Positions 1 to 64,000 of a stretch of DNA of 64,000 nt are shown in pieces. The DNA comes from Macrostomum lignano. Taxonomy: Eukaryota. Where the stretch lies: the NCBI GenBank assembly GCA_002269645.1, contig NIVC01001480.1, forward strand, positions 14,051 through 78,050, given 5' to 3'. Numbering within the stretch: position 1 is the stretch's first letter; every line of letters starts with the position of its first letter. Below the pieces are notes generated by a model. It was not told the origin of the DNA. It was given only the letters and a program-made list of their open reading frames with translations, and ran no database searches. A program made the position numbers and the translations under genes.

Positions 1-960
1 TTGTTAGACAGAGAGAGCCACTTGTTAGACAGAGAGAGAGAGAGAGCCACTTGTTAGACAGAGAGAGTCATTTGTTAGACAGAGAGAGCCACTTGTTAGA
101 CAGAGAGAGCCACTTGTTAGACAGAGAGAGCCACTTGTTAGACAGAGAGAGCCACTTGTTAGACAGAGAGAGCCACTTGTTAGACAGAGAGAGCCACTTG
201 TTAGACAGAGAGAGCCACTTGTTAGACAGAGAGAGCCACTTGTTAGACAGAGAGAGCCACTTGTTAGACAGAGAGAGAGAGAGAGCCACTTGTTAGACAG
301 AGAGAGAGAGAGAGCCACTTGTTAGACAGAGAGAGCCACTTGTTAGACAGAGAGAGAGAGAGAGCCACTTGTTAGACAGAGAGAGAGAGAGAGCCACTTG
401 TTGGACAGAGAGAGCCACTTGTTAGACAGAGAGAGAGAGAGAGAGCCACTTGTTAGACAGAGAGAGCCACTTGTTAGACAGAGAGAGCCACTTGTTAGAC
501 AGAGAGAGCCACTTGTTAGACAGAGAGAGAGAGAGAGCCACTTGTTAGACAGAGAGAGCCACTTGTTAGACAGAGAGAGCCACTTGTTAGACAGAGAGAG
601 CCACTTGTTAGACAGAGAGAGTCATTTGTTAGACAGAGAGAGCCACTTGTTAGACAGAGAGAGCTACTTGTTAGACAGAGAGAGAGAGAGCCACTTGTTA
701 GACAGAGAGAGCCACTTGTTAGACAGAGAGAGAGAGAGCCACTTGTTAGACAGAGAGAGAGAGAGAGCCACTTGTTAGACAGAGAGAGCCACTTGTTAGA
801 CAGAGAGAGAGCCACTTGTTAGACAGAGAGAGAGCCACTTGTTAGACAGAGAGAGAGCCACTTGTTAGACAGAGAGAGCCACTTGTTAGACAGAGAGAGA
901 GAGAGAGCCACTTGTTAGACAGAGAGAGCCACTTGTTAGACAGACAGAGCCACTTGTTAG
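1..960. repeat. About 22-bp minisatellite (AGAGAGAGCCACTTGTTAGAC with variable AG)
   Basis: Direct tandem repeats. Confidence 0.95.
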
Positions 961-1155
961 ACTGGGAGCAACAGTATATTGTCGATTAAATTGTGGGATT
1001 TCCTTATTTAGCCAAGCGCCTCTGCCACGGAGTTTCCCTTCTGCCAACTGTTGCTATTTTTAGCATCACCGCCCACCACTTCATTCCTCCGCGCAGATCG
1101 ATATCGCTTTTCAAAACATTGGACATTGAACATTGGACAGCAAGCCAGCTGTCCA

Positions 1156-11381
<10,226 letters not shown>

Positions 11382-13570
11382 CATGTGTACTTTTGTAGCT
11401 AATTGTAATGTACTTTAAGATCCAGTAAGTACATGTACTTGTGTAACCAAAGCTTAGGTCTAAGGTCTTACCTAGAACAACATGTACAGTGCCGCTGCAA
11501 CAAATATAGCCAATGCAATTCCATGCAACTAGCGTATATGCACTGTACCATAATAAGCCCCATAACTACTCCATATAGCTACCCCCATAGCTACTCCATG
11601 GCTACCCCTTTGCTACCCCATGGCTACCCCTTTAGCTACCCCTTAGCTACCCCTATGGCTACCCTTATAGCTACCCCCATAGCTACCCCAAGGCTACCCC
11701 CTAGCTAGCCCCATGGCTACCCCTTAGCTACCCCATGGCTACTCCTATAGCTACCCCTTAGCCACCCCTTAGCTACCCCACCCCCAAAGCTACTCTATGG
11801 CTACCCCCTAGCTACCCCTATGGCTACCCTTTTAGCTACCCCAAGGCTACCCCCTAGCTAGCCCCATGGCTACTCCTTAGCTACCCCATGGCTACTCCAA
11901 TAGCTACCCCTTAGCTACCCCGTCCCCAGAGCTACTCTATGGCTACCCCCTAGCTACCCCTATGGCTACCCTTTTAGCTACCCCCTAGCTACTCCCATGG
12001 CTACCCCTTAGCTACTCCCTAGCTAGCCCCATGGCTACCCCCATGGCTTTAGCTACCCCATGGCTACTCCTATAGCTACCCCAATTGGTATTTTAATGGC
12101 CAGTTTGATTTTCTATTTTCAAGTGCGTCTTATTTTTTGTGTTTTGCTTGACACCTTTTGCCTTTATAATTTACAAAAAATATTTGTTTCACTGTAACAA
12201 ACAACTAGACTGTAATGTTTAATTTATTTCAGAACACCAATTCGATTCCTTACTTTAGCCTGATTTGATGCGAAGTTTTTCTCGCTTTTAAGGAAGTTGA
12301 ATGCACATCGGGTATGGCGAAGAGTTATTATTTGCAGTGGAAAAAATGTATAGGCATTATAGTTTTAAGGTTGATACAATGCTGTCTACTATAATACAAC
12401 GATTGATGTTAAGTGTTTTAATGCGAAATTTTCCTCACAAATAACCTTCTTGATAATTTTGAGAGCACCAGACGTACACTACTAATAGTAATTAAAGAGC
12501 CAATTCAGGTACAAATTTGAGATAAAATTGCAAAAAAATTCAATTTTTTACTTCTTCATTTTCACATCTTGGAGCTTTTGTTGAGTGTGAGTTGAATTGA
12601 AGTCAGTTTTTTGGTTTGATCCATCAAATAAATGATTCTGATCAGCAATCTACAGATTCCCATTAATATGACATGTATATTTTTGTGCTGGACAGACAGT
12701 TTTAAACAGAAATCATTAACGAATAGTCACTGACGTTGAGACATTTTATTGCATCAGTTGGAGCAGATGGTCAATCGCAATTTTTCTGGTGATCAGATTA
12801 GCAATCCATTCTAGCCGTGAAATCACATTGGTTAGATTAGCAATCCATTCAAGCCGTGAAATCACATTGGCTAGATTAGCAATTCATTCTAGCCGTGCAA
12901 TCACATTGGCTAGATTAGCAATTCATTCTTTACAATAACCTACATAATATAAATAGCAATTTTATAGTTCATGTAGAATGCAAAGCTAACAACAAATCAA
13001 TGTATTAAAAAAATCTGACTAACAAAATCACAATAGACTGCATAAGTATATATAAATATGAATATATTGATTAATCGGAAAGAAATCAGTGCTGGAGATT
13101 GTTTGAGAACTAGTTAACAAAAAAAACATGCATTTAATTTCAACTTTAAACATGCCGCATACATTTTAATCACAAAGAAAGATAAAAAATCATTTCTGAG
13201 CATAGATTTTCTATGCATTAATATTTTTTTCTTTGCGGTACAAATCGGCAAACCTTTTCTGTATAATTACAATAATAATTTTCGATACATATCGGCTAAC
13301 CCATACTGTATATTAGAATTAAATGTTTCGATACATATCGGCTAAACCATACCGTATAATTAGAATTCAATTTTTCGATACATATCGGCTAACCTATACT
13401 TTATAATTAGAATAATAATTATATGCTAATGTACTTTTCGATACATATCGGCTAAGCAATACTGTATAATTAGAGTAATAACATTTGACGCATAACAGCT
13501 AGCCTATTATACGTCTGTAAAATTTCGATACATATCGGCTAGTATAGAATACAAATTTCCCAGTGAACAG

Positions 13571-16500
13571 TTACGCTTGCTTTCCCAGAGCTGCAGCCAG
13601 AAACTGTCTTTCTTGGCGCACGATTCTATCAACAAGCTGGGTCTCCTCAGTCGTCAGGGTTAGCACCGTTCGGCCTGACTCAGAGTTAATGGCGCTGTAC
13701 ACAGCGCGGAGCAGGCCGCGCGAATCGTATGTAATGTAGGGGCTTAGCAAGTCGTCTAGGATGCGCACGTCTAGATAAGCCTGTCGGATAGAAGAATAGG
13801 GGCGATTTGCAACTCGTGTCAATAATCAAATATAGTTGGCTGGAGATGGGGTAGCGGCAAGATCAAAGAAAGCTGGCTGGAGATGGGGTAGCGGCAAGAT
13901 CAAAGAGAGCTGGCTGGAGATGGGGTAGCGGCAAGATCAAAGAGAGTTGGCTGGAGATGGGGTAGCGGCAAGATCAAATAGAGTTGGCTGGAGATGGGGT
14001 AGCGGCAAGATCAAATAGAGTTGGCTGGAGATGGGGTAGCGGCAAGATCAAAGAGAGTTGGCTGGAGATGGGGTAGCGGCAAGATCAGAGAGAGTTTGCT
14101 GGAGATGGGGTAGCGGCAAGATCAAAGAAAGCTGGCTGGAGATGGGGTAGCGGCAAGATCAGAGAGTTGGCTGAAGATGGGGTAGCGGCAAGATCAAAGA
14201 GAGCTGGCTGAAGATGGGGTAGCGGCAAGATGAAAGAGAGCTGGCTGGAGATTGGGTAGCGGCAAGATCAAAGAGAGTTTGCTGGAGATGGGGTAGCGGC
14301 AAGATCAAAGAGAGTTGGCTGGAGATTGGGTAGCGGCAAGATCAAAGAGAGCTGGCTGGAGATGGGGTAGCGGCAAGATCAAAGAAAGCTGGCTGGAGAT
14401 GGGGTAGCGGCAAGATGAAAGAGAGCTGGCTGAAGATGGGGTAGCGGCAAGATGAAAGAGAGCTGGCTGGAGATTGGGTAGCGGCAAGATCAAAGAGAGT
14501 TTGCTGGAGATGGGGTAGCGGCAAGATCAAAGAGAGTTGGCTGGAGATTGGGTAGCGGCAAGATCAAAGAGAGCTGGCTGGAGATGGGGTAGCGGCAAGA
14601 TCAAAGAAAGCTGGCTGGAGATGGGGTAGCGGCAAGATCAAAGAGAGTTTGCTGGAGATGGGGTAGCGGCAAGATCAAAGAGAGCTGGCTGGAGATTGGG
14701 TAGCGGCAAGATCAAAGAGAGCTGGCTGGAGATGGGGTAGCGGCAAGATCAAAGAAAGCTGGCTGGAGATGGGGTAGCGGCAAGATCAAAGAGAGTTTGC
14801 TGGAGATGGGGTAGCGGCAAGATCAAAGAGAGCTGGCTGGAGATGGGGTAGCGGCAAGATCAATTAGAGTTGGCTCGTGATGGGGTAGCGGCAAGATCAA
14901 TTAGAGTTGGCTGGAGATGGGGTAGCGGCAAGATCAATTAGAGTTGGCTGGAGATGGGGTAGCGTCAAGATCAAATAGAGTTGGCTGGAGATGGGGTAGC
15001 GGCAAGATCAAATAGAGTTGGCTGGAGATGGGGTAGCGGCAAGATCAAAGAGAGTTGGCTGGAGATGGGGTAGCGGCAAGATCAAAGAGAGTTGGCTGGA
15101 GATGGGGTAGCGGCAAGATCAAATAGAGTTGGCTGGAGATGGGGTAGCGGCAAGATCAAAGAGAGTTGGCTGGAGATGGGGTAGCGGCAAGATCAGAGAG
15201 TTGGCTGAAGATGGGGTAGCGGCAAGATCAAAGAGAGCTGGCTGAAGATGGGGTAGCGGCAAGATGAAAGAGAGCTGGCTGGAGATGGGGTAGCGGCAAG
15301 ATCAAAGAGAGTTGGCTGGAGATGGGGTAGCGGCAAGATCAAACATTAAGGGTGAAATGAAAACAGCCGAAAAAGATTCTATTAATTAAAATCTAAAATC
15401 ACCTGCAGCCGGCCATTGCGACACCAGGCAGTCACGGAGGTGAAGCACCTGTGCAGCTCTTGAACTAGCAGACCCACCACCTGCTTCAGCACGTCCTCAG
15501 CGTAAGCCCGACCGCCAACAAGCACGGATTGCTGCTGCAGTTGCTGCTGCTTTTGGCTCTCATCGGTGGTCGCAGTTAAAAAGCCGCCGCTGATCTCCGC
15601 CAGCACCTCGCCAACGGAGTGCAGCGCGTCGCGCACGTACAGACGAGGCGCTGCGGGTGGCGCGCACCTTGCCCAGGTGAAACCGGCGCGTAGCATTTTT
15701 GCTTCTAGGGGACCGTAGATTGCCCGGGCTTTCTCTTCGACGTAAGCGGCTTTGAGCTCGTCTAGGAAGGCGTCGTAGTAAGCGTTCACCACTGCGGCCA
15801 TCGACTCCAGGCCTGGCGGGGTGGAAATGGCGACACGGCGAGGGTGAAAATGGCGGTATGGCGAGAGTGAAAATGGCGACACGGCGAGGGTGGAAATGGC
15901 GGTATGGCGAGAGTGAAAATGGCGACACGGCGAGGGTAGAAATAGCGACAGTTGAAATGGCGACACGGCGAGGGTAGAAATAGCGACAGTTGAAATGGCG
16001 ACACGGCGAGGGTAGAAATAGCGACAGTTGAAATGGCGACACGGCGAAGGTGGAAATAGCACACATAAACAAAGAGCTTTACCCTCGTGACCCTCCGCCC
16101 GCAGCGAAGCTAGAATCCTCCTATTGGGATGCCGATAAGCGAAGCTGGCGTCGCACTGCACAGCCAGCAGGCGGCTGCACTGCTGAGTGGTCGGCTGCTG
16201 CTGCAATGGCTGCTGCGAAGAGCCGGTAGTCAACGAGGCGACGCCGGAGACGGAAGCCGACGAGGCAACCGAAGGCGAGGCGGCTACGGCGCGGAGCTGC
16301 TTGCGTAGCCGGTCGCAAAAGCTGCACATCAGGGTTGACACGGCGGCGCGGATATGCGGGCCCCAGCGAACTCGGGTGACCTGGGAATGCAGGTTGAGTC
16401 AAGCTGGATTAAAGATGATCTGCTAGCACAGGAGTTGGCAAACTCCGGCCCGTGGGCTCAATGCGGCCAGCCAAGCCTCTCTATATGGCCCGCTCTGTTG

Positions 16501-16697
16501 CTCAAGGTTTATGTCTCTTCGCGGCTCACTTTCACTTCTCTTCTCTCTTCTCTTTCTCCTCTTATCTCTCTTCTCTCATCTCGTCAATCATCTTTTACTA
16601 CTAATAATAATGCTACTACTAATGGTACTACTACTACTACTACCACTGCTACTACCACTACTATTGCTACCACTAATAATAATGCTACTACTAATGG

Positions 16698-16728
<31 letters not shown>

Positions 16729-16756
16729 GCTACTACCACTACTGCTACTACTACTG

Positions 16757-16788
<32 letters not shown>

Positions 16789-16846
16789 GCTACTACTACT
16801 GCTACTACTACTACTACTACTAATACTACTACTGCTACTACTACTG

Positions 16847-16884
<38 letters not shown>

Positions 16885-18435
16885 GCTACTACCACTACTG
16901 CTACTACTCACCTCGAACGGCAGCTCAATTTCGTTAGCCGAGTGCAGGCATTCGGCCAGCAGAGTTAGAAAATCGTTCACTAATTTTTCGTACACCAACG
17001 GCAGCTGACTGTGCGACCCGTCCGCCGTGGCCGAAGCAGCCGACGCTCCGGACGGCACCGGCCAGTCGTCCGAGCCACGCAAGCCGGCCACCTCGGCCGC
17101 GTATTGGCGCTTTAGCCGACTCAAATAGCGCAACCTGAGCCGGGAGGTCAGCCTAGCCAGCTGCTTGGCCGCCTCAGGACCGACCAGTTGCGGCGACACC
17201 CCGGCCAGATTCTGCCGCATCGCCCGACACTCAGCGCCGGCGTCGTCGATTTTAGTTGACTGCTGCTGCTGTTGCTTATCCTCGTCATTGTCGGCGCCGG
17301 CGTCTCCGTAATCATCGATCTCGTCTATATTGCTAATCTCTTCATCGTCATAATCGTCTTCAGTGGCAGCAGAAGAAGCAGAATCTTCGCCAGCTAACCG
17401 GAGCCGGCTTCGCTGCAGATTAACCCAGCTAATCGCCAGGTCACCAAGCGGATCTGTGCCGCTGCCGATGCCGCCGATGCCAGCCTGCTGCAGTTCGCCA
17501 ATCAGCCTGGCATAGTGGCGAAGAAACTCGCCAAGCGGACGGCGTCGCCACCAGCCGGCCAAGTAGCGCTGCCTCAGGTAGGCTAAACTATCCTCAGCGG
17601 CTTTGGCTGCGCCGAGTCTCTGCAGCTGCCTGACTAAATAGGCGTGCTGATCCACTGGCAGGGGGCCGTCCGACTGAGCAGCGGACGCTGAGCCGTGACT
17701 GCTGCTATCATCGTCAAGCTGCTGCTGCTGCTGCTGCTGAGGCGTCGGCGGCATCAGCCGGTTGAGCAGCTGTCTGCGCAGCACCGTTGCTCGCGATTCT
17801 ACCTGCGGTACGATTTTGAGTTTAACATCATTTCGATACATATCGGTAAGTAGTACATTATTTTTACAGCTAACTACTGCTCAAAGCAATTCTGCCCATT
17901 CCGTTGACTCCTAAGCACATACAAGCGCATGAATGAACGAGCTGAAGCAATACAGAGTTAAGTGCCTTGCACAACGACACCATTTGTTCCAGTGGGATCG
18001 GGAAACGAACCCTCGACCTTCAAGACGCGAGTCCGACGCTCTAACCACTAGGCTACAACCCCTAATAAACTGACTAACAAACAAGCTGACTAAGTAACCA
18101 ACTACGAGCGTAACTAACTAACTAATTAACTAATCAACCAACAAACTAACTAACTAACTGAGTAACTAGCTATCTAACTAACTAACTAGCTAACTAACTA
18201 ACTAGCTAACCAACCAACCAACTAGCTAACTAACTAACTAACTGACTAACTAACTAACCAACTAACTAACTAGCTAACTAACTGAGTAACTAGCTATCTA
18301 ACTAACTAACTAACTAACTAACTAACTGAGTAACTAGCTATCTAACTAACTGACTAACTAACTAAATAACTAACTAACTAACTAAATAACTAGCTAACTA
18401 ACTAACTAGCTAACTAACTAACTAGCTAACCAACC

Positions 18436-18471
<36 letters not shown>

Positions 18472-18472
18472 G

Positions 18473-18515
<43 letters not shown>

Positions 18516-21500
18516 GACTAACTAACTAACTAACTAACTGACTGACTAACTAACTAACTGACTGACTGACTAACTAACTAACTAGCTAACTAACTGAGTA
18601 ACTAGCTATCTAACTAACTAACTGACTAACTAACTAACTAACCAACTAACTAACTAACTAGCTAACTAACTGAGTAACTAACTAACTAACCAACTAACTA
18701 ACTAACTAGCTAACTAACTGAGTAACTAGCTATCTAACTAACTAACTAACTACCTACCTACCTAACTAACCAGCTAACAAGGCAAATCGCAAGACACAGA
18801 AAAAACAAACCTGCTCCCAAACTCGCAGAAAAGTCGGCACCCGAGTTGAGCCGTAGCGCGCCTTGCCGCGCAGGTATTCGTCAATAGCCAGCTTGTGATT
18901 GCCAGCTCGCATGTGGGCATCCAGCACGCCAGGCAGGTTGAACAGGCCCCTGGATTTCTCCATCACGTGAATCGCATTCCTCAGGGTGTCGGTGTGATCT
19001 TTGCGATTCAGAGCCGCTTGGAACAGTTCCCCAGCGATCCGATTGCAGTCGCGCAGCAGCCGCTGCGTGTCCAGACAGTGCGACTGCAGCTGGCTTTGCT
19101 CTTGCTCGGCTACGCGGCGAAGGCTGTCGAGCTCGTCCAGGCCCTGGACAGCACAGTGGAGGATAGTCATTGGATGATAGTCATTGGATGGTAGTCATTG
19201 GATGGTAGTCATTGGAGGATAGTCATTGGAGGATAGTCATTGGAGGATAGTCATTGGAGGATAGTCATTGGAGGATAGTCATTGGAGGATAGTCATTGGA
19301 GGATAGTCATTGGATGGTAGTCATTGGATGGTAGTCATTGGAGGATAGTCATTGGAGGATAGAGAACATTTATCAATAGCATCTGAATAATCAAGAGCCA
19401 GGTTTTTAAGGTCAAATATATCGGTTGGGAACATACGGAGAATCGTAGAGAGACGGTGGGGATCCGGAGAGGGACAGGTGGAGATCCGAAAAGAGACAGG
19501 TGGGGATCCGGAGAGAGACAGGTGGGGATCCGGAGAGGGACAGGTGGGGATCCGAAAAGGGACATGTGGAGATCCGAAAAGGGACAGGTGGGGATTCGGA
19601 GAAGGACAGGTGGGGATCCGGAGAGGGACAGGTGGGGATCCGGAGAGGGACAGGTGGGGATCCGGAGAGGGACAGGTGGGGATCCGGAGAGAGACAGGTG
19701 GGGATCCGGAGAAGGACAGGTGGGGATCTGGAGACAGACAGGTGGGGATCCGGAGAAGGACAGGTGGGGATCCGGAGAGGGACAGGTGGGGATCCGGAAG
19801 AAACAGTCTTTGAGCGTGTTTGGGGAAGAAACAGGTGAGATTAGGAAAGGAACACGAACAGGAATCCTAGAATGGGGACCTGTTAAGTCGTTAAAAGGTG
19901 GCATAAAAAGGTAAATAAACTGTGAACTTGAAATCACCTTAAACACATCGTTGAGATGCGGCTTCAGAAATCCCACAGCTTGGGCGGGATCGGCACTAAC
20001 GCTGGTCCGCAGGCTGCGCACCTCCCGATCCAGATCTGGCGCCGATTTGCCCTGATAATTAGCCAGCAGGAATTTCACCGGATCGAAATCGGCGCTGAGT
20101 AGGTCGGCGCTCGGGTCGCCGGCGGCTGAGACAGACGATGAAGCGGAGCCAGCGACTGCGGCGGCAGACTCGGATGCTGAGCGATCGCGGCGGGGATCAA
20201 CCACTGAACCGGCGCTTGTGCTCGATGGCTTTAGCTCCTGAGTCTGGGAGAGTTAGGGGGGGGGAGGTGGGATTGACTTGGAAGAATGAAGATCCAGAGT
20301 CAAGGATGCAGATTCAGTGACTCAGGGATGCAGATTCAGTATCTCAGGGATGCAGATTCAGTATCTCAGGAATGCAGATTCAGTATCTCAGGGATGCAGA
20401 TTCAGTATCTCAAGGATGCAGATTCAGTATCTCAAGGTTGCAGATTCAGTATCTCAGGGTTGCAGATTCAGTATCTCAGGGATGCAGATTCAGTATCTCA
20501 AGGTTGCAGATTCAGTATCTCAGGGATGCAGATTCAGTATCTCAGGAATGCAGATTCAGTATCTCAGGGATGCAGATTCAGTATCTCAAGGATGCAGATT
20601 CAGTGACTCAAGGATGCAGATTCAGTGACTCAGGTATGCACATTCAGTGACTCAGGGATGCAGATTCAGTGACTCAAGGATGCAGATTCAGTGACTCAGG
20701 TATGCAGATTCAGTATCTCAGGGATGCAGATTCAGTATCTCAGGGATGCAGATTCAGTATCTCAGGGATGCAGATTCAGTATCTCAAGGTTGCTGATTCA
20801 GTATCTCAGGGATGCAGATTCAGTATCTCAGGGATGCAGATTCAGTATCTCAGGGATGCAGATTCAGTGTCTCAGGGATGCAGATTCAGTATCTCAGGGA
20901 TGCAGATTCAGTATCTCAGGGATGCAGATTCAGTATCTCAGGGATGCAGATTCAGTATCTCAGGGATGCAGATTCAGTATCTCAAGGTTGCTGATTCAGT
21001 ATCTCAGGGATGCAGATTCAGTATCTCAGGGATGCAGATTCAGTATCTCAGGGATGCAGATTCAGTATCTCAAGGTTGCTGATTCAGTATCTCAGGGATG
21101 CAGATTCAGTATCTCAGGGATGCAGATTCAGTATCTCAGGGATGCAGATTCAGTGTCTCAGGGATGCAGATTCAGTATCTCAGGGATGCAGATTCAGTAT
21201 CTCAGGGATGCAGATTCAGTATCTCAGGGATGCAGATTCAGTATCTCAGGGATGCAGATTCAGTATCTCAGGGATGCAGATTCAGTGTCTCAGGGATGCA
21301 GATTCAGTATCTCAGGGATGCAGATTCAGTATCTCAGGGATGCAGATTCAGTATCTCAAGGTTGCTGATTCAGTATCTCAGGGATGCAGATTCAGTATCT
21401 CAGGGATGCAGATTCAGTATCTCAGGGATGCAGATTCAGTATCTCAGGGATGCAGATTCAGTGTCTCAGGGATGCAGATTCAGTATCTCAGGGATGCAGA

Positions 21501-22565
21501 TTCAGTATCTCAGGGATGCAGATTCAGTATCTCAGGGATGCAGATTCAGTGTCTCAGGGATGCAGATTCAGTATCTCAGGGATGCAGATTCAGTGACTCA
21601 GGTATGCAGATTCAGTGACTCAGGGATGCAGATTCAGTGTCTCAGGGATGCAGATTCAGTATCTCAGGAATGCAGATTCAGTATCTCAGGGATGCAGATT
21701 CAGTATCTCAAGGATGCAGATTCAGTATCTCAAGGTTGCAGATTCAGTATCTCAGGGTTGCAGATTCAGTATCTCAGGGATGCAGGTTCAGTGACTCAGG
21801 GATGCAGGTTCAGTGACTCAGGGATGCAGATTCAGTGACTCAGGGATGCAAATTCAGTGACTCAAGGATGCAGATTCAGTGACTCAGGGATGCAAATTCA
21901 GTGACTCAGGGATGCAGATTCAGTATCTCAGGGTTGCAGGTTCAGTGACTCAGGGATGCAAATTCAGTGACTCAAGGATGCAGATTCAGTGACTTTGCAG
22001 TGTCTTTAAAACACGTATTTAGTGTCTCGAAGCCAAATTTCGGCAAATTTCTCGGGATTCAGAAACAAAAATTTAGTAACTCAATAATCAAGAGACAGGT
22101 ATTCAAAGTCATCTATATACATGTATAGTGAATTTAAAATATTAATAACGCGGATCTACTACCTGAAGAACCGAAGCACATGTTTACAATGAAAAAACTT
22201 GAATCAAATCACCTACTAACCTCAAACAGACTCTTGTCGGTCTCGGGCCAAACAGACCATTCGTCGCACAAACCCACACTGAGCGCTTCAACAGTGAACT
22301 CAACCAGGCAGTTACACTTGACTCTCTCGCCCTTCTCATTACCTAGAACTAGTACAATGGCACCAGGGCCAAGTCTAGTCTGACCAGATATGGCCACAAT
22401 TTTCTTTGAACTTTTCCATTCGGCCCACAGTGTACAGTCGAAGCCGCAGATGTACAGTGCCACGATGCTATCTTGCGAGCTGCCTAAATAAGTTCCACGA
22501 ATTGTCACGGCAGTGCCTGGTGGGCCACTGCGCGGTGAAATACCATTGATATCTGGCGATGACAT
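13571..22565 (-). CDS. EXOC2: Exocyst complex component 2 (Sec5); exons 22221-22565, 19938-20243, 18811-19143, 16912-17802, 16083-16380, 15403-15812, 13571-13780 (about 930 aa)
   Basis: N-terminal IPT domain (GISPRSGPPGTAVTIRGTYLG...ICGFDC..AEWKSSKKI) and Sec5 core (LNRKDHTDTLRNAIHVMEKSRGLFNLP). All seven exons join in frame through GT-AG sites. Confidence 0.9.
13835..15343. repeat. 37-bp minisatellite
   Basis: Direct tandem repeats in the last EXOC2 intron. Confidence 0.95.
16600..21995. repeat. EXOC2 intronic repeats: (CTA)n 16600-16908, (TAAC)n 18065-18760, 14-bp 19160-19360, 22-bp 19450-19800, 22-bp 20290-21995
   Basis: Direct tandem repeats. Confidence 0.9.
17870..18060 (-). mobile_element. 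tRNA-derived SINE in an EXOC2 intron
   Basis: A box TAGCCTAGTGG, B box GGTTCGTTTCC, then a CORE-like GCAAGGCACTTAACTC segment. Confidence 0.65.
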
Positions 22566-22679
22566 GAAAATTAGCACCAAATCAATCATCATTATTCGAG
22601 TTTTATAGGCTCGTGCACTGTTAATTATTGCCTAGTTGCTAATAAAACAAGTTTAAAAATCCTATACAACAGGCATGAA

Positions 22680-24692
22680 AAGAGCAAATAAAAATCTTTT
22701 AGCACTGATCAGTTTGTAAATTATTTTGTAGGATCTATCAAATAAAAATCTTTTAGCACTGATCAGTTTGTAAATAATATTGTAGGATCTATCAAATAAA
22801 AAGCTTTTAGCACTGATCAGTTTGTAAATAATATTGTAGGATCTATCAAATAAAAAGCTTTTAGCACTGATCAGTTTGTAAATAATATTGTAGGATCTAT
22901 CAAATAAAAAGCTTTTAGCACTGATCAGTTTGTAAATAATTTTGTAGGATCTATCAAATAAAAAGCTTTTAGCACTGATCAGTTTGTAAATAATTTTGTA
23001 GGATCTATCAAATAAAAAGCTTTTAGCACTGATCAGTTTGTAAATTATTTTGTAGGATCTATCAAATAAAAATCTTTTAGCACTGATCAGTTTGTAAATA
23101 ATATTGTAGGATCTATCAAATAAAAATCTTTTAGCACTGATCAGTTTGTAAATAATATTGTAGGATCTATCAAATAAAAATCTTTTAGCACTGATCAGTT
23201 TGTAAATAATATTGTAGGATCTATCAAATAAAAAGCTTTTAGCACTGATCAGTTTGTAAATAATATTGTAGGATCTATCAAATAAAAAGCTTTTAGCACT
23301 GATCAGTTTGTAAATAATTTTGTAGGATCTATCAAATAAAAAGCTTTTAGCACTGATCAGTTTGTAAATAATTTTGTAGGATCTATCAAATAAAAATCTT
23401 TTAGCACTGATCAGTTTGTAAATAATTTTGTAGGATCTATCAAATAAAAAGCTTTTAGCACTGATCAGTTTGTAAATTATTTTGTAGGATCTATCAAATA
23501 AAAAGCTTTTAGCACTGATCAGTTTGTAAATAATATTGTAGGATCTATCAAATAAAAATCTTTTAGCACTGATCAGTTTGTAAATAATATTGTAGGATCT
23601 ATCAAATAAAAAGCTTTTAGCACTGATCAGTTTGTAAATAATATTGTAGGATCTATCAAATAAAAAGCTTTTAGCACTGATCAGTTTGTAAATAATTTTG
23701 TAGGATCTATCAAATAAAAAGCTTTTAGCACTGATCAGTTTGTAAATAATTTTGTAGGATCTATCAAATAAAAATCTTTTAGCACTGATCAGTTTGTAAA
23801 TAATTTTGTAGGATCTATCAAATAAAAAGCTTTTAGCACTGATCAGTTTGTAAATAATTTTGTAGGATCTATCAAATAAAAAGCTTTTAGCACTGATCAG
23901 TTTGTAAATAATTTTGTAGGATCTATCAAATAAAAAGCTTTTAGCACTGATCAGTTTGTAAATAATTTTGTAGGATCTATCAAATAAAAATCTTTTAGCA
24001 CTGATCAATTTGTAAATAATTTTGTAGGATCTATCAAATAAAAAGCTTTTAGCACTGATCAGTTTGTAAATAATATTGTAGGATCTATCAAATAAAAAGC
24101 TTTTAGCACTGATCAGTTTGTAAATAATTTTGTAGGATCTATCAAATAAAAATCTTTTAGCACTGATCAGTTTGTAAATAATTTTGTAGGATCTATCAAA
24201 TAAAAATCTTTTAGCACTGATCAGTTTGTAAATAATATTGTAGGATCTATCAAATAAAAGCTTTTAGCACTGATCAATTTGTAAATAATTTTGTAGGATC
24301 TATCAAATAAAAATCTTTTAGCACTGATCAGTTTGTAAATAATTTTGTAGGATCTATCAAATAAAAAGCTTTTAGCACTGATCAGTTTGTAAATAATTTT
24401 GTAGGATCTATCAAATAAAAAGCTTTTAGCACTGATCAGTTTGTAAATTATTTTGTAGGATCTATCAAATAAAAATCTTTTAGCACTGATCAGTTTGTAA
24501 GTAATTTTGTAGGATCTATCAAATAAAAAGCTTTTAGCACTGATCAGTTTGTAAATAATTTTGTAGGATCTATCAAATAAAAAGCTTTTAGCACTGATCA
24601 GTTTGTAAATAATTTTGTAGGATCTATCAAATAAAAAGCTTTTAGCACTGATCAGTTGGTAAATAATTTTGTAGGATCTATCAAATAAAAGC
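22680..24692. repeat. 54-bp AT-rich satellite, about 37 copies
   Basis: Near-identical tandem units upstream of EXOC2. Confidence 0.95.
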
Positions 24693-24727
24693 TAGGCAAG
24701 GCATAGACCAAAAAAGTTCAGATATTG

Positions 24728-24965
24728 CAATGAAAGCAGGCCATAGTCTAGTGGTCTAGTGCAGCACTCTGATGTGCCAGCGGCCCAGGCTCGATTCCAA
24801 GTGCAGGTACACTAATTTGGGGCTAAATTAGAATCTCAGTTAGGCTCTGCGCATGCAATTGATGCCTTTGAAGGCCAACCCCCAAGGCACAGTGAAGTGT
24901 ACATGCCTAACGATAAATATAAGTTAGGGCCGCTGTACACTCCTGTGTGAGTGTGTGCCTGTGCA
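24728..24965 (+). mobile_element. Probable SINE; its 3' domain recurs at about 37995-38090 (+) and 43951-44025 (-)
   Basis: A box TAGTCTAGTGG and B box GGCTCGATTCC. Shared motif GTACATGCCT.A.GAT...TGTACAC.C.TGT in three places. Confidence 0.55.
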
Positions 24966-25299
24966 TTAGTACATATCTGCATACTTGTGTGCCTGCTCAG
25001 GAAAGTTGGTAGAATATGAAGCAATGCCTCTTGTCAGTTGTGTGAGAATGCCACTTAAGTGTAGCAAGGTGCACTCAGCCAACCTACATCTAATAATTCT
25101 AATAAAGATTGTTATGCCTTTAATTATGGACCTATTCAATACTAGCAGCAAAGCTACTTATGCTTTTAAGTATAATATGATAATAAAAGTACAAATAGCT
25201 AGTATTATAAATAGGCTATATAAGTGTCTGCCAACTAGAAGCGCTGTCATGCAAAGAGGACCAGAGGTCTGCTGAACTGGCTGAAGTCCCATGGTGGAC

Positions 25300-25773
25300 T
25301 TGTGCATGTTTTCTCGGACGAGAAGCTGTTCACCATCGATGCTGTTATCAATAGGCAAAATTATTGTTGTATCATATCTGGGCCAATGTCTGAGATCTCA
25401 AGCAATGTTTGGGTGATTAAATTTGGGTTGCAGCAGAGGTACCCAAGAGGTGACTATGTGTTTTAGCAAGATCGCAGTCCAGCTCATACTGCGAGGACAA
25501 TGCAGGCATTTTTGGTGGACCAACTTGAACAATTTCTGGGATAAAGACATCTGGCCTCCCTCATTGCCTGATTTGAACTCCTTAGACTTCTATTTCTAGG
25601 CGTGTGTGGATAAGGAGGCTTGCTGAGTTCAACATAGGAGCACAGCAGATCTGTGTGCTGCCATCTACAAGGCATGGGAAAAAATCCCAAACCAAGAGGT
25701 TGCCAGGGCTATGCAGACTTTTTGGAAGTGCCTTGAGAGAGTTGTGGAAGCTGGCGGAGGATTTATAGAATAA
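25300..25773 (+). pseudogene. Tc1/mariner-superfamily transposase relic
   Basis: Broken reading FSDEKLFT..INRQN, WPPSLPDLNSLDF and VVEAGGGFIE*, with stops and frameshifts. Confidence 0.7.
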
Positions 25774-26013
25774 CGCTTTAGTATATATGATAGACTAAAA
25801 TTAGAGTACATTTTAATGTAATTGTGAGAATTCATTTGGTCACTGTGCATCAAAATATATTTTTTTTATAAAAATGTTTTTTTATAAAAAAGGCCTAATG
25901 TTTAAATGTGCGCAGCCAGTATATATTAGATTCCCTATTAATATATTGCACATTTTAATGTGGAATTCACTGCAGGATTCAATGCAGAATTTTCCACATT
26001 AAACTAACCAAAG

Positions 26014-26175
26014 CCAGTGGCGCAGCCAGGGAGGGGGCAGGGGGGCTTGGTCCCCCCCAAATTTCAAAGAATAAATTGCCCCCCCCTTGAAATTCTTAAG
26101 AAAAAAACCTACCCTCTATACCCCTCATCTGGTACTAAATGCCCCCTCCCAAAAAATTTTCTGGCTATACCACTG
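26014..26175. mobile_element. Small non-autonomous DNA transposon
   Basis: Imperfect TIR CAGTGGCGCAGCCAG / CTGGCTATACCACTG with a degenerate 8-bp flank match. Confidence 0.5.
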
Positions 26176-26811
26176 ATCAAACCATTAATGTATATAATCT
26201 AAACAAATTTAACCCAATTATTTTTTTACTTTCCCAATTGATATACTAAGGCCTAACCATTTTCAATGCAAGATTCAATGCAAGATTTCCTGCACTAAAC
26301 TCAACTTGAGTTCTTAAGCCTATCCAATAGGGATTTCCCACAAAAAACTCAACTTGAGTTCCTAAAATGATTCAATGCGGAATTTGATGTATTTTTTTTA
26401 CCACTTGGAACCAAAGTCACACACCAATATACATCTATTTCCTAGTAAATTTTTCATTCAGTCTTGATAATAGAATACAAAAATAAAGGTCAAATATGAG
26501 CATCAACCAGAAAGATATTAACATTTAAATTTCATAGCTAGCAGAAGCAGGCTATCCTATGATAAGGATGCCAAAAACTATCAATTTTGTAGAACTACAA
26601 GTAGTTTACCAGTTTAAAACCTAGTTTTCCAACTTTTGCTGCTAAACTACTCAAAAAAGGTCATTTAGCATTATATATGGTAATTATATGCCCAACCTTA
26701 GAATTTCACCTGTCCAGTGCAACTTAGTTTCGTCCAGATTTGTGACTTAGTTCCCTCGATTGCAACTTATCAAGTTTACAACAATAACATGTAATGTGCA
26801 TAGGCCTAACA

Positions 26812-27483
26812 CCATAGTCAGGAAGGTGGCAGAGTGTGCGCCGGAACAAATTTTGGCCTCTCCCAAAATTGTGCGCCGTGCGCCGACACAAAAACCCTCG
26901 TGTGCGCCGTTGTGCGCCCGCCACTACCTGCCTTGCGACAATAAAAGACCTTTTTTTACAACATAGCAACAATTTTTGTGCGCCAATATACGGGACGGTT
27001 ACGGGCTATCTATATTATATTATGAGAAATTGAGATCTGAAAATAGAAATAGAAATTCGAAAGTAGAAATTTAAAAATTTTTTAATTTAATTTCTAATTT
27101 TTAAAACAAAACAAACATAAAAAGTAAGCAAATGGCAAAAACAAAGGTAAAAAGGAAAAGGAAAATATTTTATTTTATTTTTTTTGGTAGAATGCAGTGT
27201 TACATTAGATAGAACAGTGAATAGTGTACTGTAACAAGTAACGACTTACATCGTTACATGGGATCGCCACAAGGGTAACGCTGCATGTGGCGCGGCGCCC
27301 GCCCCGCCGCGCCGCCATGCGCCGGTGTCCTCTGGTGTGCGCCGTTGTGCGCCGCTGTGCGCCAGTGCGCCGCTGTGCGCTGTTGTGGCGCGCCGCTGTG
27401 CGCCGTTGTGCGCCGTTGTGTGCCCAAAAAGGGCTTGTGTGCGCCGGAATTTTCCGACCAAACTGCCACCTTCCTGACTATGG
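26812..27483. mobile_element. hAT-type MITE
   Basis: 21-bp TIR CCATAGTCAGGAAGGTGGCAG and a perfect 8-bp TSD GCCTAACA. Confidence 0.8.
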
Positions 27484-28291
27484 GCCTAACATAGACTTAA
27501 TAGTTCACATAGTCAGTTAATCTTCTATTGCACTTTATAAAGCACCTGCAATCAGAAATTCAGCTTTAGTCAAACTCTAACAATGTTAAAGCAGGTAGCA
27601 ATCAAAGAGGATGACTAAAAAATAGTATATAAAAGCCTATAGAAAAAATATTAAAAGCACTTATAATTAGAAATGGCAATGGCACTGAAGACTGAAGACT
27701 TTTGGAGTTGAAATTGAAGCGTAGAAATAGTTTGTATTACCTACGACGTGCAATATAACAATACAAAAATAAACCACAACATGAAATCTTAGCTTGTTTA
27801 TAAAATAGAATGCTAAAAAATTGTTAACAAAATAATTTAGAAGTGTAAGACCAGACCGAAACCGACCAAAAAACCTGTTTTTGGGGCCAAAACTGGTTTT
27901 TCGGTTAACCGGAATTGGCATCCCTAGGCTATGACTCCTACGAGTCAAAACATCAAATTTTGAGTGTTTCAAACGAAAGATTTAAAGAACCATGTGTTGT
28001 GTGTCACTTTGGCTCCGGCCAATTTCGGCGATGGAATTTTCGGCGAGTACTACTTTGACAAATTATGTATGGCCATTTCGAGAAGTAAAGTTTTATATGT
28101 TGTTCTTTCTTATTTTACTATTTGGGCTACTTCTTATCTAAGTCTTAGTCATATAAAATAACAATAAGTCATTTCGACTTCAGGTTCAGCATCCATGACA
28201 GCTTTCTAAGAAAAAGTATATTTAAAGAATGGTTAGTGAAACAACATAAAGCAGTAAAACCACATTTCAGACAGCAAAGTAGTTAAAGGCA

Positions 28292-28719
28292 NNNNNNNNN
28301 NNNNNNNNNNNNNNNNNNNNNNNNNNNNNNNNNNNNNNNNNNNNNNNNNNNNNNNNNNNNNNNNNNNNNNNNNNNNNNNNNNNNNNNNNNNNNNNNNNNN
28401 NNNNNNNNNNNNNNNNNNNNNNNNNNNNNNNNNNNNNNNNNNNNNNNNNNNNNNNNNNNNNNNNNNNNNNNNNNNNNNNNNNNNNNNNNNNNNNNNNNNN
28501 NNNNNNNNNNNNNNNNNNNNNNNNNNNNNNNNNNNNNNNNNNNNNNNNNNNNNNNNNNNNNNNNNNNNNNNNNNNNNNNNNNNNNNNNNNNNNNNNNNNN
28601 NNNNNNNNNNNNNNNNNNNNNNNNNNNNNNNNNNNNNNNNNNNNNNNNNNNNNNNNNNNNNNNNNNNNNNNNNNNNNNNNNNNNNNNNNNNNNNNNNNNN
28701 NNNNNNNNNNNNNNNNNNN
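28292..28719. other. Assembly gap (N run)
   Basis: Run of N. Confidence 1.
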
Positions 28720-31000
28720 TCTCGTTCTACAATCTAAAGTGAAGTCTTTACAGTTTATAATGTTAAATAATGCTCAACCAAATCCGTATTCACAACCTTA
28801 ACCCAACCTCTGTTTTCAACTGTTTAGCAACTTTTTTCTCTTTGTTTTCTTGCTTATTGGTTGAAAAGTTAATCTTGTATCATTAATAGCATTTGATAAT
28901 ACACTAGTGTGCTTGTGGTGGATTTACTGTTGCGGTTTTCTTTTAATTCAATTATTTTAAGTTCTTCTAAATCGTTCTTATTTCACAATCATTTAATCCT
29001 GGACATGGTTGGTTGTTGGTTGTGTATATTTGTGCAGAGCTATAGATCGAGGAACTGAGTCTGGTGGATATCTAATATATCTTACGTATCTAATTCCGAG
29101 GGGAAATCAATTAAAATAGTTAAACTAGGCTCATATACATTACCACTGCAATACACTAACATATGCTAGGAATGACTTGGGACTTTTAAATCGATTCGTG
29201 TCATTTCGTTTTCCCATTCACCTTTTCTTTTTCATGTAATACGAATTGTACAGAACAACAAGTGATAGAAAGTGAAAGTGGCACTACATGTAGTCAATCT
29301 GTAAGAAGCAATATAAGCTTTATAAAAGCTGAATACAAAGTATAGTGCAAAGCTACTCGGCATTACCGCGGTCAGCCGACCTCGGCCCGAGGTCGTCGGC
29401 CCGAGCTAGAACCGCCGTCAACCCGCGAGCTCGGCCCGATCTCGGCGGGCCGAGCTCGGGCCGAGCGCGGCTTTGCCACTGGGCGATCGGCCATGCTAAA
29501 GTCGACCAGCCGACGTCGGCCCGAACTCGGGAGAACCTCGGGGTGCCGCGTCGTTAACCAATTGTTGCTTGGGGCAGTGTCCCTTATCATCGGCAGCCCG
29601 ATTTCGAAAGTTCCGGTTTGGTGAGCCAGAACGCACGGGCTGGTGGCAGCGGGTTAGTTAATCTGCGGATTAGCTATTCTCTACCTTAGAAATTCTCGCT
29701 GCTTAATTGTCTCTCGCTGTCTTCTCCTAGCTATAGGACCTAGACTGCTCGCCACAGATCAAGCTACCATGGGGCTGACCAATCTGACTGGAGTGGAGGG
29801 CCAGGACTCTAATTGATTTATTTCTGAGACCTGGGGCCTGAAGGCTTCCCTTAAGGAGCCGAAAAGGCCGAAACCCATCATGTATTTACATATTGGAAAT
29901 TCTGCAATAAATACCACTATACAGTGTTAGCAGCCCATGCCTATGCTTTGGATCAGACGTGCATGTGCTGATCAATGTGTGGATACAGTTGTAGTTGTGT
30001 GAAAATAGCTTATAAGGTTATTGTTTTTATAGTGATTAAGGTTAAATTTCTTTCATAGTGACGGGTTTTTATGGTTTACAGTACAGCGATTATTATATTT
30101 TTGCCGGACTAGAAAATAGCCAAAATTACAAAAAAAATAAAAACAATATTTTAATTTATTAAATTCATATTTTTTAAGCAATAAATTGTTAAAGCGATTA
30201 TTTAATATTGTTATACCCAATCTTAGATTGACTTTAAAGTGGAAGAATAAGTATTTCTTAGAAAAATGACAAGGAATTGTCCGTACCGTACGTTGATGTT
30301 AAGTAAAGTGTAAAGTAACGCTTTGGTAGGCAGTTAGTAAGCTCTCTGCTCTGAGGATGTAGTGGTCACCGGAATTGGATTGTCTGCGTTTTTTAAACTA
30401 ATACTTCAAAGTGGATTTCAGTCATACTCATACCGAAATGCAACAGTTATTGAAACAGAAAGGTTTTCTGCAACGGACTTTTTTATTATTTTTAAGTGAC
30501 GAACGAAAATTTCAGTTTGGCCAAACTGTAGCTGTAGGCTTAGATTTTAGTTTGATGTGTCCACTGATGCTCAAGTAAAGTCTTCGAATGTAAAAAATAT
30601 GTTCATAATTTATTTTAAAAGAATCAAAACCTTTTACTTTGGTTTGTTTGTTTCATTCTCATTCACTGTTCTTTGACTATGCCTATCTATAACTATAAGC
30701 AATGATATATTTAGATCATTTTGCAATTTTTTTAGTGCTTGAAATTCTCAAGAGCATATTATGAGTATGACCATGGATGGGCTCAGCCTAATTTGTTTTG
30801 CATATCAGTTAGTTCTATCACTATCAGAAATCTCAGTATTATTCCTGTTATTTTTAATAAATTGGCCTATCTATGTAAGTATTTATTAAGTTATTAATTA
30901 TAATTTATATGATTTTCTTTGGTATGAAGCCAAAGGGATAAAGGGTTGTCATATCTCTAAGTGTGGCATTTTAATTAAAGTACTTATGAGGGTGTGCAGC

Positions 31001-31219
31001 CATTTTGTCTGCTGGTTTTGTTCGTGCTTGGGCGCAACCTAGGGATTCACCCGGCCGTTTCTATTGGCAACACACACACGTAAGTCGCTATTGGACAGAA
31101 TAGTAGTCACGTGACTGCTCTCAGCCAATAGCGACTTACATGTGTGTGTTGCCAATAGAAACGGCCGGGTGATTCCCAAGGTTGCGCATGTATGGTTTTG
31201 TTTGCCAGCAGACAAAATG
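31001..31219. repeat. About 220-bp fold-back (palindromic) element
   Basis: Near-perfect arms around the centre AGTCACGTGACT. Confidence 0.8.
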
Positions 31220-31667
31220 ACTTGTTCAACAGAAAAAAATGAAAATTTAGTTACATAGCTTATAAAGCTAATTTTTCAAATTTAGATATTACAAGTCATG
31301 CAAAACCAAAAATAGTTATTATACAATATAATTTTTTGCAGGCGTAATTTGTTTATTAATTATTGTAATCTTTCTAAGTATTAAAATTTAAATTTCTGTT
31401 GAGAAAAAAAAGTTATAAGCTGTGGTTACAAATATTAAAGGTAGGAGTTAGCAGTTAAATACAATTAGTTGGCTGTTATAAGCCTTATCTAATGATGATA
31501 ATGTATTTGCTATCCCTGTTGTAATGCTTACTTGTTATAAACAAAAAGTTACAATTATAGCCTATAGGTCAATGTTTGGGTCACTTGGAAAAAATCAATT
31601 TTTTAGATACATATACACTCATGCTTCTAACATAATGAGTTCTTTATCTTCACTACCACTATAAGTA

Positions 31668-33210
31668 TGAGGGGTATTGCAATTTCCTATAGGTGCATTT
31701 CTCAATGCAATGATAGCAAGGGAAATTTCTAGGTAATATTCTAAAACAATTTGTCAAAAACAGTAAAGGAACACATTATTATGCTTTATTAGTGTCAAAT
31801 GGAACAAAAAGCAACAATTTAAAACATGTCGCAATCAATCAGTGTCCTTTCACTATAAATCACTGTACCAAAGTTCTAGCTGCCATTGATCCCTACCAAT
31901 CACTGTCACTGATGTCATTCTTTGTTTGGCCCAGCACTGTTGCGTTCCATATATTCATCATTAAATGCTATACACTTCTGATAGTGTTCAATCAGATTGT
32001 TAAACCCAGCCTTCCAGAAGCTGGAGTCCAGCTGGTGCAGCAATGCATTAGCGGCATCAATAACCTGACGTGTTGTGAAAACTTGCCTACACATCGGCAA
32101 CTTCATTGGACCAAAGAGATGGAAGTCGGCAATCGCAATGTCGGGACTGTAGGCTGGGTGACTTAGCTGACAAAAGCCCAGCTCTTCCACCTTGGCAAAA
32201 GTGCAAGCAATGGCATGCAGATATGTGTTGTCCCAAAGGATGAATGGCTTCTGATATATGATTCGGCACTTGGATAGAATGGTAGCACGCAGTTGCTCAA
32301 GCTGGTTAATCACATAGTTGGCATTGATTGTCTAGCCCTGGGTAGGTAGTCAACAAGTAGCACGCCGTGTGCATTGCACCACACTCTGCACATGATGTTC
32401 TGGGTCTAGGCTGACTTCATGGCCTTTGTGTGTGGGTGCTATCCCTTTGGCCCCATTGTATCAAGTGCTGCTTTGTCAGTGGATTAAACATTGGCAGCGG
32501 TGTCTCATCCATTGTGATTACAAGCTCCTTGAACTTCTCATCACCAAGCTCATTCCATATAGCCCAGTTGTCTGCCAAACATTGCACCCATGCTTTTTTG
32601 TGTTCTTCTGTCAGCTCTTGTGGCACCCACTTAGCACAAATCTTCAACCAGCCATGGTGTTGGAGAATGTGACTCACAGACGAGTAGTGAACGCTGCACA
32701 CACTCTCCACTTCATGCATATGTGCAGATGGGTTTGCCTCCGAATATTAGAACATGGTAGCCACATTTTTGTCATCTGTGCTGGAACGTGGATAGCCAGA
32801 GTGAGCAGCATCAGCAACACTTGTTTGACCATTAGCAGCAAGTCGGTGGTGGGCAAGCACTTGTGTGTGACCCAACGCATGACCACCAAAAGCAGTGCAA
32901 ACTTCATTAAAAGTCTGCATTGGTGTCTTACCCATGTGCTGATATGCCATAATGAAGTGACGTTGACTTTCTTTTGAACCAAAATCTGAGTGGTTTTTTG
33001 GTCGGCTCATTCTCCGAGTGAAATAGTGTAAAATAACATAGACCCTTAGGCTTAACTTGGCTCTAATGTAGGTGTGTTTATCCTAGTCATGCAAAATTTT
33101 AGCCTGCTACTTATTAATAACCAAATAGTTTATGGATGAAAGCTCATCCAAATCTGATAAGAATTGTGCTTTAGCAAACACTAGTCCAGAAAATTTTGCA
33201 ACACCCCTTA
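31668..33210 (-). mobile_element. Degenerate mariner transposon
   Basis: Fragmented transposase with WVPQEL, ITMDET, LWDN and HPAYSPDIA. Imperfect TIRs TGAGGGGTATTGCAA / TTGCAACACCCCTTA, each flanked by TA. Confidence 0.85.
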
Positions 33211-34421
33211 TATTTTTTAGGACATACAGATATTTATTTTCAATATTATATATATTTGCATCATACCTTAGTCTTAATATTCTGTGATAGACAAAATGAC
33301 TGCATTATATTTTGAAGACAAAAAATGGCAAACAAGCAGACAAAACAACCATTAACCCTTATAAAGATTCTATTTTATTCACCTACTGATAGTTTGCTAA
33401 GTAGACAAAAAGCCTTACTAAAATGATTCATCTGCCTGCTAGGAAATAGAGGTAGGAATAGAAGTGGGATAGGGAGGCCAAGGGAGCTGCTTAATTCTAG
33501 CAAAATTTTGGGATTTTATCCTAGGATTAAAATTTGTTAGAACTTACTAGGTTTGATAAATGATAGGCCTAGGATTATTGCTAGGATTCAAAATCCTAAG
33601 ATATAAAAAATTTATGAATCCTAGGATCTCTGCTCTCTATAGCAATCTTTCTTGTTAGACTCTTAAGTCTTATCTTCTTATATCTAAAGCTGCTCGTAGT
33701 TCAATCAACTGATCAACTGGCTGGGTTTAACTTGAATTTATTATTCTCTATTTTTATTTTATTTAGCATGAATTTATATTATTTATATACCAAAATCCTT
33801 TCCTATACTAATATTATTAATTTATGGAACTTATTTTATTGTTACTTTTGGAATAAATTGGTGAAATTGAAACAGCGACATGTAGCTATACAAAAGAAAA
33901 AATAATCTATAGGTTAATTCAGAACAAAAGAAAGGTAGTGTATTACAATTTCAACAAGTATAGTTAGCTTATGAAATCATTTGTTATTGATATAAATATT
34001 TCTAGCTTATTGTTGTTACTTGTTTGTAATTGTTAAATCTCTACTATAATCCTATTATAATTCCTCAGGATCCTAGGATTACAAATACTTAGGACTTACT
34101 GGGATAGATAATCCTAAGATTTTCTTTGGCTAGGATATCCCAATCTTAATAATCCTGGTGTTGACAGAAGATTATGATTTTGTAATTCTTAAGCTAACCC
34201 ACTATGTAGCTTTTTGTTAGGTCAATGTCAAATATTTTCCTTTGATTCAACAAAGTACTTTGCTGGCTGATCAATGTTAAATTGTTAGTTAAAACCAATA
34301 CTACTTTGGCATGCATTTGATGTCTATTTAACATTTTTTAAATGTTGCATTAGTATATATTTTTGGCTACTCTGAAGTTTGGTATAATATAGAAATCAAC
34401 TAGTAGAATATGTATTGTTGC

Positions 34422-34806
34422 CATACATGCGCAACCTCCAAAATTCGGTCGGCCTCACCTCTTCTCTCCTATTTTCTCCCTTATCTACTCCTCTCTTTCC
34501 CTTTATTCCCTCTCCTCTCCTAAAACTAATTCGGCGACTTAGTTTTAACAAAAATGCGACGTAGTTTTTGGCCAAAAAATGCAACTTACATGTTAAAAAA
34601 CCGGAAAGCAAATAAACGCAACTTTGGGTAAACGGCAGGAGTAACTATGAGCCTCTTATAAAGCTAAAATGCCTCGTCAGCTACTTAGTACTACTACTTT
34701 GTGTTTTTTTTCGGGTGGGCATTTTTGCAACTTACTTGGTTGGCTGCCAAATCGGTCGGCCGGATCGGCCGGCTCGGCCGGCTCGGCCGACTTTTGCGCA
34801 TGTATA
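34422..34806. mobile_element. hAT-type MITE, copy 1 of a family
   Basis: TIR core ATACATGCGCAA and 8-bp TSD ATTGTTGC. Confidence 0.8.
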
Positions 34807-36388
34807 ATTGTTGCTAAACAGCATTTTATGTTATAAAATCAGTGTCAAGTTGTTTGGCATATAAAAATGGGAAAAGTACAAGATGCGCCAGTGTTCAGTT
34901 ATCATTATTAGACATTTGCTTCTAGCAAAACAAAACCATAATTATTGTTTGAGCAATTGGGTGAATAAGTGAGAATAGGAGGTAGTAGTACACAATTCAA
35001 GGTATTAAGCAATAAATGCATAAATTATGAGTGGAAATTGTGAGCAATTTAGACTATTATTATAAGCAATAATCAAATAGTTGCATCTTCAAAGGCTTCT
35101 GACTCTGATGACAACTGCTAAGTGCTGCACTTTCCTATTATAAATTTACAGTTGTCACATGTAGCTAAATGTCCAGCGCTATCATCTTCCTGCCTATCTG
35201 CTGATAGGCACTTGTCTGGCTGCTTTCAATAGGTGCTGCTATCCTTTAGATAAAGCCAAATGCACTCTTCAATTTCACCAAGGTCTGAGTGCATCATATA
35301 ACTTATTTCCAATGCCAATTTTGATCAGTGGTTCAAATATATTGCAGAAGGCCAGCTTTCTATCATTTCCACATCAGTTGCCATAGTAGAATTGTAATGA
35401 AAGAGTTAACTATATTATTGTCAATAAAGACAAACCAACAAAAGTAAAAAGAAGCATCAGAAGATAATATATTCTACTTACAAATAGAATATAGATAAAG
35501 GTAAAGCACTATAGTCCATTAAAAAATTAGTAAAAAATTATAGTACTAGAAAAAAATACAATAAAAAATTATATATTGCTAAAAAGAATTTTTTCTGAAA
35601 TTCATTTATTTAACATTTAAGTCTTAAGTTAAGATATTGATAGTAATACAGTTAAATTATGATACATTTTCTGGCATTATAAGCCTAGCTAGCCTACTGT
35701 ACCATCTGGATTATGGCTGACAAAATAGCTATCTTATATTTGCTTATACCATAGTAATAATTTCTGGCTAATCTATATAGAACACTAACAAGATTGCTGC
35801 TTAACCTTGTGCATACAGCATATGCTGGCTTGATATGAAACAATGATATCAAAGTTTTGCACATAGGAGATCAAAGGTCTAGACACTATAAATTGATATA
35901 ACTAGCTAATGTAAGACATAATAACTTTTGAGTATTAGAATGCCAATTTTTCATATGACACAACTATTAAGCTACTAATATGATTAAGTCTGTTATTTAA
36001 ATTAATGTAAATGTAATTATTTTAATATTTACATAAATAACATTATAATAGGTTCAAAATTTTGAAAAACATTGCTACTTTCATAAGCTCACAAAGCTCT
36101 CATTGACTTCAATTCATAAATATAGAGTGATAAAAATATACAATTAAATAGAATAATTTTCTCCAAGGCAAGGCCTAGAAAAAGAAATTATTTCAAATAT
36201 TCTGACTACTAATAGTAGCTATTCTTATTATTAATACCATTCGATTTTATTGCTTGATGAGACCTGTCCGCATTTTGTAACACTTATTATTGCTAGCGGC
36301 CTGCGAACATCCAGAATAGTCACTACTTTCCTTTGTTGTACAAATTACTCCGGAGGAATTGGCGACCTAGCAGACAGCAGCCATTGAC

Positions 36389-39300
36389 ATGAGCCATCGG
36401 CACCAGCCCTCGGTGGCCGCAGCTGCCGCCGCGCCGCAAGGCTCCGCCGCTTCGGCTTCCGCGGCGGCCGCAGCTGCAGCCGCCTCTCAGTCGCCTTCAA
36501 TTCCTCCCAGCTTAGAGGATCTCTGCGTCCGCTTGCTGACCTCCCGTGGCCTGCGGGACCTCGCCGGCCCCACCGCTGCCGGCTGCGGGCGCATCTCCTT
36601 CTATCCGAGGGTGCCCTACCTGTGCCCGGCTGTGGCTGACAAGCTTTTGAATTCGCTGGCAGCTGGCGGCAAGCTCACCGACCCGCTGCTGGGGGCCTTC
36701 ACTCCAGACCGGTGCGGCCTGCAGTGCGTGCAGCTCGAGAATGCCGAGGACTTATCGTTGGAGAGTCTCAAGGTGCGAATTGGTTTTGAGTTTCCTTCTT
36801 CAATTCTTTTGGAATCCTCTGTAAAGGATGGGATTCCAACTGGGTGAGATGGATTCCAACTGAGTGAGATGGGATTCCAACTAGGTTAAATGGGATTCCA
36901 ACTGGGTGAGATGGGATTCCAATTGAGTGAGATGGGATTCCAACTGAGTGAGATGGGATTCCAACTGGATGAGATGGGATGCCAACCAGATGAGATGGGA
37001 TTCCAGCTGGGTGAGATGGGATGGGATTCCAACTGATTGAGATAGGATTCCAACTGGGTAAGATGGGATTCCAACTGAGTGAGATGGGATTCCAACCAGA
37101 TGGGATGGGATTCCATCCGGATGAGATGGGATTCCAACCGAATGAGATAAGATTGCAACCGAATGGGATGGGATTCCATTCGGATGAGATGGGATTCCCA
37201 ACCGAATGGATGGTACTCCAACCGAATGAGATGGGATTCCAACCGAATTGAGATGTGATTCCAACTGGGTGAGATGGGATTCCAACTGGATGAGAAGGGA
37301 TTCCAACAAATAAGATGGGATTACAAAAGGATGAGAAGGGATTCCAACTGGGTGAGATGGGATTACAAAAGGATGGGATGCAACGCTACAATACATTTTG
37401 TAAACTTCTGCCAATTCTCGCCCAGGTGCTCAAGCGTCACCGCCTACTTCGTCTGACCTGCGTCCGCCTGGAACAGGTGAACCTGTACTCCCTGGTCAGC
37501 TGCCTGTCAGACGCCAGCAAGCAGCAGATGGTGTCCTTCAACCTGGCTGGCACTTCAATCCTGTGCGACAAGCTGCCAGTCATTGTCTGCCTGTCAGTGT
37601 TCCGCAGCCTGGCCAGCCTGAATCTGGCCAACACGGAGCTCGACTGCAAATGCCTCGAAGTGATCTGTAACGATCTGCGCCACCTGGTTCACCTGGACAT
37701 CTCCAAGACTGACGTTGTAGATATATGGCCACTGAGGCGAATGCGGCACAGGCTGAAGTATTTGCACCTGTACGGCGTCAAGCCCAAGCAGGCTAGCCGG
37801 TTTCTTACTGTGCTGTCCGAGCTGGAGAATCTGGTGCTGCTCGACATCAGTGACGACACCAGTTTGGCCAGGTGTGTCCTTGTGACCTTCTTTGTCATCT
37901 TTTGTGTCTTGATTGCTTTAGCTAGTTCAGCGGAGCAGCTCAGCGGTGGGCCACGATTTTTGGTTCGATTCAATCTCTGCCAATGAGGGCCAACGCCAAC
38001 CCCCAAGGCACAGAGAATGTACATGCCTGAGGATTAGAAAGTCATGGGCTCTGTACACCCTGTGTGAGCGTGTGTACGAGTGCGTGCCTGCGTACAGCAT
38101 TGGCCCTTGCTCTTGCATGTGCTCAGGAGCCAGCGGAATGGAGCCAGCCAATGTGCCCGCCGGTGAATCTAGAGCAGAGGTGGGCAAAGGAGAGGAGAGG
38201 GAATAAAGGGAAAGAGAGGAGTAGATAAGGGAGAAAATAGGAGAGAAGAGGTGAAGAAAGGGAAGAAAGAAGAGAGCTAAGAAGAGACGCCAATCTTGAG
38301 CGGGCGGGATTGCTATTGGGAAGTTTCAAAGCACCCGAGGGCCGGATAGAGAGGCTTTGCGTGTGGCCCACGGGCCGGAGTTTGCCTGAACCAGGCGGTT
38401 GATGTACTTTAGCTGGGCTCCATGTACTGCATGCATCCGAGATCTGGAATACTAAAAAGTGCACGCGCTCCCGCCGCAGATTCGGTAAGCCGCAGGTGCA
38501 ACAGCAGGTTCGGGAACTGTTCAGCTCGCCGAACTTCCTGCCCCGCCTGGAGCACCTGGACGTGTCCGGCAACAAGCTCAAGCTGGACGTCGGCCTCCTA
38601 CGCCAGTTCGTGCTGGCCCGGCCGAGCCTGAAGTTCCTCGGCTTCGCCATGGTGGACGAACAGCTGAGCGGCGAGCCGGAGCTGCCAGTTGAAATCGCCG
38701 GCTTCGACACCGAGGATCAGCTGATCAGGTGCCTGCACAGGTACAGGGACAGGGAGAACTACATGCAGCAGACCCTGTGCGCGGTGTTCCTGCACACCAA
38801 TCACATGTTCAATCTGCGCGAGCGGCTGCTCAGAGCAACGTTTCCGGTGCTTCGGAAGTACTCTCACAGGATGCAGCTGCAGCTTGCTGGCACCGCCGTG
38901 CTGTACAATCTGACCCGCTACCAGCTCAGCTTCAAGCTCTGCCCTGCAGTGCGCAACACAGTGGTTGATCTTGTGCTCAACGCTATGGGCAATTTTCCCA
39001 AGCAGCAACAGTTGCAGAAGAATGCCTGCTCACCCTGTGCAACGATTGCTTCTTGCATCAGGCCGAGTTCGATCGGCTGTGGTGCCTGTCGCTCGTGTGC
39101 GACGGTCTTGTGCAGTTCAGCGACCAGCACATGGTGCGCATGCTGGTGGCCATCGTGAGCATCGTGTCAGCCAAGGTCAGCAGTCGCGACCTGGCCCTGC
39201 TCGGCTCTCAGGAGCGCCTGTTCGCCCGCCTGGTCGCGCTGGTCCAGGACCGGCGCCGGCTGCTGCGGTCGCAGCTGGCCGACCTGCCCAAGCCGCCGGG

Positions 39301-41024
39301 GCCGTCCGATTTGGATCCCACGCTGAAGTTTGCGCTCAGCGCCCTGTGGAACCTCACAGACGAGTGCGAGCCCAGCTGTCGGCTGTTTGTGGAGGCCGGC
39401 GGCCTGGAGGCCTATCTCAAGCTGTTCCAACTGCTAGACTGCTCAGCCGGCGCCGAGGCCAGGCAGTGCATTCTGCCTAAGTGCCTGGGCCTGCTCAACA
39501 ATATTGCCGAGATGCCAGCCACTAGGAAGTCGCTGCTAGTTGCGGATATCATCTCGGTAAGGAGGCTTTAAACTATTAATATCACATCTTATCTCACGTT
39601 TGCCGTCTGTTAATCATTTTTTCCATCTCCTAATTCTCATAGGGATAATTCCATGTCCCTAATCCCATATCACTAATCCCATGTCCATCCCAGATCCCTA
39701 ATCTCATGTCCTTCATCCCAGATCCCTAATCTCATGTCCTTCATCCCAGATCCCTAATCTCATGTCCTTCATCCCAGATCCCCAATCTCATGTCCTTCAT
39801 CCCAGATCCCTAATCTCATGTCCTTCATCCCAGATCCCCAATCTCATGTCCTTCATCCCAGATCCCTAATCCCATCTTCTAATTCTTATCTCCTCACCGC
39901 TTACTCTTCATAATCTATGCTGTCAGTGTAAAGCTGTACTAACTCATCCCGCCACCGCACCCCCCAACTCGCAGATGCTGAGCCAGCTGCTCACCGATTC
40001 CAGTCTGAGCGTCGCCTACTTCGCCGCTGGCGTCCTCGCCAACCTGAGCCTCCTGCCAGATCGGGTCTGGCTCGAGCGGCTCAGCGAACGGCCGCGCCGC
40101 CGCCTGCTGCCAGCCGTTGGCGACGCCGTGCTGTCCTGGTCGGCGCCCGACGCCGAGATGGTGGCATACAGGTCGTTCCGGCCGTTCGTTCGCCTGCTGG
40201 AGCCGCGCCGGCACCCCAGCGCCCAGCTGTGGTCGCTGTGGGCCATCAGGCAGGTGTGCTGCAGGAACCGGCAAACCTACCTGCCGCTCCTGTCGCCCAA
40301 ACTGTTGCGCAACATCCGCGCGCTGCTGCCGCCCGACGCCGTGCTGCCCGCCGGCTGCTCCGCATTCGACGATCCGCTCGAGCAGCAGCCGGCCGACGCC
40401 GACGAAGCAGCTGGCACCGCTGACGCGCCCGACGCCGACGACGTCGACGAAGTCGACGAAGAGCCGTCGGGCTGTGCCGAGTCGCAGCAAAATAAACTCG
40501 GCGACGCGATCGGCGCCCTCGCCGCCGAGATTCTCGCCCTGCTGGCTGGCGGGGGCGGCACCGGCGAGGCCGTTGCTGCCGCCAATGCGTCGGCGCCCAG
40601 CGGCGAGTCGCGCGGCGGCGGCAGCAGCGACGACGAGGAGGACGAAAGTGAAGCTGAAGGGGATGCCGATGAAGATAGCGACGGAGTCGGCGGCGAAGGC
40701 GAATCGGCAAATGGTGGCGACGGCGCCTGCGGCGGCGGCGGTGGTAGCGGCAGCGGCAGCAACGGTGGCGGCGAAGCGTCAAACGGAGACGCCGCCAGGG
40801 ATGACGAGCAGCTTCTCGGTGCCGTTGGCGGTGGCGGCGGCGGTGGCAGCGGAGGCGTCAACCGCTCTGAAGGCGGCAGCGGCGAATCCTCTGTGCTGCA
40901 GTCGTCGAGGACCTCCTGCAGGACCGCTGGCGGCCCGGTCGGCCACTCCCTGCACAGGTCGTCCAGCGGCGGCGGAGTCGGCGAGCGCCAGGGTCACCCG
41001 ACTGGCGGCCTGCCGGGCAACTAG
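36389..41024 (+). CDS. zyg-11: ZYG-11/ZER1-family CRL2 substrate receptor (LRR + ARM); exons 36389-36772, 37426-37871, 38480-39556, 39975-41024; one apparent 1-nt deletion near 39027
   Basis: LRRs (LASLNLANT, LVHLDISKT, LEHLDVSGN), then LQLAGTAVLYNLT, QQQLQKNA, TLKFALSALWNLTDE, LGLLNNIAE and VAYFAAGVLANL. Restoring one C in gcctgc gives QKNALLTLCND. Confidence 0.85.
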
Positions 41025-41379
41025 CGGCCGGCTCGCCCCGCTCCCTCACCCCACACCGGCAGACTGGCGTCTTCACTTGTCCGCTTCGCCTCGCTAATGA
41101 ATTTTCATCAAAGCAGCGGTTTCGGGTCCCCTCGACTGCGCACTTCCTTCAGCTGGACGGGTGCGGTGCGAATTTTTATATTGCTTTGACAGTTTCATTT
41201 TCATGTCATATTTATCCCCAGCCGCTTTTGTGAGGTCGAGCTCTGTCTGTTTTGTTGGCCAATTCGCTTCAAATTGATCTTTTCGGCTTGCCGACTGACA
41301 GATTTTATGACCGATTTGTTCCTTTTCTAAGCAGTAAACGGCTTGGCTGGACTGATTCGCAATCCCAAAGTCTCCTAAT

Positions 41380-44300
41380 CCCCTAACTGGAAATCCCATT
41401 AGCCTGAACTGGAAATCCCCTCAGCTCAAACTGGAAATCCCCTTAGCCCAAACTGGAAATCCTCTTAAGCTCAAACTGGAAATCCCCTTAGCTCAAACTG
41501 GTAATCCCTTTAGCCCAAACTGGAAATCCCCTTAGCTCAAACTGGTAATCCCCTTAGCCCAAACTGGAAATCCCCTTGGCCCAAACTGGAAATCCCCTTG
41601 GCCCAAACTGGAAATCCCCTTGGCCCAAACTGGAAATCCCCTTGGCCCAAACTGGAAATCCCCTTGGCCCAAACTGGAAATCCCCTTGGCCCAAACTGGA
41701 AATCCCCTTGGCCCAAACTGGAAATCCCCTTGGCCCAAACAGGAAATCCCCTTGGCCCAAACAGGAAATCCCTTTAGCTCAAACTTGAAATCCCTTTAGC
41801 CCAAAACTGGAAATCCCCTTAGCCCAAACTGGAAATTCTCTTAAGCTCAAACTGGAAATCCCCTTAGCTCAAACTGGTAATCCCCTTAGCCCAAACTGGA
41901 AATCCCCTTGGCCCAAACTTGGGAAATCCCCTTTGCCCAAACTGGAAATCCCCTTAGCCCAAACTGGAAATCCCCTTAGCCCAAACTGGAAATTACCTTA
42001 GCCCAAACTGGAAATTACCTTAGCCCAAACTGGAAATCCTCTTAAGCTCAAACTGGAAATCCCCTTAGCTCAAACTGGAAATCCCCTTAGCCCAAACTGG
42101 AAATCCCCTTAGCCCAAACTGGAAATTACCTTAGCCCAAACTGGAAATCCCCTTCGCCCAAACTGGAAATCCCCTTAGCCCAAACTGGAAATTACCTTAG
42201 CCCAAACTGGAAATCCTCTTAAGCTCAAACTGGAAATCCCCTTAGCTCAAACTGGAAATCCCCTTAGCCCAAACTGGAAATCCCCTTAGCCCAAACTGGA
42301 AATTACCTTAGCCCAAACTGGAAATTACCTTAGCCCAAACTGGAAATCCCCTTCGCCCAAACTGGAAATCCCCTTAGCCCAAACTGGAAATCCCCTTAGC
42401 CCAAACTGGAAATCCCCTTAGCCCAAACCGGAAATCCATTTAAGCATCAAACTTACAATCTGAATATGAAACGCCGTGCACTGCTTGGTAGCAAGAATTT
42501 TCCTCTCTTCCTCTCTCTGCGTGTTCGTGACTGCAAATTGTCTACTTTGAAAAACATTTTTATCAAAGAATGCATGGATCTTTTAATACACAACTTACTC
42601 GTGCTCTGTTTGCTACTCGTTGCTTTTTTCGATTTCAGTTCGAATCTTAAACTCCGAACTTCATTGACTTCTCATATACAATATCTTTGCTTGCTGCGCC
42701 CGCGCTACGCCGTTTCTTTTGCGTCTATAGACTACTTGCAGTAGCTGAGTAGTCTAGTGAGAGTAACGGGCTGTGCGCTTATTTATATTTTTTTGCGTTT
42801 TAAAATTTCTGTCGGGATGTGGGATGTGGGATCTCATGTCCGGCTTCTCCTGCCTGCTCTGATTGCACTAACTGTGCAACACTAGAATTTCTATTCGTGC
42901 ATGCATATATCTCTAATAACAGAAGTTTATTTTTGAAATGCCTTTTTTCTGTTTTTCGTGTCCCAAATTTGCCGTTTACTTGTATATTTTTATTGCCAGT
43001 GCTGCTACTACTCGCGGTACTACGAGTAGTCTGTGCGGCAGCGAGTTTTTTATTGATAATAATTCTACTGATAATAAATTTGTTCCCGCCGCGTGCTGTC
43101 CGCTTCTGCGATAATTCGCCTAGCAAATATAATTAATAATAATTACTTGATTATAAATGAACGACTTTATCTATACGTAAAAACGGCTTCAAATGAGTGT
43201 CGCTTAGTTAAGTTTTATGTGATTTATTTCGTTTCCTTTATTATTTAAATGATCATCTCTAAGGCTAAGGATAAGGCGGGGCTGGCTGTACCCTGCTGAG
43301 CTGTGATTGGCCAGCTGCCTGCTTATCTCTGGCTAAGGGTAGGGCGGGGCTGGCTGTACCCTGCTGGGCTGTGATTGGCCATCTGCCTGCTTATCTCTGG
43401 CTAAGGGTAGGGCGGGGCTGGCTGTACTCTGCTGAGCTGTGATTGTCCAGCTGCCTGCTTATCTCTGGCTAAGGGTAGGGCGGGTCTGACTGTACCCTGC
43501 TGAGCTGTGATTGGCCAGCTGCCTGCTTATCTTTGGCTAAGGGTAAGGGCGGGGCTGGCTGTACTCTGCTGAGCTGTGATTGGCCAGCTGCCTGCTTATC
43601 TTTGGCTAAGGGTAAGGGCGGGGCTGGCTGTACCCTGCTGAGCTGTGATTGGCCATCTGCCTGCTTATCTCTGGCTAAGGGTAGGGCGGGGCTGGCTGTA
43701 CCCTGCTGGGCTGTGATTGGCCATCTGCCTGCTTATCTCTGGCTAAGGGTAGGGCGGGGCTGGCTGTACTCTGCTGAGCTGTGATTGGCCAGCTGCCTGC
43801 TTATCTCTGGCTAAGGGTAGGGCGGGTCTGACTGTACCCTGCTGAGCTGTGATTGGCCAGCTGCCTGCTTATCTCTGGCTAAGGGTAGGGCGGAGCTGCT
43901 TGTACTCCGCTGGGTTGTGCAAGGACCCAGTCATGTCCACTCTGCTGATCACTGAGCACGCACACGCTCTGACAGGGTGTACACCAGCCTGGACTTTCTA
44001 ATCGTCAGGCATGTACACCGGGGCTGTGAATCGCTGGACAACCCACTCCCCCCCCTCGGCCAAATGAAGGTGGCCGGCAACAGACCAAGGAGGTCGTGGC
44101 GCTTACTACTAAGCCTGTCTGAAAAAGATATATGATAAATATGGCCGTCAAGTTCACGTTTCAGCAAAAAGTCAAATTCTTGGATTCATTGAAATTCTGG
44201 AGCGATCGAGTTTCTTTAGAATTTATTCAATTTCAATTTGCAGACAAAATAATTTGGAAGCAGCGACTCCCAGAAGGCTTGGGGGAGGGGGGTTGTTGCT

Positions 44301-46300
44301 TTTTAAAGAAATTCTAGCCTTGCAGTGAGACTGAGAAACCTGTTGGTTGCTGCAACACTTGGTCGTTCAAGAAGGTGGCCCGCTTTTCTTTTAATTAAAA
44401 AAGTTCTAAATTTTAAGCTCGATTTTAGCCAGCCTCTTGGGGGAGATCATTTTAGGTAACCTGAGAATTTTTTATACGGATTAGGCGCACTTTTAGATAG
44501 ATATTTGACTGTATATTAAACTGGAATATATCTAATATTTGATCCGCTAGGCCACATCTAGAAAATCCGCTAGATCAGGACTAGATGATCTGATAGATCA
44601 GGACTCGATTATCTGATAGATCAGGACTCGATTATCTGATAGATCAGGACTCGATTATCTGATAGATCAGGACTAGATGTACTGATAGATCAAGACTAGA
44701 TGTTCTGATAGATCAAGACTAGATATTCTGATAAATCAGGACTAGATGTTATGATAGATCAGGACTAGATGGTCTGGTAGATCAGGACTAGATGATCTGA
44801 TAGATCAGGACTAGATGGTCTGGTAGATCAGGACTAGATGATCTGATAGATCAGGACTAGATGGTCTGGTAGATCAGGACTAGATGATCTGATAGATCAG
44901 GACTAGATCAATCTAATAGATCAGGAATAGATCATCCGATGGAACAGGACAAGATCGATCTGATAGATCAAGACTAGATGTTCTGATAGATCAGGACTAA
45001 ATGATCTGATAGATCAGGACTAGATGGTCTGGTAGATCAGGACTAGATGATCTGATAAATCAGGACTAGATGATCTGATAGATCAGGACTAGATCAATCT
45101 GATAGATCAGGAATAGATCATCCGATGGAAAGGACAAGATCGATCTGATAGATCAATACTAGATGTTCTGATAGATCAGGACTAGATGATCGGATAGATG
45201 ATCTGGTAGATCAGGAGATTTAAAATATGCCGCCAAGTGCGCTGTGCCCACCCTGACCTGTCTTTATTCATTACTTTATAACAAAATGCTTGCACTTTTT
45301 TGCTTCGCCAAGTTTTTAAGGCTCAGCAAGCTGAGACAATTTCTGATTTGCGTTGAAGCAGAGGCTGAGTCAGTAAAAACATTGGCTAACACTGTTACCA
45401 TGCGGAACCTCGGGGACGATTCTCAACTACATGCATGCACGCGGGAGAATGTTTCAGCTGGTAGAGACTGGGGCGCCTTCATCAGCGCGTTCAGCATGGC
45501 AGCCCCCAGCACTCAAACTGATTTGCGCCTCGGGCTGTTGACAATCAGAGAATCAGGCGGCGAAAGCGCGGATGGGGGAGCTGCCTGTGCCTTTCTCTTT
45601 GCTGTTGAAGGCTTGTCAGCTTATGACTTGTAAGGATCTGTTTACGTAGCTGAGATATCCTCCATCCTTCGGTGGGTCACCGCTTCTACTCTCTATCCTT
45701 CGGTGGGTCACCGCTTCTCCTCTCTATCCTTCGGTAGGTCACCGCTTCTCCTCTCTATCCTTCAGTGGGTCACCGCTTCCCCTCTCTATCCTTCGGTGGG
45801 TCACCGCTTCTACTCTCTATCCTTCGGTGGGTCACCGCTTCCTCTCTCTATCCTTCAGTGGGTCACCGCTTCCCCTCTCTATCCTTCGGTGGGTCACCGC
45901 TTCTCCTCTCTATCCTTCGGTGGGTCACCGCTTCCCCTCTCTATCCTTCGGTGGGTCACCGCTTCCCCTCTCTATCCTTCGGTGGGTCACCGCTTCTCCT
46001 CTCTATCCTTCGGTGGGTCACCGCTTCCCCTCTCTATCCTTCGGTGGGTCACCGCTTCCCCTCTCTATCCTTCGGTGGGTCACCGCTTCCCCTCTCTATC
46101 CTTCGGTGGGTCACCGCTTCTCCTCTCTATCCTTCAGTGGGTCACCGCTTCCCCTCTCTATCCTTCGGTGGGTCACCGCTTCTACTCTCTATCCTTCGGT
46201 GGGTCACCGCTTCCTCTCTCTATCCTTCAGTGGGTCACCGCTTCCCCTCTCTATCCTTCAGTGGGTAAACGCTTCTCCTCTCTATCCTTCAGTGGGTCAC
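41380..46300. repeat. Intergenic minisatellites: 22-bp 41380-42440, 68-bp 43262-43915, about 23-bp 44575-45200, 31-bp 45660-46300
   Basis: Direct tandem repeats. Confidence 0.9.
45370..45580 (+). pseudogene. Possible retrotransposon gag fragment
   Basis: DWGAFISAF...LRLGLLTIRESGGESAD loosely resembles the W..F...F....L..L.Q..GES pattern of Ty3/gypsy Gag. Confidence 0.3.
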
Positions 46301-46632
46301 TAAAAGATTTTGCAAACTAACTCTCTGTGAGACTAGCGATGAAGTAGAAATAAACAAAACAATTTCATAACAGCGTTCAACACAGTTGACTGCCTGCCAA
46401 TTCGACTTGAATAAAAATAATGATCGCTATGCGAGCATTTGGCATATTACTCCGATGAACCGCATGCATAAAAAAGGAAGAAAACTTAATTATAATTCAG
46501 GCAATTTGATAACGAGTAAAAGCCAGAGCTCTGAGCATTTACTAAATTCTTTTTCCATACGGCCTCCTGGCTAAATGTACTTTACTGCAAAGCAGTTGAA
46601 AACTTCTCCTCGGGTTCTTGGAAGCCAGCTCA

Positions 46633-50528
<3,896 letters not shown>

Positions 50529-52616
50529 TTCGACCGTCTGTCTGTGAGCTGCTGTAGGAACTCTGCTGCGATCGGGACTGAGAGTTTCAATTTTTGTCTA
50601 GGCTTTGGTGACTGTTTAAATCCGGTTGAACCCCCCCCCCCCAGCTCTGATTGGACACTGCGGAGCAATGGATCCATGGATAGAGATCTACTATTGGCAT
50701 TCTATCGTTGGCTGACAACCAATCTATAACTAGGAAGAGCTGTCAATCACCAGTCGGATGGTTATCGATGCCAGCAAATGTTTAATGAAACATTTGGCCC
50801 TCTGATGCGTTATGACAGCCAAGTGCATCAGTTTATGCCACTCGCGTTTCCTGTAATTTGCTCAACTCAGTCGTCATACAAAACTGCCGGAAACAATACC
50901 CGGTGTTTATGAGTTTGAGTAAGTACATGTACGATGTCACAGCCATTAGTGTTTATGAGTTTGAGTAAGTACATGTACGATGTCACAGCCATTAGTGTTT
51001 TCTTCTACAGTGTGTGGTGTCTCACAGCCAGAGAGTATAGTTATACCTTGAGTACATGTAAATGTACTTGTGTGACAACCTGAGCATGTACATGTATGGT
51101 AGATGCGGCGCAAATCATTGCAACTTGATGCATTTATTTGAAATAATTCTAATAGTCTGTGTTGTTTTGGTAATCCAACCCTATTTTACTGCACTAAAAT
51201 GGCATCATAAACTCAGATGCATGTACAATCAGTACGGAGATCAATACGGACAACTTTTTCTCTACATGTAGATTAGCGCGCCCATAGTCGATCGGCTTCA
51301 TCTTTTGCCACGGCAGACTTTTATGACATGTTATAGCGATCACTCTGTATACTTTCCCGGGAAACATGGGTGGCACGCTATGTCTGTCTACCGTCAGGCT
51401 TCTCAAGGGCCGCTATTTAAGAAGCCCTTGCTAATGGGTATCAGCAACAACGGAAAAGCAGCGTCGTCGTACATGTACAAGTACGTGGAATAGATAATTG
51501 GCTTAATTCATACATGTATATTACCAGTTCCAGAACCGGTTTGGAGCTGCTTTTCATATTGCCTCTTGCCTGTTCCGTTTTCAGAATCGGTTCCAGAAAC
51601 GTGTTGTGGTTCTAGAATTTGAATCGAAATATTTTGGCAGCTGCTTTTCCGTTGAAACAGTATATAAAAATATAATAATTTGAAATCGTCAATTTTTATT
51701 ATGAATATTATATCAGAGTTTTTGTCATATCCAGGAGGAAATAGAAAGTCAAAGAAAGACAAAATTACACTTGTAGACTGACAAATATTTAAAGTAGGTT
51801 CGATGCTTTTCCTACCGATCCTGGTTCTGGAATCGCAATAATTCAGGTTCTGGAATCAATCTTTCGTGAAAAGACTAGAAGTAAAGTAAGTATAAGTAAG
51901 AGAATGCAAATCAAGTCTTACACTTTTGAATGCAAGAATGTATTGTGCTACTCGTTGGAACCTGTAATTAAAGACAAATATTATTTTTTGGATGGTTTTA
52001 AATCTAAATTTTGTTATTTTCGTAAAACCTGCGCTGAATTTTGAAACGAACAACAAGGTTGTCTGATTAATTTTTTATTGACTGACTGACAAGTGACAAC
52101 TGCGTATGCTTCTGTATCTTTTATTTGATTCATTTTATCATTCCACTGATTCCACATCGTTATTATTTAATTATTAAAAATTAAAAATACAATTTTAAAA
52201 GCGAGAAAAAATTACTCTACCAAGTATATACTGAATTACTAGTATACTACTAATTTTTCTACTTTGATCTGTATTTTGTTTATGCTAAGCCTAGGGCTGC
52301 AAGGCCTATACCTTTTGCGTTCTACGACTACAGTTTTAGGAATGCTAGGCTAGCTAGTTTTCATTAAAATGCAAAAAAAACAATAAGAAATTCCAAAGGC
52401 TTGCATTATTGAATATATATAATATTGATGAAGTTAGGCTAGGCCTAGGGCTAGGAGTAGGTGGCTATCCTACAGAATAGGCCTAGTTTGTTAAACTCAC
52501 TGTATCAATGCACATTTTTAGCTGTTGCTTTTTTACTTTCCAAAAATGAATATTTTCATTTGCCAAAATTTTAGAAGTGTTTTGGTGACTGTAGAAGTGT
52601 AGCTCATCTAACAAAT

Positions 52617-53297
52617 AGTAGGAAAAAATAAACGTCAACAAAAACATCAAATAAAATTTTTCTTTTTAGCCAACGTGTTTTGTCAAACACAAGACGTCGT
52701 CAGGGCAAATTCAACTAACCTTAATTTTCAGCACCAATATATTTAAGCAAAACAAACTGTACAGTCCAAAGGCAGGTCAAAACAGTCCGGTCTAGGCAAT
52801 CGGAGATAGATTCTTGGGACGCTCTATTGGTTCTCCCATTTTTTGGTAACGTTTCGCTTGACTTCATGAAAAAACTTGAGAAAACATTTAACAAATGGCT
52901 TAAGTGCACTGTTAGGATTGTTTTTCGCACTGAAAAGATTGGTTGCTATGCTAGCAGGCTCAAGTCAGCTGTTCCACTTGCTCTAAAGGCTGGTGTTGTT
53001 TACCAATTTCGCTGCTCTGAGGATCAGAGCATTTCCTACATTGGAAAAACAAAGCGACACCTGCACACTAGAGCTAGGGAACATTGGCTAAAAAGCTTTG
53101 TTATGTACTTGGCACTTTTGAAATTCTACTGGACTGTTTTGACTTGCCTTTGGACTGTGCAGTTTGTTTTGCTTAAATATATTGGTGCTGAAAATTAAGG
53201 TTAGTTGAATTTACCCTGGCGATGTCTTGTGTTTGACAAAACGCGTTGGCTGGAAAGAAATGTTTTATTTTATGTTTTTGTTGACATTTATTTTCCT
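52617..53297 (+). mobile_element. Penelope-like retroelement fragment (RT C-terminus plus GIY-YIG) between inverted repeats
   Basis: ORF 52827-53198 reads LPFFG...GVVYQFRC...YIGKTKRHLHTRAREH. Roughly 52617-52790 is an inverted copy of roughly 53128-53297. Confidence 0.75.
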
Positions 53298-54360
53298 ACT
53301 GTTTTGGTGACATTCATATTTGTTAGTTCAAGGAAAGGGCTAGGTGAACCTCTTGAGGGGGGTACAATCCATGGGTTTCCAGTTCATTTGTCTGCTGACA
53401 GTTCATCTGCTAAGTAGACAAGTCACAAAATGCCCTTTCCTTCTAAAAACTGTTCATCTGCTGCGAAATGGGGTAGAGATGAAGAGTAGGGTGGGGACTA
53501 AGGAGCTGCCTAATAGCCCAACAATTCTTCTTTGTCCATTAACATTGTTAATGTTATAGAGCTACATATAGGGGTTTTTCATCATTTTAACAAACTATTT
53601 TACAATATAAACCTAAAATAAGAAAGCTTAACTAAAAAACAATGGAATGAAAACGGTTAAAAATTTGATAAAGATAAAATATCAGCAAATATTTATTCTT
53701 ATAATCTTATTCAAATTTTTCGGATGCAAGACATTGACCTATAGGCCTATTGTTTATAGAGTGTGTAAGCACTCAACAGCAAGCTTTTAAATGTGATGAC
53801 TGTAGTTAATAAGCACCAAATATGTGGTTCAGGCATAAGCCAAAAGGAGTATGAAGAGGTTAATGAAGAGGTTGTGCATTAGGCAGCTCCCCACCCATTC
53901 CATATCCCCCAACCCCCATTTCCTAGCAGACGAATATTTTTTAAAAGAGAAAACATTTTGTCTGCTAATGACTTGCACCCTAATCCATGAGACTTATGTT
54001 TGGGCAGAAGTTCATCTACTAGCCATTTTTAAGTAAAAAGCACTTTATTCGCAGTATTTGTAGCTTAAGCTTAGTAGCAAAATATTTCTAACCCCAAACC
54101 TCTCTCTTTGAAGCCCTAGAGTTCATAACTAATTTTGGCCATAGAAATATTTTTTTTGCCAGTGATATCAGTGCACAAACTCAAATTTGCATTAAAATTG
54201 CAAACAAAAAACTCTAAGACTAAAAATAGAAAGAATACTTTATGGTCTAAGCAGTATATTTTTGAGAAGTTTTAATATTTTTAGATATTAGGCCTCTAGG
54301 AGTATAATAAAGATCAGGAAAAAAGCCATAAATGTATACTGAAATATATTTAAATTAAAT

Positions 54361-54659
54361 CATACATGCGCAACAGTCGGCCGAGTCGGCCGATCCGGCC
54401 GACTGATTTGGTGACCAACCAAGGAAGTCGCAAAAATGCCCACCCGAAAAAATACCTAAGTAGTAGTACTAAGTAGCTGACGAGGCATTTTGGGTTAATA
54501 AGACAGTCATAGTTACTCCTGCCGTTTACCCAAAGTTGCGTTAATTTTGCTTTAGGGTTTTTTTTACATGTAAGTCGCATTTCTGGCCAAAAACTATGTC
54601 GCATTTTTGTTAAAACTAAGTCGCACGGCCGACCGAATTTTGGAGGTTGCGCATGTATG
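54361..54659. mobile_element. hAT-type MITE, copy 2 (inverted relative to 34422-34806)
   Basis: TIR CATACATGCGCAAC, 8-bp TSD AATTAAAT, and shared internal sequence with copy 1. Confidence 0.8.
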
Positions 54660-57084
54660 AATTAAATATTATATATAATATAAGATTTAAATATAGCAAT
54701 ATATGCAAAATTTTTTTCACTTTATTTATTTGTTATTTTTATTAAGAATGCTTAAACACTTTTGAAAATTTATCTAATCATTATAAGTGTAAACCAATCA
54801 CTGTTCATTATAGGGAAACTATATTACAAGTAAAAAATTATTCAGTGCCCTATATATAAACAACTTTTTACCATGGCAAATGCTACTAGTTCAATATGTA
54901 TGGATAGTTTTTTAAAAGCCTTTTCATCAAATAGTCATTTGCTTATTTTGTCAAACATGTAGATGTCTATAGGATTCAAAATAAAATTTAAATAATTATT
55001 CTAGGTTAGGAATTTGATGCCTTATTGAAAGAAGTCCAAATGAATTAGAAAAGAACTTTATTTGTTCTGTATGTGTAGTGTTTCTATGAAAAAATATTTT
55101 TAAAAAGTAATTTTTGACTACTTAACTACTCAACAAAAATTCTTGATTTTGAGTCTCTAAAATAAACTTTAAATACAATGCTTTTTTAAATTAGGTGAGG
55201 TATCTATATTTGATAGGCCTAGTATTTAATAGAGACAACTTGATTTTGTCAGCCAGAATGTTTTTTATTTTTTGTTGTAATCTTCAATGTTTAAGATAAC
55301 AAATCCATTGCCCTTATCATGTTATAACACTAATAGAAAAGTCTGTTTCAGCAAAATGCTTTTTAGAAAAACAGTTGCTTATTATTTATTCCATTTTAGT
55401 TTAGATTCTATTGGTTCTGATTTTCAAAGCAAGTGCCTAATTCCCTATATGAAAATTAATAATGCCACATCAAGTTCTAATATAAGTAAAAATTCAAATT
55501 AAAGAATTAATACTTTTGTTTTGTTAGGACTCTGTGCATTTTTATGTTCATTAAGTCAAAAGTAAATGTCAAAAGGCAATATAACTTTCTTATGGCAATG
55601 GCTAGTCATAATATATATGAAACTACCAAAGTATATGCATGAATTTTATGCATGTCAGAATATTCAAGCATGTAGTTAGTTTTTAAGAGCTTTATTATGA
55701 GCTAGCTTCTATATACTAATTTTGCACTATTTGTCTATCTGTTGTCTGTCTGTCTATCTGTCTGTCATTGATCTTTTTGAAAACCATCTGGCTAATTTTT
55801 TTTCAAATTTGCTTTAAAAAAATTGACATTTTTAGAATTGTGCATAACTTTTTTGATAAAAAATTAAAATGGAAAGTGGGTCAAATATTCAAAAAATGAT
55901 TTTTTAATGCTTTCAATGGGCATTCTATTTCTAAATTTATTTGCTCAGTTCAACCATTTAGGCCTCTCCTTGGCCAATATACAGTCTAAGATATACATTT
56001 ACCACAATTGAGCTAAAGGAGTTTTATGACCCTTTGCACAGTGGGCTCGCAATTTGTAGGGTTGGTTAAAGTTTATTATTGTTGATGATAGAGAGTGGGT
56101 GCATGGGGGGGGGGTTAAACAGCTGGCCTAAAATTTATCAACCCCCTAAACTGCTCTGATCTTGTTTGTCTTATTTTATGAATACAACACTAGGTGGCGT
56201 AGTTGCAGAGGGGGGGGGTCAATAGCTAATGAGCCCAATTGATGCAAATTCATTTGGCAAATTGGTATAAAATGTCTATCAATTGTTAGTAAGTCAAATA
56301 TTCGAAAAACAATGTTTTTAATGTTTTTGATGTTTGAATTTTTTATTTGAATGCCAACCACTGGGGGCTGAGTGTCGTAGTGTGCTTTTACTCAGCAACA
56401 TCAAAAAGTCTGTGGTCGCCACTTTTTAGAGTGCAGGTAAAGCTTTTCTATCTTTGCGAGTGAAGCAACTTGCTATTCTGTGGCAGGCTTGAGTTGAGGA
56501 ATGAAGTGAGGGGGGGGGGTGCAGTGTGCGAGGGTTTTGTTGGATGGATTAAAGCTACCCAATCAGTTTTATTGTATATTTTATTTCAGAATAGTCCATG
56601 AGAAATTGCTCACTGGGGCATAGAGTGGCAAATTTCAAACAATAAAAAAATAGATTTAGAAGAAAGTCAAATGTTCAAAAAACAATTTTTCATGCTTTCC
56701 AAGTTTGGATTTTGAATTCGAATGCCCCCATGGGGGCTTAATGCGCTAGTATGTACTTTTAGTAGTATATAAAAAGGCGCTTCTAGACCCAGAGCACTTT
56801 TTTAATGACCGTTTTAAGGGTCTAGAGGGGGGACACGGGGGGTAAATAAAAAAACACATCTAAACACCATTAATACATCTAATCACCCATAATCACCCCT
56901 AACAATAAAAATCATTCCCAACACTTCCAAACACTCCCCAACACCCCCCTCGCGTCCCCCCTCTTAAGACCTTAAAAACGGCCATTAAAATAAGGTCTGA
57001 TCTGTAAGCGTCTTTTTCTATACTACTACTCTATAACCCCTTGCCCGCGCCGCAGGCGCGAAGGGTCTTTTTCTGTTACTAAAA

Positions 57085-57399
57085 ATGACCCGAGTTTACA
57101 CCTTTTCTGTTAGTGATACTTTTGAGACTGTTGCTAAAAATGCAGAGATAATAAAACAACATATTTTGAATGGAATAATTGATGAAGTTTATTTAAAATA
57201 TGACGACAAGCACGACCTAAAACTTTATCCATTAGAGCTAGATGAGATGTATGATTTAGAACAAGAGGGTGAGTTAATATTTCAACTTGGAGATTATTTA
57301 AATTCGGATGATTGGGAGGTTAGATCAACAGATTCCGAATCAACAAATAGTTCATATGAAACCAGTGATTCAGAGAATGAAAGTGAAATATTTATGTGA
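57085..57399 (+). CDS. Hypothetical acidic protein of the Polinton (104 aa)
   Basis: Clean ORF with the AAAA-ATG start context shared by the element's genes. Confidence 0.6.
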   Translation: MTRVYTFSVSDTFETVAKNAEIIKQHILNGIIDEVYLKYDDKHDLKLYPLELDEMYDLEQEGELIFQLGDYLNSDDWEVRSTDSESTNSSYETSDSENESEIFM

Positions 57400-57415
57400 A
57401 AAAAATATTTAAAAA

Positions 57416-57640
57416 ATGAACTATTATTCTATAACAGAAACGACATTTATTGTGAAAAATATATATAAAAAAATGAAGGTAAACTATTCCTACATCGGAA
57501 ATGTTCCAATTAATGAACTTAATGAAAATTTAAGTTTGATAACAGTTGAACAAATGTCAATAATAATATTAGTAACAATTATAGTAATAATATTGTTTTT
57601 GTTTGTAATAAAAAATTTACTACCATGTTGTCTTAAGTAA
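57416..57640 (+). CDS. Small single-pass membrane protein (possible alternative start 57473)
   Basis: Hydrophobic run IIILVTIIVIILFLFVI followed by LPCCLK; AAAA-ATG context. Confidence 0.5.
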   Translation: MNYYSITETTFIVKNIYKKMKVNYSYIGNVPINELNENLSLITVEQMSIIILVTIIVIILFLFVIKNLLPCCLK

Positions 57641-57650
57641 CTGTTTGAAC

Positions 57651-59291
57651 TTAGTTCGCAGACATTATCTGGTTCTCATAAAAAGAACCCAATATTTCTT
57701 CACCATCCTTATCAGCAATTATATAGGTTGTAGGATTTGTATTTAAAACTTTACTGATGGTAAATTTCTCACTTATTTTCCAATATCCTTTTCTTCCCTT
57801 TTCAAACTTATCTTTCCATTTATAGATATAAACAGAATCACCAACCTTAAAACCTTTAGTTTTCTTTTTTTCAAAATCTCCAAAAGTAACCCTAACATTT
57901 TCAGGATTGTTATAAGCTTGTTGAGGAGTCATCTTTATCGCCGAATGATATGAATTGTTATAATCTTTCACTACGTCTGGTAATATTTTTACCCACTTTT
58001 GGTTACCATTAAGACTAAACTGAAACCATAATTTCTTACCTAAAGTTCGATTAAATCTTTCTATTAATGCGTTTTTACTCTCTCCATAAATAGAATAAAT
58101 TTTATTAATATACTCCCCATTCGCGTCTTTTTTCCTTTCTTTTCCTTTTTCAAAATGATACAATTTATACATGTGAGGATTGTAAAATTCTTTTCCTTCG
58201 TCAACACACAACCTTTCACTTTTTTCTCCAAGACTTCTAAAAGCAGCAGCAACCTCCTCTCCCTTTTTGGATTTTAAAGGAACAGCCCACGCGTATCGAG
58301 TAAAACCATCTAATATGGTTAAGATATATTTATATCCTCTTTCGTTCGGCATCGACATTAAATCAGCATACCAAATTTCATTCTTTTTGAAGTTCATGAT
58401 TTTTCTATAAAATTTAGGTTTTCGATATTCTTTATGAAGAATCTTTGCCTCATCAGAACTTAACCCGCCGCCACTTAACAACAAACACTCAACACAATTA
58501 TTTCCATGTTGATTATAATTAATTCCCAAACCAAATTTAACTTTAGACTGCAAGATCTTTTTAACCATCCACCTAGTTAATTTTTGACCTACCGATAATC
58601 CCTGCAAGTTATCTAATCCTTGAATCATTTTTTGATCGGCTTCATGTTTTAATCTTAATGCTTCCTCGGGCGGGTTCTTGTCAGCATCTCTATATGCTAA
58701 GTCGTGATAGTATGCTAACCAATCAATCCCATTTATTGGAATTGAATCAGATTTTGGAGTATTGTCAGGATTTAATCTCAAATCTAAGCGAGTGCCGGGT
58801 AGTTTACCCTCAATCTTTCGAAAGAGGCTGGAGCACACCTTAAGCGGCGATAATTACCGCCCATCTCCGTCTGCTCTCTGAACCTTCTCCTTATATTTAA
58901 AATACTTAGGAGCTTGGCTGCGCATTGCCACCATGTCTTCAAGCTTGTTACCTTTGGGAAGAGGAGTTACCTCTGTTCCTTCAAAAGATTTCTCAATTGA
59001 AGTGGTACTTGAAGCTGTATGACGGGTTTCACGCAATTTGGAGACATCGCCACTAATAGTGACTAGCAGTAGCTTTGCTTCTACCACTCAGGCCACGGGA
59101 TAACCTGTGAAGTTCATTGATGGCAGGTGTAGCTCACCCGTATACCTCCCAGTAGTAAATATTGGTGGTAAGCTTGTTAATCCTTTTTGTAAGTCTAAAA
59201 ATCCTCCTTCAAATACTAATTGATCGTTCCGAAGGAACGCGGACTTCGTCCGATCGAACCTTCGGTTCGCATGCGTCGCATGATTGCTCAT
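57651..59291 (-). CDS. PLA2-domain / retroviral-type integrase fusion; exon 1 59103-59291, exon 2 57651-58799 (445 aa spliced)
   Basis: Spliced product reads GELHLPSMNFTG^PGTRLDLRL...PINGIDWLAYYHDLAY...EAD, the parvovirus-like PLA2 motif set (YxGPG-like loop, HD, AD). It continues into a Polinton-type DDE core: WYADL, VDEGKEFYN, IERFNRTL, YNNSYHSAIKMTP. Confidence 0.88.
58800..59102 (-). ncRNA. Group I intron, IC1-like, 303 nt, no internal homing ORF
   Basis: P1 exon CAGGU/GCCUG with U.G splice wobble. P3 GUCUCC/GGAGAU. P4 UGCGUG/UGCGCA. P5abc with CUUCAAG/CUUGAAG, A-rich bulge ACAAG and GAGA and GUAA tetraloops. P6/6a CUCC/GGAG. P7 GAGAGCA/UGCUCC. P8, P9 with GAAA loop, P9.0 AG/CU, and P10 with exon 2 CCCGG. 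Confidence 0.92.
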
Positions 59292-59841
59292 TTTTAATAG
59301 CCTTAAAAATACATGAAAGCACCAATTGTTTTGCAAACTCTTCAATGGTTGGTTGTTTAACTTTTTTATAGTTATTATCTACGCTAGTTAAGTATCTTTT
59401 ATTTGTCCAATGTTCAGACTTTTTCATCTGATCTTCATCTTTGTAACTAAACGAAGAAGCGGGAATGAAATGATCAATATCTAAATTTCCAGTATAATCT
59501 TTTGAAACATAATATTTTCTTGTGAAATTTAACCAATCAAAAAAGAATTCTTTTGTGCAATCAAGATATGAGATATAGTCCTTGTCATTAAAATTTTTCA
59601 ACGCCCAATTTATTCTATTTCTAATTAAAACAATATGTTTGTAATTATCATCATTGTGATACTTGTTTTTTCTATATTCATTAAATTTATCTTTATTGTT
59701 TTTCATCCAAATAGTAGATGAGGTATTATGACAAGATCGACAATCATTTCTAAATTTTTTTGAATCATTTCTCCAAAAATAAAATTCTTTCGTCATTGGT
59801 TTTTCTTGTTTACACTTAATACAAATCTTTTTAGGTTCCAT
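59209..59841 (-). CDS. Free-standing HNH-type endonuclease with N-terminal CxxC...CxxC zinc motif (210 aa)
   Basis: KICIKCKQEK...CRSC, then LDIDHFIP...HWTN..YLT..DNNYKK. The pattern resembles HNH nucleases of phages and large eukaryotic DNA viruses. Confidence 0.72.
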   Translation of the reverse strand: MEPKKICIKCKQEKPMTKEFYFWRNDSKKFRNDCRSCHNTSSTIWMKNNKDKFNEYRKNKYHNDDNYKHIVLIRNRINWALKNFNDKDYISYLDCTKEFFFDWLNFTRKYYVSKDYTGNLDIDHFIPASSFSYKDEDQMKKSEHWTNKRYLTSVDNNYKKVKQPTIEEFAKQLVLSCIFKAIKNEQSCDACEPKVRSDEVRVPSERSISI

Positions 59842-59868
59842 TTTATAAAAAATAAATTTAACAATTAA

Positions 59869-60540
59869 TTAAACTCCAGTATGTCCAGCAGCTTTCGCAG
59901 CAGCTAAAACAAGTTTTCGCGGTGTTTTAAATCCTTCTCCAACAGCTGGTTTGTTATTTATAGAATTAACAATCCTTTTATACAAGCTGGTATTTTTAGC
60001 AGCTCTTACTCCCAACTCATCATAAAAAATTTTTGCACTTACTAATTCATCCCTAGTATATAATTCAGGGTTAAATTTTACCCTAGGGTTCATAACAATA
60101 TTATATGCTCCGCCCAATTCTCTATATAGTTCATTTCGATTTTTATCAACTCCACCAATTCGATAATTATTATTACCTAAATCTGTCACAGCAATACTAG
60201 TTGGTGCAGCTCTCGGATATTCATCAACTCCACCCCTTTCTGCAGCCCTAATCTCTGCAACTCTCAATTGAGCTTGATCAACATCATAAGCAGGCGGCTC
60301 ATCCAAAATTTCATCCTCTTTTGGCTCAGTATTTTTAGCAATTTTTTCCAGAAGATCTTTATCTGTTTTTTCTAGTTCACTAATTTTCCCAGTAATAGGA
60401 TTAACAAAAGGAGCAGCAAATCTTTCACCCGCTAATTGTATTCCTAACTTTCTTTTTTGTAAATTTCTAACAAAATCAGAATATCTTTGCTTCTCTTTAT
60501 AAATCGCTAACTCTCCATCAACGTCCATAAATTGACTCAT
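59869..60540 (-). CDS. Hypothetical Polinton protein (223 aa), possible virion core protein
   Basis: Clean ORF with AAAAA-ATG, divergent from the capsid gene; contains PPAY. Function is not recognised. Confidence 0.65.
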   Translation of the reverse strand: MSQFMDVDGELAIYKEKQRYSDFVRNLQKRKLGIQLAGERFAAPFVNPITGKISELEKTDKDLLEKIAKNTEPKEDEILDEPPAYDVDQAQLRVAEIRAAERGGVDEYPRAAPTSIAVTDLGNNNYRIGGVDKNRNELYRELGGAYNIVMNPRVKFNPELYTRDELVSAKIFYDELGVRAAKNTSLYKRIVNSINNKPAVGEGFKTPRKLVLAAAKAAGHTGV

Positions 60541-60574
60541 TTTTTAACATAAAAAACTTTTTTAACTTAAAAAA

Positions 60575-62047
60575 ATGGCTGAAACAAAAACTATGTGGAG
60601 TGATAAATTTCATTTCAAAAAGCACCGACAGTATATTAATGAGGTCAGAGCAAGAGATTTAAATTATACCCTACCAACAAGTGATAATTCAAATAACTTT
60701 ACTACTGGAACGGTAACTTTTGACATCGGCGCAACCAACACTATATTGGATATGAAAAATGCATTTTTCCGTGTTAGATGGTTGTATACTAGAAATGATG
60801 GAACTGCTCTTGCAGCCGGAGATATCGCAGATCGATCCGGAATAATAATAGAAAATGATTGGTTTTATAAATGTTTTTCCCAAGCTCAACTAACTGTTAA
60901 TGGTGCTGAGGTTGAGACATCATCAAACCCCGCAGAGATTAATGGAGTTTTGAAACATTTAAATTATACTTATTTATCAAAACAAGTTGGTGATAATGTT
61001 GGGTGGATGCCGGATAAAGGTAACGGTCAAGCAGTAGTTTTCCCTAATGTACAAAACGCAGCCGGTGCAGATACTGCAGCGCTAATTGTTTACCTTAATA
61101 CAAACATAGTTCCAGTTGTAACCACTATGACTAATACAAAAGATATTAATACTGGTTTTATAGATCGTCAGAATAAATTCCCAGTCGCGGTTTTAACCAC
61201 AGCAACAGCATATGAGCAGGACTTTTCAATCTTTCCACTATTTGGGTTTTTCTCACCAAATCGGGTATGGAAAGGATTAAAATTTGGGATACAGTTGCAA
61301 ATATCTGGTGGATATCAGCCTAGGATACTTTATGGAACCTCAATTTCAACCGATATAGCAGTTCGTATAGATTCAATTCAATTAGTCGTACCAACTATTG
61401 AGGTAACAGCCCCACTTTTAAAACACATCGATAATCAGTTAACGCATGATCAGGAAATATTTTATTTGAATCGTCGACATTTTATGCGAACCATTAATAA
61501 TAACCAGGATTCATTCCAGTGGCAAATACTGACATCAAAACGTCGGGTGAGATATATTTTTGTTTGGTTTAAGATAACAAATAGAAGGAGTAAAAGAGCA
61601 AATGGGGATTTATATTGGCTTCAATCCGGTGCCATAGCAGAACAAGCAGCCACCGCAACAGACAATGCGGCTGCAGCTATTAACGAGTTTAATGTTCAGA
61701 ATATCCGCCTGCAGGTTGATGATCAATATTATCCGGTTAAAGACCCCCTAAATTTAAATATAGCAAATAATAATGTTAATGATTTTATAAAATATTATCA
61801 AGATTATGCTAAAAATGAAGCGTATGCCGTCCCTCAGTACACACCCACAGAGTTTCTAAACATTCATCCAGTGGTTGTTTATGATCTAACGGCACAGAAA
61901 GAAAACGTAGCCAATATTGGACTTAATTATATGTTAGAGATTAATAAAACTGGTAATCAGGCACTTGACGCCCACGTATTGTTTCTAGAGGAATATATGT
62001 CAATTGCTAAAGCTGATGGCACGATTGTTCGGGACGCGCCACTTTAG
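60575..62047 (+). CDS. Major capsid protein (double jelly-roll, Polinton PY/hexon-like), 490 aa
   Basis: VTFDI...LDMKNAF, CFSQAQLTVNGAEVE, RYIFVWF, NVQNIRLQVDDQYYP and PVVVYDL match the Polinton capsid pattern; size and gene context fit. Confidence 0.8.
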   Translation: MAETKTMWSDKFHFKKHRQYINEVRARDLNYTLPTSDNSNNFTTGTVTFDIGATNTILDMKNAFFRVRWLYTRNDGTALAAGDIADRSGIIIENDWFYKCFSQAQLTVNGAEVETSSNPAEINGVLKHLNYTYLSKQVGDNVGWMPDKGNGQAVVFPNVQNAAGADTAALIVYLNTNIVPVVTTMTNTKDINTGFIDRQNKFPVAVLTTATAYEQDFSIFPLFGFFSPNRVWKGLKFGIQLQISGGYQPRILYGTSISTDIAVRIDSIQLVVPTIEVTAPLLKHIDNQLTHDQEIFYLNRRHFMRTINNNQDSFQWQILTSKRRVRYIFVWFKITNRRSKRANGDLYWLQSGAIAEQAATATDNAAAAINEFNVQNIRLQVDDQYYPVKDPLNLNIANNNVNDFIKYYQDYAKNEAYAVPQYTPTEFLNIHPVVVYDLTAQKENVANIGLNYMLEINKTGNQALDAHVLFLEEYMSIAKADGTIVRDAPL

Positions 62048-62130
62048 TGTCGCAGTGCAAAGCACGTCGCCCCCGCTGTAAGCGGCGCAGGTCTCCGACC
62101 GTCGCGCCTATTTAAATTATTTCTTTAAAA

Positions 62131-62830
62131 ATGGTAAAGGCAAAACACGATAAGATATTTCCAAATGATCCTTTTCTTTGTTTAGTAATCGGAGGATCAG
62201 GTAAAGGAAAAACACACTTTGTTTACGATTTATTAACAACAGATGGAATGCTAGACTATAATAATTTAATAATTTATACTAATAAACCTAGAATAAAATA
62301 TTATGAATTTCTTAAACATGGATTAAAAAACAAATTAAAAAAAGATGTCTTGTTTAGAATGTTAAGAGCATATGAGCAATATGAGGATGATGACGAACCG
62401 CGATTTACACTCGATGACATTGAGGATTTATGTAAAACAATGGCACAACAGCCAGAAAACATCACCGAACGAGCCCCAACTGTTAGAGTATCAACCGATT
62501 AGCCTATGATCAAATTCCAAAACATGATAAAACACTAATTATTTTGATGATTGTATTAATGACGGTGATCAAGAATTGCAAAAGGAAATTTTTGTTAGTG
62601 GTAGAGGAGATGGAATTGGAGCTTTTTATCTAACACAGTCCTTTAGAGAATTAGAATCGATTATAAAAAAGAATGCAAGTTGTTGTGTAATGTTTGATTT
62701 AGATAATTATGATTTACAAAATATACACGCTAGATTTAATCCCGGGTTGGATGCAAAACCATTTAAAAGTATGTGTAAAAAAATTTGGGATGATAGCCAA
62801 TACAAACATATTTATATCAATCGAGGTTAG
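62131..62830 (+). CDS. A32/FtsK-like packaging ATPase, with apparent 1-nt deletions near 62500 and 62543
   Basis: Walker A LVIGGSGKGKT. Walker B LIIFDD and VSGRG...FYLTQSF...KNAS are recovered by adding single T's in T runs. Confidence 0.85.
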
Positions 62831-62902
62831 AAAGGAAAATCGAATCTTAAAAGATCTTATAAAAGAAGACAATGAGGAAGAAGAATAATTCCCACTATAA
62901 AA

Positions 62903-63694
62903 ATGGCTACAAATTTAGATACTATAAAACAATTGTAGATCGAACTAATTCAAAATTTAGTACAACATTACAGTTTATAATGACAACCAGCGAGCAACGG
63001 ATTCAATTGCGCGATCCATTACAACTTGATCAAAGCCTAAGTTATCAAATTAGGTTTGATATTATTTTCGGTTTTTAACATGCCTCAATTAATTAATGCA
63101 ACAAATAATCAATTTAGATATTCTAAAGATTCCGGAGCCAATTGGACAACATTTAGCGTTAACCCAGGAGCGTATAGCTATACTGATTTGAATGCTTATA
63201 TAGAAGGAGAATTAACATCTAACGGCGATTGGGTAGCAGGCGCGATTGTTATAGGGGTTGATTTACCATCTGGCAGATTCACACTATCACTAGGATCCGG
63301 ATATCAGGTTGATTTCACAATTGCAAATTCAAATTCACTCAGAACCATACTTGGATTTAATTCCCGAATAGTTACCACATCAAGCACCGGTGATACAGTT
63401 GGAAATATAGAGGGTGGAGTAAATACAATTAATATAACAACCGACATTTCAAACGGTGGTTATATAACAGACGATAACGGAGTTTTGGTTCAACGTGGAA
63501 TTATTTATTCAATCCCATTTCTTGCTGTTCCAATTGGAGAGAAAATGATTGTTTCACCTCAAACCCCAATATATTACCCATTAAATCAATATAATGTTCA
63601 ATCAATTTATATTAGGATTGTAGATGAAAGCGATAGATTAATAAGTTTTGGTGGGCAATCAATAACAGTAATTTTACGTATAAAACAGGTTTAA
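62903..63694 (+). CDS. Minor capsid (penton-like) protein with N-terminal frameshifts
   Basis: LRDPLQLD...YQI(G)L...FN...INATNNQF, PGAYS..DLN, INITTDISNG, IIYSIP, YYPL and IRIVDESDRLISFGG..ITVILRIK. Confidence 0.75.
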
Positions 63695-63707
63695 TCGTAT
63701 AGTAAAA

Positions 63708-63887
63708 ATGGGTAATAATAATAATAATTTACTAAAAAAACAATCAGAAAAAGTTAAAAAAGCTGAAGATAATTACGAACTAGAACTAGCAAAATTAAGG
63801 CAGTTACAAGCTGATAAAATAAGAAAGGAATTGTTAAAACCCACACCTATTAAACTAACTAAAACCAAAAGTTTTTCAGGAACATAA
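63708..63887 (+). CDS. Small basic hypothetical protein (59 aa, starts MGNNN)
   Basis: Open frame with AAAA-ATG context, packed between the penton and the next gene. Confidence 0.45.
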   Translation: MGNNNNNLLKKQSEKVKKAEDNYELELAKLRQLQADKIRKELLKPTPIKLTKTKSFSGT

Positions 63888-63888
63888 A

Positions 63889-64000
63889 ATGACCATGACG
63901 TGGGATGATTTTAAACAACGATATGGAACAGACACAACAAGCAATATCGAATTAACAAATTGGGCGCGGCAGTTAAAAATAAAACCATTTAGATGTGTTA
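63889..64000 (+). CDS. N-terminus of probable adenain-like cysteine protease (truncated by window end)
   Basis: TSNIELTNWARQLKIKPFRCV resembles the SN.DL....L.I..FRGV start of Polinton proteases. Confidence 0.5.
   Translation, partial: MTMTWDDFKQRYGTDTTSNIELTNWARQLKIKPFRCV

Follow-up and report, generated by a model that had tools for sequence, protein, structure and literature searches.

How can a gene yield its full product when an insertion brings a stop codon into its reading frame within five codons? This question is raised by a 64,000-nt stretch of the Macrostomum lignano contig NIVC01001480.1 (hereafter the window, meaning the whole stretch analysed), in which the PLA2 loop encoded by the PLA2-integrase gene of a Polinton is interrupted by a 303-nt insert at 59102-58800 on the minus strand. 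The upstream frame, GELHLPSMNFTG (...LPSMNFTG), ends at 59103, and the protein restarts as PGTRLDLRL at 58799. Codon 5 of the insert is an in-frame TGA (59090-59088) and a second stop follows further in; in the read-through frame, stops stand at codons 68 and 146. A first-pass annotation made from the letters alone had noticed the insert with its early stop and flanking frames, interpreted it as a self-splicing group I intron sitting in a protein-coding gene of a Polinton/adintovirus endogenous to an animal, and proposed that it gates expression of the integrase. The insert, its stop and both frames were confirmed from the sequence and with tools, and 58800..59102 is almost certainly a group I intron with exactly these ends. 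The gene is laid out as follows.

59103..59291, minus strand: exon 1 of the PLA2-integrase, from ATG 59291, aligning with the N-termini of intron-less homologues
58800..59102, minus strand: predicted group I intron of type A, without an ORF, IC1-like (RF00028, 59.8 bits, and intron-less alleles)
57651..58799, minus strand: exon 2, with the remainder of the PLA2-like domain and the rve integrase (Pfam rve, E = 1.6e-7)
59222..59288, unstranded: short GC-rich hairpins clustered within exon 1, in frame and polymorphic (joints skip the cluster)

A search with Infernal matched RF00028 to 58809-59112 (minus strand) at 59.8 bits (E = 6.8e-15), which passes the curated threshold of this family, a gathering score of 50. 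The match depends on filter settings, since the same family was not picked up when 4 kb were scanned with Infernal. Folding of the intron strand gave an MFE z-score of -2.68, and 1 of 100 shuffles folded equally well. The ends do not come from folding alone, because natural intron-less alleles fix both splice sites: at 4 of the 4 loci fetched, all from the same genome, zero bases lie between the exons, in agreement with the junction predicted in the first-pass annotation. A contiguous xGPGT, likewise anticipated there, is present in all three intron-less homologues that reach the insertion site. More broadly, GPG[T/N] occurs in 79 of 153 PLA2-like proteins, many of the others being partial proteins or having GPxT/GAxT variants. 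An upstream G was rejected as the 3' splice site, as the sole choice that keeps the frame breaks P9.0 and adds three residues that are absent in all intron-less alleles.

Within the intron, the following elements were assigned.

59089..59107, minus strand: P1, formed by the end of the 5' exon and the internal guide sequence, with a U59103.G59093 wobble (from the fold)
59049..59088, minus strand: P2 (59088-59065) and P2.1 (59063-59049), from P2 covariation and the anatomy of type B
58937..59014, minus strand: P5abc, comprising P5a with an A-rich bulge, P5b with a GAAA loop and P5c with a 5-nt loop
58830..58878, minus strand: catalytic core, comprising P7 (58878-58872/58835-58830), the 3' strand of P3 (58868-58862) and P8 (about 58861-58843)
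58801..58829, minus strand: P9 with a GAAA loop (58827-58808) and P9.0 (58829-58828/58802-58801)

We named 65 pairs by hand (P3, P4, P5, P5abc, P6, P7, two P8 pairs, P9 and P9.0) and followed them through an alignment of 37 distinct cores, 28 of type A and 9 of type B. Bases were paired in 98.8% of cells, and 10 pairs had changed on both sides, mostly at the single split between types A and B and hence in few independent events; the structure itself was derived from the window's own sequence. As controls, 0 of 500 shuffles scored as high, and slid registers paired at 40-52%. In P1, which also holds the start of the in-frame stop at 59090-59088, all 12 of the 12 rows have the U.G at the 5' splice site. 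Two versions of P2 exist; four consecutive compensatory pairs distinguish them, and pairing is 100%. Each of P5a, P5b and P5c shows one double-sided change, and covariation (columns 114/126) sets the register of P5c so that its loop has 5 nt; of the two GNRA loops that had been placed in this domain, the GAAA of L5b stands and the one in P5c does not. The guanosine-site pair G58876-C58831 in P7 is G-C in 36 of 37 rows, and types A and B differ by compensatory changes in three of the six pairs of this helix. The covariation analysis covered the two outer pairs of P8, and P9.0 places 58800 as the terminal base.

The P3-P7 pseudoknotted core with its G-C guanosine site and the P4-P6 domain are all present, giving a predicted ribozyme fold that is supported by covariation and has an intact guanosine site. 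Most of the complete core described at first is borne out (P1, P2, P2.1, P3, P4, P6, P7, P9 and P9.0, with P5 in addition); P10 shrinks to four of five pairs, read by eye. The list of features that we used to define subgroup IC1 follows PMC3679873 in part. P5abc with an A-rich bulge, P2 and P2.1 agree with it, but the sequence has no room for P9.1/P9.2, so that the original assignment to IC1 becomes IC1-like only.

The same site is occupied many times over in this genome, with about 100 type A, 29 type B and 24 IE-like type C motif matches; these counts come from an assembly and include duplicated haplotypes (two loci share a flank). The P7 motif of type A matched 114 times versus 14 in the control. 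Against RF00028, other type A copies scored 48-71 bits, and all 28 type B candidates scored were matched, at 73-91 bits. The ten type B loci fetched are in a second Polinton family, where every one of them lies ahead of the same PGT region. Type C, of which four loci were fetched, has its 5' site, P2, P2.1 and some of P5abc in common with type A; its core, which we take to be akin to subgroup IE, differs, and its 3' end is ambiguous. Two of these four loci reach 42.9 bits with RF00028, below the threshold.

Empty alleles accompany the filled ones. By hand count, 31 of 150 scored matches span the site unbroken; empty alleles with intact frames of 431-463 aa occur, and one empty allele (C3967) has the same terminus as the window's element. 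The U of the U.G pair in filled alleles is a C in two of four empty alleles, a possible refractory state. A loose gap pattern for empty alleles returned 348 matches versus 232 in the control, mostly unrelated repeats, and a tight pattern returned 0, because the exon sequence of empty alleles differs; a protein search then found them.

Intron and exons have diverged unequally. In the divergent copies L085, L086, L088 and L090 the intron is 91-96% like the window's and exon 1 73-82%; identities for exon 1, intron and exon 2 are 73/91/84% at L085 and 76/96/93% at L090. Furthermore, the P2 versions are shuffled across intron types. Introns that are more alike than their exons, together with shuffled P2 versions, are as homing or recombination predicts. 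A mobile intron family of three types that parasitizes one site, the PLA2 glycine loop, forms part of an explanation that we consider likely as a whole.

The family also offers a candidate for what drives such movement. Type B introns carry about 520 nt in the P2.1 loop, where an ORF starts that runs on into the core; it has 228-233 aa at 3 of 10 loci and is shorter or was not located at the other 7. This ORF matches Pfam RE_Eco47II with an E of 1.4e-5, just under the cut-off, and residues E49, D65, E76 and K78 are invariant among nine environmental homologues (51-57% identity). Its structure model (pLDDT 83) has the type II restriction enzyme EcoO109I as best match; folding from the single sequence gave a pLDDT of 44 and an unusable model. 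On sequence and model, type B encodes a putative PD-(D/E)xK endonuclease with a restriction-enzyme fold. In four of the nine environmental homologues the frame continues into sequence resembling P5abc, which means that this pairing of intron and nuclease is also found beyond this genome. A second nuclease gene lies just upstream of the PLA2-integrase.

59209..59844, minus strand: free-standing endonuclease VII/HNH-like gene (PHROG 1035, E = 3.3e-6)

Relatives of this gene sit at group I introns of giant-virus contigs. A role as a partner linked to the intron was rejected, since the intron-less copy L077 has the gene too, and collaborative homing by its product is only a lead. Endonuclease relatives of 28-37% (20 viral and 2 metagenome loci) did not lie in introns where this was checked, with 0 of 20 by blastn and 0 of 5 by Rfam. 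The most likely driver of homing is the predicted type B nuclease acting in trans, with the upstream EndoVII/HNH-like endonuclease as a second candidate; a trans-acting nuclease has been proposed for the 'offspring' introns of Bodo saltans virus (PMC5871332).

We propose that the transcribed RNA folds, that free guanosine would cut at U59103, and that the exons would be ligated at 58800/58799 to yield the full PLA2-integrase with its glycine loop restored. The 3' A would be tolerated, perhaps at lower efficiency or with the help of a protein, the site being held by P9.0 and P10. Among Polinton copies the intron would spread by homing and recombination, with the type B or the neighbouring endonuclease acting in trans, and the ribozyme would stem from the pool of introns found in large DNA viruses of eukaryotes. 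That the insert is an ORF-less member of a mobile group I family at the PLA2 loop of animal-resident Polintons, in the way proposed here, is probable in our judgement. The further-reaching version, a living homing cycle in the animal nucleus with modules swapped between IC1-like and IE-like introns and a functional terminal A in the most abundant form, is put forward tentatively; in it the ribozymes would be spliced from a virus-derived mRNA in the animal's cells, and a homing endonuclease of restriction fold would carry them from one integrated Polinton to another.

The last intron base of the window's copy, 58800, is A and not the guanosine expected of a group I intron. Terminal G is near-universal in these introns (PMC6545197). 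Among 78 exact type A junctions counted by hand, 59 end in A and 19 in G; in the alignment column of the terminal base, the 37 cores comprise 20 A and 17 G, G-ending copies having their G at exactly the same column as 58800. In type B, the terminal base is G in 9 of 9 distinct cores. The P7 site of A-ending copies is the ordinary G-binding pair, with no compensating change. Those type A introns and exons that diverge most (L085, L088-L092) have the A end. On a tree that is poorly resolved (4 of 34 branches strongly supported), A-ending and G-ending introns are intermixed, with 7 changes against 12.6 when shuffled. Given the A on the most divergent introns and its interleaving with G, the terminal A is not a fresh lesion of the window's copy, although recombination blurs its history. 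Although that copy is atypical at its 3' end, the predicted group I assignment stands, since G-ending copies of the same intron exist and the hexacoral intron ND5-717, a group I intron that likewise ends in A, is spliced in vivo (PMC6545197).

The exons bear on whether such copies splice. Exon 2 matches Pfam rve with 31.9 bits, just under the cut-off of 32.6, and the homologue P0002 combines PF08398 with rve. As uncorrected pairwise averages over related, recombining and non-independent copies, the pN/pS values of exons 1 and 2 are 0.30 and 0.07 for A-ending copies, 0.31 and 0.06 for G-ending copies, and 0.11 and 0.05 for empty alleles (two distinct sequences). A full-length exon 2 frame is kept by 16 of the 24 A-ending copies and by 5 of the 6 that end in G. 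By these values, both exons appear to be under purifying selection in A-ending as in G-ending copies, and the conservation of exon 1 counts for splicing, since exon 1 is useful only if joined; the ratios may also reflect selection while the exon carried another intron or none. The intron family was probably spliced while its present copies diversified, and for A-ending copies such as the window's we lean slightly towards splicing. None of the 19 runs that contain this stretch is listed as RNA, and their RNA status is a guess. In 4 of the 19 runs, no joint across 59103/58799 was found over 58300-59500 among assembled contigs, possibly DNA; such contigs show presence, not absence, and weigh neither way on splicing. 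One contig of run X1 continues unspliced through 58300-59044 and may likewise be DNA. As to the hairpin cluster at 59222..59288, it is missing from L077, and similar hairpins occur in the P5, J5c and P6 loops of type B introns.

These data also allow a different reading, in which A-ending copies splice poorly or not at all, the A has spread by recombination, and the copies are passengers that live on the integrase of others or on an internal start codon. The near-universality of terminal G (PMC6545197) speaks for it, as does the presence of potential helpers in the genome, namely the G-ending copies (19 of 78 junctions) and the empty alleles. Moreover, the internal in-frame ATG at 58628 in exon 2 would give 325 aa with the whole integrase core and would need no splicing. 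However, a ribosome scanning from 59314 towards 58628 would meet eight ATGs out of frame and four short in-frame ones, so that it is unlikely to reach 58628 on an unspliced full-length mRNA. In addition, A is the majority state and sits on the most divergent introns and exons of type A, and both exon 1 and the ribozyme core are conserved in A-ending copies. We therefore hold the passenger reading to be unlikely, and continue with spliced introns in resident Polintons as the preferred one.

The carrier was delimited by its end and by its genes.

56761..57028, plus strand: left terminus of the Polinton, starting AGTAGT (sharp boundary, 39 other top matches)
60575..62047, plus strand: probable major capsid protein (BLASTP E = 1e-10 to a protein of the type-B element)
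62131..62830, plus strand: A32-like packaging ATPase in two pieces (Pox_A32, E = 0.0045, below the cut-off)

The terminal 268 bp of the element form an imperfect inverted repeat. Its left boundary falls at query positions 15-22 in the 39 other top matches, and 11 different flanks were seen among 12 loci. In the window the element runs into the contig end, which leaves one junction visible; in four other copies both ends were found, 17.7-23.2 kb apart, and three of these four have 6-bp target duplications. C110 is a complete A-ending element with a 6-bp duplication. The capsid protein at 60575..62047 gave no direct Pfam or PDB match, and that of the type-B element matches Pfam DJR-like_dom with an E of 3.4e-11. 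No protein-primed PolB was found in the window, and no maturation protease matched among the ORFs scanned, which represent part of an element. In copy C1530, what we take to be PolB motifs were read by eye in three overlapping frames, along with an EndoVII domain; the polymerase pieces of this copy gave no Pfam, PHROG or PDB polymerase match. Set against the definition of Polintons/Mavericks used (10.1101/2023.08.22.554363), the elements have terminal inverted repeats, target duplications within the 5-8 bp range (6 bp), rve, a DJR capsid and a weak A32 match.

Relatives of the intron, as distinct from its carrier, were sought in viral and metagenomic data. The Q-element motif matched at least 122 IMG/VR stretches. 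The best IMG/VR matches, about 72% identical to type A over 190 nt, lie in RPB1 genes (L113, L173); other IMG/VR introns interrupt NCLDV capsid genes, and a giant-virus P5abc piece is 86-88% identical over 66 nt. By tblastn, 0 of the 122 motif-matched stretches held a PLA2-integrase, an exact-pattern search of low sensitivity found no relative of exon 2 or the PLA2-integrase in IMG/VR, and P5abc had no exact match in metagenome contigs. From the sequence resemblances we infer that the intron was acquired from an intron pool of large DNA viruses.

Another scenario confines the activity of the introns to a free viral phase, possibly during giant-virus co-infection or with a host other than an animal, and treats the chromosomal copies as silent fossils. 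The nearest intron relatives found do lie in giant-virus RPB1 and capsid genes, relatives of the type B endonuclease in environmental assemblies continue into this P5abc sequence, and the published introns of Polinton-like viruses (PLVs) come from protists (PMC12220804). Yet this scenario has to account for numerous, nearly identical integrated copies that have target duplications and flanks of their own, for three intron types and empty alleles that recombine among resident families, and for the lack of a PLA2-integrase relative in IMG/VR (exact pattern, low sensitivity), which makes it improbable.

The proposal that the ribozyme is a regulatory gate on the integrase, with slow splicing and the terminal A as a brake, starts from the in-frame stop five codons in, which blocks the full protein unless it is spliced out, and from the frequency of the A end. 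It did not find support: intron-less copies with intact 431-463 aa frames occur in the same genome, the ATG at 58628 offers a bypass, and three different introns at one site are what a homing target predicts, not a tuned switch. Homing fits better than gating because intron-less copies coexist with filled ones, and gating, which we regard as quite improbable, would be a side effect at most.

The host is identified by the genes around the elements, one of them in the window.

49191..50597, minus strand: host DEG/ENaC channel gene (Pfam ASC, E = 9e-24)

This gene lies 6 kb from the tip of the element, and its best PDB matches are FaNaC channels. Wnt genes are animal-specific; we found 86 Wnt matches in the 764-Mb genome and Wnt together with the intron on contigs C952 (23 kb apart), C506, C393 and C67. 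A contaminant or mis-assembly, with the element stemming from a co-sequenced protist or giant virus, might be suspected as the window's copy is cut by the contig end and shows a single junction, but it is very hard to reconcile with 6-bp duplications in three of the four complete elements, with Wnt on four intron-bearing contigs, and with the stretch being found in 19 runs of 7 studies under one organism label. The genome is that of an animal, and the Polinton copies are truly integrated in its chromosomes; with the RF00028 match, the duplications and the Wnt contigs, the original placement of the insert in a protein gene of an integrated Polinton joined to animal DNA holds. A spliceosomal intron or an inert insertion that merely resembles a ribozyme can be dismissed almost entirely: a GT does lie two bases before the 5' end, but the ends are TA...TA, no GT-AG choice near them restores the conserved motif, and neither the RF00028 match nor the compensated P7 would be expected.

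A group I intron in an integrated Polinton-like element is already known, and the location in a nuclear protein gene of an animal is new. Among Polinton-like viruses, RF00028 introns are reported by PMC12220804 from no more than a few groups of protists. Those of Rhodomonas lacustris, Paulinella micropora and Desmodesmus armatus are similar to ours in being RF00028 introns of about 310-380 nt in protein genes, but they lie in a short gene before the capsid gene (PMC12220804), whereas the present introns lie in the PLA2-integrase of an animal-resident element, come in three types, include one with a nuclease ORF of its own and can end in A. Giant-virus introns (Bodo saltans virus polr2a; L113, L173, L167, L245) share the IC1-like core. 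The 'parental' and 'offspring' introns of Bodo saltans virus also place nuclease-bearing beside ORF-less forms, with an ORF that ends before P3/P4; they differ in their HNH or GIY-YIG nucleases and in belonging to a cytoplasmic protist virus (PMC5871332), as opposed to the putative PD-(D/E)xK nuclease and the element integrated in animal chromosomes found here.

Nuclear group I introns are reported exclusively from rRNA genes of microorganisms, with nucleases that are all of the His-Cys type, in the review PMC3679873. The IC1 and IE introns of nuclear rDNA treated there (Tetrahymena Tth.L1925, Didymium) resemble ours in subgroup, P5abc scaffold and nuclear location (PMC3679873). In contrast, the introns described here lie in a viral protein gene in an animal, include a restriction-fold ORF and have no P9.1/P9.2. 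Animal group I introns are known in mitochondria. ND5-717 is one, in a protein gene, A-ending and spliced in vivo (PMC6545197); it is mitochondrial, obligatory and fixed, whereas the present introns are nuclear-viral, optional and A/G polymorphic. PD-(D/E)xK homing enzymes are placed in cyanobacteria by PMC3943268. I-Ssp6803I is, like the type B product, a restriction-type nuclease in a group I intron, a likeness by description only; its family is cyanobacterial (PMC3943268), whereas the best matches of the type B ORF are Eco47II and EcoO109I. Introns go unmentioned in the term-searched text of the coral polintovirus survey PMC11131425, the authors of the iridovirus paper PMC4149023 state that they found none, and the available portions of PMC11296320, 10.64898/2026.10.13.758929 and 10.1101/2024.03.25.586562 describe no such case. 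In the literature covered, which includes few subscription journals, no report came up of group I introns in Polintons of animals or elsewhere in an animal nuclear genome.

Judged by sequence, the finding is new in place and known in chemistry, consisting of a three-type family with a predicted restriction-fold nuclease, empty alleles and a polymorphic terminal A. More than 100 predicted group I introns in a protein-coding gene of animal chromosomes stand against the rRNA-only rule for nuclear introns (PMC3679873). The carrier can be named, Polintons, and the likely source is large DNA viruses. Group I splicing from mRNA in an animal nucleus, and the question of why animal nuclear genes are without such introns, may thus be tested with natural material, and so may a second question, how a ribozyme would cope when its terminal G is missing. 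The genome contains both filled and empty alleles, with a nuclease and without, and gives a view from within of the cycle of invasion, degeneration and loss. If the living homing cycle is true, the introns with their A/G polymorphic ends would form a natural series for how 3' splice-site choice survives the loss of the terminal G.

Among the group I introns that occupy a single site in the PLA2-integrase gene of Polintons, the type C intron is chimeric. It combines a core resembling subgroup IE with the periphery of the type A intron (P2, P2.1, P5abc), and it shares the type A 5' site; its 3' end is ambiguous. The codons downstream show many synonymous-site differences, some of them complementary to the P1 loop of the intron.

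Features of the introns, elements and flanking DNA
L080-L083 (host assembly G000, contigs C103, C904, C1867 and C87): chimeric (type C) intron, 24 motif matches
L250 3726-7158 (G000, contig C1530): PolB-like gene that also carries an endonuclease VII/HNH domain
Window 39870-41024: exon of a host ZER1-like gene (Pfam E 1e-25)
Window 59222-59288 (exon 1 of the PLA2-integrase gene, in frame) and type B intron loops: short GC-rich hairpin family (alignment A3)

Two of the four intron-less alleles (L077 and L084) have C where every filled allele has U. Giant-virus capsid loci from IMG/VR (L103, L167 and L179) have clusters of group I intron matches, four to five of them inside ~4-5 kb.

Each Polinton terminal repeat (in the window, 56761-57028) forms a 268-bp imperfect inverted repeat of its own containing a second AGTAGT-type tip, and copies differ in which of two versions of the tip they have. 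The two flanks of the complete element at C632:23545-41452 of G000 form no target duplication, and its right flank is similar to the one on the left of a different copy (L054); this similarity suggests either an assembly join or recombination between insertions. Host DNA immediately left of the element tip in the window (55856-56700) contains three degenerate repeats of ~370-410 bp. On C716, a fragment of a gag-like ORF (L074 1724-2340) lies immediately beyond the type B element's tip.

The PolB-like gene of the C1530 copy is spread over three frames and, with its endonuclease VII/HNH domain, is reminiscent of the pPolB2 class of nematode and oomycete Polintons.

Within type B introns, the GC-rich hairpins are located in the P5, J5c and P6 loops. 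Both there and in exon 1, their presence varies from copy to copy, and the family is possibly a tiny mobile element choosing neutral sites.

Follow-up and report, generated by a model that had tools for sequence, protein, structure and literature searches.

Group I introns are treated as ending almost invariantly in a guanosine, the omega-G. In the window analysed here, a stretch of 64,000 nt of the Macrostomum lignano genome, a group I intron that splits the integrase gene of a Polinton/Maverick-type element ends in an adenosine. Comparison of its copies suggests that omega-A at this locus is an unusual derived majority allele and probably a working variant. The explanation that we favour, with slightly better than even confidence, is an intron that would still splice and would ligate its exons more slowly. 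With this locus, group I introns apparently also occur in protein genes of elements that have inserted into the nuclear genome of an animal, and three intron types and two nucleases appear to compete there for one site.

The element and its integrase gene

The window is animal host DNA, with matches to an ion-transport channel (E 2e-52) and to an amiloride-sensitive sodium channel (E 7e-24), from a genome of 764 Mb. The host part also contains an Rfam potassium-channel RNA editing signal inside a host Kv channel gene (6830-6943, 61.3 bits) and, in the flank at 52625-53294, 167-nt inverted repeats (92%) around a GIY-YIG-like fragment.

The element has an rve integrase, a packaging ATPase together with a capsid-like gene, and a defined terminus at many host sites, as expected of Polintons/Mavericks (Table 1). 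This terminus is common to 9 sibling stretches, with 9 distinct flanks among 10 termini. The integrase match scores slightly below the Pfam cut-off (31.8 bits against 32.6, E 1.7e-7) and its D-D-E residues are invariant. The ATPase was recognized as Pox_A32 in a sibling copy (E 8e-7), where it forms a single 266-aa ORF; the two ORFs of the window copy reflect either a real break or an assembly error. The element ORFs gave ESM Atlas feature matches of 0.97-0.98 to viral clusters, two of which carry DJR/Capsid_N on 10-24% of their members, which is a lead rather than proof for the capsid identity of the capsid-like ORF. The window contig ends before any PolB; a sibling copy contains the PolB-like motifs DANNLYG, NNAFYGK and YADTDS, yet gives no Pfam or PHROG match to PolB.

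The integrase gene starts with a parvovirus-type PLA2 domain. Exon 2 matches Phospholip_A2_4 at E 0.013, and the PLA2 domain reaches E 2e-7 in an intron-less copy. The PLA2-integrase fusion has 366 homologue matches, many of them environmental among the 120 matches listed.

Table 1. Coordinates of the element, its genes and the parts of the type A intron, as positions in the window
Feature	Position	Strand	Remarks
Polinton/Maverick-type element	56761..64000	.	terminus AGTAGTA... at 56761; other side cut by the contig end at 64000
Exon 2 of the PLA2-integrase gene	57651..58799	-	remaining PLA2-like domain and rve integrase; 382 open codons
Group I intron, type A	58800..59102	-	303 nt, ORF-less; P1-P10 with a P5abc-like extension; splits the PLA2-integrase gene
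Terminal intron base A (omega-A)	58800	-	in register with the CUG end of the sister intron
P9.0, P9 and linker	58801..58829	-	P9.0: 58829-58828 with 58801-58802 (A58829-U58801, G58828-C58802); P9: 58827-58808 with GAAA loop
J8/7 and P7 3' strand	58830..58841	-	AAGGUG 58841-58836 and UGCUCC 58835-58830; C58831 = C311 equivalent, G58836 = position-306 equivalent
A261 equivalent and P7 5' strand	58872..58879	-	A261 equivalent 58879; GAGAGCA 58878-58872; G58876 = G264 equivalent
P1	59089..59107	-	U-G wobble at the 5' splice site (U59103-G59093), U-G in 71/71 distinct rows
P10 guide	59094-59100	-	4 of the first 5 pairs with exon 2 in register
Exon 1 of the PLA2-integrase gene	59103..59291	-	63 codons in the window copy, counting an in-frame palindromic insert (~59222-59288); compared with an intron-less copy (L031)
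Free-standing HNH-type endonuclease ORF	59209..59841	-	directly upstream of exon 1; PHROG endonuclease VII/HNH matches
Capsid-like ORF	60575-62047		within the element
A32-like ATPase	62131-62830		within the element; split into two ORFs in the window copy
ORF without assigned function	63056-63694		within the element

The intron and its 3' end

A whole-window Rfam scan at the gathering threshold missed the intron, and a local E-value scan recovered it as an RF00028 match at 59112-58809 (59.8 bits, gathering 50; E 2.7e-14). Across 71 distinct aligned rows, its helices are maintained by covariation. P2 has four two-sided swaps (about 50 against 21 rows) and two-sided swaps also occur in P3 and P9; in P9, a C-G pair becomes A-U in 6 rows and a U-U mismatch becomes A-U or U-A. 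Taken over all helices, pairing is kept in approximately 37 variant pair types, of which 15 are two-sided, and lost in 33. P5a/b/c-like helices are present and conserved. For IC1, a candidate subgroup, the expected marks are a P5abc extension with an A-rich bulge and P/Q/R/S elements of the IC1 type.

The initial annotation had placed the last intron base at 58800, an A, on the basis of P9.0, P10 and the protein frame, and two further comparisons agree with it. Three intron-less copies read G/PGTRLD across the site (the slash marking the junction) and thereby fix the intron ends independently of any structure. In addition, a sister intron occupying the same site in a second Polinton family (76% identical) ends in CUG in 22/22 copies, in register with the CUA found here. 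Among 37 candidate 3' ends between 58822 and 58786, only 58800 and 58821 were in frame with both P9.0 pairs, and since 58821 is a U inside P9, 58800 is the sole plausible position of this kind.

The other site to be weighed is the in-frame G at 58809 (GAG/GGU), which the initial annotation had named as the alternative that cDNA might reveal. Splicing there would retain three extra codons and turn the A/G difference at 58800 into a synonymous third position (CTA/CTG). The G is present in 86/87 rows, and the two commonest polymorphisms of the 9-nt tail, at 58806 and 58800, are indeed synonymous in that frame. Nevertheless, the tail also varies non-synonymously (CAG in 11 copies, CGG in 1 and ATG in 1), the site lacks a P9.0 pair, forms 2/5 pairs of P10 and has its G engaged in a P9 pair. 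Moreover, the sister intron has a different tail with a canonical P9.0 and a G exactly at the 58800 position, and three residues would be inserted into a conserved G-P-G loop. We regard this site as very unlikely to be the true one.

Frameshifts in homopolymer runs occur commonly in the copies and may point to errors in the assembly, and an A that is private to the window copy or wrongly assembled had to be considered. This reading is refuted: contigs of two other studies, from runs X1 (58588-58853) and X13 (58729-58853), span 58800 with 0 differences, and A was found at 83 of the 113 loci described below. Of the group I hallmarks that can be read from sequence, the window copy lacks the terminal omega-G, the U-G pair of P1, the core helices and an uninterrupted allele all being present. 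The omega-A is a mark of a variant and not of exclusion from group I introns, a published member, ND5-717, being likewise without omega-G.

Of the 19 listed data sets that contain the sequence, none is recorded as RNA and 14 were only guessed to be so. In the contigs of four runs (X1, X3, X4 and X13), no joint skipping 58800-59102 was found, a result that speaks neither for nor against splicing because rare forms are lost from contigs and the runs could be of DNA. The same contigs contain joints of 60-65 nt at the palindromic insert, and unspliced pieces span both splice sites.

The P7 and J8/7 core and its giant-virus relatives

The unusual core described in the initial annotation, namely P7 GAGAGCA/UGCUCC and J8/7 AAGGUG with a retained equivalent of the G264-C311 pair, was found in full on the minus strand (Table 1). 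J8/7 is invariant in 71/71 rows, P7 is paired in all of them (in one row via G-U), and the guanosine-binding pair G58876-C58831 is G-C in 71/71.

In Tetrahymena, four triples make up the guanosine site: A263-C262-G312, omegaG-G264-C311, A261-A265-U310 and A306-C266-G309 (PMC10020454), and the equivalent numbering used here was assigned by analogy with them. Compared with that site, the G-binding pair, A261, A263 and A265-U310 are unchanged and 262-312 is flipped, as in the consensus used by the initial annotation. Positions 266, 309 and 306 all differ. In view of these triples, and since intron types B and C (see below) and a distant viral relative, L148, have C266-G309 with A306, the 266-309 and 306 changes appear to form one whole base-triple layer (G266-C309 with G306). 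This layer makes no guanosine contact and would account for most of the oddity of P7 and J8/7. A304 and A306 are also metal ligands, through phosphate oxygens in the same structural account (PMC10020454), and such ligation need not be disturbed by a base change.

A link between this core and the omega-A was implied in the initial annotation and is not supported, as the variant P7 and J8/7 are fixed alike in A- and G-copies and are common in introns of giant viruses that end in G. The core pattern was found in 11 metagenomic and at least 124 viral stretches; it required both G266 and G306, so their co-occurrence in these matches is by construction. Fetching 80 of the viral stretches gave 76 distinct introns, mostly in giant-virus RPB1 and capsid genes, 14 of them with exactly this P7. 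All 52 introns with an anchorable exon end in G, and the remaining 24 have no assigned end. The P7 swaps and the last J8/7 base thus appear to be an older lineage signature, ordinary for this group of introns, and the idea that they compensate for the omega-A was rejected on the same grounds. In parallel, the HNH ORF upstream of exon 1 is 30% identical (E 2e-18) to an ORF inside a giant-virus RPB1 intron of the same core, which points to a giant-virus source.

Other viral searches gave fewer relatives. A loose scan returned mostly chance matches (2 introns among 80 fetched loci), a long-P8 scan found 0, and a single protein query gave no match. An alignment scan gave 27 loci, one of which has an intron at the site studied here. 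This locus, L148, is an IMG/VR contig of 10.7 kb with a distant PLA2-integrase element, whose group I intron ends in G. Its position marks the site as a hot spot for homing in the PLA2-integrase family as a whole. The homologues P0003, P0039 and P0042 also start at the same junction. About a dozen IMG/VR contigs (L369 and related loci, 50-nt cores) have the variant core, and no exon could be assigned downstream of their P9. L399, which had looked like an omega-A relative, was discarded, its anchor being spurious, 78 nt away and outside the RPB1 frame.

Omega-A as a population allele

The paralogue check that the initial annotation had called for came out in favour of A. At 113 fetched non-duplicate loci, the last three intron bases read CTA in 83, CTG in 17, CAG in 11, CGG in 1 and ATG in 1, that is 83 A against 30 G; some of these loci may be allelic duplicates and one pair shares a flank. 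A strict pattern search gave 81 A and 15 G in 96 copies (hand count), and 51/71 distinct rows end in A. Both bases were found on otherwise identical intron bodies.

The initial annotation had offered an inactivating mutation in the window copy as one of two explanations. Besides being the majority allele, A is not associated with decay. Among the A-copies, 47 have an open, 33 a broken and 3 a cut exon 2; among the G-copies, 16 have it open and 14 broken. The open fractions, 47/80 uncut A-copies and 16/30 G-copies, do not differ (Fisher p=0.67), so the A-copies are no more decayed than the G-copies and an inactivating mutation in the window copy is refuted. Many of the exon 2 breaks lie in homopolymer runs and may be assembly errors.

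Omega-G is the ancestral state and omega-A the derived one, since G ends the sister intron (22/22), the L148 intron and all 52 assignable viral relatives. Trees used to count origins of A gave 12 changes for the intron and 6 for exon 2, numbers that are uninterpretable given recombination. We infer a single origin of A followed by shuffling. A second route to a weakened 3' end, a broken P9.0 in the CAG, CGG and ATG copies, was considered and found weak, both in-register P9.0 pairs being present in only 23/52 viral relatives.

Selection, recombination and recent integration

Exon 1 and the 382-codon exon 2 are both open in 49/102 copies, which formed the set for selection analysis. In 29 distinct open A-copies, piN/piS was 0.17 (exon 1), 0.07 (PLA2 part) and 0.15 (integrase). 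The corresponding values were 0.29, 0.07 and 0.17 in 11 distinct G-copies, and 0.12, 0.06 and 0.16 within the main A haplotype. The H/D/Y/D residues of PLA2 and the D-D-E of the integrase are invariant in 37/37 open A-copies. The A-copies are under purifying selection in both exons. Copies without any difference along about 1.56 kb, a span that takes in both exons and the intron, occupy different insertion sites, meaning that A-elements have integrated recently.

Recombination is heavy. Mean r2 is 0.61 for sites 1-5 nt apart, 0.21 at 16-30 nt and 0.06 beyond 150 nt, linkage decaying within 15-30 nt. The omega position is linked solely to the two nearest exon sites (r2 0.59 and 0.33), so A sits on shuffled backgrounds and did not hitchhike on one clone. 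By the same token, the selection signal may predate the omega-A, and complementation between copies is allowed.

The second ribozyme step could also be bypassed, by removal of the region by the host spliceosome or by translation of the integrase from an internal start in exon 2. Shortly ahead of the 5' splice site a CAG is followed by GT, 73/102 copies have an in-frame TAG acceptor 14 nt inside exon 2, and an ATG in frame precedes the integrase domain in exon 2. Nevertheless, the acceptor is unlinked to the omega-A (r2 0.05), and splicing at it would remove the PLA2 loop, although purifying selection acts on exon 1 and on the PLA2 codons; the ribozyme helices are also maintained by covariation. 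Such a bypass seems highly improbable.

How an intron ending in A would splice

In the explanation that we favour, the intron would be an active group I ribozyme from a lineage related to that of giant viruses, which has nearly saturated one homing site in the calcium-loop codons of PLA2, and in which omega-A would have arisen secondarily and become the majority allele. The first step would be normal, as neither the guanosine pair nor the two triples that flank it have changed. In the second step, the terminal A could not form the standard triple with the G-C pair, and the 3' splice site would be placed by P9.0, P9 and P10. The outcome would be accurate but probably slower or partial exon ligation, sufficient for continued integration of the element. 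Two precedents exist. The hexacoral intron ND5-717 ends in A and is ligated perfectly, with more than 70% unspliced (PMC6545197), and an engineered Tetrahymena system reached at least 55% efficiency together with accuracy with omega-A, -C or -U, given strong flanking pairing (PMC11417360). The omega-A variant suggested in the initial annotation is real, and the slow or assisted ligation suggested with it is plausible by the precedent of ND5-717.

Several observations weigh against this explanation. The G-C binding pair is kept, so that A is a mismatch in the site. P10 is weaker in the commonest A haplotype (-3.3 kcal/mol) than with the other exon variants (-7.0 to -8.4 kcal/mol), and compensation of the omega-A by P10 was therefore rejected. 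Furthermore, the engineered result used long added homology arms that are absent here, and G-copies and intron-less copies could supply the protein in trans.

The last point leads to the main rival, which we consider unlikely though to be taken seriously: omega-A copies would be unable to ligate their exons, would be non-autonomous for the PLA2-integrase, and would spread by means of protein from copies that end in G or lack the intron. The 3' splice site is normally set by omega-G (PMC5192423), possible donors exist in the form of 30 G-copies and 3 intron-less copies, P10 is weak in the main A haplotype, and heavy recombination would imply co-infection, which permits complementation. On the other hand, a cheater at 73% would be hard to sustain with no excess of broken ORFs, with invariant catalytic residues and with low piN/piS even in the main A haplotype, and both natural and engineered omega-A introns do ligate (PMC6545197, PMC11417360).

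Conversely, omega-A might be neutral or mildly beneficial and splice about as well as G, perhaps by removing the competition of omega-G at the first step and by avoiding circles. Omega-G does compete with exogenous G and restrains the first step (PMC2588497), circularization requires omega-G (PMC6545197), the engineered system tolerates any omega base with at least 55% efficiency (PMC11417360), and A and G occur on otherwise identical bodies. However, the retention of G in 52/52 assignable relatives and in 22/22 sister introns indicates that G is normally selected, and the natural precedent ND5-717 is inefficient (PMC6545197). This possibility appears improbable.

A more speculative reading, which we hold to be doubtful, takes up the throttle proposed in the initial annotation: elements with a weakened 3' splice site would be favoured by selection because less PLA2-integrase is made. 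The omega-A (83 loci) and the out-of-frame junction of the type B intron (23/23, see below) would then be parallel solutions. If this were true, a minority of elements would keep a textbook 3' end, and a ribozyme taken over from giant viruses would serve as a tuned control on integration inside the nucleus of an animal.

Other introns and nucleases at the same site

Two further intron types are present in the same genome. Type B (L025:2271-2598; L033-L055; about 24 copies) uses the same 5' site with a P7 of ACGACUG/CAGUCU and a J8/7 of AAGACA. Two extra bases early in exon 2, in 23/23 copies examined, put its homologous junction out of frame, and the downstream ORF is open in most copies. An in-frame G eight bases further would form a stronger P10 (-10.8 vs -7.2 kcal/mol) and would lose two loop residues. 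Type C is the sister intron of the second Polinton family (L318-L345). It has a canonical P7 and carries an Eco47II-like nuclease ORF in P2.1, and 14 intron-less copies of the same family were fetched. Although their cores differ, types A and B are almost the same in the P2, P2.1 and P5abc blocks, a pattern suggestive of introns exchanging modules.

All 102 type A copies have a nuclease directly upstream, which is HNH in 78 and Eco47II-like in 24, the latter being a homologue of the ORF within the type C intron. A free-standing Eco47II-like homologue also occupies the upstream slot of 7/23 type B copies. The HNH ORF is present as well in the 3 intron-less copies, so it is not strictly tied to the intron. 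This slot could be a snapshot of a nuclease entering or leaving an intron.

Short multi-hairpin palindromic inserts are polymorphic among the copies. They precede exon 1 in 28/102 copies by a motif test, and a 30-nt insert in P5c gives 23 intron alleles of 333 nt (for example L027); related inserts occur in type C introns. They are possibly a small mobile hairpin element.

Comparison with known systems

For metazoans, a review names group I introns in mitochondria of Placozoa, Anthozoa and Porifera, and it also mentions cases in nuclear rDNA and in a shark ITS (PMC8393795). No report of group I introns in animal Polintons or of a natural omega A/G polymorphism was found in the literature searched, which includes few subscription papers. 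Likewise, word look-ups in papers on nematode, adintovirus, entomopoxvirus-PLV and coral polintovirus elements, and on mosaicism (2026), turned up no group I intron.

The element resembles Polintons/Mavericks (adintoviruses) in its integrase, A32 ATPase, capsid-like gene, terminal repeat and parvovirus-VP1-like PLA2, and in the PolB-like motifs of a sibling (PMC8502044). Whereas the adintovirus PLA2 is joined to pX, here it forms one protein with the integrase and its gene is split by group I introns. Integrated elements with RF00028 introns of 309-376 nt are known among Polinton-like viruses of protists (cryptophyte, Paulinella and Desmodesmus). These are reported to be limited to a few protist groups and to lie in a short gene upstream of the capsid gene (PMC12220804).

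Introns of the Bodo saltans virus type, in giant-virus RPB1 and major capsid genes, share the core (GAGAGYA/URYUCC with J8/7 AAGGUG) and a homologous HNH, and they have ORF-less offspring (PMC5871332). They differ in sitting in free giant-virus genes and not in the PLA2-integrase of a Polinton in an animal genome, and in the terminal G found in all 52 assignable relatives. The free-standing nuclease beside an ORF-less intron in every type A copy recalls collaborative homing (PMC11296320), although the HNH is here a putative partner and also occurs in intron-less copies.

The closest parallel for the terminal base is ND5-717, which also combines an A end with a conserved core and ligates accurately but inefficiently in vivo (PMC6545197, PMC8146996). 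That intron is mitochondrial, obligatory and vertically inherited and has genes in P8, whereas the intron studied here is an optional one of 303 nt in a nuclear-integrated viral element and is A/G polymorphic in one genome. The omega-A seems to have arisen independently of ND5-717, as the close relatives of the type A intron end in G. ND5-717 is a huge intron, hard to assay and without a G counterpart, whereas natural A and G on otherwise identical bodies of about 300 nt make the cost of losing omega-G directly measurable.
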